The notes below the pieces were generated by a model. That model was not told where the DNA came from. It saw nothing but the letters and a program-made list of their open reading frames with translations, and made no database searches. Source: an uncultured Actinomycetes bacterium (GTDB taxonomy: Bacteria > Actinomycetota > UBA4738 > HRBIN12). From it: a stretch of DNA of 64,000 bases. The translations under genes and the position numbers were made by a program. Shown one piece after another: positions 1 to 64,000 of this stretch. How positions within the stretch are numbered: the first letter of the stretch is position 1; the number at the start of each line of letters is the position of its first letter. The stretch spans positions 256,001 through 320,000 of the forward strand of contig OY969934.1 in NCBI GenBank assembly GCA_963704725.1, in the 5' to 3' direction.

Positions 1-1
1 C

Positions 2-79
2 GCCGACGCCGCCGCCGACCAGATGCGCTTCACCACGCTGTGGTGGGAGGTCGTCGCCGGGAGGCCCTCCGCGGCCTGA
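2..79 (+). CDS. 3' end of an unidentified gene (partial)
   Basis: Open frame ADAAADQMRFTTLWWEVVAGRPSAA* with GC3-rich codons running in from the window edge. Confidence 0.4.
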   Translation, partial: ADAAADQMRFTTLWWEVVAGRPSAA

Positions 80-113
80 CGAGCGGTGATCTCGAGGATG
101 ACGGTCCGATCCA

Positions 114-1304
114 TCACGGCCGCTCGAATCGGAGCGGATCGAACGGTGAGGGGTCGAACGGTGGAGCCTCGCCCAGAACGATCGATCGGACGAGCTGCGC
201 GGTGCCCGCTCCGAGGATGACGCCCTCGGAGCCGTGACCGCTCGCGAGGACCAGGCCGTCGGTGACGCGACCGATCAGGGGGCGCTCGTCGGGCGAAAGC
301 GGGCGGACGCCCGACCACGTCGCGACGATCGGCGCGTCGGCGAGGGCGGGGACCAGACGGATCGCCTGGCGCGCCACCGACCGCGGCACGTCGAGCCCGA
401 AGGCATCGGCGGCGAGCGCCGGCTCTCGCGAGGAGCCCGCGACGACGGAGCCGTCCGGGGCGGGCTGGATCATGGGCGACAGGTCCCGGGTCTCCGCGGC
501 CTCGACGAACGCTCCCATCGCGACCGTGTTCGGCGGGGGCTCCCGGGCGGCGACCGCCTCGTTCCCCGCGAGCAGCCGGCGCGCGCCGCTCTGGATCCAG
601 TGCCGGACCAGCGGCCGCCCCGGCATCGCCTGCACGAGCCAGCCGCGCGCCCCGGTGATCGGCAGCGCGAGCCCCAGCGGCCGGACGAGGGCCGCCGACC
701 ACGGGCCGGCGGCCAACACGACGATGTCGCCCGGGACGGGTCCGTCGTCGGTCATGACGCCCACGACGCGGTCGTCGCGCGCGATGAGCCGCCGAGCCGG
801 CGTGTGGTGCCGGACCGAGGCGCCGTTCCTCCCGGCCTCGGCGGCGAGGCACACGGTGAGGGCCGTGGGGTCCACGCGCCTCCCCTCGTGGAGCAGCCAC
901 GCCTCGAGCACGCCGGGTGAGAGCTCGGGCTCAAGCTCGCGCAGCGCTGGGCCCTCGACGGCCTCGACCTCGACCCCCACCGCCGTCGCGGAGGCCACCC
1001 ACGCCGCGAGGTCATCGACCTCGTCCTCGTCGAGGGTCACCGCGAGCGTGCCGAGCGGTGCGCCATCGAGGAAGACCGGGAACGGCGCCCGGTCGACGGC
1101 TTCCCCGTACACGGCGAGGCCGGCCCGGGCGAGCGGGGCGAGGACGGGATCCTTGGAGGTGTCGAGATAGCCGAGGTTCCGGCCCGACGCGCCGGCCGCG
1201 AGCTCGTCCTTCTCCAGGAGCGTGACCGAGGCCCCGGCGCCCGCGAGCTCCCGCGCGCAGGCGGCGCCGATGATCCCTCCGCCCACCACGATCACGTCCG
1301 GCAT
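114..1304 (-). CDS. FAD-dependent oxidoreductase, DAO/glycine oxidase family
   Basis: N-terminal VIVVGGGIIG Rossmann motif, GASGRN, WSGVRP, GHGSEG. Confidence 0.9.
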   Translation of the reverse strand: MPDVIVVGGGIIGAACARELAGAGASVTLLEKDELAAGASGRNLGYLDTSKDPVLAPLARAGLAVYGEAVDRAPFPVFLDGAPLGTLAVTLDEDEVDDLAAWVASATAVGVEVEAVEGPALRELEPELSPGVLEAWLLHEGRRVDPTALTVCLAAEAGRNGASVRHHTPARRLIARDDRVVGVMTDDGPVPGDIVVLAAGPWSAALVRPLGLALPITGARGWLVQAMPGRPLVRHWIQSGARRLLAGNEAVAAREPPPNTVAMGAFVEAAETRDLSPMIQPAPDGSVVAGSSREPALAADAFGLDVPRSVARQAIRLVPALADAPIVATWSGVRPLSPDERPLIGRVTDGLVLASGHGSEGVILGAGTAQLVRSIVLGEAPPFDPSPFDPLRFERP

Positions 1305-1347
1305 CGCCCGAAGACTACCGGCGGGCGCGTTCCGTAGAATCGCTCCC

Positions 1348-1439
1348 GGAGACGTGGCTGAGTGGCCGAAAGCAGCCGCCTGCTAAGCGGTTAGGGGGAT
1401 AACACTCCCTCACAGGTTCGAATCCTGTCGTCTCCGCCA
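1348..1439 (+). tRNA. tRNA-Ser(GCT)
   Basis: GGAGACG/CGTCTCC acceptor stem, anticodon loop CTGCTAA, long variable arm, GGTTCGAATCC, encoded CCA; TAGAAT -10 at 1335-1340. Confidence 0.97.
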
Positions 1440-1480
1440 CAGCTCCCGGCCGTTCCCGTCTTGTGCTGAAATGGGGTGCG

Positions 1481-2095
1481 ATGGGGGCTTCGAAAGCGTC
1501 GTTGAGGGTCCTCGTCGCGGACGGGCGGCCGGAACGGATGGACGAGGTCGGCCGCACCGTGGCGAGCCTCGGACACGAGGTGATCGCCCGGCAGGGCGAC
1601 CTGGCCGAGATCCGGCGGGCCACGGCGGTCGAGCGTCCGGACCTGGCCGTGGTGATCGTGGGCGAGAGCTCCGACGACGCGCTCCGGGCGATCGACCGGA
1701 TCGTGCAGGAAGCGGCGTGTCCCGTGATCGCGGTGCTTGACGTGCAGGACCGGGCGTTCGTCGAGCAGGCGGCGCGGCGAGGCATCTTCGCCTACATCAG
1801 TGGCGGGCAGGACCCGGTCGAGCTGCAGAGCTCGATCGACGTGACCCTGCAGCGGTTCGCGGAGTATCAGAACCTCGAGGGCGCCTTCGGCCGCCGGGCC
1901 ATCACCGAGCGGGCCAAGGGCATCCTGATGGAGCGGCACGGGATCGACGAGCACGCGGCGTTCGAGATGCTCCGCGACCACGCGCGCCGCAACGGGAAGA
2001 AGGTCGTCGACGTGGCCGAGGCCGTCGTCGCGAGCTTCCGGCTCCTGCCGGCCGGGGAGGCGGAGGGCGCCGGTCCCGGCGAGCCGTCGATCTAA
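1481..2095 (+). CDS. ANTAR-domain regulator with degenerate receiver domain
   Basis: C-terminal RAITERAKGILMERHGIDEHAAFEMLRDHAR ANTAR motif; REC-like N-terminus; start uncertain (1463-1481). Confidence 0.88.
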   Translation: MGASKASLRVLVADGRPERMDEVGRTVASLGHEVIARQGDLAEIRRATAVERPDLAVVIVGESSDDALRAIDRIVQEAACPVIAVLDVQDRAFVEQAARRGIFAYISGGQDPVELQSSIDVTLQRFAEYQNLEGAFGRRAITERAKGILMERHGIDEHAAFEMLRDHARRNGKKVVDVAEAVVASFRLLPAGEAEGAGPGEPSI

Positions 2096-3021
2096 CCCGA
2101 CCCGCGCGCGGCGCGACGCTCTTCGTAGTGCGTGGCCATGGCGTCGAGCATCGTCAGGTAGGTGGCGATCCCGTCGCGCGCCTGCTCGGCCTCTTCGGAC
2201 AGGCCGGTCAGCTCGTCGATCTTCCAGTGCGTGAACAGGATCGGCAGGACGACCTCGTCGTGGTGGATGCGGAGGTCGTAGATCCCCGCCTTGGCGATCT
2301 CGATCGCCTTCTGCTTGAACTCGGGGATGTCGAGTCCCGGCATGGCGAACCCCGTGACCTGGCGGTTGATCGCCAGCAGCATCTCCGACGGCGCGATCTC
2401 CAGGGCGGCCTTGCCGAGCTCCCGGTAGAAGACGTAGTGGAGGTTCTCGTCGGTGGCGATCCGGGCGGTCAGCTTCTCGATCAGGGGGTCCTGCGTGAAC
2501 GTGCCGGTGTTGCGATGCGCGATCCGCGTGGCGAGCTCCTGCAGCGTGGTGTACACGACGCCGTCGAGCGGGTCGAAGGACCCCTCGTGGCCGTCCGGGT
2601 AGTAGCCGCGCGAGACCTGGTCCATCCGACCGCGCTCCAGCACGACCGGGTCGGCGCCTCGCGTGACCGTCAGGTAGTCGCGCAGGACGATGGCGTGCCG
2701 GCCCTCCTCGGCCGTCCACCGCCGGACCCACTCACCCCACGGCCCGCCGCGCCCGAACATCTCCCACAGCGCGAGGTGGTAGTAGGGCAGGTTGTCCTCG
2801 GTCAGCAGGTTCACCTCGAGCGCGGTTCGGGAGACGATGCCGAGCGCGCTGTCGGTCTCCTCCCAGGGCTCGTCCTGGTAGTTGCGGCCGACCTCGTACG
2901 GGACGTACTCGTGCGGGAACCACTCGGTGGCGGCCGACAGGTGCCGCTGCAGGCCGCGGAGCATGGTCGGCTCGAGCAGCTTCAGCATCTCGGCGGGCGG
3001 GGTCGGTCGGGGGTTCGTCAT
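2092..3021 (-). CDS. acyl-ACP desaturase (DesA-like di-iron enzyme)
   Basis: WFPHEYVP, LLTEDNLPYYH, WTAEEGRH, QELATRIAHRNTG, DENLH motifs. Confidence 0.93.
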   Translation of the reverse strand: MTNPRPTPPAEMLKLLEPTMLRGLQRHLSAATEWFPHEYVPYEVGRNYQDEPWEETDSALGIVSRTALEVNLLTEDNLPYYHLALWEMFGRGGPWGEWVRRWTAEEGRHAIVLRDYLTVTRGADPVVLERGRMDQVSRGYYPDGHEGSFDPLDGVVYTTLQELATRIAHRNTGTFTQDPLIEKLTARIATDENLHYVFYRELGKAALEIAPSEMLLAINRQVTGFAMPGLDIPEFKQKAIEIAKAGIYDLRIHHDEVVLPILFTHWKIDELTGLSEEAEQARDGIATYLTMLDAMATHYEERRAARGSG

Positions 3022-3380
3022 CGGGGATCCCCTTCGTCGGGATCGGCGTCCCCGCGGCGAGGATCCGCGCGCAGGGCCATCCGCCTGCCGTCGGCGAGGA
3101 ACTTCTCCACCACGGCGAACCGACCGTTCTCCGAGATCAGCCGGTCGATCTCGGGGTTCTCGTGGTCGAGCGCGATGGCGAAGTGCGTCCCGACGGTGCG
3201 AACCTGCTCGTACTCGTTCCGCGTGAGCTCCAGCAGGGACGGACAGCCGGGGAAGCTGCATTCACAGACGTAGCTGTGTGCCGGATGGTCGTCGCCGAAC
3301 TCGTCGTTGGCTCGTTCGATCCACTCGTTGCGGTCGCGCGAGCGCAACTCATACGCCACCGCCTGCTCGCGCCAGTCCAT
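3018..3380 (-). CDS. hypothetical protein with CECxxxxC motif
   Basis: 120-aa ORF, GAAGGG SD-like site, stop overlaps the desaturase ATG (ATGA). Confidence 0.75.
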   Translation of the reverse strand: MDWREQAVAYELRSRDRNEWIERANDEFGDDHPAHSYVCECSFPGCPSLLELTRNEYEQVRTVGTHFAIALDHENPEIDRLISENGRFAVVEKFLADGRRMALRADPRRGDADPDEGDPR

Positions 3381-3539
3381 GGGTGCCCTTCAACATCGAA
3401 CGTTCAGCCGAGTGTTGGGGCTGATCCGATGCGGCCGGTGGCTGGGGCCGTGGATCCGCTCACGGTACGTGAGCACCTCGAGTATACGAGGACCGTGGTA
3501 CGTTGCATAGACGGTCTACCTCTTCGAAAGGGGCCGGCG

Positions 3540-3671
3540 ATGGCCAACAAGGACAAGGGCGGCTCGAAGAGCTCGAAGACCGCGGCGAGCAAGTCGCTGA
3601 AGGAGAAGCGCCAGGCCAAGAAGGACAAGGCCGCCCGGGCTTCCTCCTCGCACCTCTCGACCGGCAAGTAG
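3540..3671 (+). CDS. 43-aa Lys/Ser-rich small protein
   Basis: MANKDKGGSKSSKTAASKSLKEKRQAKKDK...; GAAAGGGG SD; Lys encoded as AAG throughout. Confidence 0.7.
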   Translation: MANKDKGGSKSSKTAASKSLKEKRQAKKDKAARASSSHLSTGK

Positions 3672-3681
3672 CCCGGTCGTG

Positions 3682-3987
3682 CTACGTGATCGGCGTCGCG
3701 ACCTGTGTGGCGTCCACGAACGTGATCGTGAACGGGGGCAGTCCGAGCTTGGTCCACAGCCCCTGGGCGCGGTCCCGCAGGGCCCGTTCGGCCTCGGAGC
3801 GCGCGGCCATGTCGGTCGTCCCTCCCACGGTCACCTGAACGAGGACGTTCCCTCCATCCCCGCGGGTGAGGACGGGGAGCACGCCGCCCGACGTCAGCAG
3901 ATCGGTGAGCTCGCGGATGCCGTCGTCGCTCAGAGCGCCGCCGTCGTCACGAGCGATCTCCAGGCGAACCACCCACGTTCTGCGCAT
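3682..3987 (-). CDS. hypothetical protein
   Basis: 101-aa ORF; TAGAAT 7 nt before ATG (leaderless pattern). Confidence 0.65.
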   Translation of the reverse strand: MRRTWVVRLEIARDDGGALSDDGIRELTDLLTSGGVLPVLTRGDGGNVLVQVTVGGTTDMAARSEAERALRDRAQGLWTKLGLPPFTITFVDATQVATPIT

Positions 3988-4037
3988 CGAGGCGATTCTA
4001 GCCGGGGTGCCGCAGCCACAGACCGGAAGGCGGACCG

Positions 4038-4691
4038 ATGAGCGGAACCTCCAGGATCCCGATGCGGAACTACCTCGTCCCCGTGGTCGTCGAGCAGACC
4101 TCGCGTGGGGAGCGCTCGTTCGATATCTACTCCCGCCTGCTGAAGGACCGGATCGTGTTCCTCGGCACGCCGATCGACGACAACGTGGGCAACCTCATCA
4201 TGGCCCAGCTCCTGCATCTGGAATCCGAGGACCCCGACAAGGACGTGAACCTCTACATCAACTCACCGGGCGGGGACATCACCGCGCTGTTCGCGATCTA
4301 CGACACGATGCAGTACATCCGCTGTGACGTCTCGACCACCGTGATGGGTCAGGCGGCGTCCGCCGCCGCCGTGCTCGCGCTCTCCGGGACCAAGGGCAAG
4401 CGCTTCGCGCTGCCGCACTCCCGCATCCTGCTGCACCAGCCGCATGGCGGAGCGGAGGGCCAGGCCGTCGACATCGAGATCCAGGCGAGGGAGATGACCC
4501 GCTACCGCAAGCTGCTCGAGCAGCTGATCTCTGAGCACACGGGCCAGCCCCTCGAGATCGTGGCCAGGGACACGGACCGCGACTTCATCCTCACCGCCGA
4601 GGCCGCCGTCGAGTACGGCGTCGTCGACGAGATCATCACGTCCCGCGGTCTGGCGCCCGAGCTCGCCTCGGTGGCCGGCGCGAGCCCGTAG
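4038..4691 (+). CDS. clpP: ATP-dependent Clp protease proteolytic subunit (stand-alone paralog)
   Basis: [28 protein letters not shown] (Ser), LHQP (His), DRD (Asp). Confidence 0.97.
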
Positions 4692-4761
4692 CCACCCCCC
4701 GAGGACCGAGGCCGGGTCGGGTCGCTAGACTGGTGAGCTGCTCGCGTTCTCGCGAGCGCGG

Positions 4762-4834
4762 GCGCCGGTAGCTCAATGGATAGAGCATCTGACTACGGAT
4801 CAGAAGGTTGGGGGTTCGACTCCCTCCCGGCGCG
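4762..4834 (+). tRNA. tRNA-Arg(ACG)
   Basis: GCGCCGG/CCGGCGC acceptor, TAGCTCAATGGATAGAGC D arm, CTACGGA anticodon loop, GGTTCGACTCC; TAGACT -10 at 4726-4731. Confidence 0.97.
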
Positions 4835-4876
4835 CTGAACGGGCCCCAGGTCGATCGATCGGACAATCTCGCCGAC

Positions 4877-5920
4877 TCAGGCCGCCCCTGCCACAGCGGT
4901 CGGAGCCGGGCGGACCTGGTTGCGACCGTTCCGCTTCGCCGCATACAGGCGAGCGTCCGCATCTCGGAACACCGCGTCGTAGACGAAGGGCGCTCCGGGC
5001 GCGGAGGCAGCCACGCCGAAGCTCATCGTCACGCGGTGTCCTCCGAGGGGGCCGGCCGCGACCGCCGCGCGCAGGCGCTCTGCCACGAGCACGGACCCCT
5101 CGAGGTCGGCGCCCGGAAGCAGCACGAGGAACTCCTCTCCACCGAGGCGATAGGACAGGTCGAACGCTCGGAGCTGCTTGCGCATCTCGTAGGCGACGTC
5201 CTTGAGGACGGCGTCACCGACGGCGTGCCCGTACGTGTCGTTGATCCGCTTGAAGCGATCGAGGTCTCCCACGATCAACCCGATCGGCTGCGCAGTGATC
5301 CTCGACTGCTGCTCGAGCTCGGCCTGTCGACGCGCGAGCGCGGTCCGGTTGAGCATCCCGGTCAGCGAGTCGAGCACCGCTTCCGCTCGGTACTTGACCT
5401 CGGACCGCATCAGGACCATCTGGAACAGGGCCACGCACGCGATGAGGGCGACGGGCGCGATCAGCAGCGGGGGGTCGTCGAGCACCGCCTGGGCGTTCAC
5501 CCCGAAGGCGACGGCGGTGATCAGGGCGACCGAGATGCCCACTCCGAGCACGATGCCGCGCTCGGAGAACCGGGCACCGAGCGTCAGGACCGGAACCGCG
5601 AACCACGCCATCGTCGGCACCAGCGGCCCTCCGGAGATCGCGACGCTGATCGCCATGATCACCTGCGACGTCGTCCACGCGGCGAACAGGGCGTATTCAG
5701 GTCGCTTCGAGTGCTCGATCCTGGTCTCGGCCAGGCGGAACGCGATCGCCGCCAGAACCAGCGGCACGATCGTCCACCAGCCGAGCCACGGACCCGAGGC
5801 AAGGAGGGCGAGGCCGAGGACGCCGATCGAGGCTCGTCGGACGGGTTGGAGCAGGCGGTCCATCTCGAGCATGCGTTCGCGGTCCGCGTCCCGTGGGACC
5901 AGCCAGGATCCGTCGCCCAT
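4877..5920 (-). CDS. membrane-bound diguanylate cyclase (GGDEF)
   Basis: Several TM segments, then DSLTGMLNR, DLDRFKRINDTYGHAVGD, RLGGEEF. Confidence 0.95.
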   Translation of the reverse strand: MGDGSWLVPRDADRERMLEMDRLLQPVRRASIGVLGLALLASGPWLGWWTIVPLVLAAIAFRLAETRIEHSKRPEYALFAAWTTSQVIMAISVAISGGPLVPTMAWFAVPVLTLGARFSERGIVLGVGISVALITAVAFGVNAQAVLDDPPLLIAPVALIACVALFQMVLMRSEVKYRAEAVLDSLTGMLNRTALARRQAELEQQSRITAQPIGLIVGDLDRFKRINDTYGHAVGDAVLKDVAYEMRKQLRAFDLSYRLGGEEFLVLLPGADLEGSVLVAERLRAAVAAGPLGGHRVTMSFGVAASAPGAPFVYDAVFRDADARLYAAKRNGRNQVRPAPTAVAGAA

Positions 5921-6022
5921 ACCCGCGACGTCGGCCTCCAGACGACGGCCTTAAGTCCTGGCAGGGGGCCGGCCGCGCCCGCCCGTGCCTGCCGTGGACC
6001 GGGATCCGTCCGACGGCCGGGG

Positions 6023-6361
6023 CTATTCCAGCTTGAAGTCGCCTGGGGCGGCCTCGGATGCCGAACCGGTGGCCGGCTCCGGCGCCTCGCTCGCGGCGGG
6101 GGCCTCCGAGGCGGCCGGTGTCTCGCTGGTCTCCTCGGCGATCTTGGCCTCGAGGTCCTTGATCTCGGCGACGAGGGCGTCCGCCTCCGCACCGCCCCCG
6201 GTGCCCTCCCTGACGACGAGGTAGCCGAGCCGCTTGGCGGCGTCGTCGGCCTTCCGCCGGAGCTGGGCGTCCCCGACCTTCTCCTTGATCTGCGCCGTGC
6301 CCTTCTTGGCCTCGGTCGCGGCCTTCTCGGCCGCCGCCTTGACCTTGTCCATCAGTCCCAT
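6023..6361 (-). CDS. hypothetical protein (Lys/Ala helical N-terminus, acidic tail)
   Basis: MGLMDKVKAAAEKAA...; strong GGAGGAGG SD. Confidence 0.8.
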   Translation of the reverse strand: MGLMDKVKAAAEKAATEAKKGTAQIKEKVGDAQLRRKADDAAKRLGYLVVREGTGGGAEADALVAEIKDLEAKIAEETSETPAASEAPAASEAPEPATGSASEAAPGDFKLE

Positions 6362-6388
6362 GGCGCCTCCTCCTCCGCTCTCGCCGTC

Positions 6389-7192
6389 CTAGTCCGTGCT
6401 CCCGCCGAGCAGCCCCCGGATCGAGCCGGCCGTCCCCTCCGTCGAGGCCTGGCCACCGGCGTGGGCCAGGGTCCTGGCGAGAGCCACCATCGACACCGAC
6501 TGCAGCACCACCTTGCCGTCGCCCTCCAGCGTCGCGAGGGTCATCCCCTCACCGCCGAAGAACGCCGTCTTCAGACCCTTGGCGTCGAACTTGCCGATCC
6601 GCTCGACCCCGTACGTGATGCCATCCTCGAACGCCACGAGGCATCCCGTGTCCACCTGGATCTTCCCACCGTACTGCGAGGGGTTCAGCTCGATGAAGTT
6701 CCCCCCGCCGGCGATGAACAGCGACCCCTCGCCGGTGAAGCGCTCCAGGATGAAGCCCTCGCCGCCCTTGCGGCCGACGGAGAAGCCGGCCCACTTGATG
6801 TCGAACCGCACCGAGCCCTCGGCGGCGACGAAGGCGTCCTTCTCCGCCGTCCACCCCTTGGCCCCGTCGAGCTGGATCTCGCGCATCTCACCCGGGAGGT
6901 TGCCCGCGAACGCGATCAGCCCGGAGCCACCGACCGGCGTGAAGTACTGGAAGGCCAGCGACTCGCCGGCGAGCGCGCGCTTGCCCATCTCCTTGGCGGC
7001 GCCCGCGGCCTTGGCGAGCAGGCCCTTGCTCGCCTCGCCGTCACCGCCGTCGGGAGTGGAGAAACGCGTCTCCACCTCGACGTTGGCCGTCTTCCACAGG
7101 AACTTGCCGGCCTCGCAGTACATCGTCTGATCGGCGTCGAGCTGGCAGACGGCCATCTGGCTGGCCGTGCCCTTGATCTGATGCTTGATCAC
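6389..7192 (-). CDS. AIM24 family protein
   Basis: ALAGESL, GGEGFILERFTGEG, VDTGCLVAF, FFGGEG repeats; AGGAGG SD before GTG. Confidence 0.9.
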   Translation of the reverse strand: MIKHQIKGTASQMAVCQLDADQTMYCEAGKFLWKTANVEVETRFSTPDGGDGEASKGLLAKAAGAAKEMGKRALAGESLAFQYFTPVGGSGLIAFAGNLPGEMREIQLDGAKGWTAEKDAFVAAEGSVRFDIKWAGFSVGRKGGEGFILERFTGEGSLFIAGGGNFIELNPSQYGGKIQVDTGCLVAFEDGITYGVERIGKFDAKGLKTAFFGGEGMTLATLEGDGKVVLQSVSMVALARTLAHAGGQASTEGTAGSIRGLLGGSTD

Positions 7193-7283
7193 CGCGTCCT
7201 CCTGCCCTCGGCGGCCCTGCGACCAGCATGCACCGTTCCGCGAGGGGGCGCCGGGCGGTCGGCGGGTCGCGCAGGCGGCTCGT

Positions 7284-7487
7284 TCAGCTCCAGGGGAGTC
7301 GTCGCAGCTGGCCCGCGATGTGACCGGCGCGGCCTTCGTGCAGGGAGCAGAGCGATGAGGGGTTGTAGATCGAGAGCACCGTGGTGCACCCCTCGGCCTG
7401 GCAGACACGACCGGGCCGGTAGCTGCGGCACTCGATCTTCGACCCGACGACGGGGCGGGCGTGCAGGGGCATGCGCGACTCGTTCAT
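7284..7487 (-). CDS. small putative Zn-finger protein
   Basis: GRVCQAEGCTTVLSIYNPSSLCSLH (Cx4C-x12-CxxH); TACCGT 6 nt before ATG. Confidence 0.65.
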   Translation of the reverse strand: MNESRMPLHARPVVGSKIECRSYRPGRVCQAEGCTTVLSIYNPSSLCSLHEGRAGHIAGQLRRLPWS

Positions 7488-7692
7488 TCGAGCACGGTAC
7501 CCCCGCCCCCGAGCGCGCCGTGAGGGCCGACGGTCCCGGCGAAGGGTGGGCGGGAGGTCCCGGGAGTGGCGGCCGTTCGGCCTCCTCCGTCCGTCGCCGG
7601 CGGCGGGGTCGGCGGGCGCGCTCCGCAGCGGGTTGCCGAACCGACACTCCCGCGGGTCCAATGGAACGGTTCCCGCCGGCGAGGAGCGTTGG

Positions 7693-8664
7693 ATGGACTA
7701 CCGTCATCTGGGCCGCTTCGGCCTCACCGTCAGCCCTCTGTGCCTCGGGACGATGAACTTCGGGCCCGAGACCCCCCAGGCCGACGGCCACGCGATCATG
7801 GATCGGGCGCTCGAGCTCGGCATCAACTTCTTCGACACGGCGAACGTCTACGGCCGCAGCAAGGGGGTCGGGGCGACCGAGACCATCGTGGGGAAGTGGC
7901 TGGCGCAGGGGGGCGGCCGGCGTGAGCGGGTGGTCCTGGCCACCAAGGTCTACGGCCAGATGGGGAAGTGGCCGAACGAGTCCCGGCTCTCCGCGCTCGG
8001 CATCCGTCGCGCCTGCGAGGAGTCGCTTCGGCGCCTGCAGACCGACCATGTCGACCTGTACCAGATGCACCACATCGATCGGGGGGCGCCGCTCGACGAG
8101 CTCTGGCAGGCGTTCGAGCTGCTGGTGCAGCAGGGCAAGGTCCTCTACGTGGGCTCGAGCAACTTCGCCGGCTGGCACATCGCCCGCGCGAACGAGGCGG
8201 CGAGGGCTAAGCACCTCCTGGGCCTCGTCTCCGAGCAGTGTCTCTACAACCTCGCGGAGCGCTCGAGCGAGCTCGAGGTGCTTCCCGCCTGCGAGGCCTA
8301 CGGCATGGGCGTGTTGCCGTACAGCCCGCTCGCCGGCGGCCTGCTGGGCGGCGTCCTGACCGAGACCGAGCGCGGCCGGCGGGCCGGCCGGGGCATCCAG
8401 GGGGAGCTCGCCGAGCGCCGGGAGCAGATCGAGGCGTACGAGAGGCTCTGCGCCGACCTGGGGGAGCCCCCCGCCGCCGTTGCGCTCGCGTGGGTCCTCG
8501 CCAACCCCGTCGTGACGGCGCCGATCCTAGGGCCTCGAACGCTCGACCAGCTCGAGGGCGCGATGCGGTCCTTGGAGGTGACGCTCGACCGGGACACGAT
8601 GAAGCGCCTCGATCGACTGTTCCCGGGCCCGGGCGGGGCGGCGCCGGAGGCCTACGCCTGGTAG
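7693..8664 (+). CDS. aldo/keto reductase
   Basis: LCLGTMNFG, INFFDTANVYG, LATK, LQTDHVDLYQMH, YSPLAGG; GAGGAG SD. Confidence 0.96.
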   Translation: MDYRHLGRFGLTVSPLCLGTMNFGPETPQADGHAIMDRALELGINFFDTANVYGRSKGVGATETIVGKWLAQGGGRRERVVLATKVYGQMGKWPNESRLSALGIRRACEESLRRLQTDHVDLYQMHHIDRGAPLDELWQAFELLVQQGKVLYVGSSNFAGWHIARANEAARAKHLLGLVSEQCLYNLAERSSELEVLPACEAYGMGVLPYSPLAGGLLGGVLTETERGRRAGRGIQGELAERREQIEAYERLCADLGEPPAAVALAWVLANPVVTAPILGPRTLDQLEGAMRSLEVTLDRDTMKRLDRLFPGPGGAAPEAYAW

Positions 8665-8697
8665 GGAGGCGACTCGACCCAGGTGTATGGTCGGCCG

Positions 8698-8883
8698 GTG
8701 GCCGAGGACGAGGCGCGGCAGCCCACGGGTTCCGAGTTCGCGGCGCTTTCGCAGGAGGAACGCGCCGTGCTGCTGAAGGTCGTCGACGTCCTGCGGAAGA
8801 TCAACTTCGGGACCGTTCTCCTGGTGGTTCAGGACGGCAAGGTCGTGCAGATCGAGATGGCGGAGAAGATCCGTCTCCGCTGA
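8698..8883 (+). CDS. YezD/DUF2292 family small protein, copy 1
   Basis: LRKINFGTVLLVVQDGKVVQIEMAEKIRL; TATGGT -10 6 nt before GTG. Confidence 0.88.
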   Translation: MAEDEARQPTGSEFAALSQEERAVLLKVVDVLRKINFGTVLLVVQDGKVVQIEMAEKIRLR

Positions 8884-8920
8884 ATCACCGAAACACCACG
8901 AAGTGTGGCCCTTCGGGTCG

Positions 8921-8950
8921 TTGACACGCCGTTCGTTCTCCTGATATCCC
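8921..8950 (+). promoter_or_regulatory. sigma70-type promoter of the sulfate ABC operon
   Basis: TTGACA at 8921-8926, 18-nt spacer, TGn-TATCCC (imperfect -10). Confidence 0.55.
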
Positions 8951-8958
8951 TGACCTGT

Positions 8959-9039
8959 TCGGCCGACCGGACCACCGGAGGCCGACGTCCCACCGGCCCA
9001 CGAAGCCCTTTCGATTGACCGGTCAACCGGAGATCGAGG
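8959..9039 (+). promoter_or_regulatory. tandem structured element (two GA-CCGG-NCNA-CCGG-A hairpins) in operon leader
   Basis: TCGGCC-GA-CCGG-ACCA-CCGG-A-GGCCGA (8959-8985) and TCGATT-GA-CCGG-TCAA-CCGG-A-GATCGA (9011-9037). Confidence 0.7.
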
Positions 9040-9080
9040 ACCAGCTCGAACTCCATCCGGCTCTCGAAAGGAGCGCTCCC

Positions 9081-10184
9081 GTGCGGTTCCGCCTCACCTT
9101 CCGGCTGCTCTCGGTGATCGCCGTGCTCGGCGTCGTCGCCGCCGCCTGCAGCAGCGACTCCGGCGACGGGTCCACCGACCCCAACGGCTCGCCCGTCGGC
9201 TCCGTCGGCCCCGCGTGCACGCCTTCGGACTCTCCCGTCGTCACGCTCGCCGCGTACAGCAACGTCTACGACACCTACGGCAAGCTCATCTCGAACTTCC
9301 AGAGCGACTGGAAGGAGTCGCACGACGGGCAGCTGGTCCAGTTCCTCACGTCGTTCGGCGGAAGCACCACCCAGGCCCAGAGCGTGATCGGCGGGCTCGA
9401 TGCCGACATCGTCGCCCTGTCGCTCGCTCCCGACGTCGGCCTGATCCAGGACGCCGGGCTCATCACCCACGACTGGATGCAGGGAACCGAGGACGGCATC
9501 GTGGCGTCCTCGGCCGTCGTGTTCGACGTGCGCCCCGGCAACCCGAAGGGCATCCACAACTGGAGCGACCTGACGCAGCCCGGCCTGCAGATCCTGACCC
9601 CCGACCCGGCGGCGAGCGGCGGTGCGCGCTGGAACATCGTGGCCGCGTACGGCGCCGCCATGCGGGGAGAGGTTCCGGGCTACGCGGCGAACGACCCGGC
9701 CGCCGCGCAGCAGCTCCTGACGGACATCTTCAGGAACGTGACCGTCATGGACAAGAGCGCCAACGACTCGATCAAGAACTTCCAGGCCGGCAACGGCGAC
9801 GTCGCGATCACGTACGAGTACTCGGTCCTGACCGCGCAGGCGGCGGGACTCCCGGACGAGATGGTGATCCCGCCGTCGACGCTCTCGATCCGGACGCCGG
9901 TGGCGGTCGTGGACGCGAACGCCGAGCAGCACTGCGTCGAGGACATCGCGAACGCGTTCGTCGACTACCTGCACACGCAGGACGCCAAGGACGTCTACGC
10001 GAGCGTGGGGTTCGAGCGGCCGGTCGACCTGGCGGCGGCGCAGTCGGGGGACGACGGCGCCTACCAGCCGATCGACGACCTGTTCACCACCGACGACCTC
10101 GGCGGCTGGGACCAGCTCCAGAGCGACACGGTGTTCGGGCCGGACGGCGCGTTCACCAAGGCCCTGGCCGCGGCCCAGGGATAG
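9081..10184 (+). CDS. sbp: sulfate ABC transporter substrate-binding lipoprotein (Sbp/CysP type)
   Basis: Lipobox VAAAC, SFGGSTTQA, GNPKGIHNWSDL, PDPAASGGARWN; AAGGAG SD. Confidence 0.93.
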   Translation: MRFRLTFRLLSVIAVLGVVAAACSSDSGDGSTDPNGSPVGSVGPACTPSDSPVVTLAAYSNVYDTYGKLISNFQSDWKESHDGQLVQFLTSFGGSTTQAQSVIGGLDADIVALSLAPDVGLIQDAGLITHDWMQGTEDGIVASSAVVFDVRPGNPKGIHNWSDLTQPGLQILTPDPAASGGARWNIVAAYGAAMRGEVPGYAANDPAAAQQLLTDIFRNVTVMDKSANDSIKNFQAGNGDVAITYEYSVLTAQAAGLPDEMVIPPSTLSIRTPVAVVDANAEQHCVEDIANAFVDYLHTQDAKDVYASVGFERPVDLAAAQSGDDGAYQPIDDLFTTDDLGGWDQLQSDTVFGPDGAFTKALAAAQG

Positions 10185-10185
10185 C

Positions 10186-11076
10186 GTGAGCACGCAGACG
10201 CTCGTTCGGACGCCGGTCCCGTCCCCGTCTCCCGCGGGGGCGGGGCGGCGCGTCTCGGTTCGGGTGCGATCCGCCCTGGCGCGATGGGGCCTGCGCGGAT
10301 CCGCCCTGTTGTACCTGGGCCTGCTGATCGCGCTTCCGACGGCGGCCGTCATCTGGCGCGGGTTCCAACACGGTCTGGGGGCGTTCCGCAGCGCCTTCCA
10401 GGTCCCCGGCGCCGCGGAGGCGGTCGGGCTCACCATCGTCCTCGCGGTCGTCACCGCGGTCATCAACGTCGTCTTCGGCACGCTCATCGCGTACGTGCTC
10501 GTCCGCTACGAGTTCCCGGGCCGACGGGTCCTGTCGACCGTCGTCGACATCCCGTTCGCCATCCCGACGCTCGTCACCGGCGTCATGCTCCGGGCGCTCT
10601 ACGGGCCCAACGCGCTCGTCGGAGGGTTCCTCGAGCGTCACGGCGTCCACATCGTCTTCGCGCAGGCCGGGATCCTGCTCGCGCTCCTGTTCGTGACGCT
10701 GCCGCTGGTGGTCAGGACCGTGCAGCCGGTGCTCCTCGAGCTCGACGAGACCGAGGAGGAGGCGGCCAGGGTCTTGGGCGCGACGCGGTGGGCGACGTTC
10801 CGTCGGGTGGTCCTGCCCAAGCTCCGCCCCGGGATCGTCGCCGGCGGGCTGCTCGCGTTCGCCCGGGCGCTCGGGGAGTTCGGGGCCGTCGTCATCATCT
10901 CGGGCAACATCATCGGCAAGACCCTCACGGCCCCCTACCTGATCTTCCAGCTCGCGAGTCAGTTCAAGATCGAGGAGGCGGCGGCGGTCTCCACGCTGCT
11001 GTTCGCGATCGCGTTCGGCGTCGTGCTGCTCACGGAGCGGCTCGTCGGAGTGCGCCGTTCGGAGCGTCGGTCGTGA
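10186..11076 (+). CDS. cysT: sulfate ABC transporter permease CysT
   Basis: YVLVRYEFPGR, VDIPFAIPT, VRTVQPVL, EEAARVLGA, FARALGEFG. Confidence 0.93.
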   Translation: MSTQTLVRTPVPSPSPAGAGRRVSVRVRSALARWGLRGSALLYLGLLIALPTAAVIWRGFQHGLGAFRSAFQVPGAAEAVGLTIVLAVVTAVINVVFGTLIAYVLVRYEFPGRRVLSTVVDIPFAIPTLVTGVMLRALYGPNALVGGFLERHGVHIVFAQAGILLALLFVTLPLVVRTVQPVLLELDETEEEAARVLGATRWATFRRVVLPKLRPGIVAGGLLAFARALGEFGAVVIISGNIIGKTLTAPYLIFQLASQFKIEEAAAVSTLLFAIAFGVVLLTERLVGVRRSERRS

Positions 11077-11945
11077 GCGCCCCCGGGACCGTGCAGATCC
11101 CCGAGGCCCGCGCGCCCAGGCTCGCCACGAAGTCGCGGCGTCGGCTCGTGCACGGCGGGCTCATCGCCGCCGCGCTCGTCTACGTCGGCGTGCTGGTGAT
11201 CGCGCCGCTCGTCGGGATCGCCTGGGCGGCGCTCAAGCCGGGGTGGTCCCTCATCGCCGAGACGCTCACGGCGCCGGACGTCCTGCACGCCTACCAGCTG
11301 ACCATCGTGATCACGCTCGTGACGCTCGTCACGACGAGCGTCTGCGGCGTGCTCGTCGCGCTGGTGGTCGCCAGGGACCGGTTCCGGCTGCGCCCCTTCA
11401 TGAGCGCGCTCGTCAACCTGCCGATCGCCGTGTCGCCGGTGATCGTCGGCGTGATGGCGGTGCTGCTGTTCGGCACGGGAGGGTGGTTCGAGCCCTGGTT
11501 CAGCGCCCGTGGCATCGAGGTCCTGTACGCGGTCCCGTCCATGGTCCTGGTCACGATCTTCATCTGCATCCCGTTCGTGATCCGCGAGGTCGTGCCGGTG
11601 CTGCAGGAGCTCGGCGTGTCCGAGGAGGAGGCGGCGCGGACGCTCGGGGCCTCGTCGCTGCAGACCTTCTTCCGCGTCACGCTGAAGAACATCCGGTGGG
11701 GGTTGCTCTACGGCATCGCCTTGTCGACGGCGCGAGCGATCGGCGAGATCGGCGCGGTCGCCATCGTGAGCGGTGGCTTCAACGGCCGGACCGAGACGGC
11801 CACGCTCTACATCATGCGGGAGTTCGATCAGTTCCACGATGCCCAGGGCTACGTCGTCGCGTTGACGCTGGCCCTGGCGTCGATCGTGCTCCTGGTCGCG
11901 ATCGAGATGTTCAAACGCCGGCAGGAGAGGACGCAGGAGACATGA
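11073..11945 (+). CDS. cysW: sulfate ABC transporter permease CysW
   Basis: LPIAVSPVI, PFVIREVVPVL, IRWGLLYG, ARAIGEIGAV; GTGA overlap. Confidence 0.93.
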   Translation: MSAPGTVQIPEARAPRLATKSRRRLVHGGLIAAALVYVGVLVIAPLVGIAWAALKPGWSLIAETLTAPDVLHAYQLTIVITLVTLVTTSVCGVLVALVVARDRFRLRPFMSALVNLPIAVSPVIVGVMAVLLFGTGGWFEPWFSARGIEVLYAVPSMVLVTIFICIPFVIREVVPVLQELGVSEEEAARTLGASSLQTFFRVTLKNIRWGLLYGIALSTARAIGEIGAVAIVSGGFNGRTETATLYIMREFDQFHDAQGYVVALTLALASIVLLVAIEMFKRRQERTQET

Positions 11946-13033
11946 CGAAGCCGATGCAGATGACGGGCACGCCCATCCGGGTCGAGGGCCTGTGGAAGCG
12001 ATTCGGGGACTTCGAGGCCGTGCGCGACGTCACGTTCACGGCCGAGGCGGGCAGCATCACCGCGCTCCTGGGTCCGAGCGGCTCCGGCAAGAGCACGGTG
12101 CTTCGGATGATCGCCGGGCTGGAGGAGCCGACGGCGGGACGGATCTGGATGGAGGGGGAGGAGCAGACCCTCAAGTCCGTCCAGGAGCGCCGCATCGGGT
12201 TCGTGTTCCAGCACTTCGCCCTGTTCCGCCACATGACGGTCACGCAGAACGTGGCGTTCGGCCTCTCGGTACGCAAGATCCCGAAGGCCCGCCAGCGCGA
12301 GCGCGTGAACGAGCTGCTCGAGCTCGTCCAGCTCACCGGGTTCCGGGACCGCTACCCCGACCAGCTCTCGGGCGGCCAGCGCCAGCGGGTCGCCCTCGCC
12401 CGGGCGCTCGCGCCCCGGCCGAAGGTGCTCCTGCTGGACGAGCCCTTCGGTGCGCTCGACGCCCGGGTGAGGCAGGAGCTCCGGCGATGGCTCGACGAGC
12501 TCCATCGCGAGCTCGGAGTCACGAGCCTTCTCGTCACCCACGATCAGGACGAGGCACTCGAGCTCGCCAACCGGGTCGTCGTGATGCACGAGGGCGGCGT
12601 GCAGCAGGTGGGGACGCCGCACGAGGTCTACAACGAGCCGGCCACGCCGTTCGTGGCCGGGTTCGTGGGCACCGCGAACGTCCTGCACGGCCGAGTCATG
12701 GACGGGCACGTCCAGGTCGGCGACCATCGGGTGGCCGGCGCGGACCATCTGGAGGACGGGATCGCCGCGCGGGCCTTCGTTCGCCCGCACGACGTCCTCG
12801 TCTCGACGGTCGCGCACAACGGCGGTTCGGTCGTCGCCGTGGCCGAGCGGGTCGTGACGATGGGATGGCTCTCCCGCGTGAGCCTGCGCCTGCCCGACGA
12901 CCAGGTGCTGATCGCCGAGCTCCCCAACGACGAGCTCGGATCCGTCGAGGAGGGCTCGCGGGTCTGGGTCGACCTGCGGCGGGCGAAGGCGTTCGAGACC
13001 CCGGAGCCCGTGGGGGCGATCGCTTCGCCGTGA
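11942..13033 (+). CDS. cysA: sulfate ABC transporter ATP-binding protein CysA
   Basis: GPSGSGKST, FQHFALFRHMTV, LSGGQRQR, LLLDEPFGALD, TOBE-like tail. Confidence 0.94.
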   Translation: MTKPMQMTGTPIRVEGLWKRFGDFEAVRDVTFTAEAGSITALLGPSGSGKSTVLRMIAGLEEPTAGRIWMEGEEQTLKSVQERRIGFVFQHFALFRHMTVTQNVAFGLSVRKIPKARQRERVNELLELVQLTGFRDRYPDQLSGGQRQRVALARALAPRPKVLLLDEPFGALDARVRQELRRWLDELHRELGVTSLLVTHDQDEALELANRVVVMHEGGVQQVGTPHEVYNEPATPFVAGFVGTANVLHGRVMDGHVQVGDHRVAGADHLEDGIAARAFVRPHDVLVSTVAHNGGSVVAVAERVVTMGWLSRVSLRLPDDQVLIAELPNDELGSVEEGSRVWVDLRRAKAFETPEPVGAIASP

Positions 13034-13254
13034 GCGCCCCGAAGCCTGAGCGGCCTGCCGAGCGGGTGCCCTCCTCCTCGGCGGGCCGCTCACCACCCGC
13101 GCTCCCGGATGCCGGCCCGTCGATGGACGAGCTCGAGGTCCTGCTCCGGGTGGCCGACCTCCTGCGGAAGGTCAGGTTCGGAAGCGTGCTGATCGTGGTG
13201 CAGGATGGCAAGGTGGTGCAGATCGAGATGGCAGAGAAGATCCGGCTGCGATGA
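13030..13254 (+). CDS. YezD/DUF2292 family small protein, copy 2
   Basis: LRKVRFGSVLIVVQDGKVVQIEMAEKIRLR; overlaps the cysA stop and next ATG; alternative ATG at 13123. Confidence 0.85.
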   Translation: MSAPKPERPAERVPSSSAGRSPPALPDAGPSMDELEVLLRVADLLRKVRFGSVLIVVQDGKVVQIEMAEKIRLR

Positions 13255-14285
13255 GTCGCGCACGGGTGGTCGCCGGGCTCTCGGCGCTGGTGCTGCTCTC
13301 CGCCTGCGCCAGTCCCGAGTCGCGGGCGCGCGGGACCGCGGGCGTGATCCGGCTCGGGGTCTTCGCGGCGCTCACCCACGCCCCGGCTCTCGTCGGGATC
13401 GGCGGCGGGATCTTCGACCGGGTGCTTGGCGGCACGCGCGTCGAGGTGACGACCTTCGACTCGGGGACCGACGCCGGCGTCGCCCTGCTCTCGGGCTCGA
13501 TCGACGCGGCCTACATGGGGCCCTTCCCCGCGGAGCTCCTGTACCTGCGCTCGGGGCGTGTGGCGATCGTCAGCGGGGCCTCCTCCGGCGGGGCGTCGTT
13601 CGTGGTGCGGTCCGGCGAGGGCATCGCAGGCCCCGCCGACCTGCACGACACGCGGATCGGCGTGCCGGGGATCAACAACACCCAGGACATCGCCCTCCGT
13701 TCATGGCTGCACCGCAACGGCCTGCAAGCACGTGACGAAGGCGGAGACGTGGCCGTGGTGGAGGTGGGAGGCTCCGAGCTCCTGCCGCTGTTGCAGCGCG
13801 ACCAGCTCGACGGAGCGCTCGTCCCCGAGCCGTACCCGACGTACCTGGTGGACCGGGGCGTCGCCGACCGGCTGGTGGACGCGGCCGCGCTCTCCCCGCA
13901 GGGCGGGCTCCTCGCGACCGACCTGGTCGTCTCGACGGCCTTCATGGATGCCCACCCCGACGTGGTTCGAGCGCTCGTCGAGGCCAACGTGGAGGCGATC
14001 CGCCTGTGCCGGGAGCAACCCGATCGCGCCGAGGAGATCGCCCGGCGGGAGCTCGCCGCCCGTGGCGGGCCGGTCATGGATCGGGCGGTGTTCGACGTTG
14101 CGTGGGCCGAGCTGGCCTTCTCGTGGGATCCCATGATCGCGTCGTTCGAGCGGGTTGCCGCGGAGACCCTTCGGGCCGGGTTCCTGCCGGAGCCGTCCGT
14201 CGAGGTGGCCGGTCTCTTCCGGCTTGACGACCTCGACGACGTCCTGAACGATGAGGGTCTTCCGCCGGTGGGGGTAGCCGCGTGA
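13251..14285 (+). CDS. aliphatic sulfonate-type ABC substrate-binding lipoprotein (SsuA-like)
   Basis: Lipobox LSAC, LTHAPALVG, NTQDIALR, VPEPY. Confidence 0.87.
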   Translation: MSRARVVAGLSALVLLSACASPESRARGTAGVIRLGVFAALTHAPALVGIGGGIFDRVLGGTRVEVTTFDSGTDAGVALLSGSIDAAYMGPFPAELLYLRSGRVAIVSGASSGGASFVVRSGEGIAGPADLHDTRIGVPGINNTQDIALRSWLHRNGLQARDEGGDVAVVEVGGSELLPLLQRDQLDGALVPEPYPTYLVDRGVADRLVDAAALSPQGGLLATDLVVSTAFMDAHPDVVRALVEANVEAIRLCREQPDRAEEIARRELAARGGPVMDRAVFDVAWAELAFSWDPMIASFERVAAETLRAGFLPEPSVEVAGLFRLDDLDDVLNDEGLPPVGVAA

Positions 14286-15121
14286 CCACGTCCCGAGCGC
14301 TCTCGGTCGTCCCGCGCCTGGATTCCCCGCCCAAGCTCTCCCTCGCCGAGGTGGACAAGTCCTTCCGCACGGGGAGCGGAGAGGTGGTTCGCGCCCTCCA
14401 GCACGTGACCTTCGACGTCGGCGTGGGCGAGTTCGTCTGCCTGATCGGGCCCTCCGGCTGCGGCAAGTCGACGATCCTGAACCTGCTGGCCGGCCTGGAC
14501 CGGCCGGACGGGGGTTCGATCCTGCTCGACGGCGAGCCGATCCAGGGCCCGGGGCCGGAGCGAGCGGTCCTGTTCCAGGAGCCGGCGTTGTTCCCCTGGA
14601 TGAGCGTGCGGGCCAACGTCGAGTACGGCCTCCGGGTGCGGGGTCTGCCCAGGGCGTTGGTGCGTTCCCGCGCCGCCGCGTGGCTGGACAAGGTCCAGCT
14701 CACAGCGTTCGCAGAGGTCCAGCCGCACGAGCTGTCGGGCGGGATGCGACAGCGCGCCGCGCTCGCTCGCGCCCTCGTCTGCACGCCGGACGTGCTGCTG
14801 GCCGACGAGCCGTTCGGCTCGCTCGACGCCCAGTCGCGGGAGATCCTCCAGAAGGAGCTCCAGACCGTGTGGGCGGAGCTCCGCAACACCTTCGTCTTCG
14901 TCACGCACAACGTCCGCGAGGCCGTGTTCCTGGCCGATCGCGTCATCGTGCTCTCGGCCCGGCCGGGAACCCCGATCGAGGAGTACCGGATCACGACGCC
15001 CCGGCCGCGTCATTTCGAGGACGTCCTGCTGAGCAAGGTCGTCCTGGACATCCACGAGCATCTGCTGAGGGAGGTGGAACGCGCTGCGCGCGAGGAGGGT
15101 CCTCGACAGGATCTGGCCTAG
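14282..15121 (+). CDS. sulfonate/nitrate-type ABC ATP-binding protein (SsuB-like)
   Basis: GPSGCGKST, FQEPALFPW, LSGGMRQR, DEPFGSLDAQ. Confidence 0.92.
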   Translation: MTTSRALSVVPRLDSPPKLSLAEVDKSFRTGSGEVVRALQHVTFDVGVGEFVCLIGPSGCGKSTILNLLAGLDRPDGGSILLDGEPIQGPGPERAVLFQEPALFPWMSVRANVEYGLRVRGLPRALVRSRAAAWLDKVQLTAFAEVQPHELSGGMRQRAALARALVCTPDVLLADEPFGSLDAQSREILQKELQTVWAELRNTFVFVTHNVREAVFLADRVIVLSARPGTPIEEYRITTPRPRHFEDVLLSKVVLDIHEHLLREVERAAREEGPRQDLA

Positions 15122-15866
15122 GCTCGCCCTCGTCGCGGCGATCCTGCTGATCTGGTGGGCGATCTCGGCCTCCGGGTGGTTCGCGGACTACCTCCTGCCG
15201 ACCCCGGCGGAGGTCTGGCGCGCCATCCGGACGAACTTCTCCGGCGACAGCGGCCTGCTCGTCGCGGCCGAGCGCAGCCTGCTCCGGCTGGCGTTCGGGA
15301 TGGGCGCCGCCGTGGTGGTCGGGACGTTGCTCGGCCTGGCGATGGCGTCCTCGAGCATCGTGCAGCGCAGCATCGGAACCCTCATGACGGGGCTGCAGGC
15401 CCTGCCGTCGATCGCCTGGCTGCCGCTCGCCGTCATCTGGCTCGGCCTCACGGAGCGGGCCATCCTCTTCGTCGTCGTGATCGGCGCCGTGCCGGCCATC
15501 GCCATCGCCACCGCGGCCAGCGTCCGGGTGGTGCCGCCGATCCTGGTGCGGGCGGGGCGAACGCTCGGCGCGCGAGGCTGGAGGCTCTATCGGGACATCG
15601 TGCTGCCGGCGGCGATCCCCGGCTACTGGTCGGGGCTCCAGCAGGGGTGGGCCATCGCGTGGCGGGCGCTGATGGCCGGCGAGCTGATCCAGACCGGCGC
15701 CCGGGGGCTCGGCCACCTGCTCGGCCGGGCGCAGAGCGCCTTCGACACCTCGCTCATCCTCGGCGCGATGGCGATCATCGTGATCATCGGCGTGGCGGTG
15801 GACTATCTGTTCGCGGTCGTGGACCGCAGGATCCGCCGCCGCCGCGGACTGCTCGCCGCCGCGTAG
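15084..15866 (+). CDS. sulfonate-type ABC permease (SsuC-like), probable non-canonical start
   Basis: YLLPTPAEVW, GLQALPSIAWLP, WRALMAGEL; first ATG only at 15300, CTG at 15084 follows GGAGGT. Confidence 0.85.
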   Translation: MRARRVLDRIWPRLALVAAILLIWWAISASGWFADYLLPTPAEVWRAIRTNFSGDSGLLVAAERSLLRLAFGMGAAVVVGTLLGLAMASSSIVQRSIGTLMTGLQALPSIAWLPLAVIWLGLTERAILFVVVIGAVPAIAIATAASVRVVPPILVRAGRTLGARGWRLYRDIVLPAAIPGYWSGLQQGWAIAWRALMAGELIQTGARGLGHLLGRAQSAFDTSLILGAMAIIVIIGVAVDYLFAVVDRRIRRRRGLLAAA

Positions 15867-15897
15867 CCGCTCGAGGTCGGGCGCTATCGTTCCCCCG

Positions 15898-16839
15898 ATG
15901 GATCGGAACCACACCCTGCCGTTCGCGTTGCTCCTGATCGGCGTGGGGGTGCTGCTCCTCCTGCGGCAGGCCGACGTCATCTCCGAGGACGTGAGCCTGC
16001 TGCCCATCGTGCTGATGGGCGTCGGGGGCTACCTGCTGATCGAACGGGTCGTCGCCGGCGGGCGAGGCGGGGCGGGGTTCGTCGTCCCGCTCGTCCTCGT
16101 CGCGATCGGTCTCGGCGCGCTGCTGCGGGACACCGGCACGATCGACGACGACGACGCGGTGGTCGCGATGGTTGCCATCGCGATCGGGGTTGGGCTCATC
16201 CTCGGGGCGTTCCCGTCGCGACACCGGGGCGCTCAGGAGCGGGCGGAGGTCGCGCTCGCCGGCGCGACCCGCGCCCGCGTGGAGATCGACCACGGCGCCG
16301 GCGAGCTTCGGATCCGGTCCCATCCGGGCGCCGGGAATCTCGTCGAGGGGACGTTCCTCGGCGGTGTCGACGTCCGCCAGCAGCGCGAAGGCGACCTGCT
16401 CGACGTCACGCTGCGGGCGAGGCCCTGGGGGATCCCGTGGTCGCGCCCCGGCCGGCTCGACTGGTCGGTCACGTTCGCGCGGCAGGTGCCCCTCGACCTG
16501 ACCTTGAAGACCGGCGCCAGCAGGACCGAGGCCGACCTGTCGGACATGCTCGTGGAGGCGCTGAGGATCGACACCGGGGCGAGCAGCACGCGTGTGACGA
16601 TCCCGGGCAGCGGCCGGCCGCAGGTGCGGATCCACGGTGGCGCCGCGGAGATCCGGGTGCGGGTTCCCGACCGGATGGCCGCCGAGATCGAGGTTCGGGG
16701 TGGTCTGTCGAGCGTCCGGGTCGACGAGGTCCGGTTCCCCCGATCCGGCGGCGTGTACCGCTCGGCCGACTACGACGAGGCGCCCGGCCGCGCCGACATC
16801 GTGATCGAGGCCGGCGCGGCGAACATCGAGGTTTCCTAG
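15898..16839 (+). CDS. membrane protein, LiaF-like TM region plus beta-repeat domain
   Basis: Four TM helices, then repeated xGAGxL/TGASxT beta motifs. Confidence 0.75.
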   Translation: MDRNHTLPFALLLIGVGVLLLLRQADVISEDVSLLPIVLMGVGGYLLIERVVAGGRGGAGFVVPLVLVAIGLGALLRDTGTIDDDDAVVAMVAIAIGVGLILGAFPSRHRGAQERAEVALAGATRARVEIDHGAGELRIRSHPGAGNLVEGTFLGGVDVRQQREGDLLDVTLRARPWGIPWSRPGRLDWSVTFARQVPLDLTLKTGASRTEADLSDMLVEALRIDTGASSTRVTIPGSGRPQVRIHGGAAEIRVRVPDRMAAEIEVRGGLSSVRVDEVRFPRSGGVYRSADYDEAPGRADIVIEAGAANIEVS

Positions 16840-16849
16840 CCCTCCGCGG

Positions 16850-18181
16850 TCAGGCGACGCCGGCGCGGCGCAGGGCGTCCGTGCGGGCCCGCTCGGTGAG
16901 CTCGGCGAGGCCGTCGGAGACCCGCGGGACCAGCGGCTCCGGGTCGAGGACCCGTCTCGAGGGCTCGGGGAGGCGCTCGAGGTCGGCCCGGAACAGGGCC
17001 CGAGCCGTCTCGAGGGGACGGTGTGGCCCGGTTCGCTCCCCCGCCCGCATCACCGGCACGAGCAGCGGCTCGTGGCCCGCCGGCAGGGGCTCCTCGCGCA
17101 GGCCGATCGTGTCGGCGTCGGGCCCCCGGAACACCTGTTTGCGTCCCGGGACCGAGGTCTTGTTCGGCGAGAGCTTCATCATCGGGCGGCCGTCGTACTC
17201 GACGAGCTTGTAGGCCGAGTCGAGGTAGGGCGCGTCGGCCGAGACCCCGATCCGCGTCCCAACGCCGAACGCGTCGATCGGCGCGCCGGCGCGGACGAGC
17301 CGGTCGACCTCGAACTCGTCCAGGCCGCCGCTGGCGAAGATCCGCACCGACGACAGGCCGGCTTCGTCCAGGATGGCCCGGCTCTCGTGCGCCAACGCCT
17401 CGAGGTCGCCGCTGTCCAGGCGGACGCCCAGGTTGCCGTCGAGGCCGAGCTCGCGGATGACTTCGACGGCCGTCCGCACCCCGTTCAGCGTGTCGAACGT
17501 GTCCACCAGGAACGTGGTGCGTCCCGGGAAGTCGCGGGCGAACGTGCGGAAGGCCTCGGCCTCGCTGTCGAAGGACGCGATGTAGGAGTGCGCCATCGTC
17601 CCGGCCACGCGCAGGCCGAAGCTCCGCGCGGCCTCCACGTTGCTCGTCGCCGCGAACCCGACGATCGAGCTCACCCGGGCGACGTTCATGGCCGCGTCGA
17701 GACCCTGGGTCCGCCGGAGCGAGAAGTCCACGACGTCGCGGCCGTCCGCCGCGATCACGCATCGCGCGGCCTTGGACGCGATCGTCGTCTGGAACGTGAT
17801 CTGGTTCAGCAGGTAGGGCTCGACGAGCTGGGCGACCGCGATCGGGGCGGTGATCTCGAGCAGGGGCTCGCCGGCGTGGACGATCCGACCCTCCGGGACC
17901 GCCCACACGTCACCCTCGAACCGCAGGCCGGCGAACGCATCGAGCACGTCGGGGGGGAACTCCAGCTCCCGGCCCAGGTAGTCCAGATCCGACTCGGCGA
18001 ACCCGAACCCGTCCAGGAACTCGAGACAGGGGTCGAGACCGGCGGCGACGAGGAACCCTCGCCCCGGCGGCAGGTCGCGGACGAAAAGGCTGAAGGTGGC
18101 CTCCTGCCGCATGCCGCGTCGGAGGTAGCTCGCGGCCATGTTGAGCTCGTACAGGTCGGTGAGCAGGCCCCCCGGCGGCAT
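16850..18181 (-). CDS. pncB: nicotinate phosphoribosyltransferase
   Basis: LLTDLYELNM, DFSLRR, GTMAHSY, LVDTFD, VRLDSGD, ASGGLDE, YKLVEY. Confidence 0.96.
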   Translation of the reverse strand: MPPGGLLTDLYELNMAASYLRRGMRQEATFSLFVRDLPPGRGFLVAAGLDPCLEFLDGFGFAESDLDYLGRELEFPPDVLDAFAGLRFEGDVWAVPEGRIVHAGEPLLEITAPIAVAQLVEPYLLNQITFQTTIASKAARCVIAADGRDVVDFSLRRTQGLDAAMNVARVSSIVGFAATSNVEAARSFGLRVAGTMAHSYIASFDSEAEAFRTFARDFPGRTTFLVDTFDTLNGVRTAVEVIRELGLDGNLGVRLDSGDLEALAHESRAILDEAGLSSVRIFASGGLDEFEVDRLVRAGAPIDAFGVGTRIGVSADAPYLDSAYKLVEYDGRPMMKLSPNKTSVPGRKQVFRGPDADTIGLREEPLPAGHEPLLVPVMRAGERTGPHRPLETARALFRADLERLPEPSRRVLDPEPLVPRVSDGLAELTERARTDALRRAGVA

Positions 18182-18352
18182 GGCGCCAGCGTACGCGAAC
18201 CGGATGCCGGGCAGGGCGCGCCTCCGTCCCGTCGAACCGACGCGCCGGGCGCTGGACGGGCCGGCAACGTCGTAGGTCCCCTCGTTCGCCCGCCCTTGGG
18301 CCCGGGGGGTACGGTTGCCGGACGTGGAAACTTCCGTGCGGAGGTGACCGGC

Positions 18353-19456
18353 TTGAGGTACCTCGACCGAACCGGGCTCGACGGGCTCCTGCGCGCGCTC
18401 GTCGACGCCGGCTACGACCTGATCGGCCCGACCGTCCGGGACGGCGCGATCGTGCTCGACCACCTCGACGGCGCCTCGGACCTGCCGGCCGGCGTCGGCG
18501 AGGAGCAGGCGCCCGGCAGGTACCGGCTCACGAGCCGCGACGACGACCGGATGTTCGGATGGGCCCACGGGCCCGATGCCGGCAAGCGTTTCCTGTTCCC
18601 CCCGCGAGAGCTGCTCGCGACGGTGGCGCGCTCGAACGGCTCGATGCAGGTCGAATCCCCGCCGGAGGACCCCAGGCCCTTCGCGTTCGTGGGGCTTCGC
18701 TCATGCGACCTGCACGCCATCGCCGTGCAGGATCGGGTCTTCATGGACCTCGACCCCGCCTACCGGCGACGCCGGGAGGGAGCGGTCTTCGTCGGCGTCA
18801 ACTGCGAGGAACCCGGGTCGACGTGCTTCTGCGTCTCGATGAACACGGGACCGCGGTGCACGGCCGGCTTCGACCTCGCGCTCACCGAGCTCGACGACGG
18901 CTTCGTCGTCGAGGTGGGCACCCCCCGCGGGGAGGAGCTGCTCGCCTCCGTCCCCACGCGCGAGACCTCGTCGGAGGAGTCGGCGGCGCCCGAACGGGTG
19001 GCGGCCGTCGCCTCGACCCGGATGGGACGTGAGCTCGAGACCTCCGACATGCCGAACCTGCTCTACCGCAACCGGACCCACCCGCGGTGGGACGACGTGG
19101 CGGCCCGGTGCCTGGCCTGCGGGAACTGCACGAACGTCTGCCCCACGTGCTTCTGCCACGACGTCGTCGACGGCGTGTCGCTCTCCGGCGACGTCGCCAC
19201 GAGGACCCGGGAATGGGCGACCTGCTTCAGCGCCGAGTACTCGTGGACGGCCGGCGAGGTCGTCCGTCACACGCACGTCGGGCGGTACCGGCAGTGGCTC
19301 ACGCACAAGTTCGCCTCCTGGATCGACCAGTACGGCACGAGCGGCTGCGTCGGTTGCGGGCGCTGCATCACCTGGTGCCCGGTCGGGATCGACGTGACCG
19401 AGGAGATCGCGGCGATCCGAGCCACCGACGGCGAGGTCAAGGCGGTGAGCGCATGA
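18353..19456 (+). CDS. group 3b [NiFe]-hydrogenase beta (Fe-S) subunit
   Basis: GLRSCDLHA, TCFCVSM, CLACGNCTNVCPTCFC, GCVGCGRCITWCPVGID; GGAGGT SD before TTG. Confidence 0.92.
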   Translation: MRYLDRTGLDGLLRALVDAGYDLIGPTVRDGAIVLDHLDGASDLPAGVGEEQAPGRYRLTSRDDDRMFGWAHGPDAGKRFLFPPRELLATVARSNGSMQVESPPEDPRPFAFVGLRSCDLHAIAVQDRVFMDLDPAYRRRREGAVFVGVNCEEPGSTCFCVSMNTGPRCTAGFDLALTELDDGFVVEVGTPRGEELLASVPTRETSSEESAAPERVAAVASTRMGRELETSDMPNLLYRNRTHPRWDDVAARCLACGNCTNVCPTCFCHDVVDGVSLSGDVATRTREWATCFSAEYSWTAGEVVRHTHVGRYRQWLTHKFASWIDQYGTSGCVGCGRCITWCPVGIDVTEEIAAIRATDGEVKAVSA

Positions 19457-20328
19457 GCGCGACCGACGTTCGCGACGTCCGTTCGACCCAGCCCGAGGGC
19501 GGCCCCACCCGGATCGCGGTGATCAACCGCGTCGTGCAGGAGACGCCGGAGTCGGCCACCTACTGGTGCAACTTCCGCGGCCGCGAGGGCGACGGGTACG
19601 AGTTCCAGCCGGGGCAGTTCAACATGGTCTACCTGTTCGGCGTGGGCGAGGTCGCCATCTCGATCTCATCCGACCCCGCGCATCCCCAGCGCCTCGGCCA
19701 CACGATCCGAGCCGCCGGGAGGGTCACCGACGCGCTCTCGCAGGTCAAGCCCGGCGACGAGATCGGGATCCGCGGCCCGTTCGGCCGCCCGTGGCCGCTG
19801 CGCGAGGCCGAGGGCGAGGACCTCCTCGTGATCGCCGGCGGCGTCGGCGTGTGTCCGGTGCGACCCGCGATCGAGTACGCGATGCGGCACCGCGACCGCT
19901 ACCGGCGGCTGATCCTGCTGATGGGGGCGCGGACGCCCGACCTGCTGCCCTATCGCATCGAGCTCGACACGTGGGAGGCCGTGATGGAGCACCTCCGCGT
20001 CGAGCTGCACCTCACCGTCGACCAGAAGGACGACACCTGGCCGTACCAGGAGGGCGTGGTCACGACGCTGTTCCCCAAGGCGAACATCGACCCGGAGCAC
20101 ACCACCGCGATGGTGTGCGGCCCCGAGATCATGATGCGATTCGCCGGCAGGGGACTGCTCGAGCTCGGCATGCCGCAGGAGCGGATCTGGATCTCGATGG
20201 AGCGCCACATGCAGTGCGGGATCCAGCTCTGCGGGCACTGTCAGCTCGGCCCCTGGTTCGTGTGCTCGGACGGGCCGGTCTTCCGATACGACACGATCCG
20301 CGAGCTGATGGAGGTGCGCGAGCTGTGA
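19453..20328 (+). CDS. group 3b hydrogenase gamma (FAD/NAD(P)-binding) subunit
   Basis: PGQFNMVY, RGPFG, IAGGVG, CGPEIMM, MERHMQCGIQLCGHC..VCSDGP. Confidence 0.93.
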   Translation: MSATDVRDVRSTQPEGGPTRIAVINRVVQETPESATYWCNFRGREGDGYEFQPGQFNMVYLFGVGEVAISISSDPAHPQRLGHTIRAAGRVTDALSQVKPGDEIGIRGPFGRPWPLREAEGEDLLVIAGGVGVCPVRPAIEYAMRHRDRYRRLILLMGARTPDLLPYRIELDTWEAVMEHLRVELHLTVDQKDDTWPYQEGVVTTLFPKANIDPEHTTAMVCGPEIMMRFAGRGLLELGMPQERIWISMERHMQCGIQLCGHCQLGPWFVCSDGPVFRYDTIRELMEVREL

Positions 20329-21119
20329 GCGAAAACGGCAAGCCGCGCGTCGCGGTCTTCAAGATGGCCTCGTGCGACGGGTGCCAGCTCCAGCTCCTCG
20401 ACGCCGAGGAGGCCCTGCTCGAGCTGGCCGGCGCGATCGACATCGTCAACTTCGCGGAGGCCTCGAGCCACATCGAGCCCGGCCCGTACGACGTGACGCT
20501 CGTGGAGGGGTCCGTCTCGACGCCCGAGCTCGTCGAGCAGATCCGCGAGATCCGCGAGCAGTCCAAGGTCCTGATCACGATCGGGGCCTGCGCCACGAGC
20601 GGCGGCGTCCAGGCGCTGCGAAACGCCACCGGCAAGCACGAGGAGTTCATCCGGACGGTCTACCCGACGCCCGAGTACATCCACTCGCTCGAGGACTCGC
20701 ACCCGATCTCGGACTACGTGAAGGTCGATCTGCAGCTCACCGGCTGTCCCGTGGATCGTGGCGAGCTGCTGGGCGCGATCTCGTTCCTGCTCCGGGGCGC
20801 GATGCCGCGCGTGTCCACGTCGCCGGTGTGCGTCGAGTGCAAGCGGCGCGGCTACGTGTGCGTGGTCGTGGCCAAGGGCGAGCCGTGCCTGGGGCCGGTC
20901 ACGAGGACCGGGTGCGGGGCGCTCTGCCCCGGATTCGGCCGGGGGTGCTACGGGTGCTTCGGCCCGGCGCAGGAGCCCGGGAACACGGACGCGCTGGGCC
21001 GCCGGTTCATCGACCTCGGGCTGACGCCGAAGGATGCGTCCGACCGGTTCCGGTTCATCACCGGGTGGGCCCCGCCGTTCCGCGAGGCCGCCGATCATCT
21101 CGAGGAGGCGGCCCGATGA
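20325..21119 (+). CDS. group 3b hydrogenase delta (small) subunit
   Basis: ASCDGCQL, VEGSV, GACATSGG, GCP, CVEC..CLGPVT.TGC..CP..GCYGC. Confidence 0.94.
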   Translation: MSENGKPRVAVFKMASCDGCQLQLLDAEEALLELAGAIDIVNFAEASSHIEPGPYDVTLVEGSVSTPELVEQIREIREQSKVLITIGACATSGGVQALRNATGKHEEFIRTVYPTPEYIHSLEDSHPISDYVKVDLQLTGCPVDRGELLGAISFLLRGAMPRVSTSPVCVECKRRGYVCVVVAKGEPCLGPVTRTGCGALCPGFGRGCYGCFGPAQEPGNTDALGRRFIDLGLTPKDASDRFRFITGWAPPFREAADHLEEAAR

Positions 21120-22408
21120 CGCACCGGTCGGTGGAGGTTCCCGTCATCGCGCGGGTCGAGGGCGAGGGCGCGCTGCACATCGCCGTGGACGACGGCCAGA
21201 TCACCGATCTGCGCCTGGAGATCTACGAGCCGCCGCGGTTCTTCGAGGCGTTCCTTGCGGGACGGCACTTCTCGGAGGTCCCGGACATCGTGCCGCGCAT
21301 CTGCGGCATCTGCCCGGTGGCCTACCAGATGAGCGCGGTCCACGGGCTGGAGCGGCTGTTCGGCACGCAGGTCCCCGAGGGCACCCACGAGCTCCGGCGG
21401 CTCCTGTACTGCGGCGAGTGGATCGAGAGCCACGTCCTCCACATCTTCCTGCTGGCGGCGCCGGACTTCCTCGGGCTCCCCAACGCGATCGAGCTGGCCA
21501 AGACCCAGCCCGATCTTGTGAAGATGGCGCTCGACATCAAGCGGGTCGGCAACGACCTCATGGCGGCCATCGGCGGCCGCGAGATCCACCCGGTCTCGCC
21601 CCGCGTGGGCGGCTTCTCCCGGGCCCCGCGCAAGCGCGACCTCGCGCCGTTCGTCCCGCGCCTGGAGTGGGCGCTCGAGCAGATGCCCGCCATCGCCGAC
21701 GTCATCGCCTCGCTGCCGGCGCCCTCGTTCCCCAGGCCGGCCGAGATGGTCTCGATGGTGAACGAGACCGAGTACCCGATCAACGTCGGCGGCATGGGCT
21801 CGACGAACGGCCGTTCGTGGGACGCGACCACGCACGAGCAGGTGACGAACGAGGTGCACGTCGAGCACTCGAACGCGCTGCACTCGCTCATGACGGACAC
21901 CCAGACCCCGTACTTCCTCGGCCCGCTGGCGCGCGTGAACCTGAACGCATCGCTCCTCACGCCCGTGGCCCGCGAGGTCGCCGAGCGGGCCGGCCTGCGC
22001 GTCCCGGAGAGCGACCCGTTCTTCTCGATGGCGGCTCGGGCCGCCGAGACGACGTTGGCGATCGAGGAGTCGATCCGGATCATCACCGCGTACGAGCCGC
22101 CCGAGCCGCCGATGGTGCAGCCGGAGCCCGTGGCGGGGCGGGCGATGTGGTCGACGGAGGCCCCGCGCGGAACGCTCTACCACCGCTACGACGTCGCCTC
22201 CGACGGCACGATCCTGGCCGCGAAGATCGTCCCGCCCACCTCTCAGAACCTCCGCCACATGGAGGAGGACCTGCGGGCGTTCCTGCCGGGCGTGCTCGAT
22301 CTCCCGGACGAGGACCTCACGCGGCAGTGCGAGATGGTCGTGCGCAACTACGACCCGTGCATCAGCTGCGCCACGCACTTCCTCCGTCTCGACATCCAGC
22401 GCTCGTAG
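21116..22408 (+). CDS. group 3b [NiFe]-hydrogenase alpha (large) subunit
   Basis: ARVEGEG, L1 PRICGICPVAY, EAPRG, L2 YDPCISCATH plus short cleavable tail. Confidence 0.96.
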   Translation: MTHRSVEVPVIARVEGEGALHIAVDDGQITDLRLEIYEPPRFFEAFLAGRHFSEVPDIVPRICGICPVAYQMSAVHGLERLFGTQVPEGTHELRRLLYCGEWIESHVLHIFLLAAPDFLGLPNAIELAKTQPDLVKMALDIKRVGNDLMAAIGGREIHPVSPRVGGFSRAPRKRDLAPFVPRLEWALEQMPAIADVIASLPAPSFPRPAEMVSMVNETEYPINVGGMGSTNGRSWDATTHEQVTNEVHVEHSNALHSLMTDTQTPYFLGPLARVNLNASLLTPVAREVAERAGLRVPESDPFFSMAARAAETTLAIEESIRIITAYEPPEPPMVQPEPVAGRAMWSTEAPRGTLYHRYDVASDGTILAAKIVPPTSQNLRHMEEDLRAFLPGVLDLPDEDLTRQCEMVVRNYDPCISCATHFLRLDIQRS

Positions 22409-22418
22409 CCTGGCCGGG

Positions 22419-22967
22419 ATGGCCCTCGTCCGCGTGATCGGTTGTGGCAATCCCGACGCCGGCGACGACGCCGTCGGGATCCTGGCGGTCGGCCGGGCGC
22501 GTGCGGCGCTCGAGGCGCTGGCCGGGGTCGAGGTGGTCGCCCGCGCCGAGCCGCTCGCGGTCGTCCATCTCCTGGAGGGGGTCGACGCGGTGCTCGTCGT
22601 CGACGCCATCCGCTCGCCGGGCTCGGGCCGGCCGGTCGGCGCGCTCGTGCGGGCCGAGTCGGGGCCGGAGGGCCTGCCCGCCGAGCTCCGCTCCTCGCTC
22701 TCCACGCACGGCCTGGGGGTGGTCGAGGCGGTTGGGCTGGCGGCCGCGATCGGCGCCGCCCCCCGCGTCGTGGTGCTCGGCGTCGAGGCCGGGGAGACGG
22801 GCGTGGGCAGGCCCCTGTCGGAAGCGGTCGAGCAGGGCCTTCCCCGGCTCACCGAGCGGATCGTGGCCGAGGCGACCTCCCTGGCGGGGTCCCTCCATGA
22901 GGTCGAACGCTCCCCCGCAGAGGGGTCGACCGGCCCGGGCCGGTCCGACGGGCTGGAACGACCATGA
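22419..22967 (+). CDS. hydrogenase maturation protease
   Basis: IGCGNPDAGDDAVG, VVDA, STHGLG. Confidence 0.92.
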   Translation: MALVRVIGCGNPDAGDDAVGILAVGRARAALEALAGVEVVARAEPLAVVHLLEGVDAVLVVDAIRSPGSGRPVGALVRAESGPEGLPAELRSSLSTHGLGVVEAVGLAAAIGAAPRVVVLGVEAGETGVGRPLSEAVEQGLPRLTERIVAEATSLAGSLHEVERSPAEGSTGPGRSDGLERP

Positions 22968-25283
22968 ACCCGGAACCGACCAGCGGAGGTCACTCGGTGG
23001 CACCGAAGACCACGTCGAAGCCGCACGACGGCTCCGACCTCGCGCGCGAGGTCGAGGTCATCGGCGTGGTGCAGGGCGTGGGGTTCCGGCCGTTCGTCTG
23101 GCGCCTCGCCACCCGAGGGGGCCTGACGGGGCGCGTCCGGAACAAGAGCGGGGTGGTCGAGATCCTCGTGGAGGGCTCGCGAGGTTCGGTCGAGGAGTTC
23201 TGCAACTCGCTCGAGACCGAGGCGCCCGCGCTGGCCAACATCGAGGCGGTCTGCTGGCGGGAGGTCTCGCCCGTCGGGTTCACGAGCTTCGAGGTGGAGG
23301 ACAGCGTGGCCCGTCCCGGGGGGGAGCGGCTCATCTCGCCGGACGTCGCCACGTGCGACAACTGCCTGCGCGAGCTGCTCGACCCCAAGGACCGCCGCTA
23401 CCGGTACCCGTTCATCAACTGCACCGACTGCGGACCACGCTTCACGATCATCGAGTCGCTGCCCTACGACCGTGAGCGCACGAGCATGCGGACCTTCCCG
23501 CTGTGCCAGACCTGCGCGAGCGAGTACCTCGACCCGAGCGACCGCCGGTTCCACGCCGAGCCGATCGCCTGCCGCGAGTGCGGACCGACGCTGGAGCTGG
23601 TCGACGCGCGGGGCAAGCCGGTCGAGGGCGATCCGATCGAGGAGGCCGCCCGGTTGATCTCGCAGGGGCGGATCGTCGCGCTGAAGGGGCTCGGCGGGTT
23701 CCACCTGGCCTGCGACGCCACGAACGAGACCGCGGTGGCCACGCTGCGCGAGCGCAAGCGCCGGCCCCACAAGCCCTTCGCCGTCATGGTGACCGATCTC
23801 GCCGAGGCCAAGGCGAGGTTCGATCCCACCTCCGACGAGGAGGTCGCGCTGTCCTCGTCGCACGCCCCGATCGTGCTCGTCAAGGACCGGGGAACGCTCG
23901 CCCCGTCGGTCGCGCCGAAGCATCGCCGCCAGGGCGCCATGCTGCCCTCGACGCCGCTGCACCACCTGCTGCTCCGCGCCGTGTCCCGCCCCCTCGTGAT
24001 GACGAGCGGGAACCGGAGCGAGGAGCCGATCTGCATCACGAACGACGAGGCGCTGCAGCAGCTCGAGGGGATCGCGGACGCGTTCCTCGTCCACGATCGC
24101 GAGATCGTGGCGCGCTACGACGACAGCGTGGTGCGGGTGTGGCGCTCCGACACCGTGGCGATGCGGCGGGCTCGGAGCCTGGCGCCCTCGCCGCTCAAGC
24201 TCGGCGTCGACGTCGTCCCGACGCTCGGCACCGGCGCCGAGCTCCACGGTGCGTTCTGCCTCGCCGCCGGGACCAGGGCGTATCTCTCGCAGCACATCGG
24301 CGACCTCGAGACCGAGGAGGCGATGGCGGCGTACCGCGACGCGCTCGAGCGGTACGAGCGCCTGTTCGGCGTCGAGCCCGAGGTCGTCGCCCACGACCTC
24401 CACCCGGACTTCCTGACCACGCGCTTCGCCGAGGAGCTCGGCATCCCGACCGTCGGGGTCCAGCACCACCACGCGCACGTCGCCTCGGTGATGGCCGAGC
24501 ACCAGCTCGAGGGCCGTGTGATCGGGGTCGCCTTCGACGGGTTCGGGCTGGGGACCGACGGGAGCGCCTGGGGCGGCGAGTTCTTCGCCTGCGACGCCGC
24601 CTCGGCGGACCGGATCGGCCACCTGCGCGCGGTCCCGCTTCCGGGCGGCGACGCCGCGGTTCGCAACCCCTGGCGGATGGCGCTGGCACACGCGGAGGAC
24701 GCCGGCGTCGCCGACAAGGCGATGGCCCTGCTCGCGCCGCACGAGGAGGAGGCAGAGCTCGTCCTGCAGCAGCTGCGCTCGGGGACGGCGGTGCCGATGA
24801 CGTCGTCCGCGCGGGCGGCTCTTCGACGCGGTGGCCGCGCTGGCCGGGCTGGCCGACGTCGCCACGTACGAGGGGCACCCGGCGATGCTTCTGGAGGAGG
24901 CCGCCGAGTGCGGCGCGACCCGCGAGTACGGGTTCGAGGTCGTCGCCGGAAACGGCGGGCTGATCCTCGATACCCGGCCCATCGTGGTCGCGGTAGTGAA
25001 GGACCTCCGACGGGGCCGGCCCGCCGGCGAGGTCGCCGGCCGCTTCCACCGGACGATGACGGCCGCGATCCTGGAGGTCTGCCGGGCGATCCGGGGGATG
25101 ACCGGGCTGGGCCGCGTGTGCCTGTCCGGGGGCGTGTTCAACAACGACCTGCTGACCTCGGATCTGGTGGCCCGCCTCGAGACCGTCGGCCTCGAGGTCT
25201 TCCTTCCTCGGCACGCGCCCACGGGCGACGGGGGCATCGCCCTCGGCCAGGTGCTCGTCGCCGACGCGACCGTGGCACACTAG
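22964..25283 (+). CDS. hypF: carbamoyltransferase HypF, with +1 frameshift near 24812
   Basis: [12 protein letters not shown], two CxxC zinc fingers, [19 protein letters not shown]; TSSA|[10 protein letters not shown] and GDGGIALGQ continue in another frame. Confidence 0.93.
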
Positions 25284-25291
25284 GGCAACCC

Positions 25292-25597
25292 ATGTGCCTC
25301 GGCGTTCCCGGCAAAGTCGTCGACATCTTCCAGCAGGACGGCATCCGCATGGGCACCGTGGACTTCGGCGGCATCACGCGGAGCGCGTGCCTGGAGTACG
25401 CGCCCGAGGTCGACCTCGGCAGCTACGTGGTGATCCATGTGGGGTTCGCCATCTCAGTCGTCGACGAGGAGGAGGCGGCCCGCTCCTACGAGCTCCTGGC
25501 GGAGATGGGCAACCTGGAGGACATCGACCTGCCCCAGACCGCCGAGGGCGTCCCGGCCGAGCACTACCGGCCGACCGGAGGGACCGCCGGCCGGTGA
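25292..25597 (+). CDS. hypC: hydrogenase assembly chaperone HypC
   Basis: MCLGVPGK start, [10 protein letters not shown]. Confidence 0.95.
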
Positions 25598-26700
25598 GGT
25601 ACCTGGACGAGTACCGGGACGACCGGATCGCCCGGGGGCTCCTGGACGAGATCGCCCACATCGTCACCAAGCCGTGGACGCTGATGGAGGTGTGCGGCGG
25701 CCAGACACACACCCTGATCCGCCAGGGCATCGACCAGCTCCTGCCGCCGGGCCTCGAGCTCGTGCACGGGCCGGGATGCCCGGTCTGTGTGACGCCGCTC
25801 GCGATGATCGACGAGGCCATCGCCATCGCGAAGCGCCCCGACACGATCGTGTGCTCGTTCGGCGACATGCTCCGGGTGCCGGGGTCCCAGGAGGACCTGT
25901 TCATGGCGCGGTCGGTGGGCGGCGACGTGCGCGTCGTCTACTCGCCGCTCGACGCGCTCGAGGTGGCCCGGCGCAACCCGGACAAGACCGTGGTGTTCTT
26001 CGCCGTGGGCTTCGAGACGACCGCGCCGGCCAACGCCATGGCGGTCAAGCAGGCCAAGCTGCTCGGGATCGAGAACTTCGCGCTGCTCGTCGCCCATGTG
26101 CTGGTGCCCCCGGCGATCATGGCGATCCTGGTCTCGCCGGGGAACCGCGTGCAGGGGTTCCTGGCGCCCGGGCACGTCTGCGCCATCCAGGGCTGGACCG
26201 AGTACGAGCCGATCGCGCGCGACTACGGCGTCCCCCTCGTCGTCACGGGGTTCGAGCCCCTCGACCTCCTCGAGGGCATCCGGATGCTCGTCGTCCAGCT
26301 CGAGGAGGGCCGGCACGAGGTCGAGAACCAGTACGTGCGGACCGTGGTGCGTGAGGGGAACAAGCCCGCGCTCGCCGTCGTGAGCGAGGTCTTCGAGACC
26401 TGCGATCGCGCGTGGCGGGGGATCGGCGTCATCCCCAAGAGCGGGCTCCGCCTCCGCGAGGCCTACCGGATGCACGACGCCGAGGTGCGCTTCCCGCGCC
26501 TCGAGGGGACACCCGCCTCGGAGTCCGAGATCTGCATCGCCGGCGAGGTGTTGATCGGCCGGGCCAAGCCGCACGACTGCCCGGCGTTCGGCACGCTCTG
26601 CACCCCCGAGTCGCCGCTCGGCGCGCCGATGGTCTCGAGCGAGGGCGCGTGCGCAGCCTACTTCCTCGCCGGTCGCCGCCGCGAGGACGCGGTGACATGA
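25594..26700 (+). CDS. hypD: hydrogenase formation protein HypD
   Basis: [37 protein letters not shown]. Confidence 0.96.
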
Positions 26701-27749
26701 ACGACGAGGTCCGCGAGTTCGCCCTGAGCTGTCCGGTCCCGCTCCCGCCCGGTGAACGCATCACGCTCGGCCACGGCAGCGGTGGCAAGCTCAGCGCGCA
26801 GCTCATCAAGGATCTGTTCGTGCCGGTGTTCGGCGACAAGGAGCTGGGCCGGCTCGGGGACGCCGCCGTCGTCGAGGTGAACGGGACGCGACTGGCGTTC
26901 TCCACCGACTCGTTCGTCGTCACGCCGAAGTTCTTCCCCGGCTCCAACATCGGCGAGCTCGCCGTGAACGGGACCGTGAACGACGTCGCGATGATGGGGG
27001 CCCGACCGCTGTTCCTGTCGGCCGCGCTGATCATCGAGGAGGGTCTCGAGATGGAGGTCCTCGGCGCGATCGTCGCCTCGATGGCCGACGCGTGCGAGCG
27101 GGCGGGCGTCGCGCTCGTCGCCGGCGACACCAAGGTGGTCGAGAAGGGAAGCGCCGACGGCCTGTTCGTCACGACGGCGGGGTTCGGCGTGGTGCCCGAG
27201 GGCGTCGAGGTCGGGCCTGAGCGGGCACGCCCCGGCGACCGCGTGATCGTGACCGGGCCGGTCGGGTCGCACGGCGTGGCCGTGATGTCGAGGCGCCAGG
27301 GGATCTCGTTCGAGGGCGAGCTCGCGAGCGACAGCGCGCCGCTCACCGAGCTGGTCCAGGCCATGCTCGCGGCGGGCGACGTCCGGTGTCTGCGCGACGC
27401 CACCCGCGGAGGCCTCGCCACGGTGTTGAACGAGCTCGCCGAGGCCTCCGGCGTGGCGATCGCGGCGGAGGAGTCGTCGATCCCGGTGCTCGGGCCGGTC
27501 AAAGCCGCGTGCGAGATGCTCGGCCTCGACCCGCTGTACGTGGCGAACGAGGGCGTCGCGGTCGCGATCGTCGCCGCCGAGGACGCCGACGCGGTGCTCG
27601 CGGCGGCCCGCGCGAACGACCTGGGGGCCCACGCCTCGCTGATCGGGACCGTCGAGGAGGGCGCGCCCCGCGTGGGCCTGAGGACGGGTCTCGGCGCCAC
27701 CCGGCCGCTGATCATGCTCGCCGGCGATCAGCTCCCGAGGATCTGCTGA
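26697..27749 (+). CDS. hypE: hydrogenase expression/formation protein HypE
   Basis: HGSGG, TDSFVV, GTVND, RDATRGG, ANEG, C-terminal LPRIC. Confidence 0.96.
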
Positions 27750-27752
27750 GCC

Positions 27753-28166
27753 CTACTCGCCGAACAGGACGAACGCCCGGACCACATCGCTCTGACCATG
27801 CCCGGGTATCCGGAACCTCATCTGATACGGCCGGCGCTGGTTGCCGTCCGGCCGGTGCGTGTGCCACCGGAACGTCATCAGGCCCTCGTCGGAGATCGCC
27901 ACCCGCTCCCACCGCTCCCACCGATCCGTGTGCGGAGCCTTCACGAGCACGAGCGCGTACGCGTGGTCCGGCGAGACCGTCCCCCGCAGGACGACCGTGT
28001 CCCCGATGAGGTAGCTGAAGATGTCGTCGCAGAAGTCGACATCGGAGCGGGTGAGGCACGCGTCGAACTGCTCCGTCGGATGGGCTCCGGCGACGGCGGG
28101 GACGGTGCTGAGCGCGATCGCGAAGACTATGGCCAAGAACCGGCGAGTCTTGAGCATCAGGCCCAC
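27753..28166 (-). CDS. secreted hypothetical protein
   Basis: Signal-peptide-like N-terminus (KTRRFLAIVFAIALSTVPAVAGA), Cys pair. Confidence 0.65.
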   Translation of the reverse strand: MGLMLKTRRFLAIVFAIALSTVPAVAGAHPTEQFDACLTRSDVDFCDDIFSYLIGDTVVLRGTVSPDHAYALVLVKAPHTDRWERWERVAISDEGLMTFRWHTHRPDGNQRRPYQMRFRIPGHGQSDVVRAFVLFGE

Positions 28167-28240
28167 CCCCCTTGCGTCCGGTTCCGCCGACTCTACCCTG
28201 CACGTGACGACGCCGTGATGCGCGGGTAGCGTGCGCCCGG

Positions 28241-29278
28241 ATGGCCGACCGCCCCGACTTCCGGCTGGAGAACAGCGAGCTCCGCGGGGAGGACGAGTTC
28301 GCGGAGTTCGCGGACGAGGACCTCCCGTACTTCACAGCCTGGAGCGGCTCGTTCGACAAGCTCCCGTGGGCGAAGGACGAGCAGACCTTGCTCGATCTCG
28401 CCCCCGACGTGGCGATCGTCGGCGCTCCGTTCGACGAGGGCACGTCGTCGAGGCCGGGCGCGCGGTTCGGGCCCCGCGCGATCCGGATGGCGCCGAGGGC
28501 GTACGAGGCATCCGGGGCCTGGTCGATCCAGCTCGACGTCGAGCCGTTCGCGAAGGTCAAGGTCGTCGACGCCGGCGATGCCCCGATCGCGCCGACGCGG
28601 TTCGAGCGCGCCCTCCGGGTGATCCACGAGAAAGTCTTCCGGGTCGCGAGCGCCGGGCCGATCCCCATCGTGCTTGGCGGCGACCATTCGATCACCTACC
28701 CGAGCGCCGCCGCCGTGGCCAGGCACCGGTGGCCGCGGACGGTGGGGGTCGTGCACTTCGATGCCCACGCGGACACGGGGGCCGACCAGTGGGGCAACCT
28801 CTACGCGCACGGCGAGCCGATGCGCCGGCTGATCGAGGAGGGATGGGTCGCCGGCCGGAACTTCGTCCAGGTCGGCCTCCGCGGGTACTGGCCGGGCGCC
28901 GAGACCTTCGGCTGGATGCGCGAGCAGGGCTTCCGCTGGCACACGATGGTCGAGATCGAGGAGCGCGGCGCGGAGGCGGTCGTGGCCGACGCGATCGCGG
29001 AGGCGCTCGACGGCCCGGACTGCGTGTACCTGTCCGTCGACATCGACGTCGTCGACCCCGGCATGGCTCCGGGCACGGGGACGCCCGAGCCGGGCGGCAT
29101 CCTGGCGCGCGAGATGCTGCGGGCCGTCCGCCAGATCGTGGGAGCCGTCGAGCTGGCGGGCATGGACGTCGTCGAGGTCTCCCCGCCGTACGACCAGAGC
29201 GAGATCACGGCGATGCTCGCGCACCGGATCGTGGTCGAGGCGATCAGCGCCCTCGCGGCCCGCAGGGAGCCGGGGTGA
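28241..29278 (+). CDS. speB: agmatinase / ureohydrolase family
   Basis: GARFGP, GGDHS, HFDAHAD, SVDIDVVDP, GTGTPEPGG, VEVSP; exact substrate uncertain. Confidence 0.85.
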   Translation: MADRPDFRLENSELRGEDEFAEFADEDLPYFTAWSGSFDKLPWAKDEQTLLDLAPDVAIVGAPFDEGTSSRPGARFGPRAIRMAPRAYEASGAWSIQLDVEPFAKVKVVDAGDAPIAPTRFERALRVIHEKVFRVASAGPIPIVLGGDHSITYPSAAAVARHRWPRTVGVVHFDAHADTGADQWGNLYAHGEPMRRLIEEGWVAGRNFVQVGLRGYWPGAETFGWMREQGFRWHTMVEIEERGAEAVVADAIAEALDGPDCVYLSVDIDVVDPGMAPGTGTPEPGGILAREMLRAVRQIVGAVELAGMDVVEVSPPYDQSEITAMLAHRIVVEAISALAARREPG

Positions 29279-29616
29279 TCGCCCGGCCGCGGTTCGAGGA
29301 GCTCGTCGCCGACGCGCTCGACTCGTTGCCGCAGTGGGTGCTCGACCGGCTGGAGAACGTTGAGGTCATCGTGGAGGACCGGCCCCCGCGCGGCGAGCCG
29401 AACCTGCTGGGCCGGTACCACGGGATCCCGCTGACGCGGCGCCACAACTACGCCGGCGTGCTGCCCGACACGATCACCCTCTACATGCGGACGATCGAGC
29501 GCGAGGCGCGGGACGAGGAGGACGTGCGCCGGGTCGTGGCGCACACGGTCGTCCACGAGGTCGCCCACTTCTTCGGGATCTCGGACGAGCGGCTCCGCGA
29601 TCTCGACGCGTACTGA
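29275..29616 (+). CDS. minimal zincin-like metallopeptidase (DUF1025-type)
   Basis: LLGRYHGIPL, PDTITLY, TVVHEVAHFFGISD. Confidence 0.9.
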   Translation: MIARPRFEELVADALDSLPQWVLDRLENVEVIVEDRPPRGEPNLLGRYHGIPLTRRHNYAGVLPDTITLYMRTIEREARDEEDVRRVVAHTVVHEVAHFFGISDERLRDLDAY

Positions 29617-29617
29617 G

Positions 29618-30091
29618 ATGGCCGACGAGCGCGACGAGGAGCTGATGCGGCTCGCGCTCGTGGAGGCCGAGCGCGCCGCCATCGGGGGGGACGTCCCCGT
29701 CGGCGCCATCGTCGCCCGCGGCTCCGAGGTGCTCGGCCGCGCCGGCAACGCGCGGGAGGAGCGGCAGGACCCCACCGCCCACGCCGAGATCCTCGCGCTG
29801 CGCGAAGCCGCGGGGGTCGCCGCGACCTGGCGCCTCGAGGGTTGCACGATGTACGTGACGCTCGAGCCCTGCGCGATGTGCGCCGGCGCGCTCGTCCTGG
29901 CGAGGATCGACCGGCTGGTGTTCGGCGCGGCGGACCCGAAGGCGGGATTCGTCGGCTCGCTCGGCGATCTCGTGCGCGATCCGCGGTTGAACCACGCGGT
30001 CGAGGTCGAGTCCGGCGTGCTCGAGGACGAGGCCGGGGCGCTGCTCCGCGGGTTCTTCCGCGACCGGCGCGAGCGAACCGACCGGGCCTGA
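29618..30091 (+). CDS. tadA: tRNA adenosine(34) deaminase
   Basis: DVPVGA, DPTAHAE, TLEPCAMC, DPKAG. Confidence 0.96.
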   Translation: MADERDEELMRLALVEAERAAIGGDVPVGAIVARGSEVLGRAGNAREERQDPTAHAEILALREAAGVAATWRLEGCTMYVTLEPCAMCAGALVLARIDRLVFGAADPKAGFVGSLGDLVRDPRLNHAVEVESGVLEDEAGALLRGFFRDRRERTDRA

Positions 30092-30154
30092 GACCCGCCG
30101 ATTCGGGGACGCAGGTCCTCGCGCAGACGCGCCCCTGCGCCTACCGTCGGGATC

Positions 30155-31645
30155 GTGCGCCGGGTCCTGCTCGTGCTCGTTCTCGTGGGGGCGTGCTCGG
30201 GGCCGTCCACGCAGCCCGGAGCGGATCGCGGTCCGGAGAGGGCGCGGAGCGCGCACGGCGCCGTCCGGCTGCTGTTCGCCGGCGACGTCATGCTCGGCCG
30301 GGGCGTCGCGGCGGCCGGGGCGCACGACCCCTCGGGGCTGCTCGCGGGCGTCCGTCCGGAGATCGCGGCGGCCGATCTCGCGGTCGCCAACCTCGAGTCT
30401 CCCCTGACGGACCGGCCGCACGACCCGGCCGCCGGCCCGAACGCTCTCGAGGCATCCCCCGGCTCGGCGGAGCTCCTGCGCGCGGCGGGCTTCGACGCGA
30501 TGGGCGTGGCCAACAACCACGCCGGCGATGCGGGACCCTCGACCGTCGGCGACACGCTCGCGGCCCTCGACGTTGCGGGGGTCGCGGCGATCGGCGGCGG
30601 TGCGAGCGCGTCCGCGGCGTTCGAGCCGGTGGTCCTCGAGGCCGGCGGGCTGCGCGTCGCGTTCCTCGCCGTCGACGCGACAGGGCAGGGTCCGCGAGCC
30701 GGCCCGAGCTCGAGCGGCGTGGCGTGGTGGGACGAGGACCTCGTGCGCGCGGCGGTCGACCGGGCGCGTGCCGAGGCCGACGTCGTCGCCGTGGGGATCC
30801 ACGGCGGCATCGAGTACGTGCCGACGACCGACCCGTTCCTGTTCCACGTCGCCGAGCTGCTCGGCACGTGGGGGGTCGACGTGGTCTGGGGTCAGGGTCC
30901 GCACGTCGTCCAGCCGATCCGCGCCATCGATCCCGACGGCGACGGCCGCGCCACCGTGGTCGCGACGAGCCTCGGCAACCTGCTGTTCGACCAGCACATC
31001 CCCCGGACGCGCCGCGGCGCGCTCCTCGAGGTCCTGGCCACGCCCGACGGCGTGCGGGCGTATCGGGTCGGGACGACGGAGCAAGCGGATGTCCCCGTGA
31101 CGTTCAGCGGATGGCCCCCGCCGCGCGGCGACGCGGTGGCGCTCGACGGCGGCTGGTGGCGGCCCGCGGTCGATCTCGTCCCCGTGCCGATCTCCCGGCC
31201 GGGTTCGCTCGCCGGGTTCGAGGGCGACGTGCTCGACGCGGCCGTCGGCGATGCCGACGGCGACGGCCGGCCCGATCTCGCCGTGGCCTTCCGCCGGCCG
31301 TACCGCGCAACGGCCGTGAACGCGCTCTACCCGCGCCGCCGCCTGGTCGACGCCGAAGGGCGGACGGCCCACGTCGGCCTGTACCGGCCGGAGGACCTGC
31401 GGCCGCGCTGGGTCGCCGGGACGCTGCTGCGGCCCGTCGGTGCCCTCGCGGCCTGCGACGGATCCCTCGCCGTCGCCTACACCACCCTCGAGGACCCCGA
31501 GATCGTCGCGGCCGGCGCCTGGCGCTGGGGCGGCTTCGGGTTCCTGCCGCTCCCCGACCTGCCCGGCTTCGGCACCCCCGGCTGCGCCGACGTGGACGGC
31601 GACGGCACTCTCGATCCCATCGTGCTCGGAAGGAGCTCGCGATGA
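30155..31645 (+). CDS. CapA-family metallophosphoesterase lipoprotein with FG-GAP-like C-terminus
   Basis: Lipobox VGAC, GDVMLGR, NLES, ANNH, HGGIEY, GPHV, SLGN; GDADGDGRPDL and ADVDGDGTLD. Confidence 0.85.
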   Translation: MRRVLLVLVLVGACSGPSTQPGADRGPERARSAHGAVRLLFAGDVMLGRGVAAAGAHDPSGLLAGVRPEIAAADLAVANLESPLTDRPHDPAAGPNALEASPGSAELLRAAGFDAMGVANNHAGDAGPSTVGDTLAALDVAGVAAIGGGASASAAFEPVVLEAGGLRVAFLAVDATGQGPRAGPSSSGVAWWDEDLVRAAVDRARAEADVVAVGIHGGIEYVPTTDPFLFHVAELLGTWGVDVVWGQGPHVVQPIRAIDPDGDGRATVVATSLGNLLFDQHIPRTRRGALLEVLATPDGVRAYRVGTTEQADVPVTFSGWPPPRGDAVALDGGWWRPAVDLVPVPISRPGSLAGFEGDVLDAAVGDADGDGRPDLAVAFRRPYRATAVNALYPRRRLVDAEGRTAHVGLYRPEDLRPRWVAGTLLRPVGALAACDGSLAVAYTTLEDPEIVAAGAWRWGGFGFLPLPDLPGFGTPGCADVDGDGTLDPIVLGRSSR

Positions 31646-33778
31646 TGAAGCGCTCGATCCTGCTCGTGTCCGTGGTCGCGCTCGTGGCGGCGGCCTGCAC
31701 GTCCGGCGGCGAGGAGGAGCCTTCGCCCACGGGCAACCCGCCGCCGTCGGTCACCGAGTCCCCCACGACGGCGTCGCCGTCGCCGCCGGCCGAGCTCGAC
31801 GCGCTCCCCGTCTCGCTCGTGCGCTTCGCCGAGTACTCCGACGTGCCGCTGCTCGATCCCGAACACACCCGCCTACGCGGGGCCGGACACGCCGACGTCG
31901 CTGGACGGCGTGCGGATCGTCCAGTCGGTGCGCCGCGCCATCTCGGACCCGGCCATCGAGCAGACCCTCGCCGACCAGGGGTTCGTCGTCGTGCCGGCGG
32001 ACCTGCGCCTGTTCCACTTCGCGTACCAGGGCAACGTGTACGAGGGGTGGCCGGTGTTCGTGACGACCGACGTCGCGTACCACGTCTGGCACCAGGTCTT
32101 CGACAAGATGCTGCGGAGCCTCGAGCAGGAGGTGCTGCTGCCCGAGCTCGAAGACCTGGTCACCGGTCTGCTCGACGCCGCTCGCGCGCAGGCGGGGGAG
32201 CTCGAGGGGACGCAGCTCGCCGACGCCGCCTCCCGCGTCGAGCAGCTCTACCAGGTCGCTGCGGCCGAGCTTGGTCTTCCCGTGACCCTCGGGCCGCTCG
32301 CGGAGCAGGAGAAGGCGCTCGTCGACGAGCACTCCGCCCCGAACGAGACCTCGCCGATCGTCGGCGGGAAGGTCGACTACTCCCTGTTCACGCCCCGAGG
32401 CCACTACACGCGGAACGAGGACCTCACGCGGTTCTTCCTCGGCATGTCGGTGCTCGGGCAGCTCGCGTTCTGCCTGCCCGGTACGACCGACTGCCCCGGG
32501 ATCGAGCCGGCGCGGATGTCGATCCTCGCGTCTCGCGTCCTCGTGCAGGACCCGGCGCTCGTCGGGCGATGGCGGCGGATCTTCGAGCCGACGGCGTTCC
32601 TCGTGGGGCTCGCCGACGACTACACGCCGTTCGAGGTCGCCGACGCTGCCGCGAGCGCCACGCCGGCCGGGCTCGACGACCCGATGGCCTTCGCGGACGA
32701 TGCGGTCGTCGGCGACGTGGTGGAGAGGCTCGTCGCCACTCGCCCCGTGCGGATCAGCCCCGATCGCGCCGCGATCCGGCTGATGGGGACGCGGTTCGTG
32801 ATCGACTCGTTCATCTTCGACCAGCTCATCTCGCCGAACGTCGGTACGCCCGAGGATCCCCGCACGCTTCCGTCGGCGCTCGACCTGGCGGCGGCGTTCG
32901 GGTCCGAGTTGGCGCACGGCGTGCTCGAGGAGATCGGGGACACGTCGATCCCGGGCTACGAGGAGCAGCTGCAGAAGATGCAGGAGCTCCTGGCGAACCG
33001 CCCGGCGCAGGACTGGGGCGGCACGGTCTACGACGCTTGGCTCCACGCGCTCGAGCCCTCGTTCGTCGAGCACGGCACGGCCTACCCGGACTTCATGCGC
33101 ACCGACGCCTGGGCCGCCAAGGCGCAGCAGTCGGGCCTCGGCTCGTTCGCCGAGCTGAAGCACGACACGATCCTGTACGCGAAGCAGGCCGTCGGCGAGG
33201 GCGGCGACGGCGTGCCGATCCCCGACCGCCGCAACTGGGTCGAGCCCGACCCGGTCGTGTTCGGGCGCCTGGCAGCCATGGCCGACCTCGCGCGAGAGGG
33301 GCTCGAGAATCGGGATCTGCTCACGCAGGAGCAGCTCCAGCTCCTGGCGGACGCGGTCGACCTGTTCGAGTTCCTCCAGCGCATCGCGACCGACGAGCTG
33401 GCCGGCCGCCCGATCTCCGCGGCCGACGACGAGCGGCTCACCTTCCTCGGCGGCGAGCTGGAGTCGTTCTGGTTCCGGACCTCGGACCAGGCCAACACCG
33501 GCGAGCCCGAGGCCGACGAGGACGCCGCCATCGTCGCCGATGTGGCCAGCAGTGGCGACGGTGTGCTCGAGGTGGGGACCGGACGGATCGATCGGATCTA
33601 CGTGCTCGTGCCGGACGACGAAGGGAGCTTCCAGGTCGCGGTGGGAGGCGTGTACTCGTACTACGAGTTCACGTCGCCGCCGGGCGAGCGGCTCTCCGAC
33701 GAGCTCTGGCGTTCGATGCTGGAGGACGGGGACCAGCCCGAGCGACCGGCGTGGGAGCGGGTGCTGTTCGGCGGCTGA
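31642..33778 (+). CDS. DUF3160-type lipoprotein, with +1 frameshift near 31860
   Basis: Lipobox AAAC, Pro/Ser linker, FVTTD, DYSLFTPRGHYT, AELKHDTILYAKQ, GGVYSYYEF. Confidence 0.85.
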
Positions 33779-33784
33779 GTCCGG

Positions 33785-34201
33785 TCAGGCGTCCTCGCCC
33801 GTCCGGGCGCGGTGCTCCTCGCGCCGTTCGGCCATCGCGGAGCGGATCTTGGCCGCCACCTCCGGCATCTGGTCCTCCATGATGCGGAAGTCCCGGTCGT
33901 GCATGACCACGATCCGCATGTCCGACGTCGCCGTGACGGTGGCCGTGCGCCGGTGCTCGGCGAGCAGGGCGATCTCGCCGAAGAAGTCGCCGGGCCCGAG
34001 GTCGGCGAGGTGGTTCCCCTCGTGCAGCACCTCCGCGGTGCCCGACTCGATCACCATGAACTCGTGCGGGAAGGCGCCCTCCTCCATCAGTCTTCGGCCC
34101 GCAGGCACGTCGACGTCGTCCGCCCACCGGGCCACGCGCTCCACGTCGCGGCGGGGGAGCTCGCGGAACAGGGGCAGCTGGGCGAGACGATCGGCATCCA
34201 C
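33785..34201 (-). CDS. stand-alone cyclic nucleotide-binding domain protein
   Basis: LGPGDFFGEIALL..RRTATV. Confidence 0.92.
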   Translation of the reverse strand: MDADRLAQLPLFRELPRRDVERVARWADDVDVPAGRRLMEEGAFPHEFMVIESGTAEVLHEGNHLADLGPGDFFGEIALLAEHRRTATVTATSDMRIVVMHDRDFRIMEDQMPEVAAKIRSAMAERREEHRARTGEDA

Positions 34202-34276
34202 GCGTTCGACCTCCGAGGGCGGCGACCGTCGAATCCTGCCACAGGGCGGCGAGGGCCTGCTTGCTAGACTCGCCCC

Positions 34277-34365
34277 GGAGGCGTGCCGGAGCGGACGAAC
34301 GGGACCGCCTCGAAAGCGGTTAGGGGCTTTGCGGCCCCTCGCGTGTTCGAATCACGCCGCCTCCG
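34277..34365 (+). tRNA. tRNA-Ser(CGA)
   Basis: GGAGGCG/CGCCTCC acceptor, CTCGAAA loop, long variable arm, GTTCGAATC; TAGACT -10 at 34265-34270. Confidence 0.95.
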
Positions 34366-34370
34366 CGAAC

Positions 34371-34402
34371 GGACGGCCGCCCCGATGCTGGGGCGGCCAT
34401 CC
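34371..34402 (+). terminator. GC-rich hairpin downstream of tRNA-Ser(CGA)
   Basis: GGCCGCCCC-GATGCT-GGGGCGGCC stem, no U tract. Confidence 0.5.
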
Positions 34403-34426
34403 GGCGATCTGCTGGTGGGGGGATGG

Positions 34427-35026
34427 ATGGTCGACGCAAGCACGCCGCCGACGGGCATGTTGGAGGGGCGACGCGTCCTTCTTCGGCCGGTCCGTGAGGG
34501 CGACCTCGAACGCCTCTACGACGCACACATCGCCGTCCGTGCCCGCGGCAGCTACTTCCCGCTCGGCGTGATGTCCGAGTCGGCGTTCCGTCGCGAGTTC
34601 GCGGAGAACGGCTTCTGGCAGAAGACCGAGGGGATGCTGGTCATCTTGACCCCGCAGGGGGAGATCGCCGGTCATATCGAGTTCTTCCGGCCGGTCTCGT
34701 ACTGGGACGCGTTCGAGCTCTCGTACCAGCTGTACGACGATCGCCACGCCGGCAAGGGATACATCACCGAGGCGGTTCAGCTGCTCGTCGACTATCTGTT
34801 CTGGGCCAAGAAGGAGCATCGGATCCACCTCGTCATCGTCCCGGAGAACGCCGCCTCTCTACGGATCGCCGAGAAGTGTGGGTTCACCCTGGAGGGGACC
34901 GTGCGCGGCGCGTTCTTCAACGAGGGTCGGAACCAGGACGTCCTGCTCTACTCGCTGCTTCGAACCGATCCCAGGCCGTGGCGCGGGTCGCGAGGGACGA
35001 GCGGAGCAGCGTCGGCCCTCCCGTAG
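34427..35026 (+). CDS. RimJ/RimL-type GNAT acetyltransferase
   Basis: GKGYITEA, ENAASLRIAEKCGFTLEG. Confidence 0.9.
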   Translation: MVDASTPPTGMLEGRRVLLRPVREGDLERLYDAHIAVRARGSYFPLGVMSESAFRREFAENGFWQKTEGMLVILTPQGEIAGHIEFFRPVSYWDAFELSYQLYDDRHAGKGYITEAVQLLVDYLFWAKKEHRIHLVIVPENAASLRIAEKCGFTLEGTVRGAFFNEGRNQDVLLYSLLRTDPRPWRGSRGTSGAASALP

Positions 35027-35036
35027 ACTTGGTCGC

Positions 35037-35123
35037 GGAGGCCTGCCCGAGCGGACGAAGGGGCACGCCTGGAGAGCGTGTAGGGGGGCAACCCTCTCGC
35101 GGGTTCGAATCCCGCGGCCTCCG
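35037..35123 (+). tRNA. tRNA-Ser(GGA)
   Basis: GGAGGCC/GGCCTCC acceptor, CTGGAGA loop, long variable arm, GGTTCGAATCC; TAGACT -10 overlapping the upstream stop. Confidence 0.95.
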
Positions 35124-35157
35124 CCGAAGGTGCCCGCGGCGCCCAATGGTCACACGC

Positions 35158-35219
35158 TACCGTTTCTGCGCACTCCGCAATACCGTTCCTCCGCAGCCTT
35201 GGGTACCATCCTCGCTCAG
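35158..35219. repeat. three degenerate direct repeats with 23-bp period
   Basis: TACCGTTTCTGCGCA (35158), TACCGTTCCTCCGCA (35181), TACCATCCTCGCTCA (35204). Confidence 0.5.
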
Positions 35220-35252
35220 GCGGACGACCTCGGGATGGCCAACCCCGGGGAG

Positions 35253-36170
35253 CTACGCGAGGGCCTTGGTGTAGCGCGTGTAGGACCGACGGACGGACAT
35301 CCCCACGCGCTCGTACAGGCCGAGCGCACCGGTCCGCGAGTCGGTGGACAGCCCGCAACGCGCCTTGCCGCTCGCGAAGAAGCCCCGGAACGCGGCGTGG
35401 AGCAGGGCCCGGGCGATGCCCCGGTGGCGGTGCGTCGCCCTCGTCGCGAGCTGGTGGATCCATCCCTCGTCGGAGCCCGCGTAGTCGAAGGACATCGCGA
35501 CTCCGACCAGCTCGTCGCCGTCGAACGCGAGGGGCGACAACGCCGGCGAGAACGCGTTGTGCCGGATCACATACGGTGCCCACTCCTCGAAGGGGATCGG
35601 ATCGCGCCCCTCCCACTCGCCGAAGGCATCGTCGATCAGCCGATGGACGGCCGGTGCGTCGCGAGCGGGCTCGTATGGGCGGATCGCGATGCCCTCGGGG
35701 GGAGCCGGCGCCGGAGGTGGCCCATGGAACGCGATCTCCAGGATCCATGCGGTGCGGGTCGGCTCGTAGCCGTTCGCCACGAACAGCGCGGCTCCGGCCG
35801 CGTTCGCGTCGGCGATGGTCTGGCTGACCTTGACCTCGCCGTGCGCCCGCGCTCGCCCCTCGGTCCACGCAAGGATCGCCGCGCCGATGCCCCGTCCGCG
35901 GTGCGACGGCCGCACGTCCGCCTCCGCGCGGTTCTGGTAGACGTCCGCCCACGCCACCGGCGTCATCCCTTCGTAGATGAGGATGCAGTCCGCCGCGATG
36001 TCGAACCCGTTGCGGTCGAACCCCATCAGGACGTCGTCGCGCTCGACCTCGGCCACGCCGTCGAGGTCGAGCTCGGCCGCCGCGATGAGCTCGAGGATCG
36101 GATCGACGTCGTCGGTCGTCGCGGGACGCATCGTGAGTCCTTTCGGGAGCTCGATCACGGTGTCGGCCAT
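35253..36170 (-). CDS. tandem-domain GNAT acetyltransferase
   Basis: Two acetyl-CoA motifs VRPSHRGRGIG and HRHRGIA; LYERVGM. Confidence 0.88.
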   Translation of the reverse strand: MADTVIELPKGLTMRPATTDDVDPILELIAAAELDLDGVAEVERDDVLMGFDRNGFDIAADCILIYEGMTPVAWADVYQNRAEADVRPSHRGRGIGAAILAWTEGRARAHGEVKVSQTIADANAAGAALFVANGYEPTRTAWILEIAFHGPPPAPAPPEGIAIRPYEPARDAPAVHRLIDDAFGEWEGRDPIPFEEWAPYVIRHNAFSPALSPLAFDGDELVGVAMSFDYAGSDEGWIHQLATRATHRHRGIARALLHAAFRGFFASGKARCGLSTDSRTGALGLYERVGMSVRRSYTRYTKALA

Positions 36171-36843
36171 CCCGGGCAAGGCCCGCGCTCCACTGGCCCG
36201 GGTGTCGCCCCAAGCTCCCGGAGCCGGTCTCGCACGTCGTCGAACGTCTCCCACGGCAGGAAGGGCACGCCGTCCGCAGAGGCGATCTCCACCAGACGGT
36301 CCTTGGCGAACACGACGTCCGCGTACCGGGCCCCCAGCCGGTCCGACGAACCCTCGCCGACGAACGCGACGTGCCGCGATCTCGGGCCTCGACCACCGCC
36401 CGGACCTTGCAGGTGCCGCAGAACCGGCATCCTTGGTGACCATCCTCGAACCGAAGCGCTTCGGATCCACCCACCCACGTGTTGCTGATGATCCGAACGC
36501 CGTCGAGGCCGGCGGCGCGGAGGATTGGCTCGATGTAGAAGCCGAATCCGTCGGAGACGATCGTCACGTCGACCCCGGCGTCGCGCAGCCACCGCACGAA
36601 CGGCGGGAACGTCGGATCGATCGGGCAGTGCGCCAGCGCGAACGAGACCAGCCGTTCGAGCGGTGCTCCGAGCATCGCCGCCTGCGCATTCAGGCACGCG
36701 CGGGCACTGATCGATCCTCGGGCCTCGGCCTCGTCGTACTCGACCCAGGTGGGGTCGCCGAACTCGATCAGGAGGTGCTCGGCGACGTCGTGCAGGCACG
36801 CCGTGCCGTCGAAGTCCACCAGGACCGAGCCGACCGGGAACAC
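36155..36843 (-). CDS. MtnX-like HAD-IB phosphatase, with one-base deletion near 36371
   Basis: VDFDGT, IVSDGF, CxxCGTCK; VAFVGEGSSD..ADVVFAK continues in another frame. Confidence 0.85.
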
Positions 36844-36882
36844 GGGGCGACCAGGCTACCGACTGCCGCTACGCTGCGAGCC

Positions 36883-37683
36883 GTGTCTCGCGAGGTCGCC
36901 GATCGGATCGCCGGCGGGATGGTCGCGGCGTGGCGGAACCGGGTCGGCCACCTCGAGGCGCACCTGCTCCGCACCGACGACGGCGTCGTCACCTGCCTTT
37001 CGAACCTGCCGGACGAGGAGTTGAACGTCGCGTTGATCGAGCGGGCCCCGGAGGACGCGCTCGGGGCGCTGTCACGTTCGGAGTGGCTGTTCAAGGCGCA
37101 CGGCCATGCGTTCGGCGTCGAGGTCGAGGAGGCTCGCCATCCCAGCGTCGACCGGGCCGTGCGCACGCTCGGGCTCACGGTGGGGATCGCCCGCCCGGCG
37201 ATGGCGATCCGCGTCGCCGACCTCCCGGAGCCCGTGCTCCCCACAGGCGTCGAGATCCACAGCGTGACCGAGACGGGCGAGCTGCCGGCGATGGCCGACC
37301 TCGAGGTGCGTGTGTTCGGCACCCGGCGCGAGGTCGCAGAGCGGCTCCTCGGCGCCGGCATGCTCCGGGTGGCCGGCGTCCGCTTGTCGCTGGCGACGCT
37401 CGACGGCGCGTCGGCGGGGTTCGCCTGGACGAGCAGCCACGAGGGCGCGGTCGGCGTCTTCGGCGTCGGCACGGTGCCCGAGCTTCGGCGCCGGGGTCTC
37501 GGCACCGCCGTGACCTCGTTCGCGATCCACGACGCGCCGGGCGTCGACCTCGCCTGGCTCCAGCCGACGAGCATGGGACGGCCGCTCTACGCGTCGATGG
37601 GCTTCGAGGCCGTCGCCGAGTGGCGGGTCTGGGTGCGCCCCGGCCCGCGACCGGGGCCGACCGCGGAGCGCGAGGGGCTGTGA
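36883..37683 (+). CDS. GNAT acetyltransferase
   Basis: VGTVPELRRRGLG, GRPLYASMGF. Confidence 0.87.
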   Translation: MSREVADRIAGGMVAAWRNRVGHLEAHLLRTDDGVVTCLSNLPDEELNVALIERAPEDALGALSRSEWLFKAHGHAFGVEVEEARHPSVDRAVRTLGLTVGIARPAMAIRVADLPEPVLPTGVEIHSVTETGELPAMADLEVRVFGTRREVAERLLGAGMLRVAGVRLSLATLDGASAGFAWTSSHEGAVGVFGVGTVPELRRRGLGTAVTSFAIHDAPGVDLAWLQPTSMGRPLYASMGFEAVAEWRVWVRPGPRPGPTAEREGL

Positions 37684-37794
37684 TCCGGCCGATCGGGCGA
37701 CGGCCGTCTCGGGGGCAGGGCGCGGGCACAACGTCCGAATCGAGCGGGACCCGCGTTCCAGACTCCCTCCGGAGACGACCTGGAGAATGCACTC

Positions 37795-38613
37795 ATGAGG
37801 GCCGGTCGATGGATCGCTGCCATGGTCGTCTCACTCCCGCTGTTCACGGCCTGCGGCGGTGGCGGGTCCGCCGTGCCGGGGAGCACGATCCGCAATGCGG
37901 CCGAGGCTACGCTGGCGACCGGTTCTGCCGCATTCGAACAGCATGTGTCGTTCGAGGGCTCGGACCAGATACCAGACAGTACGCGGTTCGGGAGCTCCGG
38001 GACTTCGACGTTCGGCGATCTCGACGAGAAGCAGATGCACCTCATCGTCGAGGTGCCGGGAATGGTGGGGTCGATCGAGGTGGTGGTCAGCGGGTCGAGC
38101 GCGTACCTGCGCGGCGCCCCATTCGCCGAGCTCACCGGCACGCCCGACACGTGGCTCTCCTTGGACCTCGAGTCCTCAGGAGAGCTGGTCAACGAGCTGG
38201 AGGGGTTGACGTCGGGGAGGAACGATGCCGCCCTGCTGCTCTACTACCTGTTCGGCGGCGACGATGAGGCGGAGATCATCGGCCACGACTCGATCGACGG
38301 AGTCGAGGTCACGGGATATGCCACCTCCCTGAGCCTTGGGCTCGCCGTGGAGGAGACGCCGTACGGGGCACGCGACGCCATGCGGACGAACCTGTCGGAG
38401 ATCATGGCTCAGGACACGAGTACGACGCTCGGGGCCGAGGTCTGGATCGACGGCGATGGGCTGATCCGGCGGATGGTCTACGTGTACGACGTCGGGCGAG
38501 AAGCCGGTGGCGGTGAGATGCGCCTCGTCAGCGAGCTCTCCGAGTTCGGCGAGCACGCCACGGTAGAGGCTCCCCCTTCCGGCGAGATCGTGACGTTGGG
38601 CGGCAGCGCTTAG
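37795..38613 (+). CDS. lipoprotein, LppX/LprAFG (LolA-like) type
   Basis: Lipobox FTAC, IDGVEVTGY, VWIDGDGLIRR, C-terminal FGEHATVEAP; relaxed GC3. Confidence 0.75.
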   Translation: MRAGRWIAAMVVSLPLFTACGGGGSAVPGSTIRNAAEATLATGSAAFEQHVSFEGSDQIPDSTRFGSSGTSTFGDLDEKQMHLIVEVPGMVGSIEVVVSGSSAYLRGAPFAELTGTPDTWLSLDLESSGELVNELEGLTSGRNDAALLLYYLFGGDDEAEIIGHDSIDGVEVTGYATSLSLGLAVEETPYGARDAMRTNLSEIMAQDTSTTLGAEVWIDGDGLIRRMVYVYDVGREAGGGEMRLVSELSEFGEHATVEAPPSGEIVTLGGSA

Positions 38614-38661
38614 CCCGCCCGAGATGGGCTCGTCCGGGGCCCCGCGTATACTCGTCGCGGT

Positions 38662-38931
38662 GGCCGTGCTAGGCGGGGAGCTAGCGGTGCCCTGTACCCG
38701 CAATCCGCTTCAGCGGGGCTGAATCCCCGCCCGAGGCCCGTCGGGTCCGATGTCGCTCCCGGCACGGAGCGTCGATGGTCGGGTCCCGCGCGACGCCAAC
38801 CTCTGAACCCGGTCAGGTCCGGAAGGAAGCAGCCGTAAGGAGGCGCTGGCGGGTGCCGCGGGCGTGCCTGGCCGGAGCTACCGGCCGGTGATGCGCTCGA
38901 GTCCGGCGTGGTCGACGGCGGGTGCGCGGCC
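38662..38931 (+). ncRNA. ffs: signal recognition particle RNA, large (Alu-containing) type
   Basis: Helix 8 GTCAGGTCCGGAAGGAAGCAGC; 5' Alu GCTAGGCGGGGAGCTAGCGGTGCCCTGTACCCGC; ends pair (GGCCGTGC/GCGCGGCC); TATACT -10 at 38647. Confidence 0.93.
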
Positions 38932-38974
38932 GCCACTACCTTCCCGTACGCTTCGTCGGAACCTGGGGGAGAGC

Positions 38975-40798
38975 GTGGCCGAGGAGAAGCCGTACCAGTC
39001 CCTGTACCGGAAGTACCGGCCGCAGGGCCCGAACGAGGTCCTCGGCCAGGACCACGTCACGAGGGCCCTGATGGGCGCGGTCCGCGAAGGACGCCTGGCG
39101 CACGCCTTCCTGTTCTGCGGGCCGCGAGGCACGGGCAAGACCTCCACCGCCCGGATCCTGGCCAAGATGGTCAACTGCGAGCAGGGCCCCACCCCCGAAC
39201 CTTGCGGCGTCTGCGACCAGTGCCTGCGGATCCGGGAGGGACAGCATCTCGACGTCGTCGAGATCGACGCGGCGAGCCACGGCGGCGTCGACGACGCCCG
39301 CGATCTCCGCGAGAAGGCGCCGACGGCGCCGGTCCAGGGCCGCGAGAAGGTCTACATCATCGACGAGGCCCAGCGCCTGTCGCGCGAGGCGTTCGACGCG
39401 CTGCTCAAGGTGTTCGAGGAGCCGCCGCCCGGCGTGCGGTTCGTGCTCGCCACCACGGAGCCCCACAAGATGCCCGCCACGATCGTCGGCCGGTGCCAGC
39501 GTTTCGACTTCCGCCGCGGCTCGATGGACGTGCTAACCGACCACCTCCTCCACGTCGCCAAAGACGAGAACGTCGCGCTCACCAAGGAAGCGGCACAGTC
39601 GATGGCCCGCCAGTCCGAGGGATCGTTCCGCGACTCGCTCTCGCTCCTCGACCAGGCCTCCGTGCTCGGCGGCGGGACGATCGACGAGGACGTCGTCGCC
39701 TCGCTCATCGGCACGGGTCGCCAGGACGTCCAGTACGCGCTCGCCGACGCGGTCGCCGTCGGCGACGCCAAAGGTGTGTTCGAGCTGGTCAGCCAGCTCG
39801 TCCACGAGGGCCAGGACATGCGCTTCGTGACCAACGAGGTCCTGGCGCACTTCCGCAACCTCCTCGTCGTCAAGACCGCCCCCGCCCAACCCGACCTCCT
39901 CGACATCACCGAGGACGAGGGCGAGAAACTCACCACCCAGGCCACCAAGTACTCGGCCCCCGAGCTCGCCCGCGTGATCTCCCTCCTCCTCGCCGCCCAG
40001 ACCGACATGCGCTGGACGACCTCCCCCCGCCTCTCCCTCGAGCTCGCCCTCGTCCGCTCCACCATCCCCGAAGCCGACGAGCGCCCGGAGGCCCTCGTCT
40101 CCCGCATCGAGCGCCTCGAGCGCATCGCCGGCTTGTCCGGTTCGGCGTCCGGCTCCGGGGTGCCGGCGCCAGGCTCCGGTTCCGCGGCGCCATTACCCTC
40201 GACGGATGCTCCGACGCCGGTGAGCGCCGCTCCACAGTCGCCCTCTGCCGACCCCCCTCCGCCGAAGCAAGCGCAGACCGCGGCCGGGGTCCGGGCGGAA
40301 GGCGACTCTGCGCCGCCGGCCGGAGAACCGACCGTGAAGCGATCACCGGCCGTGGATGCCGGCGGCGCTGTGGAGCCTGGAGCTCGGACCCCGGCCGCGA
40401 CCACGCCCGTGCTCGGGGCGGGAACGTCGGCGGTGGACGTCTCGATGCTGAGGTCGAACTGGCGGTCGGTGATCCAGCACCTGCAGACGGAGGGGAAGAA
40501 GGTGATCCCCTCGTTCCTGGAGGTGGGGACGCCGGCGGCGTTCGACGGGACGACGCTCGAGATCGTGTTCCCCCCGGATCGGAAGCTGGCGTGCTCGAAG
40601 GTGAAGGAGCGGGAGGGCGAGCTGCGGGACGCGCTGCACCAGCTCTTCGGGATCGCGCCGGCGATCGAGTGCGTGATGCGGGATCCGGTGGCGGGGATGG
40701 CGGACGTCGAGGACGACCCGCCGCTGTCGGAGGAGGAGGCGCTCGCCCGGTTGACGGCCGAGCTGGGGGCGACGCCGGCGACCGAGGACGGGGCGTAG
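38975..40798 (+). CDS. dnaX: DNA polymerase III subunit gamma/tau
   Basis: LYRKYRP, GPRGTGKT, Zn module, EIDAASH, IIDEA, RCQRFDF. Confidence 0.97.
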   Translation: MAEEKPYQSLYRKYRPQGPNEVLGQDHVTRALMGAVREGRLAHAFLFCGPRGTGKTSTARILAKMVNCEQGPTPEPCGVCDQCLRIREGQHLDVVEIDAASHGGVDDARDLREKAPTAPVQGREKVYIIDEAQRLSREAFDALLKVFEEPPPGVRFVLATTEPHKMPATIVGRCQRFDFRRGSMDVLTDHLLHVAKDENVALTKEAAQSMARQSEGSFRDSLSLLDQASVLGGGTIDEDVVASLIGTGRQDVQYALADAVAVGDAKGVFELVSQLVHEGQDMRFVTNEVLAHFRNLLVVKTAPAQPDLLDITEDEGEKLTTQATKYSAPELARVISLLLAAQTDMRWTTSPRLSLELALVRSTIPEADERPEALVSRIERLERIAGLSGSASGSGVPAPGSGSAAPLPSTDAPTPVSAAPQSPSADPPPPKQAQTAAGVRAEGDSAPPAGEPTVKRSPAVDAGGAVEPGARTPAATTPVLGAGTSAVDVSMLRSNWRSVIQHLQTEGKKVIPSFLEVGTPAAFDGTTLEIVFPPDRKLACSKVKEREGELRDALHQLFGIAPAIECVMRDPVAGMADVEDDPPLSEEEALARLTAELGATPATEDGA

Positions 40799-41392
40799 GT
40801 GTACGAGGGGCCGATCCAGGAGCTGGTCGACGAGCTCTCCCGGCTGCCGGGGATCGGGCCGAAGTCGGCGCAGCGGCTGGCGTTCTACCTGGTCAAGAGC
40901 GACGCGGTGGACGCCAAGCGGTTGGCCGAGGCGATCGTGCACGCGAAGGAACGCATCTCGTTCTGTCAGGAGTGCGGCAACGTCGCCGAGGGCGACCTCT
41001 GCCGGATCTGCCGGGACGAAGGCCGCGAGCGGACCACGCTCTGCGTCGTCGAGGAGCCCAAGGACGTCTCGACGATCGAGAAGGCCGGCGTGATCAAGGG
41101 GCGGTACCACGTGCTGGGCGGGGCGATCAGCCCGCTCGACGGGATCGGCCCCGAGGACCTGCGGACGCAGGAGCTCCTCGAGCGGGTTCAGCGCGACGGC
41201 GTCACCGAGGTGATCATCGCCACGAACCCCAACCTCGAAGGGAACGCCACCGCGATGTACGTGGCCGCCTTGCTGAAGCCGGCCGGCGTTCGGGTGACGA
41301 GACTCGCGAGCGGCCTTCCGGTAGGCGGCGATCTCGAGTACGCGGACGAGGTGACGCTCTCGCAAGCGCTCGAGGGCCGTCGCGAGATGTGA
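40799..41392 (+). CDS. recR: recombination mediator RecR
   Basis: [12 protein letters not shown]4 zinc finger, [22 protein letters not shown]. Confidence 0.98.
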
Positions 41393-41417
41393 CCGGTCCG
41401 CGCCGCGGCGACCCGTC

Positions 41418-41810
41418 TCACCAGAGCGTCAGCGGGCGCGGATGCCGGTGCGTCCGGAGCTTGCGGTCCTTGGTGACGAGCCGACATCCGTGCTCGATCG
41501 CCGTCGCGTAGATCAAGCGGTCGGCGGGGTCGCCCGGGAACGAGGACGGCAAGGACACCGCGGTGGCCGCGATCGCGGGGGTCAGCGGAAGGGTCCGCAC
41601 CTGGGCGGCGAGCTGCTCGAGCCACGAGCGGACAGGGATGGTCACGGTGATCCGCTCGTGTTCGGCGAGCCACGCGAGCTCGAACCACGAGATGGCGGCG
41701 ACGGCGAGCTCGTCGGCTCCCCGCAAGGCCGCTGTCGCGGGTCGGCTCACCCGGTGTGCTTCCGCCGACCACCAGTGGAGGATGTGGCTGTCGAGCACCA
41801 GCATGGTCAC
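41418..41810 (-). CDS. vapC: VapC-family PIN toxin
   Basis: VLDSH, ISWFELA, GDPADRLIYATA, LVTKD. Confidence 0.92.
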   Translation of the reverse strand: MTMLVLDSHILHWWSAEAHRVSRPATAALRGADELAVAAISWFELAWLAEHERITVTIPVRSWLEQLAAQVRTLPLTPAIAATAVSLPSSFPGDPADRLIYATAIEHGCRLVTKDRKLRTHRHPRPLTLW

Positions 41811-42034
41811 GGGAGGTTCCACGACGCGTCCGTCGTGAACAGCTTCTCGTCCCGGCCTGCGGTCATCGCGATCCCGGTCAGACTCCCTTCGAGCGCCCGG
41901 GAGCCGCCGGCCGGAACGAGACGGGCCACGGTCCGGCCGTACTTGGTGATCTCGATCTCATCACCGGCGGCGACCTCGTCGAGCAGGGCGAGGATCTTGG
42001 CCTTCGCTTCGGTGGCGGTCAGTTTCTTGGACAT
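41807..42034 (-). CDS. Phd/YefM-family antitoxin
   Basis: TATEAKAKILALLDEV..GDEIEITKYGRTVARLVP; stop overlaps the toxin start. Confidence 0.92.
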   Translation of the reverse strand: MSKKLTATEAKAKILALLDEVAAGDEIEITKYGRTVARLVPAGGSRALEGSLTGIAMTAGRDEKLFTTDASWNLP

Positions 42035-42081
42035 ATGGTCATAATACAGGACACCATGCAAAGTGACCGGGATGGAAGCCC

Positions 42082-43104
42082 TCAGGCGACCCGGCGTCGC
42101 CGGACGATGACCACGACCATCCACGCCGCGGCGGCGATCACCATCAGCGGCAGCAGGTAGCCGAGCCCGACCACGATCCCTGCGATCACGCCGACGAACC
42201 CGGCGACGCCGCGCTCGAACGCGTTCGGGATGCTCGCCTTCTCGACCTCCTCGACGGGCCGGACGCCCTGCTCGCGCAGGTCGACCTGGATCGTCGCGAG
42301 CGACGTGCGGTTGTCGAGCACGTTGAGCTGGCCCTGGATCTCCTCGATGCGGAGCTGGGTGTCGTCGAGCGCGTTCTGCACGCGGATCGTCTGCTCGATC
42401 GTCGTGGCCTTGTCCATGAGGCGCAGGAGCACCTCACGTCGGGAGCGCGCGATGCGCAGCCGCGCGTGCAGGTCGACGTAGTCGGCCGTCACGTCTCGTC
42501 CCTCGATGCCCTGCACCTCGACGTCGCCGAGCTCGCGAAGCGCCCGGAGCGTGGGCTCGAAGCTCGCGGCGGGCACGCGGATAGTGAGGCTGCCCGCGCG
42601 CTTGCGGCTGGACGACGTCTGGACGTACCCGCCGTTGTCGTCCGCGATCTGCGAGACTCGCGAGAACCGATCGTTGAACGAATCGCGGGGGATCACCAGC
42701 ACGAGCTCGCCGGTTCGGATGACCCTCGATACGTCGGATGGCGGGCCTTCGGCTGGGACCCCGCCGCTGTGATCGTTGGGCGCGGGCGTCGTCGAGGGCG
42801 CGGCGAGACCGGGCAGAGCCTGGAACTCGTTGCCTCCGGCGGTAGAGCCCGTCGCTCCGGTCGCGGCCGATCCCCCCGTGACGCCTCCCACGGCGCCGCC
42901 TCCACCGGCGTCATCCGAGGGGCCACCGGTCACCACCAGCAAGCCGATGAGTCCGGCGAGTGCCAGCGTTACCCCGGCTCCCGCGAGGAGCGGCCGGGCC
43001 GATTGCCAGCGGTCTCGACTCCGCCGGCGCAGCTCCTTCACGCGGCGAGCGGCATCGTCCAGGTCCGCCCGGACGAGCTCGAGGTATCGGATGTCCGTGT
43101 CCAC
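42082..43104 (-). CDS. DUF4349-type membrane protein
   Basis: TM + linker, VIRTGEL, TIRVP, DVTADYVDL, IEEIQGQL, C-terminal TM. Confidence 0.85.
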   Translation of the reverse strand: MDTDIRYLELVRADLDDAARRVKELRRRSRDRWQSARPLLAGAGVTLALAGLIGLLVVTGGPSDDAGGGGAVGGVTGGSAATGATGSTAGGNEFQALPGLAAPSTTPAPNDHSGGVPAEGPPSDVSRVIRTGELVLVIPRDSFNDRFSRVSQIADDNGGYVQTSSSRKRAGSLTIRVPAASFEPTLRALRELGDVEVQGIEGRDVTADYVDLHARLRIARSRREVLLRLMDKATTIEQTIRVQNALDDTQLRIEEIQGQLNVLDNRTSLATIQVDLREQGVRPVEEVEKASIPNAFERGVAGFVGVIAGIVVGLGYLLPLMVIAAAAWMVVVIVRRRRVA

Positions 43105-43106
43105 GA

Positions 43107-43694
43107 TCAGCTCCCCGCTTCGGTCTCGATGCCGGTTCGGTCGAGCGAGGTGGCGAGACGCCGGAGGCCACGGCTCACGCGGGCGCGGGCCGTCTCCTCG
43201 GTGACCCGGAGCGTCTCGGCCACCTCACGGTAGGGGCGGCCCTCGATCACGCGAAGGGTGAGGGCCTCACGTTGCTCGCTCGATAGGACCGAGAACGCCT
43301 GCCCGATCTCGCGCCCCACCTTCTCGAAGTCGATGAGCTCCTCGATCCGGTCGTAGTCGTCGGACGAGAGGTCCCGGTCGGGCATCCCCAGCCGCTTCCG
43401 GGCCCGGGAGTCCACCGCCCCCCGGCGGAAGAAGCGCGAGAGCTGGTGCCGGGCGATCCCGTACAGCCACCCCACGCCGCCGAGGCCCCGGTCTCGGAAC
43501 CGCCTGCGGGACGCGAACGCCTCCGCGAAGGTCTCGGCCACCAGCTCGGCGGCGGCCTCGGGATCGAGCGTCCGCCGGGCGAAGTAGCTCAGGAACTCCT
43601 CGGCGTGGCGTTCGAACACCCGGCCGAACGCCTCCGGCTCGTCCCAGGAGCGGACGATCAGCTCGACGTCGCTCCAGTCCTCCCGCTTGTCCAT
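43107..43694 (-). CDS. ECF RNA polymerase sigma factor
   Basis: Region 2 ELVAETF..WLYGIAR; region 4 QREALTLR..YREVAETL..ARARVSRG. Confidence 0.93.
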   Translation of the reverse strand: MDKREDWSDVELIVRSWDEPEAFGRVFERHAEEFLSYFARRTLDPEAAAELVAETFAEAFASRRRFRDRGLGGVGWLYGIARHQLSRFFRRGAVDSRARKRLGMPDRDLSSDDYDRIEELIDFEKVGREIGQAFSVLSSEQREALTLRVIEGRPYREVAETLRVTEETARARVSRGLRRLATSLDRTGIETEAGS

Positions 43695-43777
43695 CCCCGC
43701 TCCGGCCGGATCGGTCGTCCCACCCCGACCATGCCACTTCCCCGGCGATCCGTGACCGTTGGTACGCTCCCGCGGCC

Positions 43778-45868
43778 ATGGCGGATGTGCTCGAGGAGTT
43801 CCCGCGGCAGGTCGCCCGGACCCGGGGGTTCACGCTCGGCGTGCCCCGCTCGTTCACCGTCTCGCCCGACGGCGAGCGGGTCGCGTTCCTGCGGACGAAG
43901 GCCGGCGACGACCCGGTGTCGTGCCTGTGGGTGTTCGATACCGCGAGCGGGGAGGAGCGCTGTGTCTTCGACCCCCGCCACCAGGCGGTCCCGGACGAGG
44001 AGCAGCTCACCGACGCCGAGCGGGCCCGGCGCGAGCGCGCCCGGGAGCGCTCCTCGGGGGTAACGGCGTACGCCACCGACCGGGACGTCCGGCGGGCGGT
44101 GTTCGCGGTCTCGGGACGGCTGTTCCTCGCGGATCTGGTGGAGGGTTCCGCCCGCGAGCTGGCCTCGCCCGGAGCGGTCGACGACCCCCGGCTGGACCCG
44201 CCCGGCGAGCGCATCGCGTTCGTCGTGGACGGTGCGCTCCACGTCCGCGAGATCGAGGGCGGAGACCGCGTCGTGGCCGCCGACGACGATCCGGACGTCT
44301 CGTGGGGGCTCGCCGAGTTCGTGGCGGCCGAGGAGATGGAGCGGATGCGGGGCTTCTGGTGGTCGCCGGACGGGACGACGATCGCGGCCGCCCGCGTCGA
44401 CGAGCGCCCCGTCCTCATCTGGCACATCGCCGACCAGACCGAGCCCGCCCGGCCGCCTCGCGCCGTGCGCTATCCCCAGGCGGGGACCGACGACGCCATC
44501 GTCACGCTCCATCTCGTCGAGGTCGCGACCGGCGAGCGGACCGAGGTCGGCTGGGACGCCGCGACGTTCCCGTACCTGGGGCGGTTCCACTGGGGCGACG
44601 TGGGGGCGCCGCTCGTGCTCGTCGTGTCGCGCGACCAGGGCCGGACGCGGCTGCTCGAGGTCGATCCCGCCACCGGGGGGACCACGCTCGTCCGCGAGGC
44701 CTCGGACCCCGAGTGGGTCGATCTCGTGGACGACGTCCCCGTGCGCCTGTCGGACGGCCGCGTCGTCGAGGTCGTCGCCGATCGAGAGGCCGACACGTAT
44801 CGGTTGTCCGTCGACGGCGTTTCGGTCACGCCGCCGGGGCTCCAGGTGCGCCAGGTGCTCGACGCCGGCGCCGAGGTGTGGTTCCGGGCGTCGCAGGAGC
44901 CGACCGAGATCCACGTCTGGCGATGGGCCGATGCGGAGGGTGCGGTCCCGGTGACCGAGGAGCCGGGCGTGCACGCCGCCTCCGTCGGCGGCGGTGGCAC
45001 GATCGTCGTGTCCTCGGCCACCCCGGGGTCGGCGCGCTCGACGACGACCGTGCAGCGCCACGGGGCGCTGGTCGGCGAGATCCACAACCTCGCCGAGGTC
45101 CCGGTCGTCGAGCCGCTGCCCTCGTTCACCGCGCTCGGCGCGCGCGAGCTCCGCACGGCGCTGCTGCTCCCCGGGGGGCGCGAGCCCGAGGGGTCCCTTC
45201 CCGTCCTGATGGATCCGTACGGGGGCCCCCACGGCGCTCGGGTCCTGAAGGCCGGCGGGCTGTTCCCCACCTCGCAGTGGTTCGCCGACCACGGGCTCGC
45301 CGTGCTCGTCGTCGACGGACGCGGCGTCGACGGCCGGGGGCCGGCGTGGGACCGGGAGATGCGGTTCGACTTCACGGTGGCGCTCGAGGATCAGGTCGAC
45401 GCGCTCCACGCGGCCGCCGAGCGCTACCCGTTCCTCGACCTGTCGCGCGTGGGGATCCGCGGTTGGTCGTTCGGCGGGTACCTCTCGGCGATGGCGGTGC
45501 TCCGGCGGCCGGACGTGTTCCACGCCGGCGTGGTCGGCGCCCCCGTGACCGACATGCGCCTGTACGACACGTACTACACCGAGCGGTTCTTCGGGCATCC
45601 GGACGAGCACCCGGACGTCTACGACCGCAACGCGATCCTTGAGGACGCGCCCAAGCTCGAACGGCCCATGCTGTTGATCCACGGGCTCGTGGACGACAAC
45701 GTCTACGTGGCGAACACGCTCCGACTCTCGACGGCGCTGTTCGAGGCGGGACGGCACCACGAGCTCGTCCTGATCCCGAACGCGACCCATCTCACGCGCT
45801 CGGAGGCCGTGACCGAGAACCTCCTGCGCGTCCAGCTCGACTTCCTGCGGCGATCCCTCGGCGTCTGA
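43778..45868 (+). CDS. S9 family peptidase (dipeptidyl peptidase IV-like)
   Basis: AAEEM, YGGP, GWSFGG nucleophile, IHGLVDDNV, His near the C-terminus. Confidence 0.95.
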   Translation: MADVLEEFPRQVARTRGFTLGVPRSFTVSPDGERVAFLRTKAGDDPVSCLWVFDTASGEERCVFDPRHQAVPDEEQLTDAERARRERARERSSGVTAYATDRDVRRAVFAVSGRLFLADLVEGSARELASPGAVDDPRLDPPGERIAFVVDGALHVREIEGGDRVVAADDDPDVSWGLAEFVAAEEMERMRGFWWSPDGTTIAAARVDERPVLIWHIADQTEPARPPRAVRYPQAGTDDAIVTLHLVEVATGERTEVGWDAATFPYLGRFHWGDVGAPLVLVVSRDQGRTRLLEVDPATGGTTLVREASDPEWVDLVDDVPVRLSDGRVVEVVADREADTYRLSVDGVSVTPPGLQVRQVLDAGAEVWFRASQEPTEIHVWRWADAEGAVPVTEEPGVHAASVGGGGTIVVSSATPGSARSTTTVQRHGALVGEIHNLAEVPVVEPLPSFTALGARELRTALLLPGGREPEGSLPVLMDPYGGPHGARVLKAGGLFPTSQWFADHGLAVLVVDGRGVDGRGPAWDREMRFDFTVALEDQVDALHAAAERYPFLDLSRVGIRGWSFGGYLSAMAVLRRPDVFHAGVVGAPVTDMRLYDTYYTERFFGHPDEHPDVYDRNAILEDAPKLERPMLLIHGLVDDNVYVANTLRLSTALFEAGRHHELVLIPNATHLTRSEAVTENLLRVQLDFLRRSLGV

Positions 45869-45913
45869 TCGCGCCTCCCCGGGCGGCCCGGAGCCCACTG
45901 CTACCCTTCGGCC

Positions 45914-47155
45914 ATGCCGATCGTGGTGCAGAAATACGGGGGGACCTCGGTCGGCGACGCCGAGCGGATCCAGCGCGTCGCCGAGCGCATCGCCCGGACC
46001 CGCGAGGAGGGCAACGACGTCGTCGTCGTGGTGTCGGCGATGGGCGAGACGACCGACGACCTCGTGGTGCTCGCCGCGCAGATCACGCCGGTCCCCGAGC
46101 CGCGCGAGATGGACATGCTCCTCACCGCGGGCGAGCGGATCGCCATGTCGCTGCTCGCGATCGCCGTGAACGCGCGGGGCTGCCGCGCCGCCTCCTACAC
46201 CGGCTCGCAGGCCGGGATCATCACGGACACCCACCACGGCAAGGCCAAGATCGTCGACATCCGCCCCGGCCGGATCCGCGAGTCGCTCGACGCCGGCAAC
46301 GTGGTGATCCTCGCCGGATACCAGGGCCTCTCGACGAACTACGACATCACCACGCTCGGCCGGGGCGGCTCGGACATGACCGCCGTGGCCATGGCGGCCG
46401 CGCTCGGCGCCGACGTGTGCGAGATCTACACGGACGTCGAGGGCGTGTTCACGGCGGATCCCCGCCTGGAGCCGAGGGCGCGCAAGCTCGACCGGGTGTC
46501 GTTCCACGAGATGCTCGAGCTCTCGGCGTCGGGCGCCAAGGTCCTGCAGCTTCGCTCCGTCGAGTACGCTCGACGGCACAACGTTCGGCTCCACGTGCGG
46601 CACTCGCAGCTCGAGGACGAGGGCACGTGGGTGGTGGAGGAGGACGAGATCCCCATGCTCGAACAGGCCCTGATCCGCGGCGTGGCGCTCGACGACGGCG
46701 AGGCGAAGGTCACGCTGGAGGACGTCCCCGACCGGCCCGGTATCGCGGCTCTGATCTTCAAGGCCGTCGCGGCGGAGGGGATCAACGTCGACACGATCGT
46801 GCAGAACGTCTCGCGCAAGGACCGCACCGACGTCTCGTTCACGGTCCCCCGGGACGACCTGCCGCGGATCGACGGCGTCCTGCAGGGGATCGTCACCGAC
46901 ATCGGCGCGATCCGCTACTCGACCGACGCCGGCATCGCCAAGCTCTCGCTCGTCGGCGCGGGGATGAAGAGCAACCCCGGCGTCGCGGCGGACATGTTCG
47001 ACGCGCTCGCCGCCGAGGGCATCAACATCGAGATGATCTCGACCTCCTCGATCCGGGTCTCCTGCGTGATCCGGGCCGGGGACGCCGAGCGCGCCGTCCG
47101 GGCCGTCCACCAGCGCTTCGGGCTCGAGGGCCCACCCATCCCGGACGAGGGCTGA
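45914..47155 (+). CDS. ask: aspartate kinase
   Basis: VQKYGGTSV, VVSAMG, TLGRGGSD, TDVEG, two ACT domains. Confidence 0.97.
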   Translation: MPIVVQKYGGTSVGDAERIQRVAERIARTREEGNDVVVVVSAMGETTDDLVVLAAQITPVPEPREMDMLLTAGERIAMSLLAIAVNARGCRAASYTGSQAGIITDTHHGKAKIVDIRPGRIRESLDAGNVVILAGYQGLSTNYDITTLGRGGSDMTAVAMAAALGADVCEIYTDVEGVFTADPRLEPRARKLDRVSFHEMLELSASGAKVLQLRSVEYARRHNVRLHVRHSQLEDEGTWVVEEDEIPMLEQALIRGVALDDGEAKVTLEDVPDRPGIAALIFKAVAAEGINVDTIVQNVSRKDRTDVSFTVPRDDLPRIDGVLQGIVTDIGAIRYSTDAGIAKLSLVGAGMKSNPGVAADMFDALAAEGINIEMISTSSIRVSCVIRAGDAERAVRAVHQRFGLEGPPIPDEG

Positions 47156-47202
47156 GCAGCCTCCCGGGCGGCCGGGTGCCCGGCCGCTACCATGGACCGA
47201 CC

Positions 47203-48237
47203 ATGCGCGTTGCCGTCGTCGGAGCCACGGGCGCCGTCGGCCGGAACATGGTCCGTCTCCTGCAGGAGCGCGACTTCCCGGTCGACGAGCTGATCCCGCT
47301 CGCGTCGGAACGGACGGCGGGCACACGGCTGCCGTTCCGCGGCGAGGATCGCGAGGTCGGCGTGCTCTCGCTCGACGCGCTCCGAGGCGTCGACGTCGCG
47401 CTCAGCTCGTGCGGGTCTGCCGCGGCGAAGACGTGGGTGCCGGCCGCGGCGGAGGCGGGCACGATCTGCATCGACAACTCGAGCGCGTTCCGCATGGAGC
47501 CGTGGGCGGAGCTGGTCATCCCCGAGGTGAACCCCGAGGCGCTTTCGAGCGGCGCCAGAGTCTTCGCCGTGCCGAACTGCACGATCATCACCACGCTGAT
47601 GGCGGTCGCGCCGCTGCATCGTGCCGCCGGGGTGCGGTCGCTCATCGTGAGCTCGTACCAGTCGGTCTCCGGCGCCGGGCAGAAGGGCGTTCGGGAGCTC
47701 GCCGAGCAGATCGAGAAGCTCCACGGCATGGAGGAGGAGCTCGGCCACCCCGACCTCGACGCGCTCCCGGTCGGGGACGTGTTCGGCAAGACGATCGCCT
47801 ACAACGTCGTGGCCAAGATCGACGTCTTCGACGAGGCGACGGGGTTCACGTTCGAGGAGATCAAGATGCACCGCGAGGCCAAACGGATCCTCTCGCTGCC
47901 CGAGCTCGACATCACCGCCACCTGCGTCCGGGTCCCGGTGCCGGTCGGCCACGCCGTCAGCGTCCACGCCACGTTCGACCGCCCGATCTCAACCGCCGAG
48001 GCCCGCGAGGTGCTCGCCGAGGCGCCCGGCGTCCAGCTCCGCGACGACCCGGCGGACGGCGTCTACCCCACCCCCCTCGAGGCGGCGGGCCTCGACGACG
48101 TGCTCGTCGGCCGGATCCGGCAGCCCGAGGGCCACGACGACGCCCTGCTCCTGTTCGCCTGCGGCGACAACCTCCGCAAGGGCGCGGCGCTCAACGCTGT
48201 CCAGATCGCAGAAGAGCTCATCCGGTCCCGTCGCTGA
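47203..48237 (+). CDS. asd: aspartate-semialdehyde dehydrogenase
   Basis: VGATGAVG, IDNSSAFR, PNCT, YQSVSGAG, CVRVPV, DNLRKGAALNAVQIAE. Confidence 0.97.
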   Translation: MRVAVVGATGAVGRNMVRLLQERDFPVDELIPLASERTAGTRLPFRGEDREVGVLSLDALRGVDVALSSCGSAAAKTWVPAAAEAGTICIDNSSAFRMEPWAELVIPEVNPEALSSGARVFAVPNCTIITTLMAVAPLHRAAGVRSLIVSSYQSVSGAGQKGVRELAEQIEKLHGMEEELGHPDLDALPVGDVFGKTIAYNVVAKIDVFDEATGFTFEEIKMHREAKRILSLPELDITATCVRVPVPVGHAVSVHATFDRPISTAEAREVLAEAPGVQLRDDPADGVYPTPLEAAGLDDVLVGRIRQPEGHDDALLLFACGDNLRKGAALNAVQIAEELIRSRR

Positions 48238-48256
48238 GGCATCTCGCGCCCCGGCG
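48238..48256 (+). repeat. 19-bp boundary site, copy 1 (degenerate 5' part)
   Basis: GGCATCTCGCGCCCCGGCG directly after the asd stop. Confidence 0.55.
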
Positions 48257-48310
48257 AGTTGGGCCACGTTCGAGTCGCTTGGCCGCTCTCCGTCCGTCAG
48301 AATCGACGTT

Positions 48311-48778
48311 GTGAATGAGACGGGCACTCGCTTGCCCCTCGCCCGCGTTCCTGAGACCGCAGTCAGACTCGGCTTCCTGGCTCTTGCGCTTATCGCGCTC
48401 TGGGCTGGCATCGCTCGGTGGAACGTCTGGGCCGAGGCGGGTCTCGGAGGTCGAACATCAGTGGCCGACTGGGTCATCTGGCTCGCGGTCGTCGCCTTGG
48501 CCGGCTTCTTCTTCGGCCTTGCCGCGGTGCCGCCGAGCACCCTTCGCTATCGGATCGGCCCTCCGCTGCTCTTGGCGGCAATCCCGGTGATGCTCCTCGC
48601 CCACACCGTGGTCCTGTTTGGCGTCAGGTGGGAGGCCCTACCCGACTTCTTGGCCACCCCTCGCTTCTATATGGACTCTCCATTCCAGTTTGGCCTAGCG
48701 ACATGGGTGGGCGTCGCCTTCGTTTCGGGGCTCCACTCGCGCACCGGCCCCAATCAAGAGGATGGTCTGAGCACATAA
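48311..48778 (+). CDS. hypothetical 4-TM membrane protein (unit 1)
   Basis: Four hydrophobic segments; relaxed codon bias; CAGAAT 7 nt before GTG. Confidence 0.75.
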   Translation: MNETGTRLPLARVPETAVRLGFLALALIALWAGIARWNVWAEAGLGGRTSVADWVIWLAVVALAGFFFGLAAVPPSTLRYRIGPPLLLAAIPVMLLAHTVVLFGVRWEALPDFLATPRFYMDSPFQFGLATWVGVAFVSGLHSRTGPNQEDGLST

Positions 48779-48795
48779 GTCCACGCGCCCTGGCG
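48777..48795 (+). repeat. 19-bp boundary site, copy 2
   Basis: AAGTCCACGCGCCCTGGCG, overlapping the TAA stop. Confidence 0.75.
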
Positions 48796-49222
48796 CGCGA
48801 GGCACCCTTAGGCGGGGTCGCTGGCGCGCGGCGAAACACGCGCTCATCATGGCGTCTATGGACTGGCTTCCGCCAAGATCGCTGGCGGCCCGCTCGCAGT
48901 GGGTCAAAGCGCGGCCGTGGCTAGCTGCCTGCTACCTCGCAACCTTCTCGTCGATCTTCATGGCCTTCGTGTTCCCCCTGCTAGCCGACGGCCCCGCGAG
49001 CGTTCGATTCAAGGTCACCCTCGGCTTGGTGATGTGGCCGGTGACCGTGCCGCTGTTCCATGCTGGTCTCAAGCGCGGGTGGGGCGAACGGCCAGATGCC
49101 GAGACTAGCCCCCCTCCGACGGCTCGCCGGATGTGGAGTCGCGCCTCGGACCGGATGGGTCTGCCCAGCCTTTGGTTGACTCCTGACGTGTGAGGATGAC
49201 CCTCACCGGAAGGAGGCAGCAG

Positions 49223-49507
49223 ATGCCCCAGGCGTTCCCCCTTGAGTTCCGCCGTGACGTCGTCGCCGTGGCCCGGCGCAAAGAGGCTCCGATGAGCCAG
49301 ATCGCGAAGGACTTCGGGATCTCCGAGTCCTGTCTGCATCGCTGGGTGAAGCGCGCCGAGATCGAGGACGGCATGCGCGAGGGCCTGACGCTCGCCGAGG
49401 AGGCGGAGATCCGCGAGCTGCGAAAGCGCAACCGGCTGCTCGAGCAGGAGAACGAGGTGCTCCGCCGGGCCGCCGTCTACCTCGGGCAGGGCGTCAACCC
49501 AAAATGA
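49223..49507 (+). CDS. outer IS3 OrfA
   Basis: FPLEFRRDVV, HTH IAKDFGISESCLHRW; AGGAGG SD; CCCAAAA slippery-like site at the OrfA/B junction. Confidence 0.92.
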   Translation: MPQAFPLEFRRDVVAVARRKEAPMSQIAKDFGISESCLHRWVKRAEIEDGMREGLTLAEEAEIRELRKRNRLLEQENEVLRRAAVYLGQGVNPK

Positions 49508-50203
49508 TGTACCCGCTGGTCCGCGAGCTTGCCGCAGACGGGATCCCCGTCACGGTGACCTGCCGGGTGCTCGGCTTCTCGCCGCAGGCCTATCACAAGT
49601 GGAAGGCGAACCCGGTCAGCACCAGGGACTGGTCCGACGCCCACCTTGGGTTCAACCGGTCGATGCAACACCTCCCGCAAGATGAGCGATCGGCTCAGGG
49701 GAGGGTGGAGCGTGACGGATCGAAGACGGCCGCATGCACCGGCGAAGGTGCACAGCTGGCCGAAGATGAGGGACCTGCGTCGGGAGATGATCCAGCTCGC
49801 GAGGCAGGGCATCCTCCAGCGCGAGATCGCCAAGATGTTGGGCGTATCGCAGCAGCTGGTCAGCGTGGTCCTGTTGCCGAAGGGGGGCGTCTACCGGGTC
49901 GAGGACTGGCACCCCTCGGATGCACGGCTGTCCCTGGAGGACCGGATCGAGGTCGGCCTGGGGTGCCAGCGCGGAGACTCGCTTCGCGTGATCGCGCACC
50001 GGATCGGTCGAAGTCCCTCCACGGTTTCCCGCGAGGTGGCCGCGAACGGGGGTCGTGTTTGGTACCGGCCAATGAAGGCCCACCGGCGGGCTCACGCCCT
50101 GGCACGTAGGCCCAAGCCGACCAAGCTCTCTCGCCATCGTCGGTTGCTCTGAACCGCCCTGGGTTTGATGGAGACTCCGAACCTTGGAAACGGAGGAGGA
50201 TCC

Positions 50204-50536
50204 ATGGCCCAGCAGAAGCACCCGTCGTCCAGGCGGTACCCGCCCGAGGTGAGGGACCGAGCGGTCTCACTCGTCCTCACCACGATGCAGCAAAGCGGTG
50301 AGCGTCACGGCGTCGTCACGCGGATCGCCCGCAAGCTCGACATCGGCCCGGAGACGCTCCGCAACTGGGTCCGCCAGGCCGAGATCGACAACGGGACGCG
50401 ACCAGGCCTCAGCACCGACGAGCGTGCCCGGATCGCCGAGCTCGAGAAGGAGAACCGCGAGCTCCGCCGCGCCAACCAGATCCTGAAGGAGGCGAGCGTG
50501 TTTTTCGCCCAGGAGCTCGATCGGCCCCGGAGATGA
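50204..50536 (+). CDS. inner IS3 OrfA
   Basis: RYPPEVRDRAV, ETLRNWVRQ, ELRRANQILK..FFAQELDRP with TTTTTC shift-prone site. Confidence 0.93.
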   Translation: MAQQKHPSSRRYPPEVRDRAVSLVLTTMQQSGERHGVVTRIARKLDIGPETLRNWVRQAEIDNGTRPGLSTDERARIAELEKENRELRRANQILKEASVFFAQELDRPRR

Positions 50537-51420
50537 CCCGCTTCATCGAGACCAGGCGGGATCGTTTCGAGGTCGAGCTCCTGTGCCGGACCCTGGGGGC
50601 ATCGCCGTCGACCTACTACACCCGCAGAAGCCGTCCCCCGTCGGCGAGAGCGATCACCGACGCCTGGCTGCACGAGGAGATCGAACGGGTCTTCAAGGCC
50701 AACTACTCGGTCTACGGCGCCAGGAAGGTGTGGCACCAGCTGCACCGCGAAGGCATCGCGATCGGGCGCGACCGGGTGGCCCGCCTGATGCGCCAGGCTG
50801 GCCTGCACGGAGTCCGGCGAGGGAAGAAGACGTTCACCACCCGTCGCGACGAGAAGGCAGCCCGACCGCCGGATCTCGTGGAGCGGGACTTCACGGCAGC
50901 TCGGCCCAACGCGCTGTGGCTCGCGGACATCACCTACGTCCGTACCTGGTCCGGGTTCTGCTACGTGGCGTTCGTGCAGGACGTCTTCTCCCGCATGATC
51001 GTCGGCTGGTCGATCGCCACGCACCTTCGGACCTCACTCGCCACCGAGGCGCTCGAGATGGCGGTGTGGCGTCGAGGGGTCTCCGTCGAGGGTCTCGTTC
51101 ATCACTCCGACGCCGGAGGTCAATACGTATCGGTGGCCTACTCCGAGCGCCTGGCAGAGCACGGCATCGTCCCCTCGGTCGGCTCCGTGGGCGACTCCTT
51201 CGACAACGCCATGGCCGAGTCGGCGATCGGGCTCTACAAGACCGAGCTGATCCGCCGCCGTGGGCCCTGGCCGAGCCCCGATCAGGTCGAGATCGCCACG
51301 CTTGAGTACATCGACTGGTTCAACTTCCGAAGGCTGCACGGAGAGATCGGCCACGTCCCGCCGGCGGAGTTCGAGGAGGTGTTCTACGCTTCGGAGATCG
51401 AGGAGCGAATCCAAGCCTGA
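50533..51420 (+). CDS. inner IS3 OrfB DDE transposase
   Basis: VYGARKVW, WLADITY, HHSDAGGQY, DNAMAES, YKTE. Confidence 0.95.
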   Translation: MTRFIETRRDRFEVELLCRTLGASPSTYYTRRSRPPSARAITDAWLHEEIERVFKANYSVYGARKVWHQLHREGIAIGRDRVARLMRQAGLHGVRRGKKTFTTRRDEKAARPPDLVERDFTAARPNALWLADITYVRTWSGFCYVAFVQDVFSRMIVGWSIATHLRTSLATEALEMAVWRRGVSVEGLVHHSDAGGQYVSVAYSERLAEHGIVPSVGSVGDSFDNAMAESAIGLYKTELIRRRGPWPSPDQVEIATLEYIDWFNFRRLHGEIGHVPPAEFEEVFYASEIEERIQA

Positions 51421-52994
51421 AGGTCTCTACGGAACCCAGGGCGGTTCAGTCTGCGCACCGGCCGAGCCAAGCGGCTTCCGAGGGCCTGGACGGGCAACCG
51501 ACGGCGCATGATCCCAAACATGGTGATGATCTCCGAACGGCCGCCGGAGGTGGCCGACCGCGCCGTTCCCGGTCACTGGGAGGGTGACCTGTTGATGGGC
51601 CGGGACAACAAGACCGCGATCGGCACGTTGGTGGAACGCAGCACCCGGTTCACGATGCTGGTGAGGCTCCCGGTGGATCACTCCGCCCCGGCGGTGCGAG
51701 AGGCGATCGCTCGAGCGATCGCCTCGCTGCCCGAAGCGGTCCGGCGATCGCTCACGTGGGATCAGGGGCCGGAGATGGCCGAGCACGTGCGATTCAGCGT
51801 GGACACGGGGGTGCAGGTCTACTTCTGTGACCCGCACTCGCCCTGGCAGCGAGGGAGCAACGAGAACACCAACGGACTGCTGCGCCAGTACTTCCCGAAG
51901 GGCACCGACCTGCCCGTCGGCGACCCGAAGCGCCTTCGACAGGTCGCAGACTTGCTCAACGGCAGGCCCCGCAAGACACTGGGATGGAAGACACCGGCGG
52001 AGAAACTCGCGGAAGTTGTTGCGACGACCACTTGAATCCGCCCACCTGGTCGACGCCGCCCTGCAGATCCACGCCGATGATCCGGCCTTCGGCTACCGGT
52101 TCATCACCGACGAGCTCGTCGCCGAGCGCGGCATCACCGCCAGCGAGAACCGGGTGCACCGTCTGTGCAGCGCGCACGGCATCTTCTCGGTGCTCGCCCG
52201 CAAGAAGGGACGAAGGCCCAGGCCCGGAGAGCCGGTGCACGACGACCTGGTCCGCCGTGCGTTCGGTGCCCGCAGGCCGAACGAGCTGTGGTTCACCGAC
52301 ATCACCGAGCACCCGACGGCGGAGGGCAAGCTCTACCTCTGTGCGATCAAGGACGCCTTCTCCGGTCGCATCGTCGGCTACTCGATGGACCACCGGATGA
52401 AGGCTTCTCTGGCCGTGGCCGCGCTCCGAGGCGCGATCGGCCTGCGGAGCCCTGCCGGCACGCTGGTTCACTCGGACCGCGGCAGTCAGTTTCGCTCCGG
52501 GAAGTTCGTGCGTCTGCTGAGGAACCACGGCCTCATCGGGTCGATGGGTCGCACCGGGACCTGCGCCGACAACGCCGCCATGGAGTCGTTCTTCGCCCTG
52601 CTGCAAAGGAACGTCTTGGACCGACAACGCTGGCAGACCAGAGAGGAGCTCCGCCTGGCGATCGTCACCTGGATCGAGCGGACCTATCACCGCCGGCGAC
52701 GTCAGCGCGGCCTCGGTAGGCTCACCCCGATTGAGTTCGAGGCCGTGCACGAGGTCGCCTATGCGGCCTGAAAGCCGTCAACCCCGCGAGTCAACCAAAC
52801 CTGGGGCAGACCCGATCCTGGTCTTGTGGTTGTGGCTCGGTGCGGCTGGCACGATCGTGCTGACACTCGCACTCATAACGGGGTCGGACAGATCGTGGGC
52901 CACCGTGCTGGCGGTCCCGTGTGCCGTCTGGTTCGCCACGACAGCGTGGGCGGAGCGCAGACGTCGTCGAACCGGTCTCTGACTCCGTTTGAAG

Positions 52995-53013
52995 AAGTCC
53001 ATGCGCCCCGGCG
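52995..53013 (+). repeat. 19-bp boundary site, copy 3
   Basis: AAGTCCATGCGCCCCGGCG. Confidence 0.75.
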
Positions 53014-53061
53014 TCCGCAGGCCCGCCCGGATCGGCTATTCACGGAGGACCTGTTCGATCC

Positions 53062-53527
53062 TCAGCCGGTGGCCTCGTCGAGGCCGGGTGTCGGGTAGGG
53101 GCTCGCCTCCTCGGCGGTCGGTGGCCGCATGCACAGCGTCTCGATGTCGACGGTCCAGGTTCCGTCGGCGAGCTGGCCTAGCGCGATCCGCGCCTCGACC
53201 CTGTCACCGATGTACAGCTTGCCGGTCTCAGGCTCGAAACGGTTCGGCCCGGCTCGCGAGGCGAGAGCCGCCGCGTACTCTGCCGCCGCTCGCGGCCCGT
53301 CGGAGGCCAAGAAGGCAGGGAGAGCGGCGAGGGTCTCCTCGGGTGACCGTATCCACCCCCTTCCGCTGGTTCGAAGATCGAGTGCCCGACCTGCGCCTGA
53401 GGACATCCCCACTCGTCGTAGGGGCCACCAGCCGAACCGACCGCCATCGCAAGAGCAGCAGCAGCGGTGAGCCCGGAGACAAACGCCCAACTCGGATGGC
53501 TTTGGATGGCTTCGATCCCACGTGCAT
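53062..53527 (-). pseudogene. putative secreted protein (unit 3) with two apparent one-base deletions
   Basis: MHVGSKPSKAIRVG|AFVSGLTAAAALAMAVGS...EGGGY|SPEETLAAL...DEATG assembled across three frames; CAGAAT 7 nt before ATG. Confidence 0.55.
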
Positions 53528-53574
53528 CAGACTCATTCTGCGTCGTCCAAGAGCCCTGATCGAACCCGGCCCTA

Positions 53575-53593
53575 GAGTCCCCGCGCCCCGGCG
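53575..53593 (+). repeat. 19-bp boundary site, copy 4
   Basis: GAGTCCCCGCGCCCCGGCG. Confidence 0.75.
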
Positions 53594-53669
53594 CCTGCCG
53601 CCTGCGCATCGCGGCGACGTGCGTGGACGGCCGATTCTCAGCTACCAGCGCAGGGGCGTCGCCGGCGAG

Positions 53670-54575
53670 CTAACTCCTGATCTGGGAGACCGCTCGGCGG
53701 ACGAACGCCTCGTACCTCGCGTGCCGCTCTTCCTCGTCCGAGCCGACCGGCGGATCGTCCGAGAGCCACTCCATCGCATCGAGGAGATCCCAGTACGGGT
53801 CGTAGCCGGCAACTCCGATGCTCTCGGACGCGGCGAGGAATCGGTCGGCGACCGCGAGCGAGAAGTCCCACGTGAGGTTCAGGCGCATGTGGGCGAGGTC
53901 GATCCCCACAGGACCGATCGAGCCGGTCGTCCAGTCGACGACGCCCGAGAGATCCTCACCCATCCACAGCGTGTTTCCCTGGTGGTAGTCGCGGTGGATG
54001 AAGCGGGGCGAGTGGTCGGGCCGACGGCCTCCCAGGATCTCGAGGGCTCGTTCCCACGGCCCGGGATCTTTCGACCAGCGGGGGGGTCGAAGGTCGCCGA
54101 CCGCCTTCCCGTCGGACTCGAAGTACGGCTGGTAGCGGTGAAGCTGCTCGCTCGTTCGTGCCGCGTGGATCGGCGGAAGCACCTCGGCGAGGCGTCCGAT
54201 GTACCCATCGAGGTGCGTCGGCCTGTCCGGCATGGGTTCTCCCGGCAGCCATGAGACGAGCAGTGTCGGGACGTCGCACTCGAGCGGGCCGATGTCGGCC
54301 CCGAGCAGCTGCGGCACCGGCAGGTCGACCGGCCGAAGGACCTCGAGAGCCTGGATCTCGCATGCAGGGTCGTACCAGGGGTCGGAGCCGAGTCGATCCG
54401 CATCCACGTAGCGCCGGAGCACCGTGTCGGTCCGAGCTCCGTCCGCCGTCTCGGCGACGAGGTGGTGGTGCGCGTGCGATGCCTTGGGCATTGGCTCGAT
54501 CCGCACGATCCTGGTCCCAGCCCCAAGGGCTGATGCGGCCCACGCGAGCGTGGTCGGTGGAAGCCGTGTCGTCAT
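53670..54575 (-). CDS. aminoglycoside phosphotransferase / choline kinase family protein
   Basis: VLRR, PVPQLL, HRDYHQGN (Brenner motif), VVDW. Confidence 0.88.
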   Translation of the reverse strand: MTTRLPPTTLAWAASALGAGTRIVRIEPMPKASHAHHHLVAETADGARTDTVLRRYVDADRLGSDPWYDPACEIQALEVLRPVDLPVPQLLGADIGPLECDVPTLLVSWLPGEPMPDRPTHLDGYIGRLAEVLPPIHAARTSEQLHRYQPYFESDGKAVGDLRPPRWSKDPGPWERALEILGGRRPDHSPRFIHRDYHQGNTLWMGEDLSGVVDWTTGSIGPVGIDLAHMRLNLTWDFSLAVADRFLAASESIGVAGYDPYWDLLDAMEWLSDDPPVGSDEEERHARYEAFVRRAVSQIRS

Positions 54576-54766
54576 CGGGGCTTCGATGCCCGGAGCCCGA
54601 ACTCGAGCGGGATCCGCCCGCCGCCGACGACCAGAGCGGCTCGTCCGTCCGAGGCGACCGTGAACTTGCTGCCAGCGATGTCGTAGAAGACGCCGTCGTC
54701 ACCGTGGAGAGCCGCCCGCTCCTCCCACCAGGCCAGGTTCCGATCGATCGTCGGCCCCCTATTCGT
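54572..54766 (-). pseudogene. probable remnant of a class I SAM methyltransferase gene
   Basis: Open frame TIDRNLAWWEERAALHGDDGVFYDI...GRIPLEFGLRASKPR*, no canonical start, stop overlaps the APH ATG. Confidence 0.5.
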
Positions 54767-55244
54767 TGTAGCCGGTCGCGCCCCAGGTCTCGTCGAGGAG
54801 CTTCACGAACCACGTGCCGTTGTCGGTCCAGCCCTCCCGGCGGTAGAAGCGGTGGGTCGCCTCCCGCCAGGCGGAGGTCTCGAGCGACATCCGGAAGCAG
54901 CCGCGCTTGCGAGCGAGCGTCTCGGCCTCCGCCAGCAGCGAGCTCCCGATGCCCTTGCCGCGGGCCGACTCCGTCACGACGAGGTCGTTCACCCACGCCT
55001 GGGGCCTGGGGTGGCCGAGGCGCTGGCGGAACTCCATGTCGAGGAACCCGATCACGTCGCCCGCCGGGACCTCGGCGACCAGGGTCCGGGACTCGCGCAG
55101 CGCGAGATGGCCGCCGAACCGGATCACGAACGACGGGTTCGAGGCCGCCGAGGGCGACACGTCGCGCCCGAGCTCGACGAGGAGCGCGGCCACCTGCGGC
55201 CAGTCGTCCACGGTGGCGCGCCGGATGACGTGTGCGAGCCCCAC
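54759..55244 (-). CDS. GNAT acetyltransferase
   Basis: IRRATVDD, LVVTESARGKGIG, HRFYRREG. Confidence 0.9.
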   Translation of the reverse strand: MGLAHVIRRATVDDWPQVAALLVELGRDVSPSAASNPSFVIRFGGHLALRESRTLVAEVPAGDVIGFLDMEFRQRLGHPRPQAWVNDLVVTESARGKGIGSSLLAEAETLARKRGCFRMSLETSAWREATHRFYRREGWTDNGTWFVKLLDETWGATGYNE

Positions 55245-55251
55245 GGCCCGG

Positions 55252-56445
55252 TCAGAACCAGTCGTACATGAAGGGCGCCGGCCCGGCGAACAGCCGCGCC
55301 AGGACGGGCACGGCGGGGTCGTCGCCGTCGATGAGGCCGAGCCGCACGGCGTCGAAGGGCGAAAGGAACCCCGTGTACATCGCCGACAGGATGCCCACGG
55401 GCATCGGCCGGACGCGCGCACCGGTCGCCGACGACACCTCGACCTTGCCGCCCTCCGCCGAGATCCTCCACGGGCCCCGGTTGTCGGGGAACATCCCGTC
55501 CTCGACCGCGAGGATCGCCTCGCCGCTCACCGGTGGGTAGCCCCGGCCCTCGAGCGCGGCGGCGACGTCCAGCAGCCGGAGCATCCACCGGAAGGTCCAC
55601 GACGGCTTCACGCGCTGCTCCTCGACGAGCAGGGCGAGCGGATCCGCCAGCGGTCCCGGGAACGTCACCGCCTGCCCGAGCCCTCGGAAGCCGCGGAAGT
55701 AGCCGAGCAGGGAGGCGTAGCCCTCGATCGTGGAGGCGACGAAGTGCTTGCACGAGAGGCGGAACGCCACGTCGAGGTCGCCCTCGTCCTTCTCGTACAG
55801 GAACGACGCGTAGCCCTCGACCGTCCCCTCCTCGCCCCGCGCCACGACCGCGCGCTGCGGCTCGTCGGGTTTGCGACGACCCATGATCCGCTCCGGCCAC
55901 CACCGGGGGTCGTCGCTGTCGATCGGGCCGTTGTCCTGCTCGGTGGCGCGCCGGTAGCAGGCCCGGACGGCCTCGAGGTCGGGGTCCGGCTCGTACTCCT
56001 CGACCGGCAGGGGCCCGCCGCCCTTGGGCAGGTCCTCCAGACCGACGCAGTGCTCGGTGTACGTTCCCGCGAGCTCGTACCCGAGGCCTCGATACGGGCG
56101 CAGGATGGCCGGGAACAGCGCCGTGAGCGGCACGCCCCGCTCCCTGGCCTCTCGCATGAGGCGTCCGACGGCGAGCGTCGCCAGGCCGGCGCCCCGATGC
56201 TCGGGGAGCGTGCCGACCCCCCAGATCCCGCACATCTCGACGTCGCGGCCGCCGAAGCGCTGCCGGAAGTCGCGGTCGGCGGCCACGCCGAGGACCCGGT
56301 CGCCCTCGAACGCGCACCGGAACCGCTCGAGCGGCAGCTTGGGACCGCTGTGCTCGAGGAAGCCGTGCTCCAGGTTCAGCGAGACGCGAAGGACGTTCGC
56401 CACCTGGTCGCGGTGGTCCTCGGCGGGCGTACGGATCTCGGTCAT
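55252..56445 (-). CDS. Eis-family acetyltransferase (GNAT-GNAT-SCP)
   Basis: VGTLPEHRGAG, ALFP..YRGLGYE, WMLRLLDVAAAL..RGY, C-terminal DWF. Confidence 0.9.
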   Translation of the reverse strand: MTEIRTPAEDHRDQVANVLRVSLNLEHGFLEHSGPKLPLERFRCAFEGDRVLGVAADRDFRQRFGGRDVEMCGIWGVGTLPEHRGAGLATLAVGRLMREARERGVPLTALFPAILRPYRGLGYELAGTYTEHCVGLEDLPKGGGPLPVEEYEPDPDLEAVRACYRRATEQDNGPIDSDDPRWWPERIMGRRKPDEPQRAVVARGEEGTVEGYASFLYEKDEGDLDVAFRLSCKHFVASTIEGYASLLGYFRGFRGLGQAVTFPGPLADPLALLVEEQRVKPSWTFRWMLRLLDVAAALEGRGYPPVSGEAILAVEDGMFPDNRGPWRISAEGGKVEVSSATGARVRPMPVGILSAMYTGFLSPFDAVRLGLIDGDDPAVPVLARLFAGPAPFMYDWF

Positions 56446-56732
56446 CGGACGAACTCGCACCGGCAGGGCGAGGCGTCGCACTTCGGGCAGCCGGTCTCGT
56501 AGCGCGCGGCGGCGGTCGCCAGGTCGACGCCGGTCAGGTTGGCCAGGGACGCCAGCCACGCGAGCACGTCGGAGAACTCCAGCTCGAGCTGGGCCTGGTC
56601 GCCGTGGCGAAGCGCCCGGGCGAGCTCGCCCACCTCCTCGGTGAGCCATCGGAACGTGGCGTCGCGCCCGCGCTTCGCGTCGCGCTCGTAATAGGTCGAG
56701 CGCAGCGTCCGCTGCAGGTCTTCGAGCTCCAT
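56442..56732 (-). CDS. MazG-like NTP pyrophosphohydrolase with C-terminal Cys cluster
   Basis: WLTEEVGELA, EFSDVLAWL, CPKCDASPCRC. Confidence 0.9.
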   Translation of the reverse strand: MELEDLQRTLRSTYYERDAKRGRDATFRWLTEEVGELARALRHGDQAQLELEFSDVLAWLASLANLTGVDLATAAARYETGCPKCDASPCRCEFVR

Positions 56733-58135
56733 CAGGTCGCCGAGTCTACCGGCCTCGCATCGGGGATCCGCCGGGCCACGAGGGCGAGGAGGAGGGCCGC
56801 GAGGACCCCGATCCCGAACGCGCCGGCGATCCCCGCTCGCAGCGAGATCGTGCCGGCGTCCGCGAGCGCGACGCTCGCCCCGCCGAGTCCGGCGCCGACA
56901 CCGACGCCGAGGTAGTCCATCAGGATCATGGACGAGAGCTCGCCGGCCTCGCGGCCCTGGGTGGCCTCCGACATCACCGAGAGCGGGATCGTGGGGAACA
57001 CGATGCCCATGCCGAGGCAGCCCACCGCCCACCCCACGTACGGGACGGCGATCGGGAGGCTCCGCACGAGCCCCCCGCCGACGAGCACGGCGCCCGACGC
57101 GATCAGGAGTCCACCGACGGCGACCAGCCACCGCGCACCGCGACGGCCGATCGTCCGCGACTCGTACCAGCTCCCGAGAGCCCACGCCAGGCTCGCGGCC
57201 GTCACGACCAGCCCCGCCTCGGCCAGCGTGAGCCCCCGCACCTTGCGGAGCATCAGCACGATGAAGCCGTCGACGGCCAGGAACGCGCACGACGCCAGGA
57301 ACGCGCACGCCGCCGCGGCCGGAGCGCCTCGCCGAGCCCACAGCGTGCCGCGCGGCGTGATCCGCCGCAGCCCGGGCACGGCGAGCGCGATCCCGATCGG
57401 GACGAGGACCGCCGTCGCCCACGTCACGCGAGTCAGGCCGGCCAGGACCAGGCCGACCCCCGCCATCACGAGGAGGGCCGGAAGGACCGGCAGCCGGCGC
57501 TCGTCCGGAGAGGGTTCCATCCCCCGGAGCGAGGGGATCACCAGGAGCGCGCCGGCCACGATGGCCGGGACCGGCGCGAGGAACGCCCACCGCCACCCGA
57601 TGGACTCGGCGATGATCGCCCCCAGTAGCGGACCGACCAGGCCGGGCAGGATCCACATCGACGCGAGCAGCGCCATCACCCGCGGCCGGATCCGCTCCGG
57701 GTACGTCTTGGCCACCGCCGCCAGCGAGACGGTGTACAGGCCCCCGCCGCCGACGCCCTGTACGAAGCGGCCCAGCACGATCACGAGCATGGACGGGGCC
57801 GACGCGGCGATGATCAGTCCCAGCGCATACAGTGCGATGGTCACGGCGAGCACCGGGCGTGGTCCCACCCGGTCGGTGATCCGCCCGGCGATCGGCACGG
57901 AGCCGAGCGAGGCCAGCGTGAACGCGGTGAAGATCCACCCGTAGAGCGACAGCCCGCCGAGGTCGCTCTCGACGGCCGGCAGGATCGTCGCGACGATGAG
58001 CGCCTCGATCGCCACGAGCGCCTCGAGCAGGAGCAGCCCGGTCGTGAGCCTTCCCCGCGCTCCGGAGAACACCTCTCGCCACCGTGGAGGCCCCGCGGCG
58101 ACGCCCGTCCCGGCGTCGGTGGTTCCGTCCGTCAT
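56732..58135 (-). CDS. MFS transporter (14-TM, drug-efflux-like)
   Basis: GRITDRVGPR, GRFVQGVGGG, GPLLG. Confidence 0.92.
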   Translation of the reverse strand: MTDGTTDAGTGVAAGPPRWREVFSGARGRLTTGLLLLEALVAIEALIVATILPAVESDLGGLSLYGWIFTAFTLASLGSVPIAGRITDRVGPRPVLAVTIALYALGLIIAASAPSMLVIVLGRFVQGVGGGGLYTVSLAAVAKTYPERIRPRVMALLASMWILPGLVGPLLGAIIAESIGWRWAFLAPVPAIVAGALLVIPSLRGMEPSPDERRLPVLPALLVMAGVGLVLAGLTRVTWATAVLVPIGIALAVPGLRRITPRGTLWARRGAPAAAACAFLASCAFLAVDGFIVLMLRKVRGLTLAEAGLVVTAASLAWALGSWYESRTIGRRGARWLVAVGGLLIASGAVLVGGGLVRSLPIAVPYVGWAVGCLGMGIVFPTIPLSVMSEATQGREAGELSSMILMDYLGVGVGAGLGGASVALADAGTISLRAGIAGAFGIGVLAALLLALVARRIPDARPVDSAT

Positions 58136-58230
58136 CGTGACGAGAGCTTACGGAGGCCCCCGACCATGAACCGGGCGATTTCCCGACCGCGAGTCCCATT
58201 CGAGCCCCGGCCGGCCGCTACACTCGGCCG

Positions 58231-59532
58231 ATGCGTCGGATCGTCGTGATCGGTGCGGGAAGCGTGGAGTTCACGCGGAACGTCGTCGCCGACCTGTGCT
58301 CGTTCACCGAGCTCCACGGCGAGGTCACGTTCGCCCTGCACGACATCGACGAGGAGCGCCTCGCGTACTCGGCCAGGGCGGCGGAGTCCATCGTTCGACG
58401 GACCGGCGCCGGCTACGCGGTCGAGGCCCACGCCGACCGGCGAGCGGCGCTCGACGGCGCGGATTACGTCATCAACGAGATCCAGGTCGGTGGGTACCGT
58501 GCGACGCTGACGGACTTCGAGATCCCCAGGAAGTACGGGCTGCGCCAGACGATCGCGGACACGATCGGGATCGGCGGGATCTTCCGCGGACTGCGGACGA
58601 TCCCCGTCGTGGTCGGGATCGGCAACGACATGGCCCAGTTGTGCCCCGACGCCCTGCTGCTCAACTACGCGAACCCGATGGCGATGCTGCCGTGGGGCGT
58701 CTACGCCGGCACGCCGTTCTCGAACGTCGTGGGCGTGTGCCATTCGGTCCGCGACACCCACCACTTCCTCGCGGCCACGGTGGGCGTGCCCGAGGAGCAC
58801 GTGGCCTTTCGGACCGCCGGGTTCAACCACCAGGCGTTCGTCCTGGAGTTCCGGGACCGCCGGACGGGGAAGGACCTGTACCCCAGGCTCCGCGAGATCG
58901 TCGAGGCCGATCCCGAGGGGCTCGGCCGGCGCGTCCGCGTCGAGATCTTCCGGCGCTTCGGCTACTTCCCCACCGAGTCGAGCGAGCACTCGAGCGAGTA
59001 CGTCCCGTGGTTCCTGCACCACGACGACCAGGTCGAGCGGTACCGCTCAGAGATCGACGAGTACGTCCGCCGCAGCGACGAGAACCTGCTGGACTGGGAG
59101 TCGACGAAGGCGGCGCTCGACCGCGGCGAGGAGCTGGAGATCGAGCCGAGCTCCGAGCTGGCCTCGGAGATCATCCACTCGATCGAGACCGGCGTGCCCC
59201 GAGAGGTCTACACGAACGTCCGCAACGATGGACTGATCGATGGTCTGCCGCGCGACGCCTGCGTCGAGGTCCCCACGCTCGTCGACAAGAACGGCGTGCA
59301 GCCCACGCGGATCGGCGCGCTCCCGCCACAGCTCCTCGCGCTGAACCGGACGTTCGTGAACGTGGTGGAGCTCACCGTGCGGGCGGCGCTCGAGGGCCGT
59401 CGCGACCTCGTGTACGACGCGGCGCTCCTCGACCCCAACACGGCGGCGACGCTCACCGTCGATCAGATCGTGGCCATGTGCGACGACCTGATCGAGGCGC
59501 ACGGCGAGCTCCTGCCGCCGGGCATCCGCTGA
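58231..59532 (+). CDS. melA: family 4 glycosyl hydrolase (alpha-galactosidase MelA-like)
   Basis: IGAGS, QVGG, DTIGIGG, LNYANPM, GVCHS, GFNH, TESSEH. Confidence 0.9.
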   Translation: MRRIVVIGAGSVEFTRNVVADLCSFTELHGEVTFALHDIDEERLAYSARAAESIVRRTGAGYAVEAHADRRAALDGADYVINEIQVGGYRATLTDFEIPRKYGLRQTIADTIGIGGIFRGLRTIPVVVGIGNDMAQLCPDALLLNYANPMAMLPWGVYAGTPFSNVVGVCHSVRDTHHFLAATVGVPEEHVAFRTAGFNHQAFVLEFRDRRTGKDLYPRLREIVEADPEGLGRRVRVEIFRRFGYFPTESSEHSSEYVPWFLHHDDQVERYRSEIDEYVRRSDENLLDWESTKAALDRGEELEIEPSSELASEIIHSIETGVPREVYTNVRNDGLIDGLPRDACVEVPTLVDKNGVQPTRIGALPPQLLALNRTFVNVVELTVRAALEGRRDLVYDAALLDPNTAATLTVDQIVAMCDDLIEAHGELLPPGIR

Positions 59533-59539
59533 GCGCCGC

Positions 59540-60292
59540 TCACACCTCGGTCACGGTCAGACCGGCCTCGCGGAGCTCGGCCACGGCGGCGGGCTCGGCG
59601 CCGGAGGTGAGCAGCTCGTGGACCGCCGCGATCGGGCAGATGCGGGCGAACGCGACCACGCCGAGCTTCGAGCCGTCGGCCACCGCGATCACGCGATCCG
59701 CTCGCTCGAGCAGGATGCGGTTCGTGTGGGCCTCGACCTCGTGATGCGTCGTGAGGCCGTCGCGCGTGGAGATCCCGTCGGCGCCGAGGAAGACCACGTC
59801 GAGATGGAGATCGGCCAGCGTCTGCTCCGCGATCGGGCCGACGAGCTCGTAGGACTCGCTCCGGGCGATCCCGCCCGTGACGACGAGCTTGATGTTGGGC
59901 CGCACCGCGAGCTCGGCGGCGATGTTCAGGGCGTTCGTGACGACCGTCAGCCGTCGCTCCACCAGGGCCCGGGCGACCTGGGTCGTCGTCGTCCCGCCGG
60001 TCAGGCCGATCGCGGCGCCGTCGGAGACCCGGTCCGCCGCGGCCTGGGCGAGTCGACGTTTCTCCTCCTCGTGCCGGGAGGCCTTGTACCGCAGCGGGAG
60101 CTCGTACAGGACGCCGTGCGCCACCGCCCCGCCGTGGGTCCGGCTGAGGAGTCGCTGGTCCTCCAGCAGCTCCAGGTCCCGGCGGATCGTGGCCGAGGAG
60201 ACGCCGAGCCTGGAGGAGAGGTCGGCGACGGCGACGGAGCCGCCCGTGGAGAGCTCCTCGAGGATCGTTCCGAGCCGGTCGGACTGCCGCAC
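59540..60292 (-). CDS. DeoR/AgaR-family transcriptional regulator
   Basis: VSSATIRRDL, RTHGGA, TGGTTT, VVTNALNIA. Confidence 0.94.
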   Translation of the reverse strand: MRQSDRLGTILEELSTGGSVAVADLSSRLGVSSATIRRDLELLEDQRLLSRTHGGAVAHGVLYELPLRYKASRHEEEKRRLAQAAADRVSDGAAIGLTGGTTTTQVARALVERRLTVVTNALNIAAELAVRPNIKLVVTGGIARSESYELVGPIAEQTLADLHLDVVFLGADGISTRDGLTTHHEVEAHTNRILLERADRVIAVADGSKLGVVAFARICPIAAVHELLTSGAEPAAVAELREAGLTVTEV

Positions 60293-60353
60293 GCCCCGAG
60301 CATAGCGCGCTCGTGTTGCGTTCGTGAGCGATATGACTCTATAGTCGCCCCAA

Positions 60354-61229
60354 GTGAGCGAAATCGAGCGCGAGATCGCCAGCCAGCCCTCCTGTTGGAG
60401 GCAGGCCGCGAGTCGCGAGCCCTCGGTCCGGGAGGCGCTGCCGGCCCCGGGGACGCGGGTCGCGGTGATCGGCTGCGGGACCTCGCTGTTCGTGGCCCAG
60501 GCGTACGCGACGCTCCGCGAGGCGCTCGGGAAGGGGGAGACGGACGCGTTCCCCGCGTCGGAGGTTCCCACCGGCCGCGCCTACGACCACCTGCTCGCCA
60601 TCTCGAGGAGCGGGACGACGACGGAGGTCGCGCGCACCCTCTCCAGCGGGCGAGCCGGCACGCGCGTCGCGGTCGTGGGGGTCCCCGACACCCCGGTGGC
60701 CCGCGCCGCCGACCGCGTGGTGACGCTCGAGTTCGCCGACGAGCGATCGGTCGTCCAGACGCGCTTCGCGACGACGGCGCTCGCGCTGCTGCGCGCGAAC
60801 CTCGGCCAGGAGCTCGGCCCGCCGATCCGGGAGGCGGAGGCGACGGCCGGCTCGGCGCTCCCGGCGGACCCCGTGCGGTTCTCCCATTTCGTCTTCCTGG
60901 GGAGAGGATGGAGCGTGGGACTTGCCAGCGAGGCCGCGCTGAAGCTCCGCGAGGCTGCGCAGGTGTGGACCGAGTCCTATCCCGCGATGGAGTACCGGCA
61001 CGGCCCGATCAGCGTGGCCGGTCCCTCCACGCTGGTGTGGGCGCTCGGCGACGTCGGGGGCTCGGTCCTGGAGGACGCGAGGGCCACGGGCGCGACGGTC
61101 GTCGGCGGGGATCTGGACCCCATGGTGGAGCTGATCGGGATCCAACGGGCGGCGGTGCGGCTCGCGGAGCATCGGGGCCTCGACCCCGATCGCCCGCCGC
61201 ACCTGACGCGCTCGGTGGTGTTGTCGTGA
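60354..61229 (+). CDS. SIS-domain sugar-phosphate isomerase/deaminase (AgaS-like)
   Basis: EIASQP, GCGTS, ISRSGTTTE, EAALKLRE, EYRHGP, LTRSV. Confidence 0.92.
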   Translation: MSEIEREIASQPSCWRQAASREPSVREALPAPGTRVAVIGCGTSLFVAQAYATLREALGKGETDAFPASEVPTGRAYDHLLAISRSGTTTEVARTLSSGRAGTRVAVVGVPDTPVARAADRVVTLEFADERSVVQTRFATTALALLRANLGQELGPPIREAEATAGSALPADPVRFSHFVFLGRGWSVGLASEAALKLREAAQVWTESYPAMEYRHGPISVAGPSTLVWALGDVGGSVLEDARATGATVVGGDLDPMVELIGIQRAAVRLAEHRGLDPDRPPHLTRSVVLS

Positions 61230-61254
61230 CGTGCTGCTCGACGGGAGGTCGACG

Positions 61255-62574
61255 ATGAAGCGCTCGTGGTGGCTCGCGCTGGGGCTCGTGCTGACGCTCG
61301 TGGCCGTGGGATGCACGAGCGGCGACGACGGCGGCGACGGCGACGGCGGATCGACGGGCGGGAACGTCCATCTCGTCATGTGGATGGGCTACACGCCCCC
61401 GCCGCCCGAAGCCGAATCCCTCGAGTACCTCTCCGTCCAGCGCATGGTGGAGGCGTTCCAGGCGGAGAACCCGGACATCACGATCGAGCTCCAGTACGTG
61501 AACAGCGACAACGCGCTGCAGAAGGCCACGGTCGCGCTGCAGGGCGACAAGCAGCCCGACATCTCGTACCAGTACGGGACGAACATGCCGCAGCTCGCGA
61601 CGAGCCCCAAGCTCGTCGACCTGACCGACCGCGTCCAGGCGGACGGCTACAACTGGGACGACTTCTACCCCGGCGAGCAGAAGGTGGCCACGGTGGACGG
61701 GAGGGTCCTCGGCGTGCCCGCGCTCGTCGACAACCTGGCCGTGGTCTACAACAAGGACCTGTTCGCGGCGGCCGGCGTGCCCGAGCCCGGCCCGGACTGG
61801 ACGTGGGCCGACCTCCGCGCGGCGGCCCAGGCCGTCACCGACCCGGCGAACAAGATCTTCGGCCTGGTCTTCCCGGCGGACGGGAGCGAAACGACGGTGT
61901 GGCAGTACGACGCGATGCTGTGGGCCGCCGGCGGCGACCTCCTCACCGACGACAACAGCCAGGTCGCGTTCAACGACGACGCCGGCGTCCGGGCTCTGAC
62001 GACGCTCACCGAGATCCAGCAGGACGGTTCCATGTACCTGGACTTCCAGCCGGACTCCGGCAAGTACGGACAGCTCTTCAACTCGGGCAAGATCGGGATG
62101 GTGATCACGGGGCCGTGGGACCTGGGCGGGTTCCCCGACGTGAACTACGGTGTGCAGGTCATGCCGTCGTTCGACCCGGGTGGGAACCACCAGACGATCG
62201 CCGGCCCGGACAACTGGGTCATCTTCGACAACGGTCCCGAGCGCGTCGACGCCGCGTGGAGGTTCCTCAGCTTCATGACCTCCCCCGAGCAGGTGCTGCA
62301 GGACTCGCTCGACACGAGCCACCTGCCGACGCGGGCGTCAGTCGCCGGGATGAGCGACTTCCAGCCGTTCTTCACGACGTACCCGGGCACCGAGGTCTTC
62401 GTCGACAACCTGGAGAACGTGGTGAACGCCCGGCCGCAGATCCCCCAGTACCCGAGGATCTCCACGGCGCTGGGCCAGGCCATCGTGAGTGCGCTCCAGG
62501 GTGACGTCTCGCCGCAGGACGCGCTCGATCAGGCGGCCGAGCAGGGCAACGGGTTCCTGGCGATCCCGGGCTGA
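61255..62574 (+). CDS. sugar ABC transporter substrate-binding lipoprotein
   Basis: Lipobox AVGC, VVYNKDLF, WTWADL, GPW; GGAGGT SD. Confidence 0.93.
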   Translation: MKRSWWLALGLVLTLVAVGCTSGDDGGDGDGGSTGGNVHLVMWMGYTPPPPEAESLEYLSVQRMVEAFQAENPDITIELQYVNSDNALQKATVALQGDKQPDISYQYGTNMPQLATSPKLVDLTDRVQADGYNWDDFYPGEQKVATVDGRVLGVPALVDNLAVVYNKDLFAAAGVPEPGPDWTWADLRAAAQAVTDPANKIFGLVFPADGSETTVWQYDAMLWAAGGDLLTDDNSQVAFNDDAGVRALTTLTEIQQDGSMYLDFQPDSGKYGQLFNSGKIGMVITGPWDLGGFPDVNYGVQVMPSFDPGGNHQTIAGPDNWVIFDNGPERVDAAWRFLSFMTSPEQVLQDSLDTSHLPTRASVAGMSDFQPFFTTYPGTEVFVDNLENVVNARPQIPQYPRISTALGQAIVSALQGDVSPQDALDQAAEQGNGFLAIPG

Positions 62575-62580
62575 CGGCCG

Positions 62581-63474
62581 GTGGCCGTGAGCGCCCGCCG
62601 CGTCGTGCAGTCCGAGCACTTCGTCGGCTGGGCGTTCGCGTTCCCCGCGGTCGCCCTCGTCGTCGTGTTCGGCATCGTGCCGATCCTGTGGTCGGCGTTG
62701 ATGTCCTTCCAGCGCACGAACCTCATCGCGCCCGCCGAGTGGGTCGGCCTGGAGAACTACCGGGCCCTGCCCCAGGACCCGCTCTTCAAGACCGCGATGG
62801 TCCACGCCGCGATCTACACGGCGCTGTTCGTCCCGCTCTCCGTCGCCGGGGGCCTGTTCGCAGCCGTGGCCCTCAACCGGAGGATCCGAGGCATCCGGCT
62901 CTACCGGCTGGCGGTGTTCGTGCCCGTGGTCATCTCGACGATCGCGACCGTCATCATGTTCCTCGTCCTGCTGGACCCGAACTACGGGCTGGCCAACTGG
63001 CTCCTGGGGAAGGTGGGGCTGGGCCCGTTCGGCTTCTTCACCAGCTCGAACGGCGCCCTGTTCGCCATCGTCGTGATGACGGCGTGGGGGTGGGTCGGGT
63101 TCGACGCCCTGATCTACCTCGCGGCTCTCCAGGGCGTCCCCGCCGACCTGCTCGAGGCCGCGTCGATCGACGGCGCCCGACCCTGGAGCATCTTCCGGAA
63201 CGTGACGCTGCCGCTCCTCGGCCCGGCGACGCTGTTCCTGGTCGTGTTCTCGTCGATCAACGCGTGGCAGCTCTTCGACGAGGTGTATCTGGCGACGAGA
63301 GGGGGGCCGGGCAGCGCCACGTACGTCCCCGTCTACTACCTGTTCACGCTGGCGTTCCAGCAGGGGATCGCCGGGTACGCCGCGGCGATCGCGTACGTCC
63401 TGCTCCTGGTCATCCTCGTCTTCACGGTCATCGAGCTGTGGGTGGGCAAGCGACTCGTGTACTACGCCTCATGA
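62581..63474 (+). CDS. sugar ABC permease (MalF-like)
   Basis: VGLENY, YLAALQGVP..EAASIDGA, NVTLP. Confidence 0.94.
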   Translation: MAVSARRVVQSEHFVGWAFAFPAVALVVVFGIVPILWSALMSFQRTNLIAPAEWVGLENYRALPQDPLFKTAMVHAAIYTALFVPLSVAGGLFAAVALNRRIRGIRLYRLAVFVPVVISTIATVIMFLVLLDPNYGLANWLLGKVGLGPFGFFTSSNGALFAIVVMTAWGWVGFDALIYLAALQGVPADLLEAASIDGARPWSIFRNVTLPLLGPATLFLVVFSSINAWQLFDEVYLATRGGPGSATYVPVYYLFTLAFQQGIAGYAAAIAYVLLLVILVFTVIELWVGKRLVYYAS

Positions 63475-64000
63475 CCGACGTCCTCGAACGCCCCGTGCTC
63501 TCCCCGCTCCCCGACGACGAGGCGAACCGGCGGCGTCGCTTCCTGTTCAGCCCGTGGCACCTCGTCCTGCTGCCGCTCGCGCTCCTGATGATCCTTCCGC
63601 TGGCCTGGATGGTGATCACGTCGCTCGAGACGCTGAACGAGACCCGACACTTCCCGCCCATCGTGATCCCGAGCGGCCTGCAGGGACACAACTACACCGA
63701 GGTCCTGCGGCGGGCCCCGTTCGGGTGGTGGATGCTCAACACGGTCATCGTCACCGGCGCGGTCGTCGTCGGGAACCTGCTGTTCTGCAGCCTGGCGGGC
63801 TACGCGTTCGCGCGGTTCAAGTTCTTCGGTCGGGACGTCGTGTTCCTGCTCGTGCTGGCCACGCTGATGGTCCCGTTCCAGGTCATCCTGATCCCGACGT
63901 TCGTGATCCTGCGCAAGCTCGGCCTCATCGACACGCTCGGAGCGCTGATCCTGCCGAACCTCTCGGGCGCGTTCGGCATCTTCCTCCTCCGGCAGTTCTT
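63471..64000 (+). CDS. sugar ABC permease (MalG-like), truncated by the window edge
   Basis: LAGYAFARFKFFGR, TLMVPFQV, FLLRQF. Confidence 0.92.
   Translation, partial: MTDVLERPVLSPLPDDEANRRRRFLFSPWHLVLLPLALLMILPLAWMVITSLETLNETRHFPPIVIPSGLQGHNYTEVLRRAPFGWWMLNTVIVTGAVVVGNLLFCSLAGYAFARFKFFGRDVVFLLVLATLMVPFQVILIPTFVILRKLGLIDTLGALILPNLSGAFGIFLLRQF

What the first reader, a model, noticed from the sequence alone, without database searches (positions are those of the whole stretch)
48238..53593. Integron-like array: three single-gene units bounded by four copies of a 19-bp site
Seen: direct repeats GGCATCTCGCGCCCCGGCG (48238, degenerate), AAGTCCACGCGCCCTGGCG (48777), AAGTCCATGCGCCCCGGCG (52995) and GAGTCCCCGCGCCCCGGCG (53575). 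With the IS stack removed the spacings are 539, 558 and 580 bp. Each interval holds exactly one unrelated membrane or secreted gene with weaker GC3 bias (two plus, one minus), between asd and an APH-ending operon. The core is a dyad CGCC-(CC/CT)-GGCG, and one stop codon overlaps the site. The sites lack the paired RYYYAAC/GTTRRRY ends and long stem of attC, and no recombinase gene is in the window. Inference: sequential site-specific capture of gene cassettes by a trans-acting recombinase; a 2-bp core would fit serine or IS110-type enzymes. This may be an undescribed cassette system.
Basis: partly seen in the sequence, partly recalled or inferred. Interest (0 to 1): 0.85.

Follow-up and report, generated by a model that had tools for sequence, protein, structure and literature searches.

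The report
Integron-like cassette array, non-attC sites
A soil actinobacterium keeps single accessory genes as swappable cassettes separated by a short palindromic DNA site unlike integron sites, and the same layout recurs in related soil genomes with no recombinase gene nearby, so it looks like an undescribed gene-capture system.

Summary
The window holds three co-oriented copies of WAA-n-GTCCACGCGCC-CC-GGCG (48777, 52995, 53575). The "degenerate" copy at 48238 is a second site class, a near-palindrome GGCCTCACGCGCC-CC-GGCGCGTGAGGCC that usually heads arrays.

The genome has only one other cluster, at C1:719-721 kb, so this is not a dispersed REP. The same site bounds arrays of up to 11 cassettes in related Actinomycetota MAGs and in 70 metagenome stretches.

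Identical cassettes sit in different arrays and positions. Homology blocks end at the sites. Site variants map the crossover to the invariant CCGGCG at the dyad centre. In 7 of 12 asd loci fetched from related genomes, asd abuts the GNAT gene directly.

No tyrosine or serine recombinase is linked to the arrays, apart from one unrelated integrase in one genome. IntI, attC structure, Xer/dif likeness and REP behaviour were tested and not met.

Most likely this is site-specific cassette capture by an unlinked recombinase. The site architecture fits a serine recombinase, but the enzyme is not identified. I found no published description. Earlier notes of this scan report similar recombinase-less arrays in Gaiellaceae on other DNA; I could not check whether they use the same site.

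The parts
47209..48237 (+). asd (aspartate-semialdehyde dehydrogenase), the conserved left flank. Its TGA stop abuts the first site.
   Evidence: Pfam Semialdhyde_dh/dhC. Orthologues at 77-87% identity in 12 loci of related genomes.
48238..48265 (+). Class-B (head) site GGCATCTCGCGCC-CC-GGCGAGTTGGGCC. The left arm is an inverted copy of the right-arm type. It marks the start of the array.
   Evidence: One of only 3 loci in the genome within 5 mismatches of the 28-nt class-B palindrome, against 0 for the reversed control. Class-B sites precede every class-A site in 23 of the 28 loci that hold both.
48311..48778 (+). Cassette 1 gene, 155 aa, with several hydrophobic segments. Its stop codon TAA is the WAA of the next site.
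   Evidence: ORF list and translation. No Pfam family. A homologue at 74% aa identity lies between two sites in metagenome locus L083.
48775..48803 (+). Class-A site 1: TAAGTCCACGCGCC-CT-GGCGCGCGAGGC. It has a CT centre instead of CC.
   Evidence: nhmmer E=0.00056 with a profile built from sites of other genomes.
48849..52982 (+). Cassette 2 gene (membrane-like), split by the IS stack. The 5' part runs from 48849 to about 49160, the 3' part from about 52810 to 52982.
   Evidence: ORFs, translation, no Pfam family.
49157..52813 (+). Nested IS stack: an outer IS3-family element, inside it an IS with HTH_38 and rve ORFs, inside that a second IS3-family element at 50149-51449. It is a later insertion and not part of the cassette system.
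   Evidence: Inverted repeats I3 and I1. HTH_Tnp_1, HTH_38 and rve domains. IS copies elsewhere in the genome.
52991..53022 (+). Class-A site 2: GAAGAAGTCCATGCGCC-CC-GGCGTCCGCAGGCC.
   Evidence: nhmmer E=0.0045.
53062..53490 (-). Cassette 3 ORF on the opposite strand, 142 aa. The start is uncertain; an alternative ORF is 53178-53609.
   Evidence: No Pfam family.
53573..53602 (+). Class-A-like site 3: TAGAGTCCCCGCGCC-CC-GGCGCCTGCCGCC. It is weaker (GTCCCC, TAG).
Evidence: It is in register and on the same strand as the others.
53670..54575 (-). APH-family phosphotransferase gene. It is part of the segment specific to this genome and is probably a reverse-oriented cassette or the founding cargo.
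   Evidence: Pfam APH. Absent from the 12 related asd loci. APH-family genes also lie at or near the distal end of the arrays in L047/L048 and L133. In L047 a further site-like sequence follows it, by my reading.
54759..55421 (-). GNAT acetyltransferase, the conserved right flank. In 7 of the 12 related loci it lies directly behind asd.
   Evidence: Pfam. tblastn synteny.

Best explanation
This is an array of mobile single-gene cassettes assembled by site-specific recombination at a short double-stranded DNA site. It works like an integron, but its site is different and its recombinase is not linked to the array.

Anatomy of the site:
- An invariant core GCGCC-CC-GGCGC.
- A right arm, GGCGC-R-n-G-n-GGCC, that travels with the 5' end of the next cassette.
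- A left arm that travels with the 3' end of the preceding cassette. The left arm comes in two kinds. Class A is WAA-n-GTCCAC. Class B is GGCCTCAC, the inverted copy of the right arm.

Class B usually sits at the head of an array, behind a core gene. In this window that gene is asd.

Inferred cycle. Recombination between two directly repeated sites releases a circle that carries one site. That circle can re-enter at any site, preferentially at the head site.

Shown here: the site family, its restriction to arrays, cassette exchange between arrays and species, and a crossover window of about 6 bp at the dyad centre.

Inferred, not shown: the circular intermediate, a preference for the head site, and the enzyme. 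Dyad symmetry running up to a 2-bp asymmetric centre, with arms of about 13 bp, is the architecture of serine-recombinase crossover sites. I therefore favour a serine recombinase supplied in trans, possibly from a transient mobile element.
For: 1. Restriction to arrays. GTCC..GCGCCCYGGCG occurs 5 times in the 3.45-Mb genome. Three copies are here and two are at C1:719923 and 720831, all on the + strand. A profile from other genomes finds only these loci at E<0.01.

2. Recurrence. The exact 17-mer gives 25 hits in 20 of 294 genomes of the order, against 5 hits for the reversed control. There are 11 stretches in genome contigs and 70 in metagenome contigs, and 0 in viral contigs. Arrays reach 11 copies (L047, L135). 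In the 88 loci kept, 185 class-A and 30 class-B sites lie on the array strand, against 2 class-A-type matches on the other strand.

3. Cassette mobility.
- G000 719110-719576 is 98.3% identical over 467 bp to G009 (L043 8892-9358), while asd of the two genomes is 87% identical at protein level. It is the first cassette in one array and the fourth in the other.
- G000 719920-720364 is 89.7% identical to L104 and L117, with homology starting 3 nt before the site.
- G032 and G203 share the right flank at 98.5% from 6 nt before the last site, and differ upstream of it.
- Window cassette 1 recurs between two sites in L083.

4. Break points. Of 94 informative ends of homology blocks, 28 lie within 25 nt of a site centre in both partners and 42 in at least one. 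The random expectation is 3.2% per sequence.

5. Crossover mapping. In 20 unique site pairs that share only the upstream cassette, mismatches stay at 0-2 through position 15 and rise from position 16. In 14 unique pairs that share only the downstream cassette, mismatches occur at positions 0, 1, 2, 5, 8 and 10 and are zero at 11-16.

6. Insertion. In 7 of 12 asd loci fetched from related genomes, asd abuts GNAT directly. None of the 12 has APH or the 13-mer ACGCGCCCCGGCG.

7. Cargo. Cassettes carry GNAT, methyltransferases, BrkB, SnoaL, Imm27, DinB_2 and small membrane proteins. GC3 is lower than in the flanks.
Against: - No enzyme was found. Among ORFs of at least 120 aa in the 88 loci, phmmer with 3 tyrosine and 4 serine recombinase queries hit only one integrase, in G009. 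That integrase has no close relative in four other array genomes.
- G032 holds an 11-site array and is 93% complete. G203 is 96% complete. Both have 0 PF00239 matches and only 2-3 PF00589 matches.
- PF00239 is found in 8 of the 20 site-positive genomes, against 76 of 294 overall, and in 3 of the 6 genomes with clustered sites. That is no association.
- No circular junction or empty site was observed.
- The right boundary of the segment specific to this genome, next to GNAT, has no recognisable site.
- 52 of the 94 block ends are not near a recognised site.
- Window site 3 and the head site score at noise level in the profile.
- The TAA frequency in the logo is inflated, because the collection scans required TTA next to one site per locus.
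Confidence: 0.7

Rival explanations
1. The repeat is a REP-like or terminator-like hairpin element that spread into accessory regions. Cassette shuffling is then ordinary homologous recombination, for example after transformation, between these ~30-bp identical stretches, with no dedicated recombinase.
For: - No recombinase is linked to any array.
- The site lies just after stop codons and contains a GC-rich dyad.
- Class-B sites are near-perfect 13-bp-arm palindromes that could act as hairpins behind core genes.
Against: - The site is not dispersed. It has 5 copies in two clusters in 3.45 Mb, and there is no Y1/RAYT transposase.
- Copies are strictly on one strand within arrays.
- Crossovers fall in a window of about 6 bp, rather than anywhere along the ~30 conserved bases.
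- The predicted hairpins are no more stable than shuffles, with z from -1.6 to +0.96.
- The partner of the invariant A at position 4 would be T at position 19, which is T in only 38 of 154 site contexts.
Confidence: 0.12
2. The sites are dif-like, and the host XerC/XerD recombinases move the cassettes. This would resemble pdif modules or IMEX elements.
For: - XerD and an XerC-like protein are the only tyrosine recombinases in G000, and the only shared ones in G032 and G203.
- The reverse complement of the site reads TGGAC-n-TTA(T). The family's single-copy dif is AACGCC...AA-(T/C)G(T/G)ACG-TTATG..AAGT, and the central region of G015 dif is TGGACG.
Against: - Outside these 8-9 bases the arms are unlike dif. 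The best conserved part of the site, CGCGCCCCGGCG, has no counterpart in dif.
- The mapped crossover, positions 11-16, lies 6 or more nt away from the dif-like GTCCA. Variants at positions 5, 8 and 10 stay with the upstream cassette.
- The dif consensus used to recognise the G000 site came from my recall and from the position of the GC-skew maximum.
Confidence: 0.06
3. This is a classical integron remnant: a CALIN with unusually short attC sites, served by an IntI encoded elsewhere or since lost.
For: - Array layout, cassette size (median 681 bp), one ORF per unit and the types of cargo are those of integron arrays.
- The left arm often reads (R)YYTAAC, like the R'' box, by my reading.
Against: - No IntI. 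The two G000 tyrosine recombinases score 125-139 bits on the integron-integrase model, whose cut-off is 265.
- The site has about 30 conserved bases and no partner box. I saw no GTTRRRY downstream in the sequences.
- There is no stable hairpin and no arm-to-arm pairing beyond about 6 bp.
- The crossover lies in the middle of the site, not at its 3' end.
- Two surveys report no complete integron in Actinobacteria (passages read in PMC4889954 and PMC9024848).
Confidence: 0.04

Closest known systems
Sedentary chromosomal integrons and CALINs (IntI, attI, attC cassette arrays)
   Same: - Co-oriented array of mostly single-gene, apparently promoterless cassettes.
- A conserved site after each gene, which often contains the stop codon.
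- Cassettes shared and reordered between genomes.
- A distinct site at the head of the array, analogous to attI.
- Accessory cargo of the same kinds.
- Arrays without an integrase, as in CALINs.
   Different: - No IntI.
- The site has about 30 conserved bases and is conserved in sequence, not in structure. It has no R''/R' boxes and no long imperfect hairpin.
- The crossover is at the dyad centre, so each site is half from one cassette and half from the next.
- The host phylum is one in which complete integrons have not been found.
Crossover sites of serine recombinases (hix, gix, res site I; attB/attP of large serine recombinases) and cassette accretion by large serine recombinases (SCC-type islands)
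   Same: - Arms of 12-13 bp in inverted repeat up to an asymmetric 2-bp centre (CC), about 28 bp in all.
- The crossover maps to the centre.
- One window site has a CT centre, which in such systems would isolate it from CC sites.

The architecture of the known sites is recalled, not taken from a call.
   Different: - No serine recombinase gene lies next to any array.
- None was detected at all in two array-bearing MAGs.
- The cassettes are single small genes, not multi-kb elements that carry their own recombinase.
pdif modules and IMEX elements moved by XerC/XerD
   Same: - Modules without a recombinase of their own, relying on a host enzyme.
- A short stretch of the site resembles the dif central region plus the start of the XerD arm.
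   Different: - The arms are unlike dif.
- Sites are in direct rather than alternating orientation.
- The crossover lies outside the dif-like stretch.
REP/BIME elements with RAYT transposases
   Same: Short GC-rich palindromes placed after stop codons.
   Different: - They are not dispersed.
- There is no RAYT.
- They are strictly confined to arrays and bound units that move.

Membership tests
Integron (complete) | An IntI-type tyrosine integrase next to the array | tested here: not met
   PF00589 gives 2 matches in G000, both far from the arrays. They are named XerD and XerC-like, and score 138.7 and 125.5 bits on the integron-integrase model against a cut-off of 265. In the 88 array loci, one unrelated integrase was found.
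Integron / CALIN | attC sites: R''-L''...L'-R' boxes and an imperfect hairpin of about 57-141 nt, conserved in structure | tested here: not met
   Conservation spans about 30 nt. Folds are no better than shuffles. Position 19 pairs with the invariant A4 in only 38 of 154 contexts. IntegronFinder's covariance model could not be run.
Integron / CALIN | Co-oriented cassettes that are exchanged as units at the sites | tested here: met
Serine-recombinase site | Dyad symmetry up to a central 2-bp asymmetric crossover dinucleotide | tested here: met
   Logo and class-B palindrome. Crossover window at positions 11-16.
Serine-recombinase system (SCC-like or invertase-like) | A cognate serine recombinase gene present and linked or co-occurring | tested here: not met
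   None in the 88 loci. 0 PF00239 matches in G032, G203 and G098. Present in 8 of 20 site-positive genomes against 76 of 294 overall.
Xer/dif-type modules | An 11-6-11 site whose arms resemble the host dif, with the crossover in the central region | tested here: not met
   dif of 8 genomes of the family compared with the site. The crossover maps elsewhere.
REP/BIME | Many dispersed intergenic copies, with an RAYT (Y1) transposase | tested here: not met
   5 copies in 2 clusters. PF01797 gives 0 matches.
IS110-type (bridge-RNA) recombination | A DEDD transposase with a bridge RNA matching the site | not tested
   One PF01548 match in G000, at 2.69 Mb. No search for a bridge RNA or for co-occurrence was made.

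The most novel reading that the evidence does not exclude
Soil Actinomycetota of the Gaiellales kind carry a gene-capture system that parallels the integron but evolved independently. Single-gene cassettes recombine at a ~28-30-bp double-stranded dyad site with a 2-bp crossover. Arrays are headed by a palindromic 'attI-like' site, which in many arrays is preceded by a fossil fragment of the pilus ATPase gene cpaF. The system is served by a recombinase that is never linked to the array. That enzyme would be either a host-encoded protein of a family not yet connected with such reactions, or a recombinase delivered transiently. The system would fill the gap left by the absence of integrons in this phylum.
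Probability: 0.4. Interest if true: 0.9.

Novelty: new variant of a known kind. Interest (0 to 1): 0.8.

Why it matters
Integrons are the textbook device by which bacteria stockpile and shuffle single genes, and surveys find essentially none in Actinobacteria. A functionally equivalent system with a different site, and apparently a different enzyme, would show that cassette-based gene capture evolved more than once. It is common enough in soil metagenomes to be hit 70 times with one exact 20-22-nt pattern.

It would open a large pool of unannotated cassette genes in abundant, mostly uncultured soil bacteria. It would also point to a recombinase with a compact, well-defined 28-30-bp target. The mapped crossover window and the natural CC versus CT centres make the mechanism directly testable.

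Tried and rejected
- Linked recombinase. ORF clustering of 88 loci gave no recurrent recombinase; the largest cluster, by my reading, is repeat-rich RTX-like proteins, which no call tested. phmmer with 7 recombinase queries found only the G009 integrase. That integrase has no close relative in four other array genomes, and no further site lies beyond it.
- Serine-recombinase elements of G000. Four of the six are Replic_Relax plus large serine recombinase modules with a GCGCC-CT-GGCGCG palindrome upstream. The limit of homology between two copies looks nothing like the cassette site, so I dropped this as evidence.
- Structured RNA. There are no Rfam matches in 13 loci. RNAalifold on 8 array heads gave no covariation: -13.6 kcal/mol with a covariation term of +0.41.
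- APH as a conserved anchor. APH-family genes lie near the end of three arrays. The G000 and G032 proteins share no tblastn similarity, and most arrays have none.
- Stand-alone perfect palindrome at G000 602069. It lies inside high-GC, coding-looking sequence of what I read as a Tad-like pilus locus, with no cassettes. I treat it as chance.
- Empty site for the second G000 array. No close orthologue of the flanking luciferase-like monooxygenase was found in the genus; the best was 57-68% identity.
- Array extension. There are no sites in the next 20 kb of G032:C24 or G203:C8.
- Sequencing runs. One freshwater metagenome run holds 0.04 of the sampled words. I did not lay it, so there is no evidence either way.
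- Papers. There is no full-text hit for the site sequence or its reverse complement. No description was found in three word searches. Supplementary files were not consulted.


Full report
**The observation**

Within the window alone this is only modestly unusual: 3 matches against 0.37 expected, with 1 of 100 shuffles reaching 3.

The middle interval holds a three-level IS stack between inverted repeats at 49157-49182 and 52788-52813.

The TAA stop of ORF 48311-48778 is part of the next site. Cassette ORFs have GC3 of 0.58-0.79, against 0.94 for asd and 0.905 for GNAT. The window has no tyrosine or serine recombinase gene.

**Not a dispersed repeat**

The window lies in a 3.45-Mb single-contig genome of 71% G+C.
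- GTCC..GCGCCCYGGCG occurs 5 times. Three copies are here and two are at C1:719923 and 720831, all on the + strand. The bare core GCGCCCYGGCG occurs 78 times.
- At up to 2 mismatches to an 18-mer there are 9 hits, against 1 for the reversed control. At 3 or 4 mismatches, signal and control are alike: 37 against 30, and 341 against 291.
- A profile built from 150 sites of other genomes finds only 719918, 720826, 304775 and 308991 at E<0.01. Window sites 53573 and 48245 score at E=12.

The second locus is another array. Small low-GC ORFs follow a luciferase-like monooxygenase gene. One of them is an Imm27 immunity protein, and a Cupin_2-domain ORF follows further on.

**The same site in other genomes**

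- In 294 genomes of the order, the exact 17-mer GTCCAYGCGCCCYGGCG gives 25 hits in 20 genomes, against 5 hits for the reversed control. G034, one of the 20, is unpublished.
- A scan of species-representative genomes with the site plus TTA gave 11 stretches. Seven are labelled Actinomycetota bacterium, one Gaiellales, and three carry other bin labels.
- The same pattern gave 70 metagenome stretches and no viral contig.
- Many stretches hold several copies on one strand. L047 (G032:C24) has 11, L135 has 11, L133 has 8 and L085 has 5.
- In the 88 loci I kept, the array strand carries 185 class-A and 30 class-B sites, and the other strand carries 2 class-A-type matches. I had dropped 14 loci first: chance hits inside coding sequence, mostly of other families, three uncertain single hits, and duplicates of loci already held. 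The median of 104 unique inter-site intervals is 681 bp.
- Cassette genes include GNAT acetyltransferases, SAM methyltransferases, BrkB, SnoaL-like, DinB_2, Imm27, repeat-rich (RTX-like by my reading, no call tested it) and small membrane proteins.

**Anatomy of the site**

From 154 unique contexts, the conserved span is W-A-A-n-GTCCACGCGCCCCGGCG-C-R-n-G-n-G-G-C-C, about 30 nt. The frequency of TAA is inflated, because the collection scans required it beside one site per locus.

A second class became clear when I searched for the inverted copy of the right arm. GGCCTCACGCGCC-CC-GGCGCGTGAGGCC, usually preceded by TGAyGGn, occurs on the array strand in about 30 places.
- In G000, only three loci lie within 5 mismatches of this 28-mer, against 0 for the reversed control. 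They are window 48238, C1:719101 (the head of the second array) and a chance copy inside coding-looking sequence at 602069.
- Class-B sites precede every class-A site in 23 loci and follow one in 5.

**Cassettes move, and they break at the site**

- G000 719110-719576 is 98.3% identical to G009 L043 8892-9358. The asd proteins of the two genomes are 87% identical. The cassette is first in one array and fourth in the other, and the homology starts and ends inside the core.
- A second G000 cassette (719920-720364) is 89.7% identical to metagenome loci L104 and L117, with homology starting 3 nt before the site.
- G032 and G203 share their right flank at 98.5% from 6 nt before the last site, and differ upstream of it.
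- Window cassette 1 has a relative at 74% aa identity between two sites in L083. The DNA alignment starts at the head site.
- Of 94 informative ends of homology blocks, 28 are within 25 nt of a site centre in both partners and 42 in at least one, against 3.2% for random positions. The other 52 are not near a recognised site.

**Where the crossover lies**

Positions are counted from the G of GTCCAC.
- In 20 unique site pairs that share only the upstream cassette, mismatches are 0-2 through position 15 and rise from position 16.
- In 14 unique pairs that share only the downstream cassette, mismatches occur at positions 0, 1, 2, 5, 8 and 10 and are absent at 11-16.

The left arm therefore belongs to the cassette before the site and the right arm to the cassette after it. 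The exchange happens within the invariant CCGGCG at the dyad centre. A window this narrow argues for site-specific rather than homologous exchange.

**The asd locus in related genomes**

- In 7 of 12 asd loci fetched from related genomes, the convergent GNAT gene follows asd directly.
- One locus goes straight to the Eis-like gene. Three have a different downstream gene, HIT-like by my reading and not tested. One has something else.
- None has the APH gene or the 13-mer ACGCGCCCCGGCG.

So about 6.5 kb is specific to this genome: three cassettes, the IS stack and APH. Its right boundary at GNAT has no recognisable site, and I cannot explain that.

**Which enzyme**

- G000 has two tyrosine recombinases, XerD and XerC-like. 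Both score far below the integron-integrase cut-off. It also has six large serine recombinases, one IS110 transposase and no Y1 transposase.
- G032 and G203 have no PF00239 match and only 2-3 PF00589 matches.
- PF00239 is present in 76 of 294 genomes of the order, in 8 of the 20 site-positive ones, and in 3 of the 6 with clustered sites. These tallies include 14 unpublished genomes.
- In the 88 loci, the only recombinase found is a 348-aa integrase beside the G009 array. It has no close relative in four other array genomes.

The enzyme is therefore unlinked and unidentified.

The site itself has 13-bp inverted arms running up to an asymmetric CC. That is the layout I recall for serine-recombinase crossover sites, and it does not resemble spacer-type tyrosine sites.

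A hairpin, attC-like mode is not supported. Folds are no better than shuffles, and T at position 19, which would pair with the invariant A4, is present in only 38 of 154 contexts.

Xer is disfavoured. The family's dif is single-copy, lies near the skew maximum in G000, and reads AACGCCGAGAATGTACGTTATGGAAAGT there. It shares only TGGAC-n-TTA(T) with the reverse complement of the site, and the crossover maps elsewhere.

**An unexpected feature of array heads**

Upstream of about 14 of the 25 class-B sites I listed there is a conserved 60-110-nt stretch. That count is my reading by eye. The stretch aligns with codons of about 200-250 of the pilus ATPase gene cpaF (VYVERKGRIERV...). The intact G000 copy of cpaF is at C1:598444-600045.

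The second G000 array keeps a decayed 54-bp remnant of it. The window array has none. The stretch shows no RNA covariation and no Rfam match. I do not know whether it is a fossil of an ancestral location or a working part of the platform.

**What is known**

Two IntegronFinder surveys report no complete integron in Actinobacteria (passages read in PMC4889954 and PMC9024848). The site sequence has no full-text hit, and three word searches gave no description of such arrays. Supplementary files were not seen.

Earlier notes of this scan describe recombinase-less cassette arrays with non-attC repeats in Gaiellaceae, and one array ending at a large serine recombinase (e1-5139545, e1-3948842, e1-3959007, e1-4009229). 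A look-up by sequence found no overlap with my loci. I cannot say whether those arrays use the same site.

**Verdict**

The array is real. It is one member of a widespread family of integron-like cassette arrays that use a new site, with an unknown recombinase acting in trans.

Noticed in passing
Loci L087:4382-4441, L129 (oriented) 2366-2446, L039 (reverse strand) ~5473, L123 ~3141-3270; G000 C1:598444-600045: Arrays contain short fragments of the pilus ATPase gene cpaF. Three 5' fragments all break at the same point, CA(C/T)CTGAT|, and L123 holds the matching 3' side. The intact gene in G000 reads through this point. This suggests an element that once inserted at a fixed position in cpaF.
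   Followed up: partly
window 49157-52813: Three-level nested IS stack inside cassette 2: an IS3-family element, interrupted by an IS with HTH_38 and rve ORFs, itself interrupted by another IS3-family element at 50149-51449. Copies of the outer IS lie at G000 387119, 862776 and 2383975.
   Followed up: partly
G000 C1:995861-999445, 2379305-2382693, 2594951-2598150, 1919902-1923274: Four small modules, each a Replic_Relax protein gene followed by a large serine recombinase gene. Each has a GCGCC-CT-GGCGCG palindrome just upstream of the first gene. They are probably integrated mini-replicons. Their ends are unlike the cassette site.
   Followed up: partly
G000 C1:1991507-1991534: Candidate chromosome dimer resolution site (dif) near the GC-skew maximum at 1.998 Mb. 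It is single-copy and found in 8 of 41 related genomes at up to 3 mismatches. G015 has TGGACG as its central region.
   Followed up: partly
G000 C1:3079480-3080480: Several long homopolymer runs of T, G and A within 1 kb. This is probably an assembly artefact or a low-complexity junction.
   Followed up: no
L048 (G203:C8) original coordinates ~18590-18650 and ~4975-5035: The first ~45 bp after the last site, which is the start of the APH unit, is duplicated behind a second site 13.6 kb away. The cause could be a partial cassette duplication or an imprecise event.
   Followed up: no
L043:9501-10547 (-), G009:C18: A 348-aa tyrosine recombinase gene ends about 160 bp after the last site of the G009 array. 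An IS3-family element sits at the other end of that array.
   Followed up: partly
G000 C1:602069-602096: A perfect 13-bp-arm palindrome of the class-B type lies inside high-GC, coding-looking sequence of what I read as a Tad-like pilus locus, about 3 kb from cpaF. There are no cassettes next to it.
   Followed up: partly
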